DNA of 64,000 nt from an uncultured Syntrophomonadaceae bacterium (GCA_964389365.1 CAYMDO010000002.1:19268-83267); one strand, 5' to 3'. Counted from the stretch's first letter, positions 1-64,000 are shown. Translations and numbers: made by a program. The notes: generated by a model not told the origin, from the letters alone.

Positions 1-1244
1 TTAACCTCAACGCTATATTGAAGCGCCTGCTTGGCGAAAACATCAACCTGAAACTGTCTCTGTCGAAAGATATTCACCATGTGCTGGCCGACCCGGGGCA
101 GATCGAGCAGGTGATAATGAACATAGCATTCAATGCCCGCGACGCCATGCCCGAAGGCGGAACGCTGATCATTGAAACCGCCAATACAGAGCTTGATGAA
201 ACTTATGCACAGGAACACTCGGGCGTCACACCGGGGAAATATGTGATGCTAGCTGTAACGGATACCGGTTTTGGAATCGACCGGGAGGTTTTACCTCACA
301 TTTTTGAACCGTTTTATACAACCAAAGAGAAGGGCTACGGAACCGGCCTGGGGCTTTCCAGCGCATATGGCATCGTCAAGCAGTCAGGTGGGCATATCTG
401 GGTATATTCCGAGCCGGGATACGGTTCAACTTTTAAGATATACCTTCCGCAAACCGAAGTGGTACAGGAGCGGAAAACAGTTACGGCAGAAAAAGCAACA
501 GCAAAGGGCGGTGGCAGGAATATTTTGGTGGCTGAAGATGAAGGTAGCCTGATGAAACTGATCGGGACAACCCTTTCGAATCTGGGGTACGAGGTGAGCC
601 TTGCGGCAGGTGGCGAAGAAGCCCTGCAGTTGGTGAAAGAAAAGGGCCTCAAACCTGATCTGCTTATCACCGATGTAGTGATGCCTAAAATGCACGGCAG
701 TGAACTGGTGAGCCGCCTACAGAAGAATCAACCTGATCTGAAGGTGCTCTATATGTCCGGGTACACAGACAACAACATTATCCACCATGAGGCCCTGGAG
801 CCCGGAATACCTTTTATCCAGAAGCCTTTCCGCCTGTGCGACTTGGCCGAAAAAGTCGCTGATATTTTAAAAATACCTGAAGGCGGTTTAATCAGGAACA
901 TCCTGATGATCGATGACGACGCCATGTTTCTGGACCTGGTGCATCTTTTCTGCACGGAAGGGGGGCACAACTTCGAAGGCGTTGATTCCGCCGCTGCGGC
1001 TATCGAAGTCCTCGCTGACCGCCCTGTTGATGTGCTGCTGGTTGATATGAATATTCCGGGCACGGGTGGGAGACAGGTGCTGGAGGAGATCCGCGCCGCG
1101 GGGTATGCCACGCCAGCCATTATTTTAACCGGCGATGTGTATTCAGTCGATATGGAATCACTCAGCCTCCTGGGAGTTGTGAAGGCGGTCGAAAAATCGG
1201 GCTCCGCCCAGGCTTTTCTGCAGGCCATCGAAGAGATCGACTAA
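1..1244 (+). CDS. hybrid sensor histidine kinase, C-terminal HATPase_c part fused to two REC receiver domains; 5' end lies outside the window
   Basis: ORF 18..1244 is open to the window edge. HATPase N/G-box motifs (NIAFNARDAM, DTGFGI, GYGTGLGLS) are followed by two receiver domains with conserved Asp (LLITDVVMP and LLVDMNIPG). Confidence 0.85.
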   Translation, partial: NLNAILKRLLGENINLKLSLSKDIHHVLADPGQIEQVIMNIAFNARDAMPEGGTLIIETANTELDETYAQEHSGVTPGKYVMLAVTDTGFGIDREVLPHIFEPFYTTKEKGYGTGLGLSSAYGIVKQSGGHIWVYSEPGYGSTFKIYLPQTEVVQERKTVTAEKATAKGGGRNILVAEDEGSLMKLIGTTLSNLGYEVSLAAGGEEALQLVKEKGLKPDLLITDVVMPKMHGSELVSRLQKNQPDLKVLYMSGYTDNNIIHHEALEPGIPFIQKPFRLCDLAEKVADILKIPEGGLIRNILMIDDDAMFLDLVHLFCTEGGHNFEGVDSAAAAIEVLADRPVDVLLVDMNIPGTGGRQVLEEIRAAGYATPAIILTGDVYSVDMESLSLLGVVKAVEKSGSAQAFLQAIEEID

Positions 1245-1258
1245 CCGTCCGGGACTGG

Positions 1259-2173
1259 TTAATCATAGAACTGCGGTTGGGCCTGCAGGAACTCTTTCAG
1301 GCTAAGTTCAGACGCGTGCCACTGTATAGCCTTTTCCTTACCAATATAGCGGTAATGCCAGGGTTCAAAAATATAGCCGGTTACGCTTTCTGCGCCCTCC
1401 GGGTAGCTCATGGCAAAACCGAATTTATAAGCGTTTGCGGCCAGCCACATGCCCTGGGCGGTACCGGCGAAAGCAGGTTTCAGGTCGACATCTGTGCCGC
1501 CAAAATCTACTGTAGTTCCCAGCTGGTGTTCCGACTGGCCGGGCCGGGCGCTGAAGCGGTTTGCCGCTTCAGCGCCATAGCTGTTGGCATAATTCTGAAA
1601 GAGGGTTTGCTGATATTCATAGCTGCGATAAGCGGATATGATGGTTAGGGTTACGCCGTCAGCGGCGGCAGATTGCCACAGGGTTTCCAGCTGCCTCAGC
1701 GCCTCTTCCCGCAGCCACAGTTCGCGTGCCGGGTACATGTAACCGGGAACCGGCAGCAGGTCGGTTGGTTCGTAATCGCTTTTCAGTGCGGTTTCCTTGG
1801 TTACCAGTGCCAGCAGGTAATCTCCATCCGTAATAACCCGCTGTTCAGTACCAACCGCTTCGGGCTGTCCGGCGCTATTGGGGGCACCCTGATTTTGCCG
1901 CGGTTCCGTTTCCAGGCTTTCAGTTTCTTCGTCTTCCGCCGTTTCCGGCTGTTCCGGAATCCCTGTTGTTGTTTCTTCAGCCGCACCAGGCGGCAGATCG
2001 TGATCTTCGATGCCGGGGCCGGTAAAACAAGAAAAGGCGCCGAAAAGCAAAATCGCGCAACAAAGCGCTAGCATAAGAGCGCGCAGCAGTAACTTACGCC
2101 TTTTCCCTTTTCTGCTGTTTATACGGGCAGAATGGTATCGGGTTGTGCTGTGCTTGCTTTTCATATTTTTCAC
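1259..2173 (-). CDS. D-alanyl-D-alanine carboxypeptidase, peptidase M15B (VanY-like), membrane anchored
   Basis: 304 aa with an N-terminal TM segment. VanY-type motifs are present: SEHQLGTTVD and PWHYRY. Confidence 0.8.
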   Translation of the reverse strand: MKNMKSKHSTTRYHSARINSRKGKRRKLLLRALMLALCCAILLFGAFSCFTGPGIEDHDLPPGAAEETTTGIPEQPETAEDEETESLETEPRQNQGAPNSAGQPEAVGTEQRVITDGDYLLALVTKETALKSDYEPTDLLPVPGYMYPARELWLREEALRQLETLWQSAAADGVTLTIISAYRSYEYQQTLFQNYANSYGAEAANRFSARPGQSEHQLGTTVDFGGTDVDLKPAFAGTAQGMWLAANAYKFGFAMSYPEGAESVTGYIFEPWHYRYIGKEKAIQWHASELSLKEFLQAQPQFYD

Positions 2174-2186
2174 ATTCGATCAATTA

Positions 2187-2867
2187 TCAAACTATCTGCT
2201 TTTCCTTACGCCATTCGCAGCGGTCTCGTTTTGTGCAAAAATCACAGGGTGAGTTGGTGTCAGACAGGCCTTTTCCCCTGGGGACGGCAAACGATATCGA
2301 CTTGCGAGGGATCATCAGGCAGCTTTCAGTCAGGCGCACGCCGATCTCCCCGCCCGGCAGTATCCTGAAAACTTCCCGCTGCTGTTCGATCGGCCAGCCT
2401 TCCTGGCCCGGTTGGGCTCGCATGCCAAGCGAAAGGCCGAGCTCCTCGGTTTCCCGGCTGATCAGGCTTTCAACAGTTTTTGATACCTTGCGCAGCGCCG
2501 TAATTCCAGATCCGTCTAAGGCGACTGCCCTGACCGGATCTTCGGCCATCAGTTGGCCAACCCGGTTTTCCAGGGCTTCGCCGATTGTGCATACCGCTAG
2601 ATAAAGTTGTTCGGCGCCGGCCATTGATTTTTGTACAAGGGAGCCTTCAAACTCTCCGTTTGTGAAACGTACAGTCTTACATTCCAGTTCGGCAATATCA
2701 ACCACTGTATAGATGGCAGCCGGGCTGAGTAGCGCTTCAGCTTCACTGATTACTGAGTCGGCAGTTTCATGAAGCCTCCTGGAGGCGCGGTCCGGATCGA
2801 TGCCCTGCCCCTTCAAAACGTCAGCAACGGTCAGTTTTATGTCAAAATCAGAAACGATCTTATGCAC
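2187..2867 (-). CDS. vitamin B12-dependent methionine synthase activation-domain-like protein
   Basis: 226 aa stand-alone protein whose length and composition fit Met_synt_B12-like proteins of Clostridia. It has a C-terminal CDFCTKRDRC motif. Assigned by recall only. Confidence 0.45.
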   Translation of the reverse strand: MHKIVSDFDIKLTVADVLKGQGIDPDRASRRLHETADSVISEAEALLSPAAIYTVVDIAELECKTVRFTNGEFEGSLVQKSMAGAEQLYLAVCTIGEALENRVGQLMAEDPVRAVALDGSGITALRKVSKTVESLISRETEELGLSLGMRAQPGQEGWPIEQQREVFRILPGGEIGVRLTESCLMIPRKSISFAVPRGKGLSDTNSPCDFCTKRDRCEWRKEKQIV

Positions 2868-2978
2868 TTATGGTAGTGCCTCCTGTTATGTGAACTTAAG
2901 TTATATTTTAACCTTTTTCTCCGCCAAATGTCCACATGCAGAATCAGAAGGGGCAGTGAATGGCATTGATTAGAAACA

Positions 2979-2989
2979 TGGTATATAAT
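2979..2989 (+). promoter_or_regulatory. extended -10 element (TGgTATATAAT) upstream of the beta-CASP hydrolase gene
   Basis: tggtatataat lies about 30 nt upstream of the GGAGG RBS. No good -35 was found. Confidence 0.3.
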
Positions 2990-3020
2990 TAAGGCATTGT
3001 TAAAAGACGGAGGTATTTTG

Positions 3021-4415
3021 ATGAAAATACAATTCCTGGGCGGAGCGAAAACGGTTACCGGTTCTTTTTTTGTTGTCGTGACCGAAAAAACAACATTTGC
3101 TGTCGACTGCGGTATGTTTCAGGGTGCTGCGTCAATCGAGGAACGAAACAGGGCCGACTATGCAATTAACCCGGCAGCGATTGATTTTTTAGTCTTAACC
3201 CATGCCCACATCGATCATTCCGGATTGATACCCAAGCTTTGCAAAGCAGGGTTTAAAGGAAAGATTTACTGCAGTTCGGCGACAAAAGATCTGTGTGCGG
3301 TTATGCTGCCTGATTCCGGCCATATCCAGGAATATGAAGCAAAATCGTTCAGCAAAAGGACCGGTGATGCTGATCATCCGGCAGCAAAGCCGGTTTATAC
3401 GGTTGACGATGCTTATAGCGCGCTCGGGCAGTTTAGCGTGCTTGAGCTAGATCAGTTACTGCAGCCCCGGACGGGAGTCGAGTTTCGGTTGCGCGAAGCA
3501 GGCCATATTTTAGGTTCATGTCTGGTGGAGGTATGGATCGAAGAAAAGGGCAAAAAAACCAAGCTTGTTTTCAGCGGTGATTTAGGGCGCCCCGCGCAGC
3601 CTTTTGTTAAAGATCCTGTCAACCTGGAAGAAACAGATTACCTGGTGGTGGAGTCTACATATGGCGATGAACTGCACCCGGAAGTAGCCGACCGCCCTGC
3701 AGAATTAAAGAAAATAATTGAGCGGACCATGAAACAGGGGGGCAACCTGATTATTCCCTCATTTGCGGTGGAAAGAACCCAGGATTTACTGTTCGACTTG
3801 AGCATTCTGATCAGCCAGGGCCGCCTTGATCCCGGGATAAACATCTATATTGACAGCCCTCTGGCAATAGATGCTACAGAAATATTCAAGAAAAATGTTG
3901 CATATTACGATCAGGAAACCAGGCAGCTGATCAGGGAAGGTTATCATCCCCTGAAATTGCCGAATCTGATATACTCCAGCAGCAGGTTGGAATCAATGAA
4001 GCTCAATAAAATAAAAACCGGGGCAATAATAATTTCGGCCAGCGGCATGTGTGATGCCGGAAGAATACAGCACCACCTTAAACATAATCTGGGCCGCCCC
4101 GAATCAACAATCTTATTTGTGGGGTACCAGGCTGAAGGCACTTTGGGGCGGCAAATTACTGAAGGCGCCAAATCAGTGGAACTGCTTGGAGAGTTGGCAG
4201 AAATTAAGGCAACCGTTGAAACCGGGCTATCTTATTCGGCTCATGCCGATCAGCGGGAATTACTGAACTGGATCGGCAAATTCGTCACCAGGCCGAAAAT
4301 GGCAATGATAGTACACGGCGAAGAAGAAGCCCAGCAAAAAATCGCGGAACTGATCCGGGACGAGCTTAAAATACCGGTAAAAATACCAGGCTGGCTGGAA
4401 ACGGTTGAGCTATAA
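3021..4415 (+). CDS. MBL-fold metallo-hydrolase with beta-CASP/RNA-metabolising domain (RNase J / CPSF-like)
   Basis: HAHIDHSG motif. The N-terminus MKIQFLGGAKTVTGS follows a GGAGG RBS. The ~465 aa length is typical of this family. Confidence 0.7.
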   Translation: MKIQFLGGAKTVTGSFFVVVTEKTTFAVDCGMFQGAASIEERNRADYAINPAAIDFLVLTHAHIDHSGLIPKLCKAGFKGKIYCSSATKDLCAVMLPDSGHIQEYEAKSFSKRTGDADHPAAKPVYTVDDAYSALGQFSVLELDQLLQPRTGVEFRLREAGHILGSCLVEVWIEEKGKKTKLVFSGDLGRPAQPFVKDPVNLEETDYLVVESTYGDELHPEVADRPAELKKIIERTMKQGGNLIIPSFAVERTQDLLFDLSILISQGRLDPGINIYIDSPLAIDATEIFKKNVAYYDQETRQLIREGYHPLKLPNLIYSSSRLESMKLNKIKTGAIIISASGMCDAGRIQHHLKHNLGRPESTILFVGYQAEGTLGRQITEGAKSVELLGELAEIKATVETGLSYSAHADQRELLNWIGKFVTRPKMAMIVHGEEEAQQKIAELIRDELKIPVKIPGWLETVEL

Positions 4416-4444
4416 AAAGCATAAAAATAATGCGTTCCTTTACC

Positions 4445-4474
4445 TTGACAATAATCCGGGGGGTATGTTAAACT
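4445..4474 (+). promoter_or_regulatory. putative sigma-A promoter for the tRNA pair (-35 TTGACA, extended -10 TGTTAAACT)
   Basis: TTGACA at 4445-4450, a 17-18 nt spacer, then TGtTAAACT, about 45 nt upstream of tRNA-Met. Confidence 0.4.
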
Positions 4475-4521
4475 CATATAGCTTCAGGGGCAACAAGCTT
4501 TTTGGCTGTGACAGACGATAC

Positions 4522-4597
4522 GGGCCCATAGCTCAGCTGGTAGAGCTACCGGCTCATAACCGGTTGGTCCTAGGTTCGAGTCCTAGTGGGCCCACCA
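4522..4597 (+). tRNA. tRNA-Met (anticodon CAT; elongator or Ile-lysidine type), CCA encoded
   Basis: Cloverleaf GGGCCCAUAGCUCAGCUGGUAGAGC ... anticodon loop CUCAUAA ... GGUUCGAGUCC ... CCA. Confidence 0.85.
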
Positions 4598-4604
4598 TCT
4601 TCAT

Positions 4605-4680
4605 GGCCCCTTCGTCTAATCGGTTAGGACACCAGCCTTTCAAGCTGGCAGCAGGGGTTCGAATCCCCTAGGGGTCACCA
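4605..4680 (+). tRNA. tRNA-Glu (anticodon TTC), CCA encoded
   Basis: GGCCCCUUCGUCUAAUCGGUUAGGAC ... loop CUUUCAA ... GGGGUUCGAAUCCCC; closely resembles canonical bacterial tRNA-Glu. Confidence 0.85.
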
Positions 4681-4691
4681 AAATTTTTGAA

Positions 4692-4727
4692 AGAGCTACC
4701 ACTATCGATCAAGTGGTGGCTCTTTTC
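4692..4727 (+). terminator. rho-independent terminator after the tRNA pair
   Basis: GAGCTACCACT ... AGTGGTGGCTC hairpin followed by TTTT. Confidence 0.55.
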
Positions 4728-4744
4728 GCTGGGAGAGGCAACGG

Positions 4745-5542
4745 ATGCTGCTTGAAAAAAAGCACGATTCGGTAGCTCAGATTATGATGGGCCGGGAAGT
4801 TGAAGGCACAGTCTATTACTGGACTGCGGCTTACCTGGTTGATGGTCTCCTGGTTGATACTGGTTGCGTATACACCACCCCTGAATTACTCGAATACCTG
4901 CAGGAGAGGGAAATCAATCAGGTTATAAACACTCACCACCACGAAGATCACATCGGTGGGAACGCCCTGCTGCATAAAGAGCTGGGTCTTGAGATTTATG
5001 CCCATCCCCTTGCAGTCTCGCTGATCAATAAAAAGATGGAGCTTAACCCATACCAGGAGCTGGTCTGGGGTCACCCTGAACCGACTGCCGTGCTGCCGGT
5101 TCAGGAACAGATCACGACCGCAAACTATTCATTCCGGGTTATCGACACCCCCGGTCACAGCCCCGATCATCTTTCCCTCTACGAGCCGGCGCAGGGCTGG
5201 CTCTTCTCCGGCGATCTCTTCGTTTCGGAAGACCAGAAAGTGTTCAGGGCCGATGAAGATATTTACGGTATTATCGGTTCACTGCAGAGAGTTATTCAGC
5301 TTGATAGTCCTGAGCTGACCCTTTTTACTTCTATCGGCAAAATATTTATCGATGGGAAGCTCTCGATCAAAAAATTCCTCAGCCACCTTGAAGAAATTCG
5401 CAATAAGACGGTTAACCTTGCGGCTGAAGGCTTAAGTGCCGAAGAAATTAAAAACCGCATATTTGCCAGGGAAAGCAGTATGGCTCCCCTGACTGAAGGC
5501 CATTATTCAATCCAGAACCTGATTGACAAACTCATGCTTTAG
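4745..5542 (+). CDS. MBL-fold metallo-hydrolase
   Basis: HHHEDHIGG metal-binding motif; 265 aa. Confidence 0.75.
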   Translation: MLLEKKHDSVAQIMMGREVEGTVYYWTAAYLVDGLLVDTGCVYTTPELLEYLQEREINQVINTHHHEDHIGGNALLHKELGLEIYAHPLAVSLINKKMELNPYQELVWGHPEPTAVLPVQEQITTANYSFRVIDTPGHSPDHLSLYEPAQGWLFSGDLFVSEDQKVFRADEDIYGIIGSLQRVIQLDSPELTLFTSIGKIFIDGKLSIKKFLSHLEEIRNKTVNLAAEGLSAEEIKNRIFARESSMAPLTEGHYSIQNLIDKLML

Positions 5543-5769
5543 AACACTGTGCCGCAGAAACAGTAACCCCGCTGGCTGATTCAGACAACAGGCCCCTGTT
5601 TTTTGCCTGAAAGACAGGCCGGTTTGGGGCATCCAGCCGCATTGCGAGCCTGGGGTGGCCCAGGGCTTTGAGCTGATCGGCACTGCAATTGACCAGGGTG
5701 CCCCGGACCCTGGCTGTTATCATAAGTTGCTGTAAAAACTATTGTTTGCCGCAGGGAAACCGTCAAGCC

Positions 5770-7140
5770 CTAAAACTTACCGGGTCCGAGCATTTTAAAG
5801 GCTTTGAGCAGAACTAACGAAAGCAGCATTGCGCCGGCATAGATCAATGCTAGCAAACCGATGCTCCAGTTCCACCAAAACGGGGCATGCATCAAAATCA
5901 TATAGCCGAGGACAAAAGGCGATGCAAAAAGAGCCTGCATGCCAAGCTCCAGCGCTACCGGGGTGTCGAACTCCGGGTCGGCGATCCGTAAGAGCAGCAG
6001 GCCGGTGGAGACGTTCCCGGTGGTAATGCCGTAAATGCCCACTGTGCGCTCCAGGCTGTATGACCAGGCCCTCCTGCCGATATAAAAGACCACCAGGGTG
6101 GTGGCTATGCCGCTGGCCAGTGAGATCACTACGATCGGTATGATATACTCCCACACGATAACCAGCTGGATAGCCATGATGGTGGAGATAATCAGGAAGT
6201 CAATCGACCAGCCTGTGATCCTTCGCTGCACTCCCGGATCAAGCAGGTAGCCGAGGCCAATCCTGACGATAATGAATTTGATCAACAGCGCTACGACAAC
6301 CCCAAAGAAGAAGAAAAAGGCCCAGAGGCTGCTGGCGACGCTCTCCGATATAAACACCCCGATGCCCTTTATCAGCAGGTAGGTCAGAACGTAAACCAGG
6401 CCGACAAGAGCCGCGTGAAAAGCTAAGGTGTCGGTGCTGCCGGAATGGGTAGTCAGTGAGCCGGCGCTTTCTTTGGGGCTTTCCTGGTCGACGATACCGG
6501 TTAAAAGCTCTTTCGAAAGGGTTTTCGGGGCCAGGGCAGAGTAACCCTTGCGGATCCCCCAGTTGACCAGGGGCACGCCGACAAAAAATGAAAAGGCAAA
6601 ACCGAAAGCGGCAAAAGAGAGTCCCAGCGTAGCCGCATGGGCAAAGCCGAAACCTTCCCAAACCTTGCCTACCGACAGGGCCTGTCCGGGCCCCTGGGTA
6701 AAGCCCAGAGGTGAAAGAAAGCCAAACGTCGGGTGAAGGTCTGAACCAAAAGCGTTAAAAAGAAAAACAAAAAGGGTGCCGATAACGGCCTGCATGGCCA
6801 TTACCACCCCGCTGACAAAGGCCATCCAGAGTGATCCTTTGACCGGGTTTCGGTCGGAAAGAACGTCGTTGGCATTGTTTTTTCTTAAAGTCACAGTCAG
6901 GCCGAGAGAGATAAAGGAGATAATAAAGAGGTGATAAGCGAATGATTCCAGCAAATCGGTTGAAGCCTCGACGACCCCGGTGCTGATCAGGATCAGCCCG
7001 ATCGTGCCGCCCAGGAAACAGCTGGGTATTAGATATTTCTGGAAAAACTTAATCTTAGCCCGCAAAAACATCCCGGCCAGGAGCATAATGGCCATAAAGC
7101 CAAATACCAATAGCGGCTCAAATGGAAATGGTGTATCCAC
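5770..7140 (-). CDS. sodium/glutamate symporter (GltS family)-like membrane transporter
   Basis: 456 aa polytopic protein. N-terminal KYLIPSCFLGGTIGL resembles E. coli GltS KKYTIPEPVAGGLLVAL. Confidence 0.45.
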   Translation of the reverse strand: MDTPFPFEPLLVFGFMAIMLLAGMFLRAKIKFFQKYLIPSCFLGGTIGLILISTGVVEASTDLLESFAYHLFIISFISLGLTVTLRKNNANDVLSDRNPVKGSLWMAFVSGVVMAMQAVIGTLFVFLFNAFGSDLHPTFGFLSPLGFTQGPGQALSVGKVWEGFGFAHAATLGLSFAAFGFAFSFFVGVPLVNWGIRKGYSALAPKTLSKELLTGIVDQESPKESAGSLTTHSGSTDTLAFHAALVGLVYVLTYLLIKGIGVFISESVASSLWAFFFFFGVVVALLIKFIIVRIGLGYLLDPGVQRRITGWSIDFLIISTIMAIQLVIVWEYIIPIVVISLASGIATTLVVFYIGRRAWSYSLERTVGIYGITTGNVSTGLLLLRIADPEFDTPVALELGMQALFASPFVLGYMILMHAPFWWNWSIGLLALIYAGAMLLSLVLLKAFKMLGPGKF

Positions 7141-7174
7141 GCGATCATCTCCTGTCTATCAGATTATCAGATTA

Positions 7175-8287
7175 TTAAACCCCTGAGCAGAGCGGAAACC
7201 CGTTTTGGTCGTAGAAGCCGTAACGGTGAACTGCTTTAACCATGCTGATATAGTTTTCTGCTTTGACCCCTGGGTGGATGGTGTTTGAAGAGGCTAAAAT
7301 ATAGCCGCCTCCGGGTGCGGCTGCTTTAATTGCCTGCCGTACTTCTTCTTCCACCGCCGCCGGGTCTTTTTTGACCAGCGTTTCGAGACAGTCGATATTA
7401 CCCATTAAACAGATCTTGCTGCCGTATTGCTCCTTAACGGCAGCCAGATCCATGCACTGCGGCTGTATGGGGTGAATGCCGTCAAAGCCGATTTCCGTAA
7501 AATCATCAAATAACTTATGGTGATTGCCGTCGGTGTGCTTAAATATTTTCAGGCCCTTGTTGTGGACGTAATTAACTATTTCCCGGTAGTAAGGTTTTAA
7601 ATATTCGCGAAAATGACCGGGTGAAACCAACAGGTTTGTGTTGTGGGCTAAATCACCGTCCAGCGAGACAATGTCTGCTCCGAGGCGGATGCCCATTTCC
7701 AGCGCCTCGATTGTATAATCGGTGGCGATCCTGGCCAGTTGGTGGACCAGAATCGGGTTTTCATAGTAGGCGTAAAGCAGTTTATCCATGCCGCCAAGCA
7801 TATTCCAACTGCGGCGGAAGGGGCACTGCAGGCTGAGCACCAGGGCCCGCTCCCCTTTAAATCTTGCCGCACAATAGATCAGGGTCAGCAGATCTGTTTC
7901 TTTAATCGCCGGCGGCCTGAATTGTTTCAAATCGGCGGCCCCCTTAACCGGGCCATCGACCACAGTGGCTTCGCCCACCGGGCTGAGTTTAAAAGTAACG
8001 CCCCAGTCGTCGCGGAAAAGGTCATCGCCAATGAATTCGGAGGCAGGAAAAACCCTTAAAGTCAGCCCGTCAATATCAAGTTCTTCGATAAAAAGAAGCA
8101 GGGCATTGAACAGCTTTATCTTGTTTTCGTCGTCTAAGTTTTGGATGTAGCCGGCAGCGGGAAGATCATCTGTAAAATGACGGGCAATATTGACAACAGA
8201 AGATTCGTTATAGGCCAGTTCCCAGTGGGGTACACGGTCAGGTACCTGCAAAGATAGTGCGGCGATCATTCTTTCCCTGCCGTTCAA
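7175..8287 (-). CDS. uroporphyrinogen decarboxylase (URO-D) family protein, MtaA/CmuA-type corrinoid methyltransferase-like
   Basis: 370 aa; overall similarity to methylcobamide:CoM/THF methyltransferase family proteins of methylotrophic anaerobes. Confidence 0.7.
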   Translation of the reverse strand: MNGRERMIAALSLQVPDRVPHWELAYNESSVVNIARHFTDDLPAAGYIQNLDDENKIKLFNALLLFIEELDIDGLTLRVFPASEFIGDDLFRDDWGVTFKLSPVGEATVVDGPVKGAADLKQFRPPAIKETDLLTLIYCAARFKGERALVLSLQCPFRRSWNMLGGMDKLLYAYYENPILVHQLARIATDYTIEALEMGIRLGADIVSLDGDLAHNTNLLVSPGHFREYLKPYYREIVNYVHNKGLKIFKHTDGNHHKLFDDFTEIGFDGIHPIQPQCMDLAAVKEQYGSKICLMGNIDCLETLVKKDPAAVEEEVRQAIKAAAPGGGYILASSNTIHPGVKAENYISMVKAVHRYGFYDQNGFPLCSGV

Positions 8288-8444
8288 AAGGATGCCCCCC
8301 TGCCGGTGCGGGTATTTTGACTTAACTATTCGGCCTCACTTGTTTTGCGGGCGAGAAGTCTTGTTTTGTTATGGAGGAATAATAGCACAATTCTAAACAG
8401 ACAGTCAATAGGAAAACTTTATACAATACGCTTCAATGCGCTGG

Positions 8445-9245
8445 TTAGAGATAGAGGTTGCGCCTGCTGAATACTATTACGCCCAGGCTGTAGAGAACTA
8501 CTGCAACGGCGGCAAAGGGCAGGCAGATACCGAGTAATTCCTGCTTGCCGCTTACGATGGCGGTGGCATCGAAAAGTGAGTAAAGGGTTAGATACTTAAG
8601 CCAATCGTTGTTTCCGCCGATATTTTTTAACATATTGACGATAAAGAAGAAGACCGGGATTCCGCCCCCGAAAGCGAGGGAATACTTCGATTCATTAAAA
8701 ATACAGGAAAAGAAGAAGCAGATTGAACTGACGGCCAGGGTCAGCAAAACTGTTACCAGGTTTAGCTCAGTGAAAGCGGGGATATCCATTTCGCCCGGGA
8801 ACATCGCTTCACTGACAGCGATACCGATCGCCGCGGTTAATACCAGCAGCAGGGAGACGCTTAAAGCCAGGTAAAAGCCCTGGGTTGAAATAATCTTTGC
8901 CCGGCTGTTCGGCGTCGCCAGCAGAAAAGCCATTGACCCCCGGTCCACCAGGACCGCCACCAGGCGGTTGGCCGCAATAATACAGTAGATCAGCGGAAAC
9001 ATGGTCACCAGGAAGCCGTAAAAATAAACAGCCATAAAGGTTGTCAGGCTGGTTACCGGCATGTCATAACCGAAGGCCTCCATCATACCCTGCGGCAGGG
9101 CCTTCACATAAAGGTTCATGGCACCTATCGTTTCCGGGTCGTACATGCCAAGCATGATAACCATGTACATTAAGAGGACGGCAAAGAAGATCAGAAAAAC
9201 CACCCAGTTTGATTTTGCTGTGGCTTTGAAGAGTGAAAAGTTCAC
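8445..9245 (-). CDS. ABC-2 family transporter permease
   Basis: 266 aa with 6 predicted TM helices. Overlaps the upstream ATPase gene by 4 nt (operon). Confidence 0.65.
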   Translation of the reverse strand: MNFSLFKATAKSNWVVFLIFFAVLLMYMVIMLGMYDPETIGAMNLYVKALPQGMMEAFGYDMPVTSLTTFMAVYFYGFLVTMFPLIYCIIAANRLVAVLVDRGSMAFLLATPNSRAKIISTQGFYLALSVSLLLVLTAAIGIAVSEAMFPGEMDIPAFTELNLVTVLLTLAVSSICFFFSCIFNESKYSLAFGGGIPVFFFIVNMLKNIGGNNDWLKYLTLYSLFDATAIVSGKQELLGICLPFAAVAVVLYSLGVIVFSRRNLYL

Positions 9246-10489
9246 CAGGGCATAACCTCCTGTCCGTAATATTTAAGGAAAAGCTGTTCCAAACCCTGGG
9301 TCACAACATCCAGACCGGTTACGCTGCACCGGGCAAGCGCAGCGGCAAACTGGTTGTAATTGTCTTTAACAATCACCTCGACAGTATTTTTACTGGCTTT
9401 TCCGAGCTCGAGGCCGGCGCGGCGCAGGTGCTCAATGTCCTCCGGTACGGCAAGGGAAACCAGGTATGTTTTGCGCTGTGATGATTTCAGCGAGTGGACA
9501 TCTTCCAATGCAACCAGCCGCCCTTCGCGGATAATGCCGGCCCGGTCGCAGGTGCGGTAAGTTTCCTCGAAATTGTGCGAAGACATGAGAAATGTTTTTC
9601 CCCGTTCCTTTTCTTCCAACACCAGCTCGACAAATTCGTTTTGCATCAGCGGATCGAGGCCGCTGGTCGGCTCATCTAATATATAGACAGCAGGATCATG
9701 CATAAAAGCTGTGACAATGCCCAATTTCTGCTTCGTCCCCTTGGACATCTTGCGGATGCGGCCGGCTGGGTCCAGTTCCAGGCGGTCCAGCAGGCTGTCG
9801 CGGCGTTTTTTATTGTTATCGCCCCTTAAAGCAGAAACCAGGTTCAGAAACTGGGTGCCGGTCATCTCGTCAAAAAAGGTTATTTCGCCGGGCAGGTAAC
9901 CGAGGCTTCGCTGGATCAGGTCGGAATCGCGCCAGCAGTCAAGGCCGTTGATTAAGCAGCTTCCTCTGGTTGGCCTGGTAAAACCGAGCAGGTTGCGGAT
10001 AGTTGTTGTTTTGCCGGCCCCGTTAGGTCCGAGAAAACCGAAGGCTTCGCCCTGGCTGACGCTGAAGGTAAGGTCAAATATACCCTTGCCGCTTCGATAT
10101 ATAAATGTCAGCGATTCGATCCTGATCACTTGTTTTTGCCCTATCGGCCCGGCGTTAAGCTTACCCTGCTGTATTTCTGCCAGCGGTTTGATAAACCTGC
10201 CCTGTTCCCAGAGGCCGTCCGCAACCCTGCCGTCCGGGCTTAAATATTTTCCGCAGCCCTCCCGCTTGCCCTTATTTATTTCCCCCACGTAAACGCCGCC
10301 ACTTGGATAGATAACCATGCCCCGGCCGTGGGGTTTTCCTTCCTGCCAGTCTCCTTCATAGCGGGTTCCGTCAGGCAAAATAAGGCTGCCTTTTCCCTGC
10401 GGCATACCGGAAGCGGTTTCTCCGCAGTATTCGCCCCCCAGCCAGGCTATGCACTTTTGCCCTCCGGGCCGGTTTGTTCCAACCATCAA
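9242..10489 (-). CDS. ABC transporter ATP-binding protein with N-terminal MORN-repeat domain
   Basis: Residues ~20-110 carry repeated YEGDWQEGKPHGRG / YVGEINKGKREGCG MORN-type units. Then Walker A GPNGAGKTT, signature MSKGTKQKLG and Walker B ILDEPTSGLD. Confidence 0.8.
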   Translation of the reverse strand: MMVGTNRPGGQKCIAWLGGEYCGETASGMPQGKGSLILPDGTRYEGDWQEGKPHGRGMVIYPSGGVYVGEINKGKREGCGKYLSPDGRVADGLWEQGRFIKPLAEIQQGKLNAGPIGQKQVIRIESLTFIYRSGKGIFDLTFSVSQGEAFGFLGPNGAGKTTTIRNLLGFTRPTRGSCLINGLDCWRDSDLIQRSLGYLPGEITFFDEMTGTQFLNLVSALRGDNNKKRRDSLLDRLELDPAGRIRKMSKGTKQKLGIVTAFMHDPAVYILDEPTSGLDPLMQNEFVELVLEEKERGKTFLMSSHNFEETYRTCDRAGIIREGRLVALEDVHSLKSSQRKTYLVSLAVPEDIEHLRRAGLELGKASKNTVEVIVKDNYNQFAAALARCSVTGLDVVTQGLEQLFLKYYGQEVMPW

Positions 10490-10859
10490 AAGATCCCGCC
10501 TTTCAAGGCGCCCGCTTCTGCCAACCGAAAGCGCTTGTTATTACCAGGCCCGCAGATCAGCTTCTGCTCTGCTTTCAATAGTAATACCCTGTCAATAATA
10601 TCACTAGTTCTCATAATTTAACAGTATTCCGGCAGATGTCTGCTGCTGTTGCTGCCAAAAGTTACTTATTTCAAATCAAGCGAAGTATAGTGTAAAGTTA
10701 TTGCAGGGATTCAGCAGGTAAAGATATTTCTAAGATAGAAAGAGGAAACTCATATTCGCCAATGAACAAATCCCCCCACTTAAGGAGGCAGAGGTTCCTC
10801 ATGGAAATAGTTCGCGTAGTAGAAGAGATAGTCCTTTCAGTAGTTAGCAAAGTATTAAA

Positions 10860-11130
10860 AGTATTAGCAGGAGAGGTCAGTTACAGGAGCTCTGAAACAA
10901 TCCTGAAGGAAAAACTGGACGGACTGCCCTTTTCCAGGTTATATCTGATTGTTACGAACAAAGGAGCGTAATTATCACCACCAATCTGGAGTTTAGCAAG
11001 TGGGTTCAAATCTTCCATGAAGAGCAGGTAACCACTGCGATGAACAATCGCCTGGTCCATCATGGCTATCTCTTAATTTTTGATGGCCAAAGTTACAGAA
11101 TCAAGAATTCGTTGATGAAAGTTGAAGCGT
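10860..11130 (+). pseudogene. istB: IS21-family IstB helper ATPase remnant (frameshifted C-terminal fragment)
   Basis: Frame translation ...YEQRSVIITTNLEFSKWVQIFHEEQVTTAMNNRLVHHGYLLIFDGQSYRIKNSLMKVEA* matches the IstB C-terminus (ITSNLPFSEW...DRLVHH...GESYR). The upstream part is in other frames and no IstA is present. Confidence 0.55.
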
Positions 11131-11490
11131 AAAAATTTCCTAAAGGGTTGCTGTTTTGCTAAATTGCAAAAACAGGGAAAAAGTGATTGTAAAAAACACA
11201 GAAAGAGCCATAACCTCTTAGCAGACGAATAAGTTGATAGATTAGTGACCTATCGTGAAATTTCCTTCAAACAAAGATCATATGTGCGGAAAATTGAATC
11301 TGCCAGAATGCGACTGTTGATGCAACACAAAAGAACCGTCCCCTTGTGTTTTAGTTTTTTTATGGGATTTTGCTTAACGGCGCATTCAAGCTTGCAAGGC
11401 GTTTGCCGTTGGCATAGAATAAATTATGCATTGCCTGGTTCAATGCCGAAATGCTTACCCGGTTACTCTGTTGAAAGGATTTTTGGCGGT

Positions 11491-12453
11491 ATGAAAAAAA
11501 TTGCGGTTATCACCAGCGGCGGAGATGCGCCGGGCATGAACGCGGCAGTACGGGCGGTCACACGTACGGGAATCTATCTCGGTTACCGGGTATGCGGAAT
11601 CCAACGCGGTTTTGCCGGTCTGCTTAACGGCAATCCGGTAATTGATTTCGAACTGGGCTCGGTTGCTGATATTATCCAGCGCGGCGGAACATTTCTTCTT
11701 ACCGCCCGATCGCCGGAAATGTATCAGGCTGAATCACAGGCGAAGGCCGCTGAGCATTTGAAAAACGAAGGCGTTGACTGCCTGATTGTCATTGGGGGCG
11801 AGGGCTCATTTAAGGGGGCGATGACCCTTGAAAAACTGGGGGTACGGACGATTTGTATCCCCGGGACAATTGACAATGATATAAACGGCACCGATCTAAC
11901 AATCGGTTTTGATACGGCTGTCAACACCATTCTTGATGCAATCAACCGGCTGCGCGATACGGCCACCTCGCATGAAAGAGTTTTTCTGCTGGAGGTGATG
12001 GGGCGCCATACCGGTTACCTGGCCCTTTCTGCCGGCCTGGCGGGCGGCGCTGAGTCGATTGTGGTCCCCGAGATTGAGTACAACCTTGCTGAAATTTGCT
12101 GCAGGATCATGCGCGGCATAAAGAGGGACAAAACGCACAGTATTATTGTCGTTGCTGAAGGTGCTGCCAATGTATATGAAATGAACGAAGCAATCAAACA
12201 GCAGATCAATGTTGAAACCAGGGTTACCGTGCTGGGGCACATTCAGCGCGGCGGCAGCCCCAGCGCAGTTGACAGGCTGCTCGGCAGCCGGATGGGGGCT
12301 GCTGCAGTAGAATGGCTGGCTGAAGGCAGGAGCGGCTATTTTACAGCTCTAAAAGGGCAGGATATTGTCCCGGTTTCAATAGACAGCTGCTTTGCCGAAC
12401 GGAAGCCGTTTCCGGAAGATCTATATCGCCTGGCGCTAATCCTATCCCGCTAA
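11491..12453 (+). CDS. pfkA: ATP-dependent 6-phosphofructokinase
   Basis: MKKIAVITSGGDAPGMNAAVRAV N-terminus plus GGEGS and GTIDND motifs. The ORF's upstream extension (11245-11490) is judged non-coding. Confidence 0.9.
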   Translation: MKKIAVITSGGDAPGMNAAVRAVTRTGIYLGYRVCGIQRGFAGLLNGNPVIDFELGSVADIIQRGGTFLLTARSPEMYQAESQAKAAEHLKNEGVDCLIVIGGEGSFKGAMTLEKLGVRTICIPGTIDNDINGTDLTIGFDTAVNTILDAINRLRDTATSHERVFLLEVMGRHTGYLALSAGLAGGAESIVVPEIEYNLAEICCRIMRGIKRDKTHSIIVVAEGAANVYEMNEAIKQQINVETRVTVLGHIQRGGSPSAVDRLLGSRMGAAAVEWLAEGRSGYFTALKGQDIVPVSIDSCFAERKPFPEDLYRLALILSR

Positions 12454-12532
12454 ATGTCCAATATCTATAATGGTGCAGTAATATTCCGTCAAGTTATTCT
12501 TTTTAATAACATAGCTCAGGAAGGGGACTTAT

Positions 12533-14233
12533 ATGAATAAGCCTGAAATTTATTACGAGGTTAAGGCGCAGCGGGGTCCAAGCCTGCGCTGCAAGGGTTG
12601 GAAGCAGGAAACTATCTTAAGGATGCTGGAAAACAACATGGAGAACGCCGAAAAACCTGAAGAGCTGGTTATTTACGGCGGCATCGGTAAGTGCGCGCGC
12701 AACTAGGAATCCTATCATGCCATTGTCAAGGCTTTAAAAGAGCTGGAAAATGATGAAACGCTGGTCATGCAGTCGGGTATGCCGGTGGCTGTATTCAAAA
12801 CACACCGCCTGGCCCCGCGGGTGGTGATGGCCAACACAAATATCATGAAGGCCGACTGGCCCACCTTTTACGACCTGCAGGATAAAAACCTGACTATCTT
12901 TGCCCAGTATACTGCCGGCCCCTGGGAATATATCGGCACACAGGGGGTAATCCAGAGGACCTTTGAGACCCTTTCGGCGGTGGCCAGAAAATGCTACGGA
13001 GATTCGCTGGCCGGTAAAATATTGCTGACTGCCGGCGCCGGAGGGATGGGAGGCAACCAGACCCGGGCGATGACCATGCACGGCGGGGTAGCAATTTTAT
13101 GTGATGTAAACCGTGATATAATCGAGCGCCGGATCAGCAAGAAATTTATTGATGTTATGGCCGGTTCGCTGGAAGAAGCGATCAGTATGGCTCAGGACTA
13201 TGCTGCCAGGAATGAAGCGATCGGCATCGGCCTGGTCGGCAACGCAGCGGACATTTTTGAAGAAGCGCTTAAAAAAGGGTTTAAACCCGATATAGTTACC
13301 GAAATGTGCCCCTGTCATGATCCTTTCTCCTACATTCCTTCCGGGTACAGCCCCCGGGAGGCGGATGAATTGCGGGCCGCAGACCGGAACCTTTACCTGG
13401 AAAAGGCGCGCGAAACGATGATCAGGCAGCTTAAAGCTATGAACCGGTTTTACGGGCTGGGGGTGCCGACTTTTGAATACGGCACCAGCATTCGCAAGGA
13501 ATGCCGTGACGGCGGGATGCCGGAAAAGGAAGCTATGACGATTCCCGGTTTTGTAGCCGAGTACATCAGGCCTCTCTTCTGCGAAGGCCGCGGACCCTTC
13601 CGCTGGATCTGCGTTTCCGGGGAGGCCGAAGATTTGAGGAAGCTTGATGATCTCTGCCTGGAAATGTTTGCCGACGACCTGCTCGTTACCCGCTGGATCA
13701 AGCTGGCCCGCCGGGATATCCCGATTGAGGCGCTGCCGGCCCGGATCTGCTACCTCGGTTTCGGCCAGCGCAAAAGATTTGCCCTGGCGGTCAATGCCCT
13801 GATCCGGACCGGTGAGGTGAAGGGCCCGGTCGCATTCTCCCGGGATAACCTTGATTCCGGCTCCATCGTTAACCCCACCTTCGAATCGGAGAATATGCCG
13901 GACGGCAGCGACCTGATTTCAGACTGGCCCATGTTGAACGGCCTGCTTAATGCCGCGGGGATGTCGGACTTGATCGCCATCCAGGCAAATTATTCGATGG
14001 GGGAAGCGGTTCACACCGGGGTAACGATGATTGCCGACGGAACTGACGAGGCTGATTTACGGCTTTCTGTCTGCATGACAGTCGATTCCGGCATCGGCGT
14101 TGTACGCCATGCCCAGGCCGGTTACGAAACGGCGAAGGAAGTAGCCGATGGCCGGGGCAAGCTGACCGGCGAAAATATAAAAGTGCCGCTCTGGTGGATC
14201 CCGAAAGCCACCTTTGGGCCGCAGGATCTGTAA
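12533..14233 (+). pseudogene. hutU: urocanate hydratase interrupted by an in-frame TAG at 12704-12706, at the position of a conserved Trp
   Basis: Full-length similarity to HutU ([16 protein letters not shown] versus B. subtilis GGIGKAARNWECYHAIV; downstream FCEGRGPFRW etc.). There is an RBS AGGAAGGGG before the ATG at 12533. TAG is a genuine stop elsewhere in this window. Confidence 0.8.
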
Positions 14234-14259
14234 ACACCCGCCGCTCGCAAAATATTTGA

Positions 14260-14966
14260 AGCAGCAGCCGGGCGACCTGTAAAGAGGCAGCAGTAGCCGG
14301 GCTTAACCTTGCTGAATACTGTGACGCCTGGTGTGATGATGGTTACTACAGCGCCGCCGAGTGCGAAAAGATCTTAAATATTGCCCTGGATTATGGACTC
14401 AAACCCAAAATTCACACCGATGCCTATTCTTACATTGGCGGCTCCGACCTGGCGGCTGAAATGCAGATGGTTTCGGCCGATCACCTCAACTACACCCCCC
14501 GGCGGTGATGAAAAAACTGTCGTCTGCAGGAGTAGTCGGGGTACTGATGCCCGCGCTCGATTTCGCCGTCAGGCATCCGCGCCCCTTTGATTACCTGGCT
14601 ATGAAAGAGCAGGGTTTAATTGTGGCGCTCGCCACAAACCACTGTCCCGGCTGTTGGGCCGAGTCGATGCAGTTTGTAATGGCACTGGCCTGCCGTCTCT
14701 ATCGGATGAGCCCGGCAGAGGCGCTGCATGCAGCGACTGCCGGGGCGGCAAAAGCGCTTGGAATCGATAAGGATTACGGCAGCCTGGAAGCCGGTAAATT
14801 TGCGGATTTTCAAATCTGGGATGTTCCAAGTTACGAGCATGTTATCTGCCGCCTCGGCGCCAATGTTGTGGAAAAGGTAATTAAAAAGGGTAGATTGCTG
14901 GTTGACAACAGCATCAGCGAGATTGCCCTCGAGTCCGGTGATGACCGGAACCGCTTAACTGATTGA
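14260..14966 (+). pseudogene. hutI: imidazolonepropionase, C-terminal half only, with a frameshift near the C6 run at 14494-14499
   Basis: Two frames read LAEYCDAWCDDGYYSAAECEKILNIALDYGLKPKIHTD...SADHL and then GVVGVLMPALDF...LATNHCPG...SYEHV, matching HutI residues ~200-410. The N-terminal ~200 codons are absent. Confidence 0.75.
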
Positions 14967-14993
14967 AATCATGGCAGCAAGGAGTAAATAACG

Positions 14994-16519
14994 ATGACTG
15001 TAACCATCGATGGGAAAAGCCTTACCCTGGAACAGGTTGTCAGGGTGGCCAGGTATAACGAAGATGTTGAACTGGCAGAAACAGCTTATGACTGCATCAA
15101 TCGCTCGCGGGAGCTGGTTGAGCGGATCGTGGCGGAAAAGCGTTCGGTTTACGGTGTTAATACCGGTTTTGGCCTGCTCAGCAATGTTTCTATCACCGAC
15201 GAGGAGATCAATTAGCTCCAGTACAACCTGGTTGTCAGCTGCGTGGCTGGTGTTGGCGAACCGTTCCCGGAAGAAGTGGTACGGGCGATGCTTTTTTTGC
15301 GTTCCAACTCGCTGTCCTCCGGCTGCTCAGGGGTCAGGCCGATCATTGTTGAAACGATGCTGGCCATGCTCAGCAAGGGAGTCCACCCCGTGGTGCCGCA
15401 AAAAGGTTCAGTCGGCGCCAGCGGTGATTTAGCCCCCCTGGCGCACCTGGCGCTGGTGCTCATCGGACGCGGTGAAGCCCTGTATAAAGGGCGTTTGGTG
15501 CCGGGCGGAGAGGCTATGAAACAGGCCGGGATCGAACCCGTTGTGTTAAAGGCGAAGGAAGGCCTTTCCCTTTGCAACGGAACCCAGGCGATGACCGCAG
15601 CCGGCGCTCTCGCTGTTTACGATGCTTTAAAGATGGCACGCTACGCGGATCTCTTTGGCGCGCTTTCGGCAGAGGCACTGGAGGCAGTGTTGATGGCGTA
15701 CGATCCAAAAATCCATGCTGTCAGGCCTCACCCGGGCCAGATCGAAACCGCCGCCAACCTCAGGGAAATGTTAAGGGGCAGTGAGATCCTGGCCCACCCA
15801 TCGTCAAGCCGGGTTCAGGATGCCTACTCGCTGCGCTGCATGCCCCAGGTGCACGGGGCTTCCAAGGATGCCATCGACTATGTGAAGCAGGTAATCGAAA
15901 GAGAAATTAATTCGGTTACCGATAACCCGCTGGTCTTCGCCGATACCGGCGAGGTGCTTTCCGGGGGCAATTTTCACGGCCAGCCGGTAGCCCTGGCCCT
16001 CGATTTCTGGCTATTGCCCTCGCCGAGCTGGCCAATATTTCGCAGCTCAGGGTTGAAAGGCTGACCAACCCGGCGCTGAGCATGGGGCTGCCTGCTTTCC
16101 TGATCGAAAAAAGCGGGTTGAACGACGGCTTCATGGTTGCCCAGTATACCGCCGCCGCCTTAGTCAGCGAAAACAAGATTCTGGCCCATCCGGCAAGCGT
16201 GGATTCCATTCCCACATCGGCTGACCAGGAAGATCACGTCAGCATGGGTACCACGGCGGCCCGCAAATGCCGCGAAGTGCTGGAGAACCTGCGCTATGTC
16301 CTGGCTATCGAAGCTATCTGTGCCTGCCAGGGGATCGACCTCAGAAAGAAAAAGCCGTCACCCGTGCTGCAAAAAGCCTGCCGTATAATCAGGGAGAGGG
16401 TCAGCTTTATGGCGGCGGACCGGGAAATGAGCAAAGATTTTGAGGCGGTGGTAGCGTTGATTAAGGATGATGCCTTTAATATTGCAAATTTGCTGGGCGG
16501 GCTTGCGGGTAAGGTGTGA
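14994..16519 (+). pseudogene. hutH: histidine ammonia-lyase with an in-frame TAG at 15213-15215 (Gln position) and a 1-nt deletion frameshift near 16006
   Basis: Three ORF pieces cover full-length HutH, including the MIO motif [22 protein letters not shown] aligns to canonical EEQLEQLQLNLV. The frame switch is at [16 protein letters not shown]. Confidence 0.8.
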
Positions 16520-16640
16520 AATTTTAGCTATGCATGAAAATCTTTAATAACTGCTTAAAGTAGTATTAACATGGAAACATCTAGCTATTATAATAAAAAT
16601 GTAAAAGAAGGCAGGTCCATTAATCTGCAGGAAGGATCTG

Positions 16641-16979
16641 GTGGTTGTCGGAAAATATACGGACTTCACTCGTGCTGTAATCGGTCTTTTGATGTCTGCG
16701 GCTGGAGGGTTGGCGTTTGTGTTGGCTTTTCCGCCCTACGAAATTTGGCCCCTTGCATTTATCGGCTTTATTCCTGTCCTGCTGGCTCAATACAGGATTA
16801 TGCCGCCTAAGCTTTCATCCCTGGCTTCGGCGGCGGCCATCGGCATTTGGCTGCAGGGTTATCTGGGGCCGGTTTTTGCACCGATTGGAACTTTTATGGT
16901 TTGGCTGGCGCTGGCCGGGTTGGCATTTTTTACATGCGGGAGCTCCTGGCTGATCAAAAAAGGCAGGCAGCAAACATAG
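16641..16979 (+). pseudogene. apolipoprotein N-acyltransferase (Lnt) N-terminal fragment (~110 aa of ~500)
   Basis: GLAFVLAFPPYEIWPLAFIGFIPVLLAQYR resembles the Lnt N-terminus [20 protein letters not shown]. The ORF ends after 112 aa and no CN-hydrolase domain follows. Confidence 0.4.
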
Positions 16980-17045
16980 AAGAAGGAGTTGGTTGCCGGC
17001 CCCTTCATCACCTGTTAAGCTAAATACAAGTAAGGAGAGCCTCTG

Positions 17046-18149
17046 TTGCTTAACACCGTGCACAAGCTGTATTTCCGTGATGCGAGAAATTTGGATCAAA
17101 TCGAAGATCAGAGCATTGACCTGGTCGTCACATCACCGCCCTATCCGATGATCGAAATGTGGGACGAACAATTTTGCGGCATGAATCCTTTAATCGGTTA
17201 TAACCTCGAAACCGGTGACTATAACGGCGCGTTTGAAGCGATGCACCGGGTCCTTGATGGGGTCTGGCACGAGCTGTGGCGTGTTATGAAAGAAGGAGCT
17301 TTTGCCTGTATCAATATCGGTGATGCTACCAGGACTGTTAACAACAGATTTCAGCTCTTTGCGAATCATGCCAGGGTTCAGCGCAAGTTCCATGAGCTTG
17401 GGTTTGACACCCTGCCGCTTGTTATCTGGCGCAAGCAGACAAACGCCCCCAATAAGTTTATGGGGTCCGGAATGCTGCCTGCCGGCGCTTATATTACTTT
17501 AGAGCACGAATATATACTAATATTCAGGAAGGGCGGCAAAAGGCTATTTAAAAGTGCCGAAAGTAAATCGAGGCGGATGCAAAGCAGTATTTTCTGGGAA
17601 GAACGCAATGCCTGGTTCTCCGACCTTTGGGATTTCAAAGGGGTAAAACAGGGTACCAACAGCAGAGAACTGCGAAGCCGCACTGCTGCTTTTCCTTTAA
17701 CCCTGCCATTTCGCTTAGTCAACATGTTCTCGTTAGTCGGGGACAGGGTTCTTGATCCATTTATAGGTACCGGCACAACTGTGCTGTCGGCAATCGCCGC
17801 CGGGAGAAATAGCGTTGGTTACGAGTTGGATGAACGTTTTGCCCCGGTGCTGCAGGAGCTGATAATGAACAGTTTGCCTGCCCTGCAAAAAGTTAACATT
17901 GACAGGGTTCATGCCCATCTCGCTTTTATTCAAACCTGCAGGGCCGGAAGCAAAGAGCTGAAATACCGCAATTCTTATTTTGGTTTTCCCGTGATGACAG
18001 CCCAGGAAAAGGAACTGCAGCTGTGCTTTGCCAGCCAGGTTGAAATAGGTGGTGATCACCTTTTCCGAGCCTCATATTATGACGACCATTTTATCAAATC
18101 AATCTCTCCGAAAGACCTGATCCCGCGTGTCAGGGGGACGGGGGTTTGA
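17046..18149 (+). CDS. beta-class DNA methyltransferase (N4-cytosine or N6-adenine), orphan
   Basis: Motif IV VTSPPYP at the N-terminus, followed later by motif I DPFIGTGTT (beta permutation). No adjacent restriction endonuclease gene was found. Confidence 0.8.
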   Translation: MLNTVHKLYFRDARNLDQIEDQSIDLVVTSPPYPMIEMWDEQFCGMNPLIGYNLETGDYNGAFEAMHRVLDGVWHELWRVMKEGAFACINIGDATRTVNNRFQLFANHARVQRKFHELGFDTLPLVIWRKQTNAPNKFMGSGMLPAGAYITLEHEYILIFRKGGKRLFKSAESKSRRMQSSIFWEERNAWFSDLWDFKGVKQGTNSRELRSRTAAFPLTLPFRLVNMFSLVGDRVLDPFIGTGTTVLSAIAAGRNSVGYELDERFAPVLQELIMNSLPALQKVNIDRVHAHLAFIQTCRAGSKELKYRNSYFGFPVMTAQEKELQLCFASQVEIGGDHLFRASYYDDHFIKSISPKDLIPRVRGTGV

Positions 18150-18193
18150 CAACATTCTCCCGGGCCTTAAGTCGTCGTTTGCAGGTTTTTTAT

Positions 18194-18864
18194 TTACTTA
18201 AAAAGATCGAAAAACTCTTTTAACAGCAGTATCTTGTTGTCTTCTACTTTCAGGCGGCCGGTCGCCATCCTTGTAACCGGGCTGTTCAGGCCAAGGGCCA
18301 TATCTTTCAGCAGCGGTTCCGCAACGCTGATTAACAGGTCGGCTTCCCCGTGCAGCCCGGGCCCGATTGCGCTGCTGAGCAGGTAGTTTTCAGACAGGCA
18401 GGTTCCAAATAGGCGCATGCCCCGGACATATAGAATCTGCTGCAGCTGGCCAAACTGCTCGGAGAGGAAAGCTTCAGTTTTTGCATGCGCGTACATTTCT
18501 GCTTCATCATATCCGGAGATGAAAACCCGGGTGCCGAGAATGTGATCAAGGTGACCGTAAGTATAAATAACTGCCGCCAGGTGCTGGTCGGATATTTTAT
18601 CAAACTCAGCTTATATTTCCGCTGCGGCAGCGAGACTTTCTGTGGTATCGATAATAATGTTTCCACCGGATGTAACAATCAGTATGCTGTTGGCGGGAGC
18701 ACAACCGATTGCGACACAGATATTGCCTGTAACCTGCTCGACCCTTTTTCGAACCGCCCGGCCTGCTGTATTAAATCCAAAGGTGTAAGCGGAGCATACA
18801 TATCTGCAGCGGGCGGTTCATTTGCCGGCTGCTGCCCGTTTTTGCTTCCATAGAAAAAGTACAT
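18194..18864 (-). pseudogene. MBL-fold metallo-hydrolase pseudogene (frameshift near 18680 and in-frame TAA near 18618)
   Basis: Minus-strand translation gives MYFFYGSKNG...QAISVSQSVVLPPTAY. A shifted frame continues VTSGGNIIIDTTESLAAAAEI*AEFDKISDQHLAAVIYTYGHLDHILG (degenerate HxHxDH) and runs to the stop at 18194. Confidence 0.5.
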
Positions 18865-19191
18865 ACTTGCAGCTATGACCAGGAAGCCTGCCGCGAAAAA
18901 ATCATGTTCGGGAAGAGCTGAAACAGGTCCATTTTGTTCGCCCCTTGCTTTATTGCCACCTGCAACGCGATCTTCCCGCGATCAACGGCCGGTGCAACCT
19001 CGAATTTACCCCAGGCTGTACATGCGATTTTCAAACGGCGCCGGCGCTCATTTTACACAATTATATTATAATAAAATAAAGTATATTACTATTGCGATAA
19101 TTCGGAATGAGCTAAATAATTGCTTGACTTCATCGGTAAGATATATTACAATATAAATAAATTTACAACATAAAATAAGGGGGCCAAGGAT

Positions 19192-19554
19192 ATGCCCTGC
19201 CGGGAAGAAGGGCTGCCAGCGATGAACAATCTAAAATATATACACCAAAACCCGGAACTGGACCGGTTTATTCACGAACCGGCCCGGCTGCAAATTCTCA
19301 GCTACCTTACCACAAGCGGCTCTGAAGTTGTTTTTACCGAACTTGGCGGTAAGCTGGGTTTATCTGCCGGCAACTTGTCCGTCCAATTGAAGAGGCTGGA
19401 AAAAGTCGGGTATTTATCAATAAATAAAACATTTAAAGACAACAGGCCCTTAACCAGTATTATCCTGACTCATGCTGGCAAAAAGGCTCTTAAAAGCTAT
19501 ATCCGGGAACTTGAAAAGGTGATCGGCAGCCTGAAAAACGCTATGATTGACTGA
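19192..19554 (+). CDS. winged-helix transcriptional regulator
   Basis: 120 aa with HTH-like segment LGLSAGNLSVQLKRLEKVGYL. It immediately precedes the ABC operon. Confidence 0.5.
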   Translation: MPCREEGLPAMNNLKYIHQNPELDRFIHEPARLQILSYLTTSGSEVVFTELGGKLGLSAGNLSVQLKRLEKVGYLSINKTFKDNRPLTSIILTHAGKKALKSYIRELEKVIGSLKNAMID

Positions 19555-19670
19555 GCAGGCAACGGGAGGCGAAAGTTGTGCCCCGGAGTGAATGGGTATG
19601 CATTGTTGTTGCCGCCGACGGGTAGTTTAATGGAGGTTTAAACGCTTATATCCTCACAGAGAGCAGGTAA

Positions 19671-21014
19671 GTGAATATGGATGACTACGGAAATACGCCT
19701 AAAGGAGAAAAGCAGACTATACCGTGGATGAAAGGGACCTACAGCGGGCAGTTACGGCAGGGTATACCCTCGGGCATCGGCCGCCTGCAGCTGCCCGACG
19801 GAGCCGGTTATGCAGGAGAGTGGCTTAACGGAAAGCCTCACGGCGAAGGCACAATATACTATGCGAGCGGTGCCTCCTACCAGGGTGAATTTTGGAATGG
19901 CAGGCAGCATGGTTACGGCACCTATACCAACCCTGGCGGGTCGATGACCAGGGGTTTCTGGGAAGAAGGCCGGTTTGTCAGGGCCAAAGACCTTTACAAG
20001 CCAGCCCCACAGGTTACTAAATCTGCAGGGGTGCATGGCCGCTCGGCGTCCGCGGAGGCGGATCGCTTTATTGATACCGGCTTTCAAGGCCGGGACGCAG
20101 AAAGGAACAGACGGTTTTCCGAAGCCTTCGACCGGGCCGGAACAGGCATGACAAGAGGGCTGCCGGCGATTGCTGTCAGTGGTTTAAGCCACTGGTACGG
20201 GAAGTTGGAGGCTGTAAAGAATATCAGTTTCGAGGTTTTCCCGGGCACAATTCTTGGCTTTCTTGGGCCGAACGGTGCCGGTAAATCTACTACTATCAAA
20301 GTTCTTACCGGGCAGCTGCCCCTTATGGGCGGCGCGGCACAGATCCTCGGACGGCCAGTAGGGCGTGATGACCCTCATATCCAATCGCAGATTGGAGTTT
20401 CTTTTGAAGAGAAAAATCTCTACCTGGAGATGACGGCGCTTGAGAACCTGGATTTCTTTGCTTCCCTTTTCGGCATTAGAAATCCCGGATCCCTTCAGGC
20501 CCTGCAGCGGGTCGGACTGGCCGACCGGGCCAGGGACCGCGTTGCCAACTACTCCAAGGGTATGCGGCAGCGCCTGATGATTGCCCGGGCTTTTATAAAC
20601 AAGCCGACAGTGCTTTTCCTTGACGAACCGACCGACGGGCTTGACCCGGTTACCGCTACCGCGATCCGCAAAACAATTAAGGAAGAAGCCGATCGGGGGG
20701 CGGCTGTGCTGCTGACCACCCATAATATGTTTGAAGCCGATGAACTTTCCGACAGGGTTGCGTTTATCAATGAGGGTCAGATTGTGGCCCTCGATACGGC
20801 GGAAAATCTGAAGATAAAATACGGCAAGAGAGCGGTAAGGGTGAGGCTGCGCGACGGCAGCGGGGTTCGCGAAGAAGAGCTGCCCCTGGACGGGGAACAA
20901 TCATCCTCCCGCCTCAGCAAGCTGGCTGCCTCGCCTGACCTGTTGACCATTCACACTGAAGAAGCGACCCTGGAAGCGATCTTCATCCACCTGACCGGCA
21001 GGGGGCTGGTATGA
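19671..21014 (+). CDS. ABC transporter ATP-binding protein with N-terminal MORN-repeat domain (paralog of 9242..10489)
   Basis: N-terminal repeats YAGEWLNGKPHGEG / YQGEFWNGRQHGYG; then GPNGAGKST, signature YSKGMRQRL and Walker B LFLDEPTDGLD. Confidence 0.8.
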   Translation: MNMDDYGNTPKGEKQTIPWMKGTYSGQLRQGIPSGIGRLQLPDGAGYAGEWLNGKPHGEGTIYYASGASYQGEFWNGRQHGYGTYTNPGGSMTRGFWEEGRFVRAKDLYKPAPQVTKSAGVHGRSASAEADRFIDTGFQGRDAERNRRFSEAFDRAGTGMTRGLPAIAVSGLSHWYGKLEAVKNISFEVFPGTILGFLGPNGAGKSTTIKVLTGQLPLMGGAAQILGRPVGRDDPHIQSQIGVSFEEKNLYLEMTALENLDFFASLFGIRNPGSLQALQRVGLADRARDRVANYSKGMRQRLMIARAFINKPTVLFLDEPTDGLDPVTATAIRKTIKEEADRGAAVLLTTHNMFEADELSDRVAFINEGQIVALDTAENLKIKYGKRAVRVRLRDGSGVREEELPLDGEQSSSRLSKLAASPDLLTIHTEEATLEAIFIHLTGRGLV

Positions 21015-22258
21015 TGGATAAGACAGTTACTGCCGGCAATCTGCTGGGTGCGGTTCTTAAAAAAGATGCCCGTGTCTACAGCCGGAATGCTATTTATCTT
21101 TTTCTAACTATCTTGAGCATAGTTTTTTTCGTGATCATTTTTTGGATTGTGCCCGATACTGTTGATGAAGATTTGCCCTTTGCCATCACACCCCCGCTTT
21201 CCGTGATCTTCGGGGAAAGCAAAGATGCGTTGTTAGCCGCCGGTATTCCGCTTGAGAATGCTGACAGGTTGGCGGAGCTTGAATCCGGCTTTAAAGAGGA
21301 AGGCCTTCAGATTATCGAGTTTGCCAGCGAAGATGAGCTTAAAAAAGCAATTTCCGGTGAAATGCTTGTATATAAAACCGCAGAAGGCAGCTATATTAAC
21401 ATTGATCCTGAAGGCAATCAAAGGAGGCCGAAAGGGGCCGACAGAGTTAAAATAGGGGTGGGTATTTCATTTACACCGGCCTTTTTCAGCGAGGTAATAA
21501 TGCAGCGAAAGCCACGGGTAACCGTATTTGCAGATGCAGCGGTTACCGATGAATTACGGGGGGTCATGCAGGGTTTTGTGCGCGAAATGGCATTTATGAT
21601 GGCCGGAAAAGAGCTGCCGGTAGAGCTGCCCCCCGATGATACCATTATCCTGGGGCGCGACCGGGTGGGTGAACAGATTTCGGTGCGGGCCAGGATGCGG
21701 CCGCTGATCGCGTTCTTTATTATGATGATGGAAACTTTTGCCCTTGCCTCGCTGATTTCCAATGAAGTGCTGCAGCGCACTGTTACGGCTTTGCTGGTTA
21801 CTCCGCTCAGGGTAAGTCATTTCCTGCTGGCCAAAACTATTTTCGGCACGATCCTGGCCATGGGGCAGGCTTTGATAGTTTTAGCCCTGGTCGGCGCTTT
21901 CACAGTTTCCAACTGGTTGCTGCTGCTGCTGATTGTTTTTATGGGCGCGCTATTATTTACCGCGGTGGCTATGCTGGTCGGCTCTGCCGGAAAAGATTTT
22001 ATCGGGCAGTTAATGTTCAGCATGCTTTTCCTGATTCCAATGATGATACCAGCTTTTGCCGTTCTTTTCCCCGGCTCTGTTGCAACCTGGGTCAGGGTCC
22101 TGCCCAGTTACCCGATCGTTCAGCTGCTTCATGATGTAACGGTTTATGAAGCCCTCTGGGCCGATTCAGTCGCACTGCTGGGCTATGCCGCTCTCTGGGT
22201 GCTGGCAATATTTGCAGCGGGCTTGATCGTTTTAAAGAGGAAGGTGGCAACGTTATGA
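21011..22258 (+). CDS. ABC-2 family transporter permease
   Basis: 415 aa with an N-terminal TM helix, a large extracytoplasmic loop and C-terminal TM helices. 4-nt overlap with the ATPase gene. Confidence 0.65.
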   Translation: MMDKTVTAGNLLGAVLKKDARVYSRNAIYLFLTILSIVFFVIIFWIVPDTVDEDLPFAITPPLSVIFGESKDALLAAGIPLENADRLAELESGFKEEGLQIIEFASEDELKKAISGEMLVYKTAEGSYINIDPEGNQRRPKGADRVKIGVGISFTPAFFSEVIMQRKPRVTVFADAAVTDELRGVMQGFVREMAFMMAGKELPVELPPDDTIILGRDRVGEQISVRARMRPLIAFFIMMMETFALASLISNEVLQRTVTALLVTPLRVSHFLLAKTIFGTILAMGQALIVLALVGAFTVSNWLLLLLIVFMGALLFTAVAMLVGSAGKDFIGQLMFSMLFLIPMMIPAFAVLFPGSVATWVRVLPSYPIVQLLHDVTVYEALWADSVALLGYAALWVLAIFAAGLIVLKRKVATL

Positions 22259-23304
22259 ACCTGAAACGAATATTTCACATTTTGGGCAAAGATTTCTCTG
22301 TCGGGCCGCGTAAGCCATTTTTTATCTGGGCCCTGGTAATGCCTTTTGCATTGACACTGCTTTTTCAATTTGCATTCGGTTCGCTCTTTGAGCCGAAGCC
22401 GCGCTTAGGCCTGGTTGACCTGGGCAACTCGGTCTTGATCACGCAAGCCGAGGCGCTCGAAGGCTTTGAAGTTGTCATCTTTACCGATCCGGAAGAGCTT
22501 CTCGAGCAGGTCGAAAATCATGATTTTGATGCCGGCCTGATTCTTCCTGACGGTTTTGACGAGGCTGTAAAAAAAGGCGAAAAACCGCTGCTCCAATTTT
22601 ACATAAGCGGCGAAAGCCTTGCTTCGAACCGGATCATCATTGCCGTGACTGCCGTGGATATGGTGCGCGGGCTTGAAGGCGCTGAGCCGCCGGTTGAGGT
22701 GAACACAGTTTACCTGGGAGAACCGGGTCTGCCTATTTCCATCCGGCTAGTCCCTCTAATTGTCTTCTATGCCCTGGTGATGGCCGGCATCTGGGTGCCC
22801 AGCGCCAGCATGGTCGAAGAGAAGGAAAACGGCACTCTGACAGCAATGATTGTTACCGCAGCGAAAGCCAGCGAAATACTGGTTGCCAAGTGGCTGCTTG
22901 GGTTTCTTTTTGCCTTTTTCCTGGCAGTCGCCACACTGCTGCTGAACAGTGCCTTCGGTCAGCGGCCGCTTGAGGTTATAGCCGTGATTGCTCTTGCTGC
23001 CGCCCTCACTGCCGAGATCGGCCTGATTATCGGCATAGTCTCCAAAACGGCAACGATGCTGTTTACCCTGATCAAAAGCCTGGGGATCTTTCTATTTGTT
23101 CCGGTTATTTTTTATATTTTTCCTGACTGGCCGCAGTGGATCGCAAAATTTTTCCCGCTCTATTGGATTATAAAACCAATCTGGGAAGTATCGATTATGG
23201 GGCAGCAGCTAAGCACTGTCTGGTTTGAAATGCTGATTGCCCTGGCTATAACTATCAGCCTTGTTCCGGTAGTCGTGCTGCTGAAAAAGAAACTCTTTGC
23301 CTGA
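22255..23304 (+). CDS. ABC-2 family transporter permease (second subunit)
   Basis: 349 aa with the same topology. 4-nt overlap with the preceding gene. Confidence 0.65.
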   Translation: MNLKRIFHILGKDFSVGPRKPFFIWALVMPFALTLLFQFAFGSLFEPKPRLGLVDLGNSVLITQAEALEGFEVVIFTDPEELLEQVENHDFDAGLILPDGFDEAVKKGEKPLLQFYISGESLASNRIIIAVTAVDMVRGLEGAEPPVEVNTVYLGEPGLPISIRLVPLIVFYALVMAGIWVPSASMVEEKENGTLTAMIVTAAKASEILVAKWLLGFLFAFFLAVATLLLNSAFGQRPLEVIAVIALAAALTAEIGLIIGIVSKTATMLFTLIKSLGIFLFVPVIFYIFPDWPQWIAKFFPLYWIIKPIWEVSIMGQQLSTVWFEMLIALAITISLVPVVVLLKKKLFA

Positions 23305-23356
23305 GAAAAATATTGGTTGCTGTAAAATAATTAACGGCCCGGTGAAGATATTCGAA

Positions 23357-23391
23357 CCACCGCTAGTCCATCCGATCGGTGGTTTTTTCTG
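23357..23391 (+). terminator. rho-independent terminator after the ABC operon
   Basis: ACCACCGctagtccatccgatCGGTGGTTTTTTCTG. Confidence 0.6.
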
Positions 23392-23497
23392 TTGCGTGGT
23401 GTGAAATTGCTTTGCTGCATGCCTTTTGGAAATCTGTTCAAACTGCTTTGATTAATGTTATAATATGCACTGTTTCATTATATTTGCGAGGTGAATC

Positions 23498-24190
23498 ATG
23501 CTCGGTAACTATGTCAATGCTCTGGCGATCATCGTTGGGGGCTTGTTGGGTTTACTATTCCATAAAGGCTTGAAAGAAAAATATAAAACGATCGTGATGC
23601 AGGCTATCGGCCTCTCCGTGATCTTTATAGGCGCCGCCACCGCTCTTGGCGGGCTGCTGAACCCTGAAAGCGAGCCGATTCTTTTTATAATCAGCTTAGC
23701 TGTCGGAGGGATTATCGGTGAAGTAATCGGGGTGGAAAGAGGCCTTGAACATCTGGGGATGTTTTTGCAGAAAAGTTTTGCTGCCACCGAAAGCAACGTT
23801 GCCCGCGGTTTTGTTACGGCCAGCTTAATCTTTTGTGTCGGGACAATGGCGATAATCGGCTCGCTGGACAGCGGGCTGCGCGGTAATCACGATATGCTCT
23901 ATGCCAAGTCTGTCCTTGATGGTATCACTTCAATGATCCTCGCTTCATCGCTCGGGTTTGGTGTGATCTTTTCAGCTGTTGCCGTTTTTCTTTACCAGGG
24001 AGCGATAGTGCTCTTTGCCAATCTAGTAGAGCCGTACCTGACAACCGCTGTCATTCGTGAAATCTCAATCATTGGCGGTATCCTTATTTTTGGTATCGGC
24101 CTGAACCTGTTGGAAATAATTAAAGTGAGGACAGCCAATTTGCTGCCGTCTATCCTAATCCCGGTCCTGTATTACCTTATTACCGGTTAA
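23498..24190 (+). CDS. DUF554-family integral membrane protein
   Basis: 230 aa, glycine-rich polytopic. N-terminus MLGNYVNALAIIVGGLLG is typical of DUF554 (recall). Confidence 0.45.
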   Translation: MLGNYVNALAIIVGGLLGLLFHKGLKEKYKTIVMQAIGLSVIFIGAATALGGLLNPESEPILFIISLAVGGIIGEVIGVERGLEHLGMFLQKSFAATESNVARGFVTASLIFCVGTMAIIGSLDSGLRGNHDMLYAKSVLDGITSMILASSLGFGVIFSAVAVFLYQGAIVLFANLVEPYLTTAVIREISIIGGILIFGIGLNLLEIIKVRTANLLPSILIPVLYYLITG

Positions 24191-24385
24191 AAGCAAGATT
24201 ACTGTTTTTCCGGCAAACACCTGTAACAAATAAACCCGGTATTTCTCCGTCCTGATAGGAATATAAATCCAGCCTGCGCAGACAAAGGTCTCTTTTTATC
24301 ATTTTTTTCAGAAGAGGTAGGAAGATGCCACTAATATGCCGAAAATATGATCAATTCAATAAAGTGTTCAAGGAGGAATTATCTG

Positions 24386-25525
24386 ATGATTTCTTTTCAG
24401 CTGACAGAAGAGCAGGAACAGATGCAAAAATGTGCCAGGGATTTTACCGCGGCGGAGATCATACCGGTTGCCGCCGAATACGATGAAAAAGAAGAAATCC
24501 CCTGGCAGGTTGTAGAAAAAGCTTATGAAGCCGGGCTGATGAATATGGCCATACCGGCCGAACTTGGCGGGCAGGGTATTGACCCTTTGACCGCGGCGAT
24601 CATCACCGAAGAAATAGCATACGGGTGCCTCGGGGTTAACGGTACTTTCGGGGCCAACGAACTGGCGGTTCAGCCAATCCTGATCGCCGGGACAGAAGAG
24701 CAGAAACAGAAGTACCTGCCTGATTTTTGTGCCAAACCCCGGCTGGCAGCTTTCGGCCTGACCGAACCTGAAGCTGGCTCTGATGTGTCCAACGTGCAGA
24801 CAAAAGCTGTGCGCGATGGCGATTACTATATCTTAAACGGCAGCAAGTGCTTCATTACCAACGGCGGTTCGGCCGCCCTCTATACTATTTTTGCCACCAT
24901 CGATAAGGGCCTGGGGCACAAGGGCCTTTGCGCCTTTATCGTTCCGGGGGATACCCCGGGTATCAGGGGAGGTAAAAAAGAACTGAAGATGGGGGACCGC
25001 TGCTCCGAGGTGGCCGAAGTAATTATCGAAGATGTCAGGGTGCCTGCAGCCAACCTGCTTGGCAAAGAAGGCGACGGCTTTAAAATCGCCATGGAAACTT
25101 TGGACGTTACCCGACCGGGAATCGGGGCGGCAGCCGTCGGCGTTGCCCGCAGGGCATTTGACGAGGCCCGGAAGTATTCCCTGCAGCGAATCCAGTTTGG
25201 CAAGCCTATTGCTGCCAACCAGGCGATCCAGTTTATGTTTGCCGAGATGGCCACCAAGATCGATGCTGCCCGGCTGCTGGTCTGGCGGGCTGCCCAGTAC
25301 CTGGCAATTGATCGGCGCGCTTCCAAGGAAGGTTCGATGGCCAAGTTTTATGCCGCCGACATTGCCATGGAAGCCACTGTTGATGCCCTCCAGATCATGG
25401 GCGGTTCCGGCTACATGCGCGATTACCCGGTCGAAAAACTGATGCGTGATGCCAAAATCCTGCAGATTTATGAAGGCACAAACCAGGTTCAGCTGATGGT
25501 CATTGCCCGGGAAATACTGAAATAA
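24386..25525 (+). CDS. acyl-CoA dehydrogenase
   Basis: AGGAGG RBS then ATG at 24386. The ACAD fold is seen throughout, with a C-terminal catalytic region YEGTNQVQ. Confidence 0.85.
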   Translation: MISFQLTEEQEQMQKCARDFTAAEIIPVAAEYDEKEEIPWQVVEKAYEAGLMNMAIPAELGGQGIDPLTAAIITEEIAYGCLGVNGTFGANELAVQPILIAGTEEQKQKYLPDFCAKPRLAAFGLTEPEAGSDVSNVQTKAVRDGDYYILNGSKCFITNGGSAALYTIFATIDKGLGHKGLCAFIVPGDTPGIRGGKKELKMGDRCSEVAEVIIEDVRVPAANLLGKEGDGFKIAMETLDVTRPGIGAAAVGVARRAFDEARKYSLQRIQFGKPIAANQAIQFMFAEMATKIDAARLLVWRAAQYLAIDRRASKEGSMAKFYAADIAMEATVDALQIMGGSGYMRDYPVEKLMRDAKILQIYEGTNQVQLMVIAREILK

Positions 25526-25638
25526 AAGAAGCGGCAATAATGCTGTTAACGGTTTATTCATGCTGCCGCACTTGACCGGGCGGCTGAAAGATAATTTTTA
25601 GCACCGCTATCCTATGTTTTTTAAAAGGGGTTGGCAAT

Positions 25639-26721
25639 TTGGACATTTACGAAAACTTAAGGCAGGTGCTCGATGCACACCCGTCCACCGCGCCGCAGGC
25701 TGATTCAATTCATGAAATCCTGAAGATCCTTTTCACGCCGGAAGAGGCTGCCATTGCGGCAACCATGAGTTTTAAGGTAAAGCCGGTGCCCGCGATTGCC
25801 GTAAAAGCGGGCTTCGATGAGGAAACTGCCGTAAAGTACCTTGAAGCGATGGCCGATAAGGGTATTATTATGTCGCGCCAAAAAGATGGCGAAAAGCTCT
25901 ACGGCCTGTTACCCTTAATCCCTGGGGTTTTCGAGTTTCCATACATGAAAAGCAGCCTGGCCCCGCTGCATCAGAAGCTGGGCAAGCTCTGGGAAGATTA
26001 TCATCATGAGGCGCTTGGCGTTTCATTTGCCGGCAATCCGACCCCGCTGATGCGTGTTGTCGCGATAGACAAGGCGATTCCCTCCCGCGATCGGGTTCAC
26101 CCCTTTGAAGAGGTGGTGCGTTTTATCGAGGAAGCGTCTTTTGTGGCGCTGGCTGACTGTGCCTGCCGGGTTAGTGTGAATGTCTGCAGCAAGCCTAAAG
26201 ATGTCTGCCTCATCTTCGGTCACGCTGCAGAGTTTCTGGCAGAGCGCGGTTTTGCCCGCCAAATAAGCAGGGAGGAAGGGTTAGAGGTGCTCAACAGGGC
26301 TGAAGCAGCAGGCCTGGTACATACCAGCAATAACAGTGCCGACCGGGCAAACCTGATCTGCAACTGCTGCCCTTGCTGCTGCACTGTGCTGCGCGGCAAA
26401 ACGCAGCTCAACCATCAACATGCTTTTGAGCCAAGCCGCTATGAGGCTAAAGTGATTGCCGATGCTTGCAGCGGCTGTGCGGTTTGCGCCGAAGAACGCT
26501 GCCCGGTGGGAGCAATAACCATGGTCGGCGATCTTGCCCTGGTTGATGCCGGGGAGTGCATCGGTTGCGGCCTTTGTGTCAGCAGCTGCCCGACCGGGGC
26601 GATGGCCCTGGCTGACAGGGCAGCGGTTCCGGAAATCCCGGCCACCGTTTCGGAGATGGGCATGAGAGTATTGCAGGAAAAAGGAAGGCTTGAAGCGTTT
26701 TTAAAAAACATGAACGGGTAG
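25639..26721 (+). CDS. iron-sulfur protein with Cys-rich N-terminal domain and C-terminal 2x[4Fe-4S] ferredoxin domain
   Basis: CSGCAVCAEERCP and CIGCGLCVSSCP ferredoxin motifs. Additional CACRVSVNVC and CNCCPCCC clusters are also present. Confidence 0.6.
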   Translation: MDIYENLRQVLDAHPSTAPQADSIHEILKILFTPEEAAIAATMSFKVKPVPAIAVKAGFDEETAVKYLEAMADKGIIMSRQKDGEKLYGLLPLIPGVFEFPYMKSSLAPLHQKLGKLWEDYHHEALGVSFAGNPTPLMRVVAIDKAIPSRDRVHPFEEVVRFIEEASFVALADCACRVSVNVCSKPKDVCLIFGHAAEFLAERGFARQISREEGLEVLNRAEAAGLVHTSNNSADRANLICNCCPCCCTVLRGKTQLNHQHAFEPSRYEAKVIADACSGCAVCAEERCPVGAITMVGDLALVDAGECIGCGLCVSSCPTGAMALADRAAVPEIPATVSEMGMRVLQEKGRLEAFLKNMNG

Positions 26722-26728
26722 TAATCAA

Positions 26729-27823
26729 TTATCGCTTCGGCTGTTGCTGGGTAATACAGTGAATGTTACCCCCGCCGAGCAGGATCTCCCTGGCGTAGAT
26801 GCCGATCACTTCGCGATCGGGAAACAGTTCTTGCAGTTTGACAAGAGCCGGGCGGTCGGCGGGGTCTCCAAAAACAGGGGCGATAACTGCGCCGTTGGCA
26901 ATATAAAAGTTAACATAGGAGGCGGCCATCCGGTCGCCTTCTTTTCTGGGAATAGACCCGTCCACTATATCTACGCCACCGCTTTCTTCAGCGCTGATCA
27001 TAACCGGGGAGGGAAGCTGCAGCTTATGTATTTCGAGTTTACGCCCCTTGGCATCAGTAGAGCTGTTCAGGACCGCATAGGCTTCATGTGAAATCCCGTA
27101 TTGCGGGTCATTTATGTCATCTGTCCAGGCCAGCAGGACCATGCCCGGCCGGACGAAACAGCAGATATTATCAATGTGGCCGTTAGTCTCATCATTAAAG
27201 ATACCCCGGGGCAGCCAGACCACCTTTTGTACATTCAGGTAGCCGCCCAGGTAAGCTTCAATCTCGTGCCTGGTGAGCTGCGGGTTGCGGTTGGGGTTAA
27301 GAAGGCATTCTTCGGTTGTCAGCAAAGTGCCTTCTCCATCAACGTGAATGGAGCCGCCTTCCATCACCAGCGGAGCCTTGTAAAGATCAACCCCGGCAAT
27401 TTCAGCTACTTTACGGGCAACCAGATCATCCTGGTCCCAGGGGAAGTAGAGGCCGCCGTTCAGACCGCCCCAGGCGTTGAAGTCCCAGTCTATTGCCCTG
27501 AGACGGCCCCTGCCGTCAATTACAAAAGTCGGCCCTGTGTCCCGCATCCACGAATCGTTAGCGGACATTTCAATAACCCTGACCCGGCCAGGAAGCTTCT
27601 CCCGGGCATTGACGAACTGCCCGGCTGAAACGCACATAGTTACCGGTTCAAAGCGACTGATCGCTTCTGCCACGTTAACAAAGGCCTTTTCAGCAGGCTT
27701 TGCCCCCAAACGCCAATTGTCTGTGCGCTCGGGCCAGATCATCCAGCATCCTTCGTGGGGTTCGAATTCGCCTGGCATCTGAAAACCATCCGCTGCGGGG
27801 GTATGTTTTATTGTCCCGGTCAT
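26729..27823 (-). CDS. aguA: agmatine deiminase
   Basis: 364 aa; N-terminus [14 protein letters not shown] and C-terminal catalytic [12 protein letters not shown]. Confidence 0.8.
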
Positions 27824-27971
27824 CCTGTCCCTCCCTAAAGTTCCTATTTTCAGCCTGATCGTAATCTATAGCATACCCCGCGTCAATTACCGCAAATCCA
27901 TGATTTAATTGACCGCCCTTACTGCGCTGTGTTATCATTGCTCAAATAATTGTTCCAAACGGAGAAAACTG

Positions 27972-28820
27972 ATGCAAAACCTTAAATTGGCCAGTATTGG
28001 TAAAGATACTGTCAGGACAAAAATCAAGGTCGGCAAGGTCGTTATCGGCGAAGGTTTTGTAGTGGTCGGTGGCCCATGCAGCGTTGAAGGCGAAGAACAG
28101 ACCATCAGGACTGCTGAAGCGGTCAAAGCAGGCGGCGGCATGATGTTTCGGGGCGGCGCTTTTAAACCGCGCACCTCGCCTTATGATTTTCAGGGCCTCG
28201 GCCTGGAGGGCTTAAAGCTACTCGCCAGGGCGAGGGAGCTTACAGGCCTGCCGATCGTGACCGAGGTGATAGACCCCCGTGATGTATCATGGGTTGGTGA
28301 GTTCGCTGATATTCTGCAGATCGGCGCCCGCAACATGCAAAATTTTTCCCTGTTGAAAGAAGTCGGCCGATCCCCCAAACCGGTTTTATTAAAGAGGGGT
28401 ATGTATTCTACACTCAAAGAGTGGTTAAACTGCGCCGAATACATTTTAGCCGAAGGCAACCCAAATGTGGTGCTCTGTGAACGCGGCATCAGAACCTTTG
28501 AGACCTACACCCGCAACACCCTTGATTTAAGCATGATTCCGGCACTCAAGGAACTGACGCACCTGCCTGTGATGATTGACCCGTCGCACGGTACAGGCAA
28601 GCTGAGCCTGGTTGAAAAAATGAGCCTGGCAGCTGTAGCTGCCGGGGCTGACGGCCTGCTGGTTGAGGTGCATGTTAATCCCTGTGAAGCAAAAAGCGAT
28701 GCTGACCAGCAGCTAAACCCGGCACAGTTCAAAGAGCTGATGAAAAAAATACGCAAACTTGAACAATTTATGTCCGATCCGCTATTTAAAACTTCGATCG
28801 CAGGGGGCGACCAGCTATGA
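27972..28820 (+). CDS. aroF: 3-deoxy-7-phosphoheptulonate (DAHP) synthase, type I-beta
   Basis: GGAGA RBS then ATG at 27972. VVGGPCSVE and the KPRTSPY region identify the family. Confidence 0.85.
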
Positions 28821-29875
28821 AACTCGATGAAATCCGGCACAAAATAGATCTGATTGATACGAAGCTGCTAAAACTTTTAAACGATCGGATGGAGCATGGC
28901 CTTTTAGCGAAGCGTTTTAAAGAGAAGATCGAAGACCCCCGGCGTGAAGAAGAGATCATGGAGAAAGTCAGAAACAACCCGAATGCCCTGGTTGAAAAAG
29001 ATTTCAGCGAAGAGCTTTATAAGATAATCCTTGCCCAGAGTAAAAAATTACAGGGGCGGGACCTGACCATCACCGCCTTTCAGGGCGAACACGGGGCTTA
29101 CAGCGAAGAGGCGGTCAGGCTTTACAACCAGGATTATGTCACTCTGCCCTGCGCTACTTTCAATGAAGTTTTTGAAGGGGTCAACTCAGGGATGTATGAT
29201 TATGGCATTGTCCCCGTTGAAAACACCCTGGGCGGGATTGTGGGCCCGGTAAACGAACTTTTACTTAATACTGACCTGCAAATCACCGGCGCCATTGATA
29301 TGCCGGTTCACCACTGTCTGTTGATGGTGCCCGGGACCGATCACCGTGACATACGGGAGGTTTTTTCGCATTCCCAGGCCCTGGCCCAGTGCAGGCGTTT
29401 TTTATCCCGAAATAAATTAACCCCCGTGCCCTATTTTGATACGGCCGGAGCGGCGATGATGCTGGCTGAGAAACAGCCGCGCGGCGCGGCCTGCATTGCC
29501 GGCAAGCTGGCAGCCAAGCTTTACAACCTTGAAATCTTAAAAGAGAACATTGAAGACTTAAGCAAAAACCGCACCAGGTTTTTGCTGCTTTCGAAGGGTT
29601 CGCCGGCCGAAGGGGGTAGCAAATGCACGGTGACCTTTACGACAGAACATAAGGCGGGGACCCTTTTCGGGGTGCTCGAGCTTTTTGCCAGCGCCGGCAT
29701 TAACCTGACCAGGATTGAATCAATACCCAATGAGCCGGGTGATTATTCATTCCTTTTGGATTTTGACGGTTCGATCAAAGATTCCGGGGTGATTAAGACT
29801 CTCCGGCAGGCGGAAAAACAAACGGCAGGGTTTAAGCTTCTCGGCTGTTACAATGAAAAAGTTATAGAAGATTAG
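28817..29875 (+). CDS. pheA: bifunctional chorismate mutase / prephenate dehydratase
   Basis: N-terminal CM helix ([18 protein letters not shown]), PDT domain and C-terminal ACT domain. 4-nt overlap with aroF. Confidence 0.85.
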
Positions 29876-29960
29876 CTGTTTGTGAAATTATTATAATTAG
29901 CGGTAGGCAAAACAGTCAGTCAGGGGAATAATCCGGTTCAATAATCAGTTATTTATGCAT

Positions 29961-30953
29961 TTATGATAGGAAGGGGTAACGCTCGACGGCAATATCTATT
30001 AATCTGTTTATTAGGCGGCTGTACGAATATCCGGCTTTGCCAGCTGCGAGCACAAAAGAACTGTCAGGTTCGAGGCTGGCCATCGAATTTGCTTCCAGTA
30101 TGTATGGTTGGTTCTGATCATCCAGCCTGAAATCAATTCTGGCGCAGTCGTAACAACCCAATGCCACGAAAGTTTTTACTGCCAGTTCCTCGATCCGGTT
30201 TAACTGTTCCGGAAACAGGCGGGCCGGGCATCTTTTTTCAATATTACGCTTACTTGTTTTTGTTTTATCTTCGTGGGTGTATATCGCCAACCCTTCCCCA
30301 AATATAAGTTCTGCCGGCGGAAGCGTAATCACCGGTTTGTTTCCGAGCAAACCAACGTTTATTTCCCGGCCGTCTATATACTCTTCGGCTAAAACCTGGG
30401 TTTTAAAGCGGCCGGCTATTTCCTCTACGCCGGCCTTAAACTGGTCAATATTTTCAACAATCTTTAAGCCCAGGGAACGCGCTTCATCTTTTGGTTTGAG
30501 AATCATCGGGAAATTTAATTCTTCAACGGGCATTAAGCCCGGTTCATCGATCACCGTAAACCGGGGTGTCGGCAAACCTTTTTGCAGTAATAAAATTTTT
30601 GTCAACACTTTGTCCTGGGCAAGGGTGTGTGCATAAGGGCTCGACCCGACGTAGGGAATGCCCAGCATCTCGAGGATTGCCGGTACATGTGTATAGCGCG
30701 CTTTACCCTGTATGCCGTAGCTCAGGTTTAAAACCAGGCCGGGGTTATCATGAAAAGAATCCGGGGGTATAAAATTTTCGAGATTGCGGATTATATCTTT
30801 ATCGCCCTCGAAAGCTTTAACATCATGGCCTCCTGATTTAAGGGCGTTCTGGATCAGCTGTATAGTATGGATGCCATAACTTTCGCCACTTGGTGTTCCA
30901 AACAGGTTTATGACAGCCCGGCTTTGGTAATTGTAAACAATGGCAACTTTCAT
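29961..30953 (-). CDS. ddl: D-alanine--D-alanine ligase (ATP-grasp)
   Basis: 330 aa; MKVAIVYN N-terminus and ATP-grasp motifs. Confidence 0.75.
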   Translation of the reverse strand: MKVAIVYNYQSRAVINLFGTPSGESYGIHTIQLIQNALKSGGHDVKAFEGDKDIIRNLENFIPPDSFHDNPGLVLNLSYGIQGKARYTHVPAILEMLGIPYVGSSPYAHTLAQDKVLTKILLLQKGLPTPRFTVIDEPGLMPVEELNFPMILKPKDEARSLGLKIVENIDQFKAGVEEIAGRFKTQVLAEEYIDGREINVGLLGNKPVITLPPAELIFGEGLAIYTHEDKTKTSKRNIEKRCPARLFPEQLNRIEELAVKTFVALGCYDCARIDFRLDDQNQPYILEANSMASLEPDSSFVLAAGKAGYSYSRLINRLIDIAVERYPFLS

Positions 30954-31201
30954 GGTTTCACCACCGTATTTATCGGGGCCGTACCAGGGATTAAGTCTGC
31001 AATATCTATAACTTAATTTATTCGCGTTTAACTGCCGCTTTCCTCTTTAGATCGCTTCGGTAATAAACCGGGATAATTCTGCAGCCCTGCAGCCACTTTA
31101 TCTGCGTCCGGGGCAGACTCGGTTTACTTTGGGGGTGCAGTTATATAGAATTAAAAGTGAAATATAAACTATGATTTGATCAACTAATATATTCAAGGAA
31201 G

Positions 31202-31513
31202 GTGAAAAAAGTGAAAAAGTTTTTATTGTCAGAAGCTCTTGCTATAGCGAAGAAGCTGGGCGTTGACTTCAATCAGGCCGGATTTACTCCTGAGGAGTAT
31301 CTTGAGGGGCTTAATGTGGAATTGGAGCACGGGTCAGTCGACCCCGATACCAATGTAACCGATGACGATCCGCTGATAACCGGTAAAATTGCCTTAGCCC
31401 ATTTGAAAGAAGCAGCAACCTATTATCATAAAGACATCGGGATCGAAGCATGGGAGCATGCCATTGAAGCTTTTAAGGGAGATCCGAAGGGTAAAAAAAT
31501 CCAAATAGTATGA
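31202..31513 (+). CDS. small hypothetical protein (ELEHG motif; possibly DUF5661-like)
   Basis: 103 aa acidic protein with no confident family. Confidence 0.4.
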   Translation: MKKVKKFLLSEALAIAKKLGVDFNQAGFTPEEYLEGLNVELEHGSVDPDTNVTDDDPLITGKIALAHLKEAATYYHKDIGIEAWEHAIEAFKGDPKGKKIQIV

Positions 31514-31737
31514 GAACCTGTTCTCTGTTCAAAACAAAAACTGTCCCAATTATTGATAACCTGTAATGGGTAGGGTTATACCTTTCCAGGCACTATCAAC
31601 TGCAGCCGGTTATTTAACGTGGTGATAGGGGTTATTGAATGGTGATCAATTATTGGGCGCCAAGATACTCAGCCCTGCTTCGTATTGGGCCTGAGTGTTA
31701 TAAGCTTAAAATTAACATCAAAGGGGTTTGAGTAAAG

Positions 31738-32982
31738 ATGGTTGAGTGCAGCATAGAGAGACTGGAGAACAAAATATTAGCCTTTAGTAAATTTGGCGAT
31801 ACCGGGAGAGGCGGGATTACCAGGCTTTGCTTAACAGAGCCCAACCTGCAGGCGCGTGCCGAATTTTGTCGGCGCTGCGAAGCCCTGGGGATGACCGTTG
31901 TAACCGATGACATGGCTAATATCTATGCAACCAAACCGGGCCGGGAAAACCTGCCTGCCATCGCTGTCGGTTCGCACCTCGATTCGGTTGTCAGGGGCGG
32001 CAATTATGACGGTGTTTTGGGGGTCTTAACCGGCCTAGAAGCGGTGGAAACCCTGATTGCCGAAGGCATAGAAACCCGACACCCGCTGACAGTACTGGTC
32101 TGGACCAATGAGGAGGGCTCCCGGTTCCGGCCGGCTATGATGTCCTCCGGGGTCATTGCCGGTAAATTTGACCGGGATACGATGCTGGCCGTACGGGATG
32201 AAGAAGGGGTTACCTTTGGAGAAGCGCTCGCTGCCAGCGGTTACAGGGGCGACCCGGCGAACCGTTTTAGCGCAAAGGGCTACAGCGCTTTCCTGGAGCT
32301 GCATATTGAGCAGGGCCCGGTCCTGGAGGCTGAAAAAAAAGATATCGGCGTGGTGGAAGGGGTGCTGGGGATGGTTAATTACGAGATTAAGACCCGCGGC
32401 CAGGCCAACCATGCCGGCACTACCCCGATGCCGGTGCGTAAGGATGCTCTCTACGCGATGACAGCGGTAATCCAGCATCTGCATGATGAACTGGACAAAC
32501 TTGATCCTGCCCTCGTTTACACCACCGGTGAATTTAGCGGTGGTCCCAATGTTCACACAGTTATTCCCGATAATGTGCGTATTACTCTTGATGCGCGGCA
32601 CCGCGACCCGGAAGTGATCAGACAGGTGGTGCAAGTGATCGAATCTTTACCGGCGGAAATACGCGGCTGCTCAGTTGCTTACCGCAGGCAGTGGGCTCGT
32701 GACACCGTCGATTTTAAACCTGAAATGGTGGGGATAGTGGAAGAGAACGTCAACAAACTTGGTTATCCATACATGCGGATGTACAGCGGAGCCGGCCATG
32801 ATGCCCAGTATATTGCCGATTTAGTGCCGGCAACGATGATTTTTGTGCCCAGCGATACCGGCTTCAGCCACTGTGAAGAAGAACATACTTCTATTGAACA
32901 GTGCTGGAAGGGCGCCAACGTGATTTTGCGCAGCTTGCTGGCCCTTGATCAGAAATTACCCCGCTGGGCACCCGCCCGATGA
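31738..32982 (+). CDS. Zn-dependent M20-family amidohydrolase (allantoate amidohydrolase / N-carbamoyl-L-amino-acid hydrolase type)
   Basis: 414 aa; GSHLDSV and WTNEEGSRF motifs of hydantoinase/carbamoylase-family amidases. Confidence 0.75.
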   Translation: MVECSIERLENKILAFSKFGDTGRGGITRLCLTEPNLQARAEFCRRCEALGMTVVTDDMANIYATKPGRENLPAIAVGSHLDSVVRGGNYDGVLGVLTGLEAVETLIAEGIETRHPLTVLVWTNEEGSRFRPAMMSSGVIAGKFDRDTMLAVRDEEGVTFGEALAASGYRGDPANRFSAKGYSAFLELHIEQGPVLEAEKKDIGVVEGVLGMVNYEIKTRGQANHAGTTPMPVRKDALYAMTAVIQHLHDELDKLDPALVYTTGEFSGGPNVHTVIPDNVRITLDARHRDPEVIRQVVQVIESLPAEIRGCSVAYRRQWARDTVDFKPEMVGIVEENVNKLGYPYMRMYSGAGHDAQYIADLVPATMIFVPSDTGFSHCEEEHTSIEQCWKGANVILRSLLALDQKLPRWAPAR

Positions 32983-33028
32983 GGGTGGGGGAGGGGCTTG
33001 GTGCGGGAAAAAGGTAATCTAATCCCTG

Positions 33029-33592
33029 TTACTTCTTAAGAAAATCAAAGAAACCCTTTTTAGCTGACGGGTCTTCGCCTGCTGTTCCTGTTTCGGGTGC
33101 TTCCTTTGCCGCCCGCTGTTTTTTTAACTCCGCTTCGAGTTTCTGCTTTTCTGCTTCCAGCTCAGCCTGCTCTCTAGCCATGGCGCTCTCACGCTCTTTT
33201 TGCTGCCTGTTCAATTCGTCTTGAAGTTTCTGCTTTTCGTTTTCCAGTTCGCTACGGGCTTTTTCAGCGGCAACTTCACGTTCCCTTTGCAGTTTGCTGA
33301 TCTCGTCTGCCATTCTTTTGTTTTCGAACTCCAGCGTTTTCAACTGGCGCTGTAATTCTTTTTTCAGGTTGCGTTCGCTTTCCGACTTGATGTAGTTGTG
33401 GATGCCGCGGTATATTAAATAAAAGATCATGACAATGATGCCGCCGAGAGCAGAGCCTAAAATTACTGAGTAAAGGTTTAAATCAATCTGGCCAAACAGG
33501 TAATTAACCGTAACAATTTCACTGTTCAGGAAGGCAAGCGCTGTAATGGCCAAAGCTGCCGTAATCATTAAGATGATAAAAAAAGTTCTCAT
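33029..33592 (-). CDS. LapA-domain (DUF1049) membrane protein with long charged coiled-coil tail
   Basis: N-terminal TM helix plus LapA-like ITVNYLFGQIDLNLYSVILGSALGGIIV, then about 110 aa of E/K/Q/R-rich heptads. Confidence 0.5.
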   Translation of the reverse strand: MRTFFIILMITAALAITALAFLNSEIVTVNYLFGQIDLNLYSVILGSALGGIIVMIFYLIYRGIHNYIKSESERNLKKELQRQLKTLEFENKRMADEISKLQREREVAAEKARSELENEKQKLQDELNRQQKERESAMAREQAELEAEKQKLEAELKKQRAAKEAPETGTAGEDPSAKKGFFDFLKK

Positions 33593-33921
33593 TGTTTGTG
33601 CCCCTCTCCTATCAGAGTATGGTCGGCAGAAGATTGGAGAAGTAAGTCAGCTTTTTCCAGGAGGCAAATATGACCGCTGCTCTGTTTTTTTATTGACTCA
33701 AGTGTATTATAGAGAGCAGGGTTTGTCAATTTTGCCTGAAGGCATACAGCTGCATAATAAGCAATAAAGAGCGGCAATGCAGTTTGAGACCAGATAAATG
33801 ATTAACTATTCTGTATATATTTCGGGAGGGGATCTGCATAACCAGTACTGTAGATCTATGTTACCTGGCTGCGCATGAAATTGCTGACCTGGTCACGGCC
33901 GGAAAGGTTTCTCCGACTGAA

Positions 33922-35274
33922 GTGGTAAAAACCTTTCTAAAAAGGATTGAAGTGGTGAACCCGGGTATCAATGCATATTGTACCGTTGCAGAAGATGCAG
34001 CCCTAAAGGCGGCCGTGCTGTTGGAAAAGCAAATGAAAGCCGGGCTGACTCCCGGGCCGCTGGCTGGCGTACCGGTATCGATAAAAGATGTAACCCTGAC
34101 AAAAGGGATTAGAACCACTTTTGGCTCACTGCTTTATAAAGATTATATACCGGAAACCGACTCGCTGGTGGTGGAGCGCCTGAAGGCATCCGGGGCGATA
34201 GTTATGGGTAAAACCAATACTCCCGAGTTTGCGGCAGGCGGATCCACCTATAACGATCTATTCGGCCCTACCAGAACCCCCTGGAACAGCGCTTACAACA
34301 GCGGCGGTTCCAGCGGCGGCTCTGCGGCTGCAGTGGCGGCCGGACTCTGTGCGCTGGCCGAGGGCAATGATCTGGGCGGTTCACTGCGGATCCCGGCCAG
34401 TTTTTGCGGCGTGGTGGGCATGAGGCCGTCGCCGGGCCGGATTCCCGTCTATCCCAACGACCTCTACTGGGATACGATGTCACTCGAAGGCCCGATGGCC
34501 CGCAGCGTTGATGATTTAGCGCTAATGTTTGATGTGATGTCGGGGCCGGACATGCGCAGCCCGGTGGCTTTTATGCCGAACGAGGCAAGTTTTTTCGACA
34601 GCATCAGGAAGGGTGCCGGCAGCAGGCGCAATTTTAGGGTGGCCTGGAGCGATAACTTAAATTTAACGCCGGTTGATCATGAAGTTCTTGATGTTGCCAA
34701 AAGATCGGTCAAGGTGTTCGAACAGTTTGGGTGCACGGTAACCGAGGATTGCCCCGATTTCAGCGGTTTGCAGGAAACGGCGGCAGTTTTGCGCGGGGTC
34801 CGTTATGCTGCCCTCTACCAGGCCGAACTTGACAAACCGCAGTTTTTGGAACTGGTGAACCCCAACATTATCAGCAACGCCAGGCAGGGCCTTGCGCTTA
34901 CTGCAGCAGCTATTGCCAAAGCCGATCAGCACCGGTCGCAGCTCTGGCAGCAGATGCTGGGCTTCTTCACGCAGTACGACCTGATCGCCCTGCCCACCGT
35001 GCCGGTTAAACCTTTCCCGGCAGCTACAGCTTACCCCACCGAGATAAACGGCAGGGAAATGAAAAGCTATATCGACTGGATTATGCTGACCTACGCTTTT
35101 TCTGTGACCGGGCTGCCGGCAATCAGTATCCCCTGCGGTTTAACCAAAGACGGTTTCCCGGTAGGCCTGCAGATTGCCGGTAAGCCGGGAGGCGAGCGCG
35201 AGCTGTTGATAGCAGCTGCCTGTTTCGAAAAAAACAGCTCCTGGCAGGAGCGCAGGCCGCCAATAAATATTTAG
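33922..35274 (+). CDS. amidase (amidase-signature family; possible N-terminal frameshift)
   Basis: GGSSGGSAAAVA signature. Conserved N-terminal residues (LAAHEIADLVTAGKVSPTEV) continue upstream of GTG 33922 in frame, but the only ATG (33858) is in the +1 frame. Confidence 0.7.
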   Translation: MVKTFLKRIEVVNPGINAYCTVAEDAALKAAVLLEKQMKAGLTPGPLAGVPVSIKDVTLTKGIRTTFGSLLYKDYIPETDSLVVERLKASGAIVMGKTNTPEFAAGGSTYNDLFGPTRTPWNSAYNSGGSSGGSAAAVAAGLCALAEGNDLGGSLRIPASFCGVVGMRPSPGRIPVYPNDLYWDTMSLEGPMARSVDDLALMFDVMSGPDMRSPVAFMPNEASFFDSIRKGAGSRRNFRVAWSDNLNLTPVDHEVLDVAKRSVKVFEQFGCTVTEDCPDFSGLQETAAVLRGVRYAALYQAELDKPQFLELVNPNIISNARQGLALTAAAIAKADQHRSQLWQQMLGFFTQYDLIALPTVPVKPFPAATAYPTEINGREMKSYIDWIMLTYAFSVTGLPAISIPCGLTKDGFPVGLQIAGKPGGERELLIAAACFEKNSSWQERRPPINI

Positions 35275-35849
35275 GCGCTTCCCTCTAGGCCCAGAGCGGC
35301 TGCTTCGGCCCGCATGGCGTTGATTGTTTCCTGGATTACGTCATCAAGGCTCATCCCCAGCATGGCGGCGCCTTCTTCGATAATGCTGCGATCGACTCCG
35401 GCGGCAAAGTTTTTATTTTTATACTTTTTCTTTACCGAGCTTAATTCCAGGTCTAGGATGCTTTTACCGGGCCGCATCAGGATCGTGGCAACGATCAAAC
35501 CAGTCAGTTCATCTGTAGTGTACAGCACCTTTTCCATTGTTTCCTCCGGCTTAACTTTAGTGCAAATTTTCCAGCCATGGCTGATCACTGCCCGGATGTA
35601 ATCATCCGGCCAACCCTCTTCAGCCAAAATTGCTTCTGTTTTACGGCAGTGTTCTTCGGGGTACTGCTCGTAATCCAGGTCGTGAATTAAACCGATAACA
35701 CGCCATTTTTCCGGGTCTGCCTCGCCGAATTTGCGGGCAAAATAAGCCATAACCGCTTCCATGGCCAGGGCATGTTTGATCAGGGCGTCGCTCTGGTTAT
35801 ATTTTTTCAGTAAAGCCAGTGCTTCTTCGTGGGTTGGTTTCTTATCCAT
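35271..35849 (-). CDS. HD/HDIG-domain phosphohydrolase
   Basis: 192 aa; H..HD motif (GLIHDLDYEQ). Confidence 0.65.
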   Translation of the reverse strand: MDKKPTHEEALALLKKYNQSDALIKHALAMEAVMAYFARKFGEADPEKWRVIGLIHDLDYEQYPEEHCRKTEAILAEEGWPDDYIRAVISHGWKICTKVKPEETMEKVLYTTDELTGLIVATILMRPGKSILDLELSSVKKKYKNKNFAAGVDRSIIEEGAAMLGMSLDDVIQETINAMRAEAAALGLEGSA

Positions 35850-35957
35850 TTCACATTTTCCTCCTGTCTGTTGTCAGGTTCATTCTTCTCCCTGCCGGGT
35901 TTAAATCCTTCTAATAGGCCGTATTGGCCTTTACAAAAAACATATGTTCGCCTATAA

Positions 35958-36596
35958 TTGGTCTGGGAGGTGAAGCAGATAAAAACATTTGAAAACTGCA
36001 TCCAGTCAATCGTTGCTTTGGAGCCATGTTACGGAACGGAAGGGGGAAACGCTACCCGGATCTATACCCGCCGGGGCGAGGTGTTCGAGGACAGCCGCAG
36101 GTTAAAAACAATCCTGGTAAGATTTCTCAAGTTTTATGGTTATGACCTTGTTGAGCTGCGTAGGAGCTATAAAGACTATCTATGCTGTGGCCAGGGTGTT
36201 CCATTGCCGCTCAGCCAGCACTTGGCTTTAGTGCCCGTGAAAATGCGGCAGCCGCTGGTGGACAGCGACGGGGCGAGCGGTTATGTCAGTGTAACCGACG
36301 TAGTAAAAATAAGCGAGGAAGAAAACCTACAAAATACCAGGCAGGAAAAGTGCCGTATTCATTTTCAGGGCGGCTTGAGTGTGCCCTGCTGCTTCACCCG
36401 CCAGGCAGTTGAAAAAAGACTTAACCGGGGCCGCCTGGCCCTTGATCATTACCGTTACCTGCACAGCCGGACCGGCAACCCGGGACAACTGCCGCTGGTT
36501 TCAGCCGGGCAGGCTGGAAGCGGGGCAGATATATATGAGAAAATAAATGTTATCAGCAGCTTTTTAAGCCAGTTTCTGGCTGATGCCAGATCGTAA
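35958..36596 (+). CDS. ComK-family competence regulator-like protein
   Basis: Size and patchy similarity to B. subtilis ComK (VPLPLSQHLALVPVK versus PIMVDPSNQIFLFPT). Weak, recall-based. Confidence 0.35.
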   Translation: MVWEVKQIKTFENCIQSIVALEPCYGTEGGNATRIYTRRGEVFEDSRRLKTILVRFLKFYGYDLVELRRSYKDYLCCGQGVPLPLSQHLALVPVKMRQPLVDSDGASGYVSVTDVVKISEEENLQNTRQEKCRIHFQGGLSVPCCFTRQAVEKRLNRGRLALDHYRYLHSRTGNPGQLPLVSAGQAGSGADIYEKINVISSFLSQFLADARS

Positions 36597-36672
36597 TACT
36601 TGCAGCGCTTGATCAGGATATGTTTAAAAAAGCGGGGCTTCAAAATCTAACCTTGAAGCCCCGCTTTTAGTG

Positions 36673-37392
36673 CTATTGTTTCTGGTAGATGTAAGCTTCA
36701 CTGAACCCAGCAGCCTGCGCTTCGGCCAGCCGCTGGCGGGCATTTTCAAGCCGGGCAAAAGCGCCGACCTGCACCGTGTAATGGCTGGGTTGTGCCGGTT
36801 TCTTTTTTTCTGACGCAACTTGGATTACCAGGAGTTCCGGTGCACTTACGCTTAAGCCAAGAGCAAGTTTGATCCCGTCTGCAATGCCGCCTGCCAGTGT
36901 TTCGGCAAAAAGCGGCTCCCGCCAGATTTGCGCTTCCCGCGGATTATCAAGAAAAAGCGATTCAAGTAATACCGCCGGGCGGGGGTTGCTTTTCAGCACG
37001 TAAAAGGAAGCCCGTTTTAAGCCGCGGTTGGCTATCTCCCAGCGATCAAGCGCTTTCATAATTGCGCCGTGGATCGCTTGCTGCATAAGCACTGCCGGAT
37101 CTTTAGCACCCAGACTGCTGTAGATAAACGATTCAAAGCCTTTTCCTCCCCCGGCATTGGCGTGCAGCGATAGAAAAAGGTCGGCTTCTGCTCTTTTACT
37201 TAACGCTACCCGGTCGGCCAGCGAAACATAGGTATCACGCTCGCGGGTCAGCAGAGTTTTCACACCGCCCAGCCGGGCGGCAATTTTCATGGCGAGCGCC
37301 AGGTTTAAATCTTTTTCCTTCAGGCCAAGATAACTGGCTCCCGAATCGTAACCTCCATGGCCGGGATCCAGGACAACCACCGGTTTTTGCAT
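36673..37392 (-). CDS. N-acetylmuramoyl-L-alanine amidase (Amidase_3) with C-terminal SPOR domain
   Basis: VVLDPGHGGYDSGA N-terminus and C-terminal HYTVQVGAFARLENARQ SPOR motif. Confidence 0.8.
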   Translation of the reverse strand: MQKPVVVLDPGHGGYDSGASYLGLKEKDLNLALAMKIAARLGGVKTLLTRERDTYVSLADRVALSKRAEADLFLSLHANAGGGKGFESFIYSSLGAKDPAVLMQQAIHGAIMKALDRWEIANRGLKRASFYVLKSNPRPAVLLESLFLDNPREAQIWREPLFAETLAGGIADGIKLALGLSVSAPELLVIQVASEKKKPAQPSHYTVQVGAFARLENARQRLAEAQAAGFSEAYIYQKQ

Positions 37393-37472
37393 TTATTTGT
37401 CCCTTTCTTTTCCTGGTATTTTGGGCCCTCTCCTTTGCCGGGAGAGAGCCTGTTGGGCATTATCCTGCCGGC

Positions 37473-37616
37473 TTAATGTTTGACGATCGCGTCTGAAAGA
37501 GAATGGATGCTTTCAGTCAGGGTTTCAAGCTTGCCTTCCAACCGCACCAGCAGGTAAATGCTGACGGCAACCGGGAAACCAAAATTACCGATTAAAACAA
37601 CCATTTCTTCCATCAT
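37473..37616 (-). CDS. YvrJ-family small membrane protein (47 aa)
   Basis: Not in the ORF track (<60 aa). GGAGGTG RBS. MMEEMVVLIGNFGFPVAVSIYLLVRLEGKLETLTESIHSLSDAIVKH resembles B. subtilis YvrJ. Confidence 0.6.
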   Translation of the reverse strand: MMEEMVVLIGNFGFPVAVSIYLLVRLEGKLETLTESIHSLSDAIVKH

Positions 37617-37668
37617 TCAGCTCACCTCCTTCAAACCAGGGGGCGGGCCTGGCCCGCCCCAGCCTGAT

Positions 37669-37887
37669 TTAGTATTCACCAAGTATATCTACTGTCCTGG
37701 AAACTACTTGGGCCCTGACCTTGCTTTCAATATCACCGCCGGAAGTAGTGAAAACATTACGGCTGATTATTGAATCCATAACCGCTTCTACATCTACTGC
37801 TGTTATTTCAGGGTCGGGATCGGCCACTGAAACAGTGGAGTTTGTGCTGGCTGCGTTGCGGAAGATCATCTGTAAAGTTGCGCTCAT
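37669..37887 (-). CDS. DUF2922-family small protein
   Basis: 72 aa; EAVMDSIISRNVFT pattern typical of DUF2922 (recall). Confidence 0.5.
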   Translation of the reverse strand: MSATLQMIFRNAASTNSTVSVADPDPEITAVDVEAVMDSIISRNVFTTSGGDIESKVRAQVVSRTVDILGEY

Positions 37888-37938
37888 TTTTTATCACCTC
37901 CTTATGACGTTAAAGTTGCAGCGCAAAAAAATTTGGGT

Positions 37939-38172
37939 TTACTCTTCTTCAAGTTCGTACTCGACTACCCGGCGTACAGCTTCAAGCGTGTGCAGCTGCA
38001 GGCTGCCAATCTCCTCAGCCAGCTCGAACAGGTCTTCGTTGTCCGCGCTGGCTTTAATGTTGGCGTAAGTGCGGGTGCGGTAGATCGGGTTAAAATTATC
38101 ATCCAACCCGGTGTTCAGCCGCAGCTGCAGGCGAGCAGTTAAAGGTATAGCGGTAACTGCCATTTGATTCAC
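37939..38172 (-). CDS. DUF1659-family small protein
   Basis: 77 aa; RLQLRLNTGLDDNFNPIYRTRTYANIK pattern typical of DUF1659 (recall). Sits directly upstream of DUF2922 and YvrJ. Confidence 0.5.
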   Translation of the reverse strand: MNQMAVTAIPLTARLQLRLNTGLDDNFNPIYRTRTYANIKASADNEDLFELAEEIGSLQLHTLEAVRRVVEYELEEE

Positions 38173-38585
38173 CTCCTTGTTTTTGTTTTTTGAAGCATCG
38201 TCATTTTAGCCCGCCCGCCGGGAATGCGGCAAAACCCGGGTTAAATTGTTAAGCTGCAGGCACGGCGTTACTTGGCCGGTTCGGTTACGCGTATCTGCCG
38301 CTAAAAAGGGGCAGTATCTGCCGGACGCCGGTGCGGGTTGCTTTAAAACCCACAGTATAATTTCGCAAAAGGTTGACCGCCGCGGCTGCAATAGCTTATG
38401 TGATAACTTTAACCCTGACCGTACGGATAGTTGACTTCCTGATCTATGCACACTACGATATGTATCAGGAGGTCTTTGCCTTGCGGGCCGATACTCTATT
38501 CGATTACTTACCGGTATCGTCCGCCTGTCGCCTGAAACGAAAGTACTTGGGCAATGCCGGGAAAATATGTCGGGAGTGGGGAAAG

Positions 38586-39413
38586 ATGCTTAAGGAATAT
38601 TACAGGCTGGGCCGGCCAATAAACGCCCTGGCCGGGGTGTTGGCAGTATTTGTCAGTGCCTATGCAGCCGGGCCGTTGTCCTGGTGGCCGGTGATCGCAG
38701 CGTCGCTGACGGTATTGCTGATTACAGTTTCCACCAACGCATGGAACGATTACGTAGATATTGAAATTGACCGCATCAACAAACCCGGGCGGCCGCTGCC
38801 GTCCGGAAAGATCAGCCCGAAAGGGGCCCTGGCATTTTCATTAATTGGGACTGCTATTTCCCTGCTGATTGCCACTTTTATTAACCTGCCGGCTTTTTTA
38901 ATTGCAATCGGGGCCAACATTTTGCTTTACCTTTATTCATGGAAGCTAAAGTGCACAGTTTTATGGGGCAATATTACTGTTGCTTTGATCATCGGCCTCT
39001 GTTTCATATTTGGCGGAGTGGCAGCCGGTAACATTAAACCGACACTGATGCTGGCCGTTACCGTTTTTTTGGCGATGATGGGCCGTGAAATATTAAAGAC
39101 AATGGCTGATTACCGGGGAGATCTTGAGCAGCAGTGCAGAACCATATCTACCGGATGGGGCAAAGCGTCGGCCCGTCGTTACACAATCGTGTTTTTAACC
39201 CTGGCAAAGGTCATGATGCTGGTCACCTATTTTGTAGAAGATTATAAGCCCGCTTATCTGTACCTGGTTATTTTCGGCCTCTACCCGATCCTGACCTATA
39301 TTGCTATAAAGGCTAAAAGCGATGCTGACGGTCATGCCCTGGAGAACAACAGCACTCTTATGAAGTACAGCTTTTTTATCTGGTTTTTGGCAGTTGTGCT
39401 GGGAGCGGCTTAA
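38586..39413 (+). CDS. UbiA-family aromatic/isoprenoid prenyltransferase
   Basis: NDYVDIEIDRINKPGRPLPSG (NDxxDxxxD) motif; 8-9 TM helices. Strong RBS, ATG at 38586. The ORF's longer upstream extension is judged non-coding. Confidence 0.75.
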   Translation: MLKEYYRLGRPINALAGVLAVFVSAYAAGPLSWWPVIAASLTVLLITVSTNAWNDYVDIEIDRINKPGRPLPSGKISPKGALAFSLIGTAISLLIATFINLPAFLIAIGANILLYLYSWKLKCTVLWGNITVALIIGLCFIFGGVAAGNIKPTLMLAVTVFLAMMGREILKTMADYRGDLEQQCRTISTGWGKASARRYTIVFLTLAKVMMLVTYFVEDYKPAYLYLVIFGLYPILTYIAIKAKSDADGHALENNSTLMKYSFFIWFLAVVLGAA

Positions 39414-40192
39414 CCGAGAAGCGAGAGCAGGTAAATAACCATTGTGGTTCCGATCGGCACAGTGAGGTCGTCAATTGTTGAAGGTGACAGCAGTTCGGTT
39501 ACCGTACCGACGCCGGCGGTAATAAAAGAATAGGCCACGACAGCCTGAAAAGTCAGCTTGTGCTGGTTGATTGGATTGAGCAGGCCAAAAAAATAGAATG
39601 CCGCAAAACAGAGGATGAATGCTGATATAAAAAAGGTCAGGGAACCTTCCAAAGTACGGCCTGTGCCGGTGTGGGCGATCCTGATTTTAAACCTGCCGTA
39701 TTTCTTGCCGACCACCGAGGCAAAAGTATCGCTGATGATCATGATCAGGATGCCGCATATCGGGAAGTAGAGCCGGTCGGGGGCAAAAAGGACAAAAACG
39801 GCGATCAATAAAGTGATCGAGACGCTGTAAAAAAAGGGGCCTTCCAGGCGGCCGGTCCGTTCCTCGGCTTCTTCACCGATCGATTCATACAGCTCCTGCA
39901 GCTGTTTAACCGAGCTGTCGCGGGAACAAAAAAAGACCACGATAGCCAGGCTCAGGGAAATAAATACTGCAAAAAGAGGCAAGATAAAGAAAGGAACAAC
40001 CAGAACGATCAACCCGGTGAAGAGGTGCACTATTTTACGGGCGTGAAATTTAGAAATAATATTTTTCTTTTTCAGGAATACAGGGATGGCAATAGTCAGA
40101 ATTACATAGCCGTAAGCGATGCCGATTAAAACCAGGTCGTACAAAAAATCCGATAGCGTGTAGCCGGCAATGATCATCAGCAGTTTCTGCAT
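39410..40192 (-). CDS. polyprenol/phytol/dolichol-kinase-like membrane protein (CTP-transferase superfamily)
   Basis: 260 aa polytopic. C-terminal ISDTFASVVGKKYGRFKIRIAHTGTGRTLEGSLTFF resembles the kinase motif of VTE5/SEC59-type polyprenol kinases. Confidence 0.5.
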   Translation of the reverse strand: MQKLLMIIAGYTLSDFLYDLVLIGIAYGYVILTIAIPVFLKKKNIISKFHARKIVHLFTGLIVLVVPFFILPLFAVFISLSLAIVVFFCSRDSSVKQLQELYESIGEEAEERTGRLEGPFFYSVSITLLIAVFVLFAPDRLYFPICGILIMIISDTFASVVGKKYGRFKIRIAHTGTGRTLEGSLTFFISAFILCFAAFYFFGLLNPINQHKLTFQAVVAYSFITAGVGTVTELLSPSTIDDLTVPIGTTMVIYLLSLLG

Positions 40193-40356
40193 TAGCTAGG
40201 CATCACTCTTTCGCTTTACCTTGGGTCACACTAACAAACAGCTAAAGTATAGTTAAGAAAATGGGGCCTGTCAAGGCATGAAGCTTCAGTATCAGGTCCT
40301 GATCGTCCCGCAAGAAAGTTGCAGGCGGGCCTGTCCCGCCATTGTTTTACCCAGGT

Positions 40357-41571
40357 TTAAAGCTTGCCGGTAAAAGTTCTGGCCAGGGGATTTTTATCAT
40401 TTAAATGATGGACAAAAAGATCTACCAGGCCGGGAAAGCGTAATAGAGTATTGGTTAAATAAAATGTCCTTCTTAAATTTTTTAGCAGCTTTTCCCGGCA
40501 TAACAGCTCGTAACGGCCGAGGGTATTTAATGAAAAATCATTGCTGTTCAAGGCCTGGTGAGCAATTTCTGCCGCAATCTGCCCCGAGAGCAGGCTGCGG
40601 TTGATCCCGCCTCCCGTCAGCGGGCTTATAAAACCGCCGGCATCGCCTACCAGCAGCGCTCCGGGAAAGGCATATTGCAGGCCCTTTTGGGAACCAAAAT
40701 TTAACGGCCAGCTGGCGATGTTTTCAAGCTTGAAGCCCGTTTTTAACCGGGGCTTGATTAACGGCATATTTAAAAAGAGGTTGAGCATCTGCTGTAAATT
40801 GTGTGACCCGCTGTGATAATGATCGAGGCGCATCCCGAGGCCGATATTGGCCCTGCTGCCGGAAAGCGGAAAAATCCAGGCGTAACCGGGCAGGATACTG
40901 CCATAGATGTAGAATTCCACTTCATGCGGGTAAAGCTCAATATTTTCAGCATAAGCCCGTATGGCGACAGCACGGTGGTTCCTGGCATGTCGTTCTCCGT
41001 TTCTCAGGGCGCGGGCCAGGGTGGAGGCAACACCGTCCGCACCGATAACAACTTTTGCTCTTATTTCGTTATTCTTTTGCCCATTGCTCACTTGCACCCC
41101 GGTTACCCGGCCGTTTTCAATGATCGGCTTTTCAGCAGTTGCCCGGTGAAACTTGGCTCCTGCCCGGATTGCTTCTTCGCGGATCAGGTTGTCAAAGTGA
41201 AAGCGTGGCGCTACGGCGGCGCTGAAACCACCGGGGCTTTTGGCCAGCGGGTAACTTCTCTCGCAGCCTTTAGGAGAAATCAGCCGCATGCGTTTCAGGG
41301 AATACATTTTGTCGCTTTTACCGGCAGCATCAAGTGCTTCCCCCATCCCGGCGCCGTAAAGCAATTCAATCGCTTTAGCCGGCAGGGCATCGCCGCAGGT
41401 TTTGTCACGTGGAAAGTCGTCTTTATCCAGCAGGATTACATCGTGGTTTTTTTCTGCTAAAAGCGCTGCCGTAAAAGCCCCGGCCGGTCCCGAGCCGACA
41501 ACCACTACTTCAGCATGCAGTTCTTTCACCATTGCATCAAACCTCACCATTACCTGATTTTTGGTCGCCAA
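40357..41571 (-). CDS. geranylgeranyl reductase family FAD-dependent oxidoreductase
   Basis: VVVVGSGPAGAFTA dinucleotide motif and PRDKTCGDALP, as in ChlP/GGR enzymes. The true start is probably M14 (41532). Confidence 0.75.
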   Translation of the reverse strand: MATKNQVMVRFDAMVKELHAEVVVVGSGPAGAFTAALLAEKNHDVILLDKDDFPRDKTCGDALPAKAIELLYGAGMGEALDAAGKSDKMYSLKRMRLISPKGCERSYPLAKSPGGFSAAVAPRFHFDNLIREEAIRAGAKFHRATAEKPIIENGRVTGVQVSNGQKNNEIRAKVVIGADGVASTLARALRNGERHARNHRAVAIRAYAENIELYPHEVEFYIYGSILPGYAWIFPLSGSRANIGLGMRLDHYHSGSHNLQQMLNLFLNMPLIKPRLKTGFKLENIASWPLNFGSQKGLQYAFPGALLVGDAGGFISPLTGGGINRSLLSGQIAAEIAHQALNSNDFSLNTLGRYELLCREKLLKNLRRTFYLTNTLLRFPGLVDLFVHHLNDKNPLARTFTGKL

Positions 41572-41583
41572 ACAGGTTAGCTG

Positions 41584-42993
41584 TTAATTGTTATCAAAAC
41601 GCTGCCGGCTTAAAGTGCCCCAGCCACCTCGTTTAAAAGTAAAATCAATCAGTCCCAGAAAACGCCACCAGCAGTGAATTTGCCGGTAAAAGAAATTCTC
41701 GGCAATCGCAAATGCAAATAGAACCAGAACATCTTTCAGCTGCGGATAACTGCGGTAATAAATCTCTTCCACCAGCAGGGCCGCTGTGGAAAGCAGGACA
41801 CCCAAAAGAACAGCCACACTGAAGAAGAGCAATACAAAGGGTAGATTAAGCAGTCCGCTGGCCAGTGCATAGATTAAAATAAGGTAACCGCCAATCTCAA
41901 TCACCGGACCCAGAAATTCGAAGAAAAGAAAGAAAGGATAGCTGATCATCCCTGCCGTTCCATACTGGGGATTTAAAAACATCTCAAAGTTATTAAATAA
42001 ACTTTCTGCAAGCCCGCGCTGCCAGCGGCGACGTTGGGTTTTCAGGCCACCATAGGTTTCGGGCACCTGGGTCCAGCATACCGGATCGGGCACAAACTGA
42101 ACCCGGTAGGGCCGTTTAATTTTTTTCATGGTCCGCTGCAGGCGGAGCACCAGTTCCATATCTTCACCGATTGTGTTGGTCAGGTAACCACCGGCAGTAA
42201 TTACCGCTTTCCTTCTAAACACGCTAAAAGCCCCTGACAAAATTAACAAACCGCCAATTAAAGACCAGCCTGCTCTGCCGAAGAGGAAAGCCCTCAAGTA
42301 CTCCACGATCTGGAACCGCACCCAGAATCGCCCGGAAAGTCTTACTGCCTTAACCATGCCTCCCTCGACAGAAGCTCCATTGGCGGCCCTGATTGTGCCG
42401 CCGGCAGCAATTACCCTCCAATCTTTTGCAAACAGGTCGGTTATTTTTAGCAGGGCTTCGCTGTCAACCAGCGAATCTGAGTCAATATTACAAAAAAGTG
42501 GGTACTGCGCTATATTAATGCCGGCATTTAGCGCATCAGATTTGCCCCCGTTTTCCTTATCGATAACCACCAGGTTTGGGTAATAGGCAGAGCGATAGAT
42601 CTTGTTAATCTTTTTTGTTTTTAGTTCTGCCCGGTAATTATCAAAACCGGGTTCAAGTGAAAATGATTCTTTTAAAACTTCTATTGTCTGATCTGTTGAT
42701 CCATCGCTGGCCACGATTACTTCAAAATCAGGATAGCGCAGAGAGAGTGTTGAACGAACCGTTTCAACGATGGTCGCTTCTTCATTATAGGCCGGGATGA
42801 TAATCGATATCGGTTTAAAGAAACTGGATTTAAAAGATAAATCACGACTGGCAATTTTTTCAGCCAGGCTGATATTTTTTATACCAAAAAAAGATATTAC
42901 CACCAGCACCAGGTAGCCCAGATTAATAGCCAGAAAATAAAGGATGATAAAGACGCTGTAGAAGATAATAAATATCTGACCACAACTCATCAG
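41584..42993 (-). CDS. processive family-2 glycosyltransferase (PgaC/cellulose-synthase-like exopolysaccharide synthase)
   Basis: DGSTDQT (DxD region) and the QRRRWQRG (QxxRW) motif, with N- and C-terminal TM helices. The start at 42993 overlaps the upstream gene's stop (ATGA). Confidence 0.8.
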   Translation of the reverse strand: MMSCGQIFIIFYSVFIILYFLAINLGYLVLVVISFFGIKNISLAEKIASRDLSFKSSFFKPISIIIPAYNEEATIVETVRSTLSLRYPDFEVIVASDGSTDQTIEVLKESFSLEPGFDNYRAELKTKKINKIYRSAYYPNLVVIDKENGGKSDALNAGINIAQYPLFCNIDSDSLVDSEALLKITDLFAKDWRVIAAGGTIRAANGASVEGGMVKAVRLSGRFWVRFQIVEYLRAFLFGRAGWSLIGGLLILSGAFSVFRRKAVITAGGYLTNTIGEDMELVLRLQRTMKKIKRPYRVQFVPDPVCWTQVPETYGGLKTQRRRWQRGLAESLFNNFEMFLNPQYGTAGMISYPFFLFFEFLGPVIEIGGYLILIYALASGLLNLPFVLLFFSVAVLLGVLLSTAALLVEEIYYRSYPQLKDVLVLFAFAIAENFFYRQIHCWWRFLGLIDFTFKRGGWGTLSRQRFDNN

Positions 42994-44135
42994 CTTACCT
43001 CTTTTGAGGCCAGCACGTAAGCGGCGATTGTGGCGGCCTTGGTTTTTGAGCCATCGGCTTTCTGAGTAAGTAAAGAAGATCCGGTACTGCCGGCAGCTAT
43101 CAGGGCCTTGGCTGCGTGGTAGCGAACCCACCAATTCTCGTCATTTAATAACTGGTCAAGCATCGGCATCATATTGTCTGCCGGGGCCAATTTAGTAGTC
43201 TGGATCGCAAAACTTCTGATCACCCAATCCTCGTTTTCCAGGTAAAGTCCGGGATTATATGAGGCCGGCAGTTTGCCTATGCGCAAAAATGCCTTCATGA
43301 TGTGAATAATAGTCTCGTTTTCCGCCCCTGCCAAAAGACAGTTCAACACCGAAAGAGCTTCAGTATAGCGGTAGTGGCCAAGCAGATCGATCAAAATCAT
43401 GATCATTAAACTCAGATCAATTTCGGCAGCTTTAGGCTTCGCTATCAGGTATCTAAAAGCGCCCTTTTTCTTGCGGGAAGCTATAAATTTCACCGGGAGT
43501 TCCCCCCGGCTGTACTTATCAAGCAGAGCCGTAATAGGCCGGCAGACTTCAATACTGAAGCGGGAGAGAATTTCTGTAATCCCTTCGTAGGTAAAATAAG
43601 AGTTACTGACCAGGGCTTTTAAAACAGGGCTGAAGACACGGGGATTATTTGAAACTGCCAACCCCTGGGCGGCGGCTAAGACAAGCAGGTGGTTTTTACT
43701 TTTCAGCATTCTAATCCGGGTTGAGATCGATTGATAGCAGCGAAAGTCACCCAGCATTTTTGCTGCTGTTGCCCGATCATAAATATTCCTTTTTAGAAGC
43801 CTTTCCCGGTAGTAGCCGATCATGCTGATCTCCCGGCAGAGGGCTTTGGTTGCTTCAAAATCCCGGCCATCGAGCATCTCTAAGTACGGGGTAAAAAATT
43901 TCCTGAAAAAATGGTAATTTTTATTCTTCAGAAACGGTTTTATTATATTGTTAAGCTCAGACTTGCCGAGGATATAATCGATAAAAAGCTTTTCCCATTT
44001 TTTTTCACAGAGGCGATACTGTTTTTCCTCGCGTGCATTTTTTATGCGTAAGATCACTATAATTGTCAGAAATGAAATAATTACAGCGCTGACCAAGTAT
44101 ATAATATAGAGCAGGATAGTTAAATAAGGATCCAT
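42990..44135 (-). CDS. single-pass membrane protein with cytoplasmic HEAT/PBS-lyase-type repeats
   Basis: N-terminal TM helix and a C-terminal NDENWWVRYHAAKALIAAG HEAT-like repeat. Confidence 0.5.
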   Translation of the reverse strand: MDPYLTILLYIIYLVSAVIISFLTIIVILRIKNAREEKQYRLCEKKWEKLFIDYILGKSELNNIIKPFLKNKNYHFFRKFFTPYLEMLDGRDFEATKALCREISMIGYYRERLLKRNIYDRATAAKMLGDFRCYQSISTRIRMLKSKNHLLVLAAAQGLAVSNNPRVFSPVLKALVSNSYFTYEGITEILSRFSIEVCRPITALLDKYSRGELPVKFIASRKKKGAFRYLIAKPKAAEIDLSLMIMILIDLLGHYRYTEALSVLNCLLAGAENETIIHIMKAFLRIGKLPASYNPGLYLENEDWVIRSFAIQTTKLAPADNMMPMLDQLLNDENWWVRYHAAKALIAAGSTGSSLLTQKADGSKTKAATIAAYVLASKEVS

Positions 44136-44141
44136 TGATAT

Positions 44142-44510
44142 TTACTCCCCGATTATTTTGTTGATCCGCGAAACCATATCATCGAGCTCAAAAGGCTTTA
44201 CTATATAATCGCTGGCTCCGGAAAGCAAAGAGTTACGCAAATCACTTTCCTTGTTTTTAACCGAAAAGATGATGATTGGTATAACCCGGCCGGCATTCCT
44301 GAGACGTCTTAGGATCTGGTTCCCGTCAAGATGCGGCATCATCATGTTTAGCAGCCCAAGATCAGCTTTTCTCGCTAAAAGCTCTTGAAGGGCCGCCTCT
44401 CCGTCGAAAGTTTGTATGACCCGGTAACCTTCCTGCTTCAGGCGGGCAGAAATCAGGTTGTTGATTCTTTTTTCGTCTTCAGCGATCAAAACAGTTTTAG
44501 ATTCTGACAT
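44142..44510 (-). CDS. stand-alone response-regulator receiver (REC) protein
   Basis: VLIAEDE ... conserved Asp in LLNMMMPHLDG ... K in IIFSVK. No output domain. Confidence 0.75.
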   Translation of the reverse strand: MSESKTVLIAEDEKRINNLISARLKQEGYRVIQTFDGEAALQELLARKADLGLLNMMMPHLDGNQILRRLRNAGRVIPIIIFSVKNKESDLRNSLLSGASDYIVKPFELDDMVSRINKIIGE

Positions 44511-44517
44511 CATTAGC

Positions 44518-45657
44518 TTAATCACCTGCCGTATCATGCAGGATGTTGGACAGCGCCGGTTCATACCACTGTAAGTAAAAACGGAATTCGATGGGCAATC
44601 CCGGCAGGTAAGACATAAACCGCTGGATCTTTGCGCTTCCTGTCAACCGCGGTGTAAGCAGGGCAGGCAATTGATCGGTAAAATCTCCGGCGAAGTAAAA
44701 GCGTTTTGCTTCACCGGGAGGGGTATAGCTGATCATGGCCGGGAAACGCTCGGGAAGGCTGCGCCTATCCAGATCTGCGCGGGCCTGATCCGGCAAAGGT
44801 ATTTCATAGTAGGCCAAAACTTCCGCTCCAGGAAGAGGTTCCAACACCTCTACCCAATAGAGATAGGGAATGTTTTGGGAAGTTCTACCTTTAAAGGGGT
44901 GGGCTGTGTAGTTGATTACCGGCCATGGTCCGGTTAGCTCTTCACCGGAAACAACAACAAGGTCGCTGCGCCAGCTGAAAGAGGGCACTTCCTCGCGCAC
45001 GAAAACCATGCCCGGACCGCGAAGGTCCCACTCGAGTCCGTAGATCTTTTCATATAACTGCTTTAGCCAGAAAGCCGCGTCATTTAGGTCGCTGTAATAA
45101 CGCCCCAGCCATCCGGTGTAGCTGACAGCAAATACAGCCTGCAGCCTTAATGAAGCATCCGGATCAAGATAGGTAGGGTAGCCGAAGATGTTATGTTCAC
45201 CGATGATCCGTTTATTTTCCTTTGTTGAAAAATATTCTATTGCTTCTACCTCGTTTAGGTCAAAGCCGCCGTAGAGCAGCTTGATATTTTGTATTTCAAA
45301 AGGCAGCTGCGCCTCGTAAAGATCAAAGCCCCCGGGATAGTCATAGATCCCGTAACTGTCTGCCAGGTAGAGCAGGTCGGCATCTGCCAGCTCTGAAAGA
45401 GTCAGGGTTTGCTTCTCACCGGTTGCCGGATGGAAGCCTAAATAATCATGGTGGAAATTGTAGAAATCACCGCCGGGTTTACTAAAACGCCTGTGTTCGG
45501 CGACCCAGAATATGGCACGGTGCTCGCGAAAGGTGGTATCGGGAACCGTTTTGTTAACAACAAGCAACTTAATTTCCTGCCTGGGGCTAAGTGGCCAATG
45601 CACCAGCCAGCTTCCGGACAGCAATATAATGATTAGCACCAGGTGCCAGCGTTTCAT
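44518..45657 (-). CDS. membrane-anchored hypothetical protein (379 aa)
   Basis: N-terminal signal-anchor MKRWHLVLIIILLSGSWLV. No recognised domain. Confidence 0.5.
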   Translation of the reverse strand: MKRWHLVLIIILLSGSWLVHWPLSPRQEIKLLVVNKTVPDTTFREHRAIFWVAEHRRFSKPGGDFYNFHHDYLGFHPATGEKQTLTLSELADADLLYLADSYGIYDYPGGFDLYEAQLPFEIQNIKLLYGGFDLNEVEAIEYFSTKENKRIIGEHNIFGYPTYLDPDASLRLQAVFAVSYTGWLGRYYSDLNDAAFWLKQLYEKIYGLEWDLRGPGMVFVREEVPSFSWRSDLVVVSGEELTGPWPVINYTAHPFKGRTSQNIPYLYWVEVLEPLPGAEVLAYYEIPLPDQARADLDRRSLPERFPAMISYTPPGEAKRFYFAGDFTDQLPALLTPRLTGSAKIQRFMSYLPGLPIEFRFYLQWYEPALSNILHDTAGD

Positions 45658-45679
45658 TAGAGGTTTCCTTTCGTTCGGC

Positions 45680-47947
45680 TCACGGAATTGTCAGTAAGTA
45701 ATCGGCTATCAGGTCATAGCTTCTTTTCAGGCGGAACTGAAAGAGCGGCTCTTCCCATCGATTCCAGTTAAAAGCTGTAATCCCGGTTTTAAATTGGTCA
45801 CCGCGTCGCGGGAAAAAGTCAAGCACGGCAGGCCATGAAAGATCATTGCTGTTTGCTGATTGTTCGCCCTGATAGTAAGTAAGGACGTAAAAATTAAAGC
45901 CGCTACCAGTTTCAATACTTAATTGATCCCTGGCCGGCAGATCATTATAATTACGGAGGTCTCTAATAACTGAACCCCCTGAAGGATCGGCAATATTCAG
46001 GAGCATCCAGGGCAGGCGGATTAAAATCCGACCATCAGGCAAGGATTCCCAGTGAGCAAGTGAGTTGTAATCTTCAGCCTCAGGATTAAAGTTACCGTAA
46101 GTGAGCGCACTCTCGTTAGCGAAAAGGGCAGGGAAATAAAGGCCTTCCAAAGTAGTTCGTTCACGGTTTACAAGGGTATTAATCGTTTCGAAATCAGCTA
46201 ATGATGAAGATTGGGGATTAAAGTTGAGTAGCCCCCTGTTATAGGAGGGAATGGCAACGAGAAGCGCTTCCCCGGGAGTTTTTAGATCAATTAGAAACTG
46301 GACCGGGCCTGGAAGTTCAGGCAGCCCGGAGAAGGGAAGCTTAAATTCACCGGCATCAGGTATTCCGCTGTTGATCCCTATAGCCAGCCCAACGATTTCC
46401 CAGGGGAACGTACCGCTCTGCCTGAATGTCGCCTGGTCTAAGGTGATTGCCAGGTAAAGAAAAGCTTCGTCGGCACCTGCTTCAAGCTTTTTAATCATCC
46501 CGAAAGTGCTTTCATGATCATCAGGAGGTGCAAATGCTTTATTATCAAAAGCTAACTGCCAGTCGCTTAATAGTTCTTCCAGGGGGCGGGCCAGGGGTTC
46601 AACGGCCAGTATCCCGTAATTTTGTTCGGGGCACATCGTGTTTTGCCAGAGAACCTGTCTTTCCCAGGGAACCATAAAAGGTTCAGTGTTCCAGGTTTTC
46701 TTAGCCCATTCATCGCTCCACTCAAAGATCAGCCCGCCGGCGTAGCCTTCATCAATGATGGAGCGCATCATCCGAACAACCATCGTGCCCTGATCGACTT
46801 CGCTCAAACCACCATGATTTAACCCTTCAGGGTTGAAATGAGCGGTGTTAAGAGAAGTGGATATGCCAAACTCGGCTATGAGCGCCGGGTAAGGGGGGTG
46901 GATAGCCATAAACTGATTAAGGTAACCCTTGTAACGAAAAACACCCTCATCGTCCCTAAAAGAGACAAAAGCCGGTTCATTGTTCATTAAATCAGGATAA
47001 TTTGGATAGACATGATAGGCGCCGAAAAACCCTGCATAATTGGATGGTCCGGAGATAAAAATATTTGGATCAACAACCTCCCGGTCATTATAGCCTGGCG
47101 TTCCGTCTGCTTCCCATTCGGTCAGGTGTGTAAGAGGATCCAGGGTAGGCCAACTGACAAAACCTACCGGGTATTGACGTTCATACTGAGAATCACAGTA
47201 AGCGGCAGCATAATTAGTCATGTCTGCCAGCCAGACTTCGGTTGCCGAAGCACCATTTCTGGTTTGCACGAAGTCGCCCTGAAAAAGAGTAAGGTCAGGA
47301 TTAGCCTTATTGGTTGCTGCAACTTCTTCCGGTTCCAGTTCGCGACCGATCAGCAGTCCCAGCAGGAAAGGAGAAACATCAACAGAGTATTTACCATAAG
47401 CCCGGTATGGTCTGGCTGGAATATCGGCATTGCCGTGGAGGGCATCAATAACCAGTTTTATCTCCTGCCGGTATTCTTCCGCATAATCCTGGTTATAAAA
47501 ATTCAGGTCAGGCACTTCATCATCAGGCCAAATCTCCTGGAAAAGCCAAAGAGTTTCATTTTCGGGATTTCTGTTATATTCTGCCAGGACGGCGTAAAAA
47601 GCGGGGTCAAGCAGGGTGTAAATTCTGATCGTATTGGCATTCATAGCGGCTATTTCTTCGATCCAGCGGGCGTATAATTCACGATCTGCCGGAAAATCAG
47701 TATACCAGCGACCGGGCAACGAGGTGCCGATGTTGACGCCTTTAACGATTAATTCCTGCCACTGATGCCCGTTGTAAATTTCAAAATATCTTTCGGCGGT
47801 TCGGGCAGAAATACAGCGGTTTCCAACAGTGGCGCATGAATTTGAAGCCTGGTTTTCCCCGTTGGTGCAGCCGGTCGGCAGGCTTAACGCCAATAATAGA
47901 GAACTTATTAAGATTACAGGGAGTAAAACAGCTCTATTAATGAGCAA
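45680..47947 (-). CDS. large lipoprotein (755 aa) with N-terminal TIM-barrel glycoside-hydrolase-like region
   Basis: Lipobox-like LSLPTGC. GVNIGTSLPGRWYTDF...NANTIRIYT is reminiscent of GH-A clan glycosidases. The C-terminal ~350 aa are unassigned. Confidence 0.5.
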   Translation of the reverse strand: MLINRAVLLPVILISSLLLALSLPTGCTNGENQASNSCATVGNRCISARTAERYFEIYNGHQWQELIVKGVNIGTSLPGRWYTDFPADRELYARWIEEIAAMNANTIRIYTLLDPAFYAVLAEYNRNPENETLWLFQEIWPDDEVPDLNFYNQDYAEEYRQEIKLVIDALHGNADIPARPYRAYGKYSVDVSPFLLGLLIGRELEPEEVAATNKANPDLTLFQGDFVQTRNGASATEVWLADMTNYAAAYCDSQYERQYPVGFVSWPTLDPLTHLTEWEADGTPGYNDREVVDPNIFISGPSNYAGFFGAYHVYPNYPDLMNNEPAFVSFRDDEGVFRYKGYLNQFMAIHPPYPALIAEFGISTSLNTAHFNPEGLNHGGLSEVDQGTMVVRMMRSIIDEGYAGGLIFEWSDEWAKKTWNTEPFMVPWERQVLWQNTMCPEQNYGILAVEPLARPLEELLSDWQLAFDNKAFAPPDDHESTFGMIKKLEAGADEAFLYLAITLDQATFRQSGTFPWEIVGLAIGINSGIPDAGEFKLPFSGLPELPGPVQFLIDLKTPGEALLVAIPSYNRGLLNFNPQSSSLADFETINTLVNRERTTLEGLYFPALFANESALTYGNFNPEAEDYNSLAHWESLPDGRILIRLPWMLLNIADPSGGSVIRDLRNYNDLPARDQLSIETGSGFNFYVLTYYQGEQSANSNDLSWPAVLDFFPRRGDQFKTGITAFNWNRWEEPLFQFRLKRSYDLIADYLLTIP

Positions 47948-48102
47948 AACCGGGTATTCACCTCGTTAAGAGCCTGTTTTTTCGATTATAGCATGACTTA
48001 GCTTCTGTTGTGCATTTTTTGCGAAATAATTGGCTAATGCAATAATAGTAATAGCCATTAACAGTTTTTGCTAATACCCGTTGCTGCAGGAAGGAGTCTG
48101 GA

Positions 48103-49197
48103 GTGAGTAGTCGCAGGCAGTTAAAGCTTACGTTGATGATCCTAATTGTCGTTGCCGGACTGCTGCTTTTTCTATCTGTTTCCGGTTGGTTATTTAATCC
48201 CGGGGCAGTGGAAAAATGCCTTCCGGCAGGGGATCCGCTGGTTATCGTCTGGGAGCTGGCTAATCCAGGCACGGACTATAACCTGATTGGAAACCTTGGT
48301 CCGGTTCAGGTGGTTGCGCCGACCTGGTTTCATCTGGCGGATGGCACGGGGACGGTACGCAGTGATTTTGACCTGAATTACTTGCTGTGGGCCCGTGAGC
48401 GGGGGTACCAGGTTTGGGCGTTGGTTACCAATTCATTTGACCCGGATCTGACAGCAGAACTGCTAACCGATGCCCAAAACCGGCAGCATTTTGCCGGGGA
48501 GATAGTATCACTGGCGGTAAAGCACAATCTAGGAGGGTTAAATATAGATTTTGAAAACTTTCATTACAGTTACCGTGACCACTTTACCGCTTTTATCACC
48601 GGGCTGGCAGAGCTGTGCCGCGCCGAAAACCTGGTTCTATCGGTAGATGTGACTATGCCATCCGGCTCGGAATACTGGAGCATGGGCTATGACCGGGCTG
48701 CGCTGGCTGCGGAAGCCGATTATATTATTTTGATGGCCTACGATGAGCACTGGGCCTCTTCACCTGTTGCCGGCCCGGTTGCCTCGCTGCCCTGGGTTGA
48801 AAATGGGCTACAACAGCTGTTAAATGAGGTCCCTCCCAGCAAGCTGGTTTTAGGAGTTCCCTTCTATACCAGGCTTTGGGCCATTGATGAAACCGGCACT
48901 GCGCCAGAGGTGGTAAATAGCTGGTCATATTCGATGATGCGGGCTGCTGAACTGATAGCTGAAAACGAGGCGACAACAACCTTTGATCAGCAGGCCGGTC
49001 AGCATGTGGCAGTTTATGAGAAGGAAGGGCTGACTTACAAAATGTGGCTTGAGGATCAGGCTTCTATGTTAAGCCGCCTCGAACTGGTGAAAAAATATAA
49101 CCTGGCGGGTTTGGCCGGTTGGCGTCGCGGCCTGGAGACGCCTGATATCTGGGATCTGATGGAGAGCTTCTTCGGTTATTCCGAATCCGGTGAATAA
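48103..49197 (+). CDS. glycoside hydrolase family 18-like protein, membrane anchored
   Basis: N-terminal TM segment and GH18 catalytic-type motif GGLNIDFENF (DxxDxDxE-like). Confidence 0.65.
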   Translation: MSSRRQLKLTLMILIVVAGLLLFLSVSGWLFNPGAVEKCLPAGDPLVIVWELANPGTDYNLIGNLGPVQVVAPTWFHLADGTGTVRSDFDLNYLLWARERGYQVWALVTNSFDPDLTAELLTDAQNRQHFAGEIVSLAVKHNLGGLNIDFENFHYSYRDHFTAFITGLAELCRAENLVLSVDVTMPSGSEYWSMGYDRAALAAEADYIILMAYDEHWASSPVAGPVASLPWVENGLQQLLNEVPPSKLVLGVPFYTRLWAIDETGTAPEVVNSWSYSMMRAAELIAENEATTTFDQQAGQHVAVYEKEGLTYKMWLEDQASMLSRLELVKKYNLAGLAGWRRGLETPDIWDLMESFFGYSESGE

Positions 49198-49284
49198 TTT
49201 ATGACAGCAGGGGAATGGTTGCAAAAATCCCGGAGAATAGTAAACAAGCCGGGATCAAATTGCGGTGGTCCCCATGGCAGCAGT

Positions 49285-49785
49285 TCAGGTGCCGAGCATG
49301 CCCCGCACGATCGAGCCGCTTATTTGCAGGCTCATCAGCAGGAAAAAAGTGTTCTTAACTGCCGGGGTGAAGATAAACAGAATATGTTTCAACAGCTTAA
49401 ATAAACCAAGTACGATGTAAATTATGCCTGCTACCAGTAAGGCTGATATTATACTTCCGCGGATCTCGGCCAGTGGTTTTCCAATCTGGGGGGCAACTGA
49501 GCCGATAATGATCAGCACGTTATACCACATGGCCCCGATGCCTTCAAAGACCGGCAGGCGGTGGCCGAAGTACAACTGGATGATCGAGAAGAGGCCGCAA
49601 AAGAAGAAGGTGCGCTGGATAAAACAGCTGATCTCAAGCTGATCCAGCCCGAGCCCGGTGCCGACCACGCTTGGAATTACGGCAAGGACAGTCAGTGAAA
49701 AAATAACCCACTGCAGGCTGTAAACTGCTGTTTTACTGTGCGGCGGTATATCTTCAGCTTGATATAGTAGTATTTCCTTGCTCAA
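49285..49785 (-). pseudogene. NCS2 (xanthine/uracil permease) family N-terminal fragment, 166 aa
   Basis: TM-rich segment with NCS2-like N-terminal helices. The ORF stops after ~166 aa, whereas the family is ~430 aa. Confidence 0.4.
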
Positions 49786-50182
49786 TTGATCTCCCCTGAT
49801 AAGCCGTGCTTTTTACTTATTAAAATCCGGCGTTGATCATGCCATCAATAACAGGCGCAGGCAATAAAACCGGAACGATGAGCCGCCGAAACCCTATCAC
49901 CCGCAACCCTTGGAAAAGGCAGGGCCGGGTAAAAAGCAGCATTCTGCCGGTGACAGATGCAGGAAACAAGCACCTGTGTTGCGTATTTAATAGAGCAGGT
50001 AAAGTGCCCGGTGGATCTTAAAATCGCCGCCCGCAGGGTTGCCGCGACTTCTAACCCTGACCGGCCGCCGTTGCAGTATGCGGTACATGATATAAAAGGT
50101 GCTATTGCTTTTTCAGGCGGCGGAGGGTAGGTTAAACTTTCGGCGACTGCCGCTAAAACGGGCAGAGAGGAGAAGTAACAAA

Positions 50183-51073
50183 ATGAAGGTTTTAATGTGT
50201 GTACCGAATATCAGCGAAGGCAAAAACCTGGCGCTAATCGAAAACATAGCCTTGGCAATAAAAGAGACCGGTCAGGTCAAACTGCTTGAGGTTGCTTCAG
50301 ACAAAGATCATAACCGCTCAGTATTCGGTTACTTAGGCGGTCCGGCGGCTGTGCTGGAGGCGACAAAAAAGCTAACCGAACTGGCGCTGGAAGGTATTGA
50401 CATGAGAGCGCACCATGGCGATCACCCCCGGATGGGCGCGGTGGACGTGGTGCCGTTTATCCCGATAAAAGATATCAGCAGCGAAGAAGCCCTGCTGGCA
50501 GCTGCCGAATTCGGAGATTATCTGGGCGGGAAAGGGGTACCGGTCTATTTTTACGAGGATGCGGCTTCGAAAGCCGAACGTAAAAGCCTGGCTGATATCC
50601 GCAAAGGCCAGTACGAAGCGCTGGAAGAAAAGCTGAAAGATGAAAGGTGGAAGCCTGACCGCGGGCCGGCCCTGTTTCACCCAAAAGCGGGGGCAACTGC
50701 CGTCGGGGTAAGGTTTCCCCTGATTGCCTTTAACGTTAACCTTAACACTGCCAATATGGAGGTAGCCGATAAGATTGCCAGGAGCGTCCGCCACTTAAGC
50801 GGCGGCTACCGTTACGTGAGGGCTATCGGGGTTAACCTGGCCGAGCTGGGCCAGGTCCAGGTGTCAATGAACCTGACCAATTATTCAAAGACCCCGATCC
50901 ACCGTGTGTTGGAAACAATACGCTCGGAGGCGGCAAGATACGGGGTAACTGTAGCGGCAACGGAGTTTGTCGGGCCGGTACCTTTTAATGCCCTGGAAGA
51001 ACTGGTTCGTTTTTACCTGCAGGCCCATAGTTTTACCGCGGGCCAGGTTATTGAAATGAACCTGCTTGACTGA
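50183..51073 (+). CDS. ftcD: glutamate formimidoyltransferase (formiminotransferase domain)
   Basis: MKVLMCVPNISEGKN N-terminus typical of FtcD; about 296 aa. Confidence 0.75.
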   Translation: MKVLMCVPNISEGKNLALIENIALAIKETGQVKLLEVASDKDHNRSVFGYLGGPAAVLEATKKLTELALEGIDMRAHHGDHPRMGAVDVVPFIPIKDISSEEALLAAAEFGDYLGGKGVPVYFYEDAASKAERKSLADIRKGQYEALEEKLKDERWKPDRGPALFHPKAGATAVGVRFPLIAFNVNLNTANMEVADKIARSVRHLSGGYRYVRAIGVNLAELGQVQVSMNLTNYSKTPIHRVLETIRSEAARYGVTVAATEFVGPVPFNALEELVRFYLQAHSFTAGQVIEMNLLD

Positions 51074-51193
51074 CTTATATGCCGCCAGGTTATTTTTTGG
51101 TGGGAAGAAGTTCGAAGCGCCAAATCTTCATTGATCGCGCGGTTCTTTACATCTGCAGAAAAAGACGTTATAATGATGAGGCGAAAAAGAACA

Positions 51194-51269
51194 GGGGCGA
51201 ATAGCTCAGCGGGGGAGCACCTGCCTTACAAGCAGGGGGCCGTAGGTTCAAATCCTACTTCGCCCACCA
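51194..51269 (+). tRNA. tRNA-Val (anticodon TAC), CCA encoded
   Basis: GGGGCGAAUAGCUCAGCGGGGGAGCA ... anticodon loop CUUACAA ... GGUUCAAAUCC ... CCA. Confidence 0.85.
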
Positions 51270-51285
51270 TTGAAACACGATAAAT

Positions 51286-51320
51286 AAAGGGCTTTAGGGC
51301 CCTTTATTTATTTTTTATTT
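51286..51320 (+). terminator. rho-independent terminator after tRNA-Val
   Basis: AAAGGGC-tttagg-GCCCTTT hairpin then a T-rich run. Confidence 0.6.
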
Positions 51321-51321
51321 G

Positions 51322-51560
51322 GTGCGCCCGGCATGGGCGTTAGCTTGGCGGTGAAAGTCCGCTGTGGGCTTGGCAGTGGGAACCACTAGCTGACGGCAAG
51401 GGTGTCCGCCGTGAGGCGGAATCTGAAGGAAGCCTAAGGCAAAATCCCGGCCCGATGAACAAGAACCGCATACAAGGCTGAACAGGGGTGGACGAGTTTG
51501 CCAAACAAAACGAAGTCCGACACTGCCCGGCGGGTTGCTTGATTATGCTATAAAAGTCAA
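51322..51560 (+). mobile_element. group II intron 5' fragment (domain I start), apparently truncated
   Basis: Begins GTGCGCCCGGCATGGGCGTTAGC immediately after the terminator T-run. This is near-identical in pattern to the Ll.LtrB 5' end GTGCGCCCAGATAGGGTGTTAAG. No domain V or intact RT ORF was found downstream. Confidence 0.5.
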
Positions 51561-51919
51561 AGCTACTGTCAGAAAAAAAGTGTTGTTTGAAATTGACCTC
51601 TTAATGGAAGGCGCTTTTAAAAGCGAAACCCTGGGTAAAGAGGATTTTAAAAATATGGTTGAAATAAATGGTTTAATTACTTTATCCCATATTTCTCGCG
51701 CTTATATTATTAGTGTAACAGCGCAATCAGGAATCAATCCGCCGGTCAGAGTGCCAATGCTAAATATCAATAAGCTGATTGGGCAGAAGAAAACGAATTA
51801 CAAGAGCTAAGATAAGTTTTTACATGGGCCGGCGATTGCTGATTGCATGCAAAGTTAAGCATAAAGAAACCGGGCACGACCAGACTCTTAAGTATTCGGC
51901 ATCGGTGAACATCTCCTCT

Positions 51920-52050
51920 TAAAATACTACCAAAGGCATAAAGGTGTCCACCAAACTGGGTCATGTCCGCAACGAGGTTGAAAGCGCCTTCGGCGCAACA
52001 AAAAGATGTTACGGGTTAAACCTGATTAGGCTTTCGTTCAGAAAGCCCTA
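51920..52050 (+). pseudogene. DDE transposase C-terminal remnant
   Basis: Frame translation ...TKLGHVRNEVESAFGATKRCYGLNLIRLSFRKP* matches the C-terminal R..VE..F...K...GL...R motif of IS4/IS5/IS1182-type transposases. The surrounding ~1 kb lacks intact ORFs. Confidence 0.35.
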
Positions 52051-52496
52051 ATTATTTAAGTTCTTTCTTAAAATGCTCGGCCACCTCTTACAGCATGCGT
52101 AAAGATTTTGCAACCGTTTCTTCCCCGTCGAAATTAACCAGGCAACAGCGGGCCAGGACATCCAGAGAGAGCACATCCAGTTCTAATTAATGGCTTCTTC
52201 CACATCGGTGTGGGGCATTATGCCCATGGCCGTTGTTTGGCAGTTCTCTTCCAGCTTCAAGTAAGATCACCCCGGTTCATTTAATTGGCAAACAGTTCTC
52301 GATCGGCGGTAAAAGAACCTGCCTCAAAATAATCGTTCTGATTGCCTTAATGAAACGGATATGATACTTTTGGGTTGTTAATACAACAATCTTGCGTTAA
52401 AAAAACGGTATAAAACCGGTTAAGCCCTGCTATTTCCATCACATGCCGTTTTTTGGCAGCCAGGTGTAAAAAATAACTGAAGTTCAGAGGGTTGAA

Positions 52497-53417
52497 ATGA
52501 AAACCAGTTTTGCGCTGCTGTTGCTGCTTATCTTGCTGCCGGTTGTTATGGCAGGCTGCAATAGTGCAGAAAAACCGGATATTTATGCTGACGAACCGAT
52601 CAGAATCGTAACCACAATCTTCCCCCTGGCCGATTTGATCGGAAAGTTGGGCGGCGACCAGGTTGAAGTCAGCTACCTGCTTCCAAGCGGGGCCAGCCCT
52701 CATACTTTCGAACCAACAACCGAGCAGGCTCGCCTGGTTGCCAAAGCGAGGCTGTTTGTTTATATCGGGGCCGGCCTCGATAATTGGGCGGTAGAATTGA
52801 CGAAAACCGGAAACAAAGATCTGGCAGTCATGGAACTGGCCGGTCTTGTAACCCTAGCTGAAGGTTATGGCTGTAACAATCAGGATCATGACCACGAAGC
52901 GGGAGCCGATCCCCATTTTTGGCTTGACCCCATCCTGGTCAGCAGTCAGCTGCTGCCGGGTATTTATGACCAGCTGTGCCTGATTGCGCCTGAGAAACGG
53001 CCTTTATTCCGTGAAAACCTGATCAACATGCAAGCGGAGCTGACCGTTTTGAACCGGGAAATTGAAGTTCAGCTTGGAGCCTCTGGCAGGAAGGATTTTA
53101 TTGCATTCCATTCTGCCTGGCACTATTTTGCTGCCCGATACGGATTAAATGAGCTGGCGGTGATAGCCTCTTTTCCGGGGCAGGAGCCCTCGGCCGGCTG
53201 GATTGCTGAACTGATCAATATCGTCAGGGAAAATGATGTGGGGGCAATCCTGGTTGAACCGCAGTTTTCTCAACAACTGGCCACCGCTGTTGCTGCTGAA
53301 ACGGGGATCAAGGTGCTAACAGTGGATCCGCTCGGTGGGGAGGACCTGCCCGGCCGGGATTCATATCTAAACCTGATGCGCTATAACATGAAAATATTCA
53401 GTGAAGCCCTGCAGTAA
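52497..53417 (+). CDS. metal (Zn/Mn) ABC transporter substrate-binding lipoprotein, ZnuA/TroA family
   Basis: Lipobox LPVVMAGC and a His/Asp-rich loop QDHDHEAGADPHFWLDP. Confidence 0.75.
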   Translation: MKTSFALLLLLILLPVVMAGCNSAEKPDIYADEPIRIVTTIFPLADLIGKLGGDQVEVSYLLPSGASPHTFEPTTEQARLVAKARLFVYIGAGLDNWAVELTKTGNKDLAVMELAGLVTLAEGYGCNNQDHDHEAGADPHFWLDPILVSSQLLPGIYDQLCLIAPEKRPLFRENLINMQAELTVLNREIEVQLGASGRKDFIAFHSAWHYFAARYGLNELAVIASFPGQEPSAGWIAELINIVRENDVGAILVEPQFSQQLATAVAAETGIKVLTVDPLGGEDLPGRDSYLNLMRYNMKIFSEALQ

Positions 53418-53436
53418 AAAAAGAGAGGTTTTATTT

Positions 53437-54204
53437 GTGGAGCCGGTGATCAGCAGTCAAAACCTGGCGGTCAGGCTGGGGGGCAAAAAGGTCCTTGAGG
53501 ATATATCATTTGTTGTTAATCCGGGGCAGTTGGCAGGAATCATCGGCCCGAACGGGGCCGGGAAAACAACCCTGCTCAGGGCGATCCTGGGCCTGGTTCC
53601 GATCAGCGCCGGAGAGCTGGCAGTGCTGGGGTATCCGGCAGGCCGGATCAACAGCCAGCGGGGCAGGATTGGTTATATGCCTCAGCGCCTGTTGTTTGAA
53701 AGGCATTTCCCCCTTTCGGTTGGCGATGCGGTGGCCGCCGGGTTATTAACCCGTTCAACAATTATGAAACGGATCGGGGACATTGATCAAAAGGTAATGG
53801 CAGCCCTGACTTTTGTTGGCATGGAACAGTACCGCCTGTGCCCGTTCCAGGAACTTTCAGGCGGCCAGCAGCAGCGGGTTTTATTGGCCCGCTCTTTGGC
53901 ACGGAAACCGGAGCTGCTGCTACTGGATGAACCCAATGCCGGCCTTGATTTTCCATCCCAGAAGAAGTTTATTGACCTGCTGCAGCAGCTGCGTCAACGG
54001 CATAACCTGACAGTAATAATGGTTTCGCATGACCTGGTATCGGTTGCTGCGATTGCTGACTCACTGATTTGCATAGATCGCCGGATGCACCTTCACGGCA
54101 AACCCGGCGAGGTGCTGCACAGCCATGAACTGCTTGATGCTTATCGTTGTGAATTTGACTACTTAAGCATTGCTTTTCGGCAGGGGGAGGGAAAAAATGA
54201 GTGA
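53437..54204 (+). CDS. metal ABC transporter ATP-binding protein (ZnuC-like)
   Basis: GPNGAGKTT, LSGGQQQRV and LLLDEPNAGLD motifs. GTG start after an AGAGAGG RBS. Confidence 0.8.
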   Translation: MEPVISSQNLAVRLGGKKVLEDISFVVNPGQLAGIIGPNGAGKTTLLRAILGLVPISAGELAVLGYPAGRINSQRGRIGYMPQRLLFERHFPLSVGDAVAAGLLTRSTIMKRIGDIDQKVMAALTFVGMEQYRLCPFQELSGGQQQRVLLARSLARKPELLLLDEPNAGLDFPSQKKFIDLLQQLRQRHNLTVIMVSHDLVSVAAIADSLICIDRRMHLHGKPGEVLHSHELLDAYRCEFDYLSIAFRQGEGKNE

Positions 54205-55036
54205 GCTTTTCTCCTACGGTTTCATGCTTCGCGCCCTGGCCGCCGCTGTTTTAGTCGGTTTGATCTGTTCGTTTCTCTCTTTTTTCGTGGTTTTAAAAAG
54301 GCTTTCCTTTTTGGGAGCCGGAATATCCCATATTGCTCTGGGCGGGATGGCTATCGGCCTGGTTACAGGTATAAACCCCGTTATAACCGGTTCTGCCTTT
54401 GCAGTTGGTGCAGCGGTTTCAACGGGTTACATCAGTAAAATTGTTAAAGCAAGCGAAGATACGATTATCGGGATCTTATATGCCTTTGGCATGGCTTTGG
54501 GGATAGCCCTGATCAGCACCTTTAAAGGTTACTATCCCGAGCTGTTTTCGCTGCTTTTCGGCAATATCCTGTCTGTGTCAAATCAGGATCTATTATTGAT
54601 CGCTTCAGCCGGTGCCGTAATTATCCTTTTTTTGCTGTTGTTTTTTAAGGAGCTGCTGGCGATCTGCTTTGATGAGGAGATGTCTTTTTCCGGCGGCCTG
54701 CCAGTCAACCTGCTTTACATGGGCCTGCTGGCAGCAATCGGCTTAGCGGTGATGATTTCAGTTCAACTGGCAGGTGTTGTCCTTGTTGCTGCGCTGGTTG
54801 TAATTCCCGGTGCCGCCGGTTTCCGCCTTTGCACCAATTACCGGGGCATGCTTGCCTTATCGCTGGCCACAGGGTTATCCGGCAGCCTGGGCGGGCTGCT
54901 AATATCCTACTATTATCCAATCCCGCCGGGAGCAGCGATTGTCCTGCTGATGACCGCGCTGTATATCCTGGCTCTGGTTATAAGGCCGTTTCTTTATAAG
55001 ATGCGCAGCGAAGGCGAGGTAAACGAGGATTATTAA
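54197..55036 (+). CDS. metal ABC transporter permease (ZnuB-like)
   Basis: About 280 aa polytopic, in an operon with the preceding two genes. Confidence 0.75.
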   Translation: MSELFSYGFMLRALAAAVLVGLICSFLSFFVVLKRLSFLGAGISHIALGGMAIGLVTGINPVITGSAFAVGAAVSTGYISKIVKASEDTIIGILYAFGMALGIALISTFKGYYPELFSLLFGNILSVSNQDLLLIASAGAVIILFLLLFFKELLAICFDEEMSFSGGLPVNLLYMGLLAAIGLAVMISVQLAGVVLVAALVVIPGAAGFRLCTNYRGMLALSLATGLSGSLGGLLISYYYPIPPGAAIVLLMTALYILALVIRPFLYKMRSEGEVNEDY

Positions 55037-55095
55037 GGAAACGGGCAGCCATAGCCATCTTCATTTTTTCTGCAGCAGATGCGGTAAAATGGAGG

Positions 55096-57591
55096 CTAGG
55101 CCAGCAGGCTAAGCAATATCTGGACCAGTTCCGGATCAAATTGTTTGCCCGAACAAGCTTTGAATTCGGCGATGATTTCTTCACGGGTCAGCGCTTTTTT
55201 GTAAGGGCGGCCGTTACCCATTACTTCGAAGGCATCGGCCACCGCTGTTATCCTGGCCAGCAGTGGAATATTTTTGCCGCTTAATCCGCGTGGGTAGCCG
55301 AGGCCGTCGTAACGTTCGTGATGGCTGAAGATATCTTCGGCAACATGGGCAAATTCCTCGGTGGACATGGCTATCCGGTATCCAGTCTCGGGATGCCTTT
55401 TAATAATTTCCCATTCTTCACCGGTTAAAGGGCCCTCCTTCGTTAGAATCTCCTCCGGCAGGTTAATTTTACCGATATCGTGCAATGTGATCAGCATTAT
55501 CAGGCGGTTGATTTCTGAATCGGGCAGGCCGAACTTACTGCCGATTTTAGCCGCTATCTCCTGCATGTTGCGGGTATGGGTTTCTGTTTCGAAACTTTTT
55601 GCCGCCAGGGTTTTAAGCAGCGCCCCCAGCACCGCACTCTTGGTGCTCCTGCTTTCGGTAAGTTTTTGTTTGTACATCTTATCTTCGGCTGCTTTCAACA
55701 ATCCGATAACAGTTTTTGACAGATCATTTCTGGTCGCTGAGCCAAGTGCCAACGATAACGGAAAATCATTAATATATACTTTTTCACAGCCTTTGCCGAT
55801 CCGCATTTTAATCATTTCCGCTTCTGCTTTGCTGGTTTGCGGCAGTAAAATCACAAATTCATCTCCGCCCCAGCGGGCAACGATATCTTCACTGCGACAA
55901 TATTCCCTGATTATATCTGCGGCTTTGCGCAGCAACTGATCGCCTACCAGGTGGCCGTAAGTATCATTGATCAGTTTAAGCCCGTTCACATCGGCCAGTA
56001 TAATACTCAGCGGAAGCTGTCTTTCAGTATCAAGCCTGCTTAGTTCTTCTTCGAAAGAGTACCGGTTGTATAGGCCGGTCAGCTGATCGTGGAAGCTCAT
56101 GTAGCGGACTTTTTCCTCCGCTATTTTACGCTGGGTGATATCTTCAACCATACCGATCCCGCCTTCTGCGCTGCTGCTGTTTGTTCCGGTCGGTTTCAGC
56201 GGGGCGAATACTGCGCGAACCGGGGTTACTTTATCTACAATTATCGAGTGGTAATTGTCTTCGTAGATTGCAATTTTGCCTTGCAACGACATCTTAACGG
56301 CACTGACTACGTTTTGGTCCGGCAGTGTGAGCATATCAACGCCGATCAGGTCCTGGCGCGATGAACCGATGATCTGCACAAACTGATCGTTGCAGTCAGT
56401 AATTACCCCGTTGCTGTTATAGTGGAGGATACCGATTGGCGATCGCTCAAAAATCAGGCGGTATTTTTCTTCGCTTTCGCGGATTGCCTTTTCCGCCCGG
56501 GCGATATTACTGATATCGGCTATTACAGCCAGGCTGCCGCTGTGCTTTCCGGTCAGTTTATCGTAATGGGGGCTGGCGCTGATTTGGACCGGAACTGCGG
56601 ACCCGTCTTTGTGCATCAGCCTTAAACTGTGGCGCCCGAATATCCCTGCGGACTGATTCGCGCCAGTTTCTTTTGCAGCGGCCCGTTCAGCATCAAAAAT
56701 AAATTCAAGCCAGCTGCGGCCGATCATTTCTCCTTCGCCGCAGCCCAGCATTTTTTCCATGGCCGGGTTTGCGTATTCGATGATACCTGATTGATCATAG
56801 ACGATGATCCCTTCATCAGCATTCCTTACTATGCTTTCATTAAAATCTTTGAGCGCTTGCAGTTCCAGGCGGTTCTGCTGGATGATCTGCCTGTTTTTAT
56901 AAAGAATAATCATTGAGGCGAGCAGCAGGAAAGCGATTATTGTCATCCCAATCTGCGGGACGGAACGTGCTGCTACTTCGCTGCCCCAGTCACCGGCATC
57001 GATATCCATACCGATTATGGCCAAAACCTCATTGTTTTCGGGATCAACAATTGGCGCCAACGGGGAAACCCAAACCCCCCACTCATCGGTCACCGGTCCT
57101 TCTACTGATGGTTTGCCGCTGGCAAATACCTGCAGCAGCTCTTCCGAGGCTTCATAGAAGGTATCGCCGGGGGCCGAGTAATCTTCCGAATCGGGAGGTT
57201 CGTTGTCAGCTAAAAAAATAACCCTGCCGTCGGGTTCCAGCCGCATCAGGTATGCGAAACGAATTCTTTCGTCAACTCCTCTTATGTCGGAGAGCAGCTG
57301 TTTTAACTCCAGGTAATTTATGTTTTGCAAATCTTTTTCACAGCCGCTGAGCGACTTTATGTAATCAATATTGATAATAGGCACTACCATCTCAAGCTGC
57401 TTGAGAACATCTTTCCTCATTCTGAGGTTGACGTGGTAAACGGTAAGCCAGGAGGCGGTAAAACCGGCTAAAATCAACAAAACAATTAGCAATAGAACAC
57501 GCCAGGTGATCTGGTTTTTTTGCAGCAACGCATGCATTGCCTGCAACCTGCTTTTGTGGTGCATTCTGCGCTTGAGGCCGACCGCAATCAC
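55096..57591 (-). CDS. membrane sensor protein PAS-PAS-GGDEF-HD-GYP (c-di-GMP synthesis/hydrolysis)
   Basis: N-terminal TM and extracytoplasmic region, then two PAS domains. GGDEF domain carries RWGGDEF and HD-GYP domain carries HHERYDGLGYP. Confidence 0.8.
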   Translation of the reverse strand: MIAVGLKRRMHHKSRLQAMHALLQKNQITWRVLLLIVLLILAGFTASWLTVYHVNLRMRKDVLKQLEMVVPIINIDYIKSLSGCEKDLQNINYLELKQLLSDIRGVDERIRFAYLMRLEPDGRVIFLADNEPPDSEDYSAPGDTFYEASEELLQVFASGKPSVEGPVTDEWGVWVSPLAPIVDPENNEVLAIIGMDIDAGDWGSEVAARSVPQIGMTIIAFLLLASMIILYKNRQIIQQNRLELQALKDFNESIVRNADEGIIVYDQSGIIEYANPAMEKMLGCGEGEMIGRSWLEFIFDAERAAAKETGANQSAGIFGRHSLRLMHKDGSAVPVQISASPHYDKLTGKHSGSLAVIADISNIARAEKAIRESEEKYRLIFERSPIGILHYNSNGVITDCNDQFVQIIGSSRQDLIGVDMLTLPDQNVVSAVKMSLQGKIAIYEDNYHSIIVDKVTPVRAVFAPLKPTGTNSSSAEGGIGMVEDITQRKIAEEKVRYMSFHDQLTGLYNRYSFEEELSRLDTERQLPLSIILADVNGLKLINDTYGHLVGDQLLRKAADIIREYCRSEDIVARWGGDEFVILLPQTSKAEAEMIKMRIGKGCEKVYINDFPLSLALGSATRNDLSKTVIGLLKAAEDKMYKQKLTESRSTKSAVLGALLKTLAAKSFETETHTRNMQEIAAKIGSKFGLPDSEINRLIMLITLHDIGKINLPEEILTKEGPLTGEEWEIIKRHPETGYRIAMSTEEFAHVAEDIFSHHERYDGLGYPRGLSGKNIPLLARITAVADAFEVMGNGRPYKKALTREEIIAEFKACSGKQFDPELVQILLSLLA

Positions 57592-57887
57592 CTCTTTTCC
57601 CGGAAACCAGGCTGGAAAACCAGGGCTGCTTTTTTACTATTTAGAATATTCGCGGCGTATCTGATTATTCCTTCACACGAAAAATATGTTATAGCCGGTA
57701 CCGTAAGTTTATAGCGGCTATATTCCTCAGGCCGTGATAAGAGGCCGGGGCAGTATTGCCTTAACCCCCGTATCCGGATATAATGGCCCTGTAACCAGTT
57801 GACTGGCATCTGCCGCAGATGCCACAGTGGCCTTGACTAAATTGCTTATATATAGTATTTATCAACCGGATAAGTGGAGGCGGTAAG

Positions 57888-58829
57888 ATGGCAATAGCAA
57901 AGATAGTGGTAGCCCTGGGCGGCAACGCCCTGCAGAGCAAGGGAGCGCCGGCAACAGCCGATGCTCAGCTTGAGGTGGTTAAAAAAACAGTGGAGTACAT
58001 TGCCGAAATGAGCAAACTGGATTACGAGCTGGCGATAGTACACGGCAACGGGCCCCAGGTCGGCAACATCGTGCTGGCCAGCGAAGCTGCAGCGGATATT
58101 GTACCGGCCATGCCTTTTGATGTATGCGGGGCTATGAGCCAGGGCTATATCGGTTACCACATACAACAGGCTTTGCGGCATGCCCTGCAGAAAAAAAACC
58201 GGAACGTGCCGGTCGTGACAATTGTAACCCAGGTTGTTGTGGATGAAAACGATCCCGCCTTTAATAACCCAACCAAGCCGATTGGCCCGTTTTACAGTGA
58301 AGAGGAAGCGAAACAGATAGAGGATGAAAAAGGCTATATTATGAAAGAAGATTCCGGCCGCGGCTGGCGCAGGGTGGTAGCCTCGCCGATGCCCAAGCGG
58401 ATTGTTGAGTTTTCCTGCCTGAAAGAGCTTTGGGATACCACGATTGTCATAACTGCCGGGGGTGGGGGAATCCCGGTTGTTGAGAATAAAGACGGTTCCC
58501 TGCGCGGCGTGGCCGCGGTGATCGACAAAGATCTGGCTGCAGCCCGCCTGGCTGATGATATCGAGGCCGATATCCTGATGATCCTGACAGAAGTGGAGAA
58601 GGTATCGCTTAATTTCAACAAGCCTGACCAAAAAGATCTGGGCCAAATCAGCGTGGATGAAGCAAAGCAGTACATCGCCGAAGGCCATTTTGCCCCGGGC
58701 AGCATGCTGCCTAAGGTGCAGGCAGCTGTGAACTTTGTCAAGGATAACCCGGGCAAAAAAGCTATTATTACTTCGCTCTATAAAGCGCTGGAAGCGCTGG
58801 AAGGTAAAACCGGGACGGTTATCAGCTAA
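57888..58829 (+). CDS. arcC: carbamate kinase
   Basis: IVVALGGNAL N-terminus and 313 aa length are typical. Confidence 0.8.
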   Translation: MAIAKIVVALGGNALQSKGAPATADAQLEVVKKTVEYIAEMSKLDYELAIVHGNGPQVGNIVLASEAAADIVPAMPFDVCGAMSQGYIGYHIQQALRHALQKKNRNVPVVTIVTQVVVDENDPAFNNPTKPIGPFYSEEEAKQIEDEKGYIMKEDSGRGWRRVVASPMPKRIVEFSCLKELWDTTIVITAGGGGIPVVENKDGSLRGVAAVIDKDLAAARLADDIEADILMILTEVEKVSLNFNKPDQKDLGQISVDEAKQYIAEGHFAPGSMLPKVQAAVNFVKDNPGKKAIITSLYKALEALEGKTGTVIS

Positions 58830-59011
58830 GAAAAAAGGGGGGAAGGTGATACCGGGCGCTACCTGAAGCAGGGTCGTTTTGTCTGCCCCCGGTATTGGCT
58901 GGCATCTTTGTTATTTTTATAGTAGAATGGATTGGAAGCCAAAAAAAGGACAGTGCAGATAAGCTTGCCGCTTAACAGCAGATCGGTTTTTCAGCGAGTT
59001 ATGAGGAGGTT

Positions 59012-59677
59012 ATGATTTTGAAGAAAGCCAGTAAACCGGTAACGATTCTGTTTGTTATATTGATCGTTTTTGCGGTTCTTTTTCAGGGGTCGGCTGTTTT
59101 TGCCGCCACCCGTTTCCAGGAGGTTATGACCCGTTTTACCAATATCTTTACCCATACCGGAAGGGTGGAGCATGAACACAGCTATACCTTCGACGGCGGT
59201 TTGGCAGCCTTTTTCGCCGCCGGGATGGGTTCGGCAAGCGGGGTGCACGATGGTTGGTCTATAGCTGCCAAAGTTACACCTGCCGATGCAGTTTACAACA
59301 ATTACCGATATGTAAGCAGTTATGGTTATTTCCACGGCGCAACCGCCCGCGATGCTTTGCCGGGTCAGTATTTACGGATCATCAGCGGCACTTCAATCCA
59401 AAACTGGCATAGCAACCAGATCGGTGTAATGCCCAAGCCGGGCGAAAAGGGCTACGTCAGCGAAACGGTCTCTTCAAGTTATGAAAAGCGAGATCAGGAA
59501 AACTATTTCTACCTGCGCCACAGCAGCGACGCCGGGACCAGTGACGGTATAACCAGGATTTCCAAGGAAACCAACGGGTCCAAAACAACTGTTAATGTTG
59601 ACGGTTATTCCCAAGTCATGGAAACCTATATCGAAGATAGCGGCGGCAGCAAAGTTGGCTGGTGGAGCCTGCCTTAA
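59012..59677 (+). CDS. secreted hypothetical protein
   Basis: Signal peptide ending in AVFAA. No recognised domain. Confidence 0.45.
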   Translation: MILKKASKPVTILFVILIVFAVLFQGSAVFAATRFQEVMTRFTNIFTHTGRVEHEHSYTFDGGLAAFFAAGMGSASGVHDGWSIAAKVTPADAVYNNYRYVSSYGYFHGATARDALPGQYLRIISGTSIQNWHSNQIGVMPKPGEKGYVSETVSSSYEKRDQENYFYLRHSSDAGTSDGITRISKETNGSKTTVNVDGYSQVMETYIEDSGGSKVGWWSLP

Positions 59678-59774
59678 GCTGATCATATAAGCTAAATTAA
59701 ATGATTTAAGGCTTTCCGGGCACCCGCTGAATTTGGTTCAGGGGTGCCTTACCTTATACGGAGTGGTTGCTGTA

Positions 59775-60878
59775 ATGCTGGAGGGCGGGGTTAGAAAAGT
59801 ACTGGTTGCCATGAGCGGTGGGGTTGACAGTTCAGTAGCTGCCCTTTTACTGCAGCGCGGCGGTTATGAACCGGTCGGTGTTACAATGCGCCTGTGGGTG
59901 GATCCGCTTGCAGAAGCTTCGGCAGGTGACCGGCACCAGGGCTGCTGCTCGCTGGAAGCTGTAACAGATGCCCGCCGCGTTGCAGATCGCCTGGGTATTG
60001 CCCACTACACATTTAACATGATCGATCTTTTTTACAATACTGTCGTGAACGATTTTACTAAAAACTACCTGCAGGGCAAGACCCCGAACCCCTGCGTGGA
60101 GTGCAACCGCCAGTTGAAATTTTCTGCGCTTCTCAGCAGGGCTGCAGCGTTGGGTATAGATTACATCGCCACAGGGCATTATGCCTGTAACCGGTTTGAT
60201 GCGGCATCCGGTCGGTACCGTCTTTACTGCGGCCGGGATAAGAAGAAAGATCAAAGCTACATGCTTCACATGCTCGGCCAGTATGAGCTGTCAAAAACGC
60301 TTTTTCCGCTTGGCGATTTTACTAAAGGGCAGGTCCGCGATCTGGCTGCAGCCGAAAAACTGCCGGTAGCCGGGAAGGCTGAAAGCCAGGAGATCTGTTT
60401 TATTCCAGACAACGATTATCACCGGTTTTTGGAGCGCGAATGCCCTGCAGCGGTCCAGCCGGGCGAGATCTTTTCGGTAGCGGGCGAGCTTTTGGGGCGG
60501 CATCGCGGTATTGCCTTTTACACGGTTGGGCAGCGTAAAGGTTTGGGGCTTACTGCTGATAAGCCGCTTTATGTGGTGAGGATTGATGCCGAAAAGAACC
60601 GGGTCATAGTCGGCCGGGAAGAAGAGCTCAACAGCGACGGCCTGGTAGTTAACGCCCTCAGTTTCGTCAGTGGAGAGATCCCCAGGGAGCCGCAGCCGGT
60701 AACCGTCAAAATACGTTACCGCGCACCTGCGGTGCCGGCGCTGCTCTGCCCGCCTGATGCGGGAACAGCGCGCGTGCTCTTCAGGGAGCCGCAAAAAGCA
60801 GTTGCACCGGGCCAATCGGCAGTATTTTATATCGGAAACGAGGTTATGGGAGGCGGCATTATTAAAAATGCCTGCTGA
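59775..60878 (+). CDS. mnmA: tRNA-specific 2-thiouridylase
   Basis: VLVAMSGGVDSSVAA PP-loop and CNR...C motifs. Start set at ATG 59775. Confidence 0.85.
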   Translation: MLEGGVRKVLVAMSGGVDSSVAALLLQRGGYEPVGVTMRLWVDPLAEASAGDRHQGCCSLEAVTDARRVADRLGIAHYTFNMIDLFYNTVVNDFTKNYLQGKTPNPCVECNRQLKFSALLSRAAALGIDYIATGHYACNRFDAASGRYRLYCGRDKKKDQSYMLHMLGQYELSKTLFPLGDFTKGQVRDLAAAEKLPVAGKAESQEICFIPDNDYHRFLERECPAAVQPGEIFSVAGELLGRHRGIAFYTVGQRKGLGLTADKPLYVVRIDAEKNRVIVGREEELNSDGLVVNALSFVSGEIPREPQPVTVKIRYRAPAVPALLCPPDAGTARVLFREPQKAVAPGQSAVFYIGNEVMGGGIIKNAC

Positions 60879-61037
60879 TCGGTTCCTTCAATCTTTTTAA
60901 ACTCCTGTCGCGAATTCAATTTACTACTTGACAGATTCGGCGGGAACCTTTAATCTAAGTTCGTAATACTATATTATAAAAACGTGCTACCCGGGCACTT
61001 CTTAACCGGGTCGGCATAGAGTGGGGGGCGTAGTGCT

Positions 61038-61889
61038 GTGAAAAGCAGCCGGGGACTAAGGTTATTCTTTTTTGCAGTTTTACTGGCTTTGTTTATGATG
61101 GCAGGTTGTGCGGCGGAACAATTAGACGGGGAAGGGCAGCATGCAGGGGAAGCAGCTGAGGAAATTGGCACCCTGATATTTACAGCGAACGGGGAGGAAT
61201 TTATCCGTGAGGGCTTTATTTGTAAAGACGGCTGGGCGCTCAGCTTCGATCATGCCTATGTGACTTTAACCTCAATTTCTGCTTTTCAGACTGATCCTCC
61301 CTTTGATACTGATATGGGCTGGGAGGTTGATGACGTGACCCGGGCCAGGGCTGATTTACCCGGGGTGTATACCGTTGATTTGGCTGAACCGGGCGCCGAT
61401 CCCGCCCTGGTTGGTGAAGCTGAAGCTGTTCCGGCAGGCCGTTATAACGCTATTTACTGGGAAATGGTCAGAGCGCCGGACGGCCCGTCTGAAGGCTGCG
61501 TGGTACTGCTGATCGGCACAGCGGAAAAAGATGGCGAAACCATCGGATTTAGCCTGGGCCTGGATCGGGAGGTTGCCTACCTGGGCGGAGAGTACGTAGG
61601 AGAAGAACGAAAAGGCATTTTACCGGCCGGCGGCAGCGCTGTGATGGAGATGACTTTTCATTTTGATCACCTTTTCGGCGATTTTAACGAAGACCCTGAT
61701 GCTGAAATCAATACAGGCGCGCTCGGTTTCGGGCCGCTCGCCGCCCTGGCGGTTGACGGTGCACTTGAGGTTAGCTTGAGCGAACTGGAAACCTTTTTAA
61801 CAGAAGGCGACTATGCTTTGCTGCTGGCGGTGATGACCCACCTTGCCCATGTCGGCGAAGGGCATGCCCTTGCGGCTTTTCCTGATTAA
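61038..61889 (+). CDS. acidic lipoprotein, hypothetical
   Basis: Lipobox LFMMAGC and a His-containing tail THLAHVGEGH. Lies upstream of the Ni/Co ECF transporter genes. Confidence 0.45.
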   Translation: MKSSRGLRLFFFAVLLALFMMAGCAAEQLDGEGQHAGEAAEEIGTLIFTANGEEFIREGFICKDGWALSFDHAYVTLTSISAFQTDPPFDTDMGWEVDDVTRARADLPGVYTVDLAEPGADPALVGEAEAVPAGRYNAIYWEMVRAPDGPSEGCVVLLIGTAEKDGETIGFSLGLDREVAYLGGEYVGEERKGILPAGGSAVMEMTFHFDHLFGDFNEDPDAEINTGALGFGPLAALAVDGALEVSLSELETFLTEGDYALLLAVMTHLAHVGEGHALAAFPD

Positions 61890-61931
61890 TGGATGTTAAT
61901 GTTAATGACCGTTTAAGGCAGGTAAAAAAAT

Positions 61932-62399
61932 ATGAAGAAAATTAAAGCTGGCGTTGCCAGGCTCGGCAGGATCATCATGCCGGCAGGCCTGATCCTGCTG
62001 CTGCTCCCATGCGGGGTTTATGCACACGGGGTGGATTTAAACGCGGTGCCGGTCAATGCTGTAGAAGTAACAGCGCTTTACGATTCCGGCATGCCGATGG
62101 CCGGAGGCCAGGTAGCGGTCTACGCGCCTGACGAACCGCTGGAGCCCTGGTTGACCGGAACCTGCGATGATGAAGGCCGCTTTATTTTTAAACCCGATTA
62201 CAGCCGTCCCGGCATATGGGAGATCCAGGCTCGCCTGGCCGGGCATGGCGAGCTGTTCCGCTTTGAAGTAACCGCGGCTGGAGAGGCTGTGTTGAGCGGC
62301 CCTGGTGGACTGAGCCAGCTGCAAAAAATTGTAATGGCCCTGGCCATCAGCTGGGGTGCTGTCGGTACAGCTTTATATTTCAGCAGGAGGCGCGGCTGA
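61932..62399 (+). CDS. putative accessory component of Ni/Co ECF transporter (signal peptide, His right after cleavage site, C-terminal TM anchor)
   Basis: 155 aa; mature N-terminus HGVDLN. The stop overlaps the cbiM start. Confidence 0.35.
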   Translation: MKKIKAGVARLGRIIMPAGLILLLLPCGVYAHGVDLNAVPVNAVEVTALYDSGMPMAGGQVAVYAPDEPLEPWLTGTCDDEGRFIFKPDYSRPGIWEIQARLAGHGELFRFEVTAAGEAVLSGPGGLSQLQKIVMALAISWGAVGTALYFSRRRG

Positions 62400-63049
62400 T
62401 GCATATACCTGATGGCATTTTGCCGGCATCGGTTGCCCTTGGCGGTTATGCAGCCGCTGGGGGCATGACCTGGCTTTCCCTGAACAGGATAAACAGTATC
62501 TTAATAAACCCGCGGGAGCTGATCCCGCGGGCATCTCTATTGACCGCTGCCTTTTTTGCCGCCTCGCTGATCCATATACCGGTGCCCCCAACCAGTGTGC
62601 ACCTGATTTTAACAGGCCTGATGGGCATGATTCTCGGCTGGTTTGCTTTTCCTGCTATTTTGGTGGGGCTATTTTTTCAGGCGGTAATGTTTCAGCACGG
62701 CGGCCTTACGACTATAGGCATCAATGCCTGCCTGTTGGGGATGCCGGCGCTGCTTGCCGGAGCCCTTTTTAGAACCCGTAATTATTTCGGCGCGGATCAT
62801 AAAGTGGTTAACGTCCTGCTGGCTTTTACAGGCAGTTTTATGGCCATGATGCTGGGGGCCGTGGCTGCCGCGCTCCTTTTAGTCAGTACCGTTCCCGCCC
62901 GGCTGGATGTTGGTGCTGAAAAAGCCGCAATTATCACCATGGCCGGCGCACATCTGCCGGCAGCCATGATTGAAGGGGTTTTTACAGCAATGGTAGTTCT
63001 TTTTCTGATGCAGGTTAAGCCCGAACTGCTGGAGGCGGGAAAAAAATGA
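62399..63049 (+). CDS. cbiM: cobalt/nickel ECF transporter substrate-capture subunit CbiM/NikM
   Basis: Hallmark N-terminus MHIPDGILP; 216 aa polytopic. Confidence 0.8.
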   Translation: MHIPDGILPASVALGGYAAAGGMTWLSLNRINSILINPRELIPRASLLTAAFFAASLIHIPVPPTSVHLILTGLMGMILGWFAFPAILVGLFFQAVMFQHGGLTTIGINACLLGMPALLAGALFRTRNYFGADHKVVNVLLAFTGSFMAMMLGAVAAALLLVSTVPARLDVGAEKAAIITMAGAHLPAAMIEGVFTAMVVLFLMQVKPELLEAGKK

Positions 63050-63813
63050 TCGCCCCCAATTATACTGCAGTTCCGGAGACTAATTTACTGCTGCGCTGGG
63101 AAATACGCCACAAGCTGGTTGGTTTACTGGCGATAATCTTCAGCTTTTCAATGATACGCGAGCCCCGGCTGTTGCCCCTGGCAGTTGTTGTGTCGGTATT
63201 TATTTACAGCCTGTCTCAGCTTGGTTTTACTTATTACTTGACACGTCTCCGCCTGCCGGGCCTTTTTTTGCTGATGCTGGCATTAATACTGCCTTTCAGT
63301 GCAGGCAGCACTGTACTGGCCAGGATTGGCCCCCTGGCCCTAACTCAGGAAGGCCTGCACAGCGTGGCGCTGATCGTGGTGAAATTCCTTGCTATATTTG
63401 CCCTCGTTCTCGCCCTCTTTGCCGGGATATCGTTACAAAAATTGGTTGGTGCCCTGCGCAGCCTGGGTTTACCGCCGCTGCTGACCGAGATGTTGATTTT
63501 TACTAACCGCTATATCTACCAGTTCACGGCTGATTTGCGTCAGACCCATGTTGCTGCAGGGCTGCGGGGTTTTAAAGGCCGGTCTGTCAGGGTGTTGAAG
63601 CCGCTGGCCTATATTGTCGGCACCCTCCTGGTGCGCAGCCATAACCAGTCAGAGCGGGTTTTTCAGGCGATGACCCTGCGCGGCTACGGCGAGGAAAGCC
63701 TGGTTTTACATGCTGAACAGGTTCGCCTTTTTGACCGCTTTGCTCTGGCAGCATCCTTACTGCTGGCTGCCGGTTTTGTTTTTCTGCAGCTTTTCTTTTT
63801 TCCGGCGTCCTGA
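63046..63813 (+). CDS. cbiQ: ECF transporter transmembrane (T) component CbiQ
   Basis: 255 aa polytopic, 4-nt overlap with cbiM, R-rich C-terminal coupling region. Confidence 0.65.
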   Translation: MIAPNYTAVPETNLLLRWEIRHKLVGLLAIIFSFSMIREPRLLPLAVVVSVFIYSLSQLGFTYYLTRLRLPGLFLLMLALILPFSAGSTVLARIGPLALTQEGLHSVALIVVKFLAIFALVLALFAGISLQKLVGALRSLGLPPLLTEMLIFTNRYIYQFTADLRQTHVAAGLRGFKGRSVRVLKPLAYIVGTLLVRSHNQSERVFQAMTLRGYGEESLVLHAEQVRLFDRFALAASLLLAAGFVFLQLFFFPAS

Positions 63814-63890
63814 CCGGCATCTTTCCGGTGCGGCCGGGGAAAGGTTCTTGTGATATAATCGAATGTAAGCCAGGCAAAGGAGAACGGTTA

Positions 63891-64000
63891 TTGTCTTCAG
63901 TTCTGTCTGTAAAGGATCTAAGATTTGGTTATCCGGGACAGGCCGCGGTATTAAACGCGATCAGTTTCAGGGTATATAAGGGAGAACGGGTTGGTTTAAT
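63891..64000 (+). CDS. cbiO: ECF transporter ATPase CbiO, 5' part (continues beyond the window)
   Basis: TTG start after an AGGAGA RBS. LSVKDLRFGYPGQAAVLNAISFRVYKGERVGL is the ABC N-terminus leading into Walker A. Confidence 0.6.
   Translation, partial: MSSVLSVKDLRFGYPGQAAVLNAISFRVYKGERVGL

Follow-up and report, generated by a model that had tools for sequence, protein, structure and literature searches.

A truncated class IIC group II intron joined to a SecB-like gene fragment behind a tRNA-Val terminator in an uncultured Syntrophomonadaceae bacterium

The closest described relatives of the element reported here are the bacterial group II introns B.h.I1 of Bacillus halodurans, O.i.I1 of Oceanobacillus iheyensis and GsI-IIC of Geobacillus stearothermophilus. 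Class IIC introns insert 3–11 nt after a stem-loop, need only 3–4 bp of IBS1–EBS1 pairing in addition to that stem-loop, and carry an 11-nt bulge with AGGAA that is unique to the class (PMC1702495). For O.i.I1, the 5′-exon analogue, which ends in UGUUAU, is complementary to EBS1 (PMC4748821). Truncated group II copies have been catalogued in bacterial genomes by the Zimmerly laboratory (PMC4424553, PMC4028801), and other mobile DNA often surrounds bacterial introns (PMC4424553).

We analysed a stretch of 64,000 nt from an uncultured Syntrophomonadaceae bacterium (GCA_964389365.1, CAYMDO010000002.1:19268-83267), referred to below as the window, with all coordinates counted from its first base. 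On the plus strand, at 51322–51529, lies the 5′ stub of a group IIC intron, the first 208 nt of domain I, which was recognized by its GTGCG start, by Rfam and by homologous copies elsewhere. The stub resembles B.h.I1, O.i.I1 and GsI-IIC in its GUGYG start, in its AGGAA bulge, in a putative EBS1-type loop that can pair with the 5′ exon over 4 bp, and in its insertion close to a terminator. It differs from all three in that the window holds no domain I closing strands, no domains II–VI and no reverse transcriptase (RT), and it is a relic only. Like the catalogued truncated copies, it is truncated and inactivated and lies among accessory-gene fragments, outside housekeeping genes; it stands out from them only by having retained its 5′ end rather than its 3′ end. 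The locus as a whole is a decayed mobile-element mosaic of 729 nt (51322–52050), ordinary genomic debris that contains no working element, and its significance beyond correct annotation is small.

The stub sits behind a tRNA gene. ARAGORN placed tRNA-Val with anticodon TAC at 51195–51269 (+), where the Rfam tRNA model scored 73.1 bits. Upstream of it is a promoter-like site, TTTACA-17-TATAAT (51146–51174, +), that matches 11 of 12 consensus positions, and the interval 51144–51269 is conserved in three relatives (L022, L030 and L031). The intrinsic terminator of the tRNA gene is a hairpin at 51279–51312 (+) with 15 pairs in the terminator scan and a folding energy of −18.6 kcal/mol in RNAfold; its T-rich tail reaches 51321. 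This hairpin is the target stem-loop used by the intron. A first-pass annotation had drawn the element from 51286 to 52050. Its left limit falls within the terminator hairpin, the intron starting only at 51322; its right limit was well placed, being the edge of the foreign block, and homology to the orthologous locus in L022 resumes at 52051. The Rfam scans also returned two sub-threshold ‘Plastid-ycf2’ matches (4522–4595 and 51195–51267, both on the minus strand), which are antisense to tRNA genes and were rejected as tRNA-shaped artefacts, and a c-di-GMP-II riboswitch match (15456–15535, +) that is probably due to chance (21.9 bits against a gathering score of 53.5; E = 4.7).

The intron sequence opens with GTGCGCCCGGCATGGGCGTTAGC at 51322, and its GTGCG (51322–51326) agrees with the GUGYG consensus for the 5′ boundary. 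The Rfam model group-II-D1D4-3 (RF02001) matched 51405–51588 with 89.2 bits (E = 1e-16). When the scan was limited to 51300–51529, the match at 51405–51529 scored 102.9 bits (E = 2e-22) and was cut at its 3′ side, covering model positions 1–123 of 170. Because the score climbs when the sequence is cut at 51529, the final third of the longer match is a forced alignment to non-intron DNA. Fuller relatives reached 141–159 bits with D1D4-3 and also matched D1D4-1 and, in some cases, Intron_gpII; L013, L016 and L021 possess domain V (Intron_gpII).

Copies for comparison came from an exact-pattern scan of GTDB genomes with a 23-mer, which gave 11 loci in four Bacillota metagenome-assembled genomes (MAGs), and from a metagenome scan with an internal 26-mer, which gave 9 further loci, making 20 copies in total. 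The closest copies, L015 and L017, are identical to the stub at 196 of its 208 bases (94%) with no indels, and blastn of the stub against L015, an independent copy of the intron, gave E = 3e-92. Homology started at 51322 in every one of the 20 loci, bar a few chance T-run bases upstream. These matches uphold the earlier proposal of a group II intron 5′ fragment behind the tRNA-Val terminator. The brevity of the GUGYG consensus, and nothing more, would favour a coincidental GTGCG start within some other structured RNA or random sequence; the Rfam match, the blastn match and the boundary lying exactly at GTGCG in 20 loci refute this idea, to which we assign practically no probability. The intergenic RNA-family match should be labelled a truncated IIC intron relic.

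At the other end, homology stopped at 51529/51530 in all nine copies that are long enough to reach this point. Intact copies go on with AACCCC...GTATATGCGGCGGGTAGATGGGAGGAAAG...CTTACCCGGGGAGG, the closing 3′ strands of the domain I helices. The window lacks these strands, which leaves its domain I incomplete. The first-pass annotation had proposed a scan with the Rfam group-II-D1D4 and domain V models. This gave the D1D4-3 match described above; for domain V and the intron 3′ end, no Intron_gpII match appeared at 50900–55000 (E ≤ 10) or in the whole 64-kb window (E ≤ 5). Neither an RT-like ORF nor a Pfam match was found downstream of the stub, and blastn detected no second intron copy within the window. 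The earlier statement that no domain V, 3′ end or RT/maturase follows was therefore borne out by the Rfam scans and the ORF and Pfam searches. The 765 nt then given to the intron shrink to 208, which end within domain I and not after domains I–IV. Judged by these alignments, the stub is 208 nt long and broken inside domain I. It is an inert relic, unable to fold as a ribozyme, to splice or to move.

The preservation of these 208 nt, with 94% identity to L015 and no indels, would also suit a functional piece of a group II intron that is ORF-less or split (trans-splicing), with its second half at another place. Split introns are known to break in domain IV, but the break here is inside domain I, and the strands that would close its helices are missing. 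The 64-kb window contains neither domain V nor any further piece of an intron; the stub runs directly into a truncated protein-gene fragment, is preceded by a terminator and lacks a promoter. We regard a split intron as extremely unlikely and the stub as a broken remnant.

The stub belongs to a lineage of bacterial group II introns of class IIC (class C). At all 18 distinct insertion sites of the lineage, a strong hairpin ends 0–9 nt upstream of the intron, and the 50 nt upstream have a mean minimum free energy of −26.1 kcal/mol versus −12.5 kcal/mol for controls, which were random 50-mers drawn from the same loci (Mann–Whitney, p = 2e-9). In the window, the hairpin at 51279–51312 ends 9 nt ahead of the intron. 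An 11-nt bulge of the IIC type with AGGAA, AUCUGAAGGAA (51421–51431, +; epsilon-prime region), is invariant in our alignment of the copies (A1). For class C, the RT evidence is that of relatives with 79–94% identity over the stub and not of the window. The full RT of one of them (L021, 79%) has RVT_1 and GIIM domains only and no endonuclease domain. Its best PDB match, over the full length, is the GsI-IIC RT (E = 2e-143), other IIC RTs are also among the best, and LtrA, a IIA protein, reached only E = 1.5e-38.

The Rfam consensus structure places an 8-nt hairpin loop, GCCAAACA, at 51500–51507 (+), and this loop is invariant in the relatives. It contains a putative EBS1, CAAA (51502–51505), that is complementary to TTTG (51318–51321, +), the four bases at the end of the 5′ exon that make up the putative IBS1. 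We infer this CAAA–TTTG assignment by homology to the EBS1 loop of O.i.I1. The 5′ exons of five other copies with the same loop (L004, L014, L016, L018 and L021) likewise end in TTTG. Insertion sites, RT, AGGAA bulge and putative EBS1/IBS1 all support the view, already taken in the first-pass annotation, that this is an intron of the IIC kind inserted just past a terminator hairpin. The likeness to Ll.LtrB that had been noted there extends to the generic 5′ stem and no further; the RT of a relative is nearest to that of GsI-IIC. This genome, or a recent ancestor of it, hosted an active IIC lineage, one with a wide distribution among anaerobic Bacillota.

Still shorter 5′ stubs of this lineage follow hairpins in other Bacillota MAGs (L003, about 27 nt; L008, about 42 nt; L004, about 100 nt; L012, about 45 nt), that of L008 directly after a cluster of five tRNA genes. 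In L012, the stub is joined straight to the start of the RT ORF (LMERVVARENMLAALRRVEQNQGAA). The finding of these short stubs probably reflects ascertainment bias, because the search patterns came from the 5′ part of the intron: such DNA patterns retrieve only copies that retain the 5′ end, and multicopy full-length introns also break assemblies. Seven contigs of the Symbiobacterium sp. MAG DYFB01 (L002, L005–L007 and L009–L011) end 38–140 nt from the intron 5′ end, mostly at 131–140 nt. The intron is therefore multicopy in DYFB01 and fragments its k141 assembly.

Fused to the intron break is the 3′ part of a gene for a SecB-like chaperone, which the first-pass annotation had missed; it is this gene, and not an insertion sequence (IS), that adjoins the intron. 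Positions 51531–51873 (+) share 89% DNA identity with L024 (1994–2338) and comprise codons 56–149, with the stop at 51808–51810, followed by 63 nt of native 3′ flank. The encoded protein is 92% identical to residues 56–142 of P0001 (149 aa; E = 8e-43), a protein that carries Pfam PF02556, and it matches the NCBIfam SecB model at profile positions 67–146 of 160 (E = 9e-5). Full-length SecB-like homologues have about 149 aa; the window retains the last 94 codons, and the first 55 are gone. The intact gene in L024 lies 3 nt behind an HTH_3/Xre-type gene and is clustered with HicB and HEPN genes, a setting that resembles toxin–antitoxin–chaperone (TAC) modules, whereas the fragment in the window has no partner genes and forms no module. 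There is no SecB-like gene at this site in the relatives L022, L030 and L031. The 91-aa ORF at 51535–51810 is probably mis-annotated as a gene and should not be called one.

Comparison of the window with L015 and L024 placed the junction between intron and SecB-like DNA at 51530–51535 (+), ambiguous over about 6 nt (GCGGGT). The two sides share a short CGG/GCGGG overlap, and just upstream of the junction is an imperfect similarity, GAAGTC...CGG. IIC RTs are proficient at template switching, and the 5′ junction of the stub is an authentic retrohoming junction. On these grounds, the junction between nt 208 and the SecB-like gene could be ascribed to reverse transcription during abortive retrohoming rather than to DNA deletion: a reverse-spliced intron RNA would have been broken, and cDNA synthesis on it would have been primed by microhomology or have switched templates. 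Only the 5′ part of the broken intron RNA would then have been copied, from a microhomology-annealed end of foreign DNA or cDNA. The junction, perhaps together with the stubs of L003, L004, L008 and L012, would be a scar of abortive IIC retrohoming, and group II integration would occasionally capture or rearrange unrelated genomic sequence. However, the SecB-like fragment begins in mid-gene and ends at no recognizable transcript end, and two further, unrelated junctions at 51873/4 and 52050/1, with the deletions in the neighbouring gene, show that plain DNA deletion acts here. Microhomology is equally expected from illegitimate recombination, and nothing in the data requires an RNA intermediate. 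We consider an origin of this junction by reverse transcription very unlikely, by either route, and hold the same low opinion of the wider idea that the stubs are retrohoming scars and of partial copying from an annealed end. Synthesis of cDNA during retrohoming begins at the intron 3′ end, and incomplete reverse transcription can for this reason not leave a stub with a 5′ end. The natural explanation is therefore that the rest was lost as DNA.

The remainder of the foreign block, 177 nt at 51874–52050 (+), contains an IS5-like peptide motif (51968–52045) and a small hairpin (52029–52047), and the hints of IS5 that it gives are weak. The segment had no DNA or translated match in the fetched loci, the rest of the window or a plasmid collection (blastn and tblastx). 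The peptide, RNEVESAFGATKRCYGLNLIRLSFRK (51968–52045), matched two NCBIfam IS5 models at C-terminal profile positions with E = 0.018 and 0.18, the former at 14 bits against a cutoff of 275. It is identical at 15 of 26 positions to residues 428–453 of one 495-aa annotated IS5 transposase, and it resembles the C-terminal motif RNxVExxFGxxKRxYGLxLIR of IS5-family transposases; unlike in these, a DDE catalytic region and terminal repeats are lacking, and homology does not reach statistical significance. Pfam gave no match to the peptide, and tblastn against plasmids gave matches only at E ≥ 1. A word-indexed search of 5.8 billion proteins produced no candidates, and an exhaustive phmmer search of 1.84 billion protein representatives produced none at E ≤ 0.001. 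Neither IS terminal repeats nor other IS DNA were found, and no second copy of the IS-like segment occurs in the window or the fetched loci. The chances that 51968–52045 is a genuine IS5 relic are roughly even; if it is, the relic is truncated at both sides. What had been described as the C-terminal motif of a DDE transposase amounts to a 26-residue likeness without significance at database scale; the 35-aa ‘transposase’ ORF does not merit annotation as a gene.

In the account given by the first-pass annotation, an IS landed in or beside the intron, an adjacent deletion mediated by the IS removed the rest, and the transposase tail is the scar. The 26-residue stretch does resemble the IS5 C-terminal motif, with two NCBIfam IS5 models matching at the right profile position; bacterial introns are often ringed by other mobile DNA (PMC4424553); and in one copy of the lineage (L019), an rve-type transposase-like ORF lies directly 3′ of the intron RT ORF. 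Yet the resemblance is not significant at database scale, and no terminal repeats or other DNA of an IS accompany it. The break is joined to the SecB-like fragment, with 340 nt of non-IS DNA between the break and the motif, and the putative relic has lost both of its own ends. We find this account unlikely, although it deserves more weight than any of the other alternatives. That the intron is dead, with no domain V, 3′ end or RT, stands; that IS activity disrupted it stays conjecture, because the transposase tail fails to reach significance at database scale, and no junction abuts a recognizable IS end.

Relatives of the locus revealed its ancestral state. In L022, whose FtcD is 83% identical, FtcD is followed in turn by a metallophosphoesterase gene, by tRNA-Val and a terminator, by a spacer of about 130 nt, by a convergent gene of 338 aa, and by ZnuA. 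Homology between the window and L022 stops at the tRNA end (51269) and resumes exactly at 52051. L030 and L031 have the same tRNA and the window's own hairpin, with homology to about 51310, and are intron-free. Because they keep the hairpin without the intron, the terminator is ancestral and the intron is an insertion. Downstream of the terminator, L030 (4105 onward) and L031 (8027 onward) carry methyltransferase and ion-channel genes, whereas the 338-aa gene and ZnuA follow in L022 and the window. The 3′ flank of tRNA-Val is thus a synteny breakpoint that varies among relatives, and a deletion-prone stretch.

Decay extends into the neighbouring gene. Patches of blastn homology to L022 and tblastn with the L022 protein identified a relic of the 338-aa gene, which is intact in L022, at 52051–52260 (−). 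Residues 1–25, about 222–235 and 307–338 are left, with an internal stop (52058–52260). One deletion in this relic appears to join two ‘AR’ codon pairs. On the other side of the tRNA, the metallophosphoesterase gene (284–309 aa) lies between FtcD and tRNA-Val in L022 (6950–7879), L030 (3031–3885) and L031 (6951–7805); it is absent from the window, in which the corresponding interval is 51073–51195, and tblastn detected no remnant of it.

Retrohoming of a class IIC intron, followed by deletional decay to inert debris, is the best explanation of the locus, and we hold it to be highly probable. The intron would have retrohomed behind the tRNA-Val terminator by means of the stem-loop and the TTTG–CAAA pairing. 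Other accessory DNA would then have arrived, namely a chaperone module and perhaps an IS. Later deletions would have removed everything 3′ of intron nt 208, including the closing strands of domain I, domains II–VI and the RT gene, and the same decay would have taken the native downstream spacer and eaten into the neighbouring 338-aa gene. The remainder would be the stub fused to the SecB-like fragment, plus 177 nt that may hold a 26-codon relic of an IS5 transposase. The orthologous loci in L022, L030, L031 and L034 showed only intron-free sites or a contig end and no intermediate states; because no relative was found with an intermediate at this site, for example a full-length intron or a chaperone module still intact, we only infer the order and number of these events, as well as the mechanism of deletion.

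Public assemblies offered one further view of the locus. Among public contigs, the ZnuA gene next to the locus occurs on a single one, a Logan contig of the same organism from SRR11582139 (L001). It matches the window with 100% identity, and its first base corresponds to window position 51500, exactly 30 nt short of the point at which the intron is truncated. The Logan assembly pipeline presumably uses k = 31; if so, L001 starts at the place where a de Bruijn branch would arise from another sequence that has the intron in common up to 51529 and diverges beyond it, which would suggest that the sample also contains a fuller copy of the intron. Fuller copies, if present in that sample, could fragment assemblies.

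Several longer copies of the lineage are themselves rearranged. The RT ORFs of L014 (from 508) and L018 (from 4097, oriented) both break after ...NLGIPK and then continue with a similar non-RT sequence, LLSYY.SSQF.LGMF.Y.PIKY, which suggests that the two may share an insertion or rearrangement inside the RT gene. In L019, an integrase/rve-like ORF follows the RT ORF from 1796 onward, with no domain V reaching the gathering score, and the 3′ end of this intron may be interrupted by an IS. In L013 (oriented, about 1–780), only about 460 nt separate the D1D4-3 match from domain V, the whole measuring about 700 nt, and no more than a 123-aa RT remnant is left; this copy has the look of a nearly ORF-less derivative in which internal sequence was deleted while both ribozyme ends were kept.
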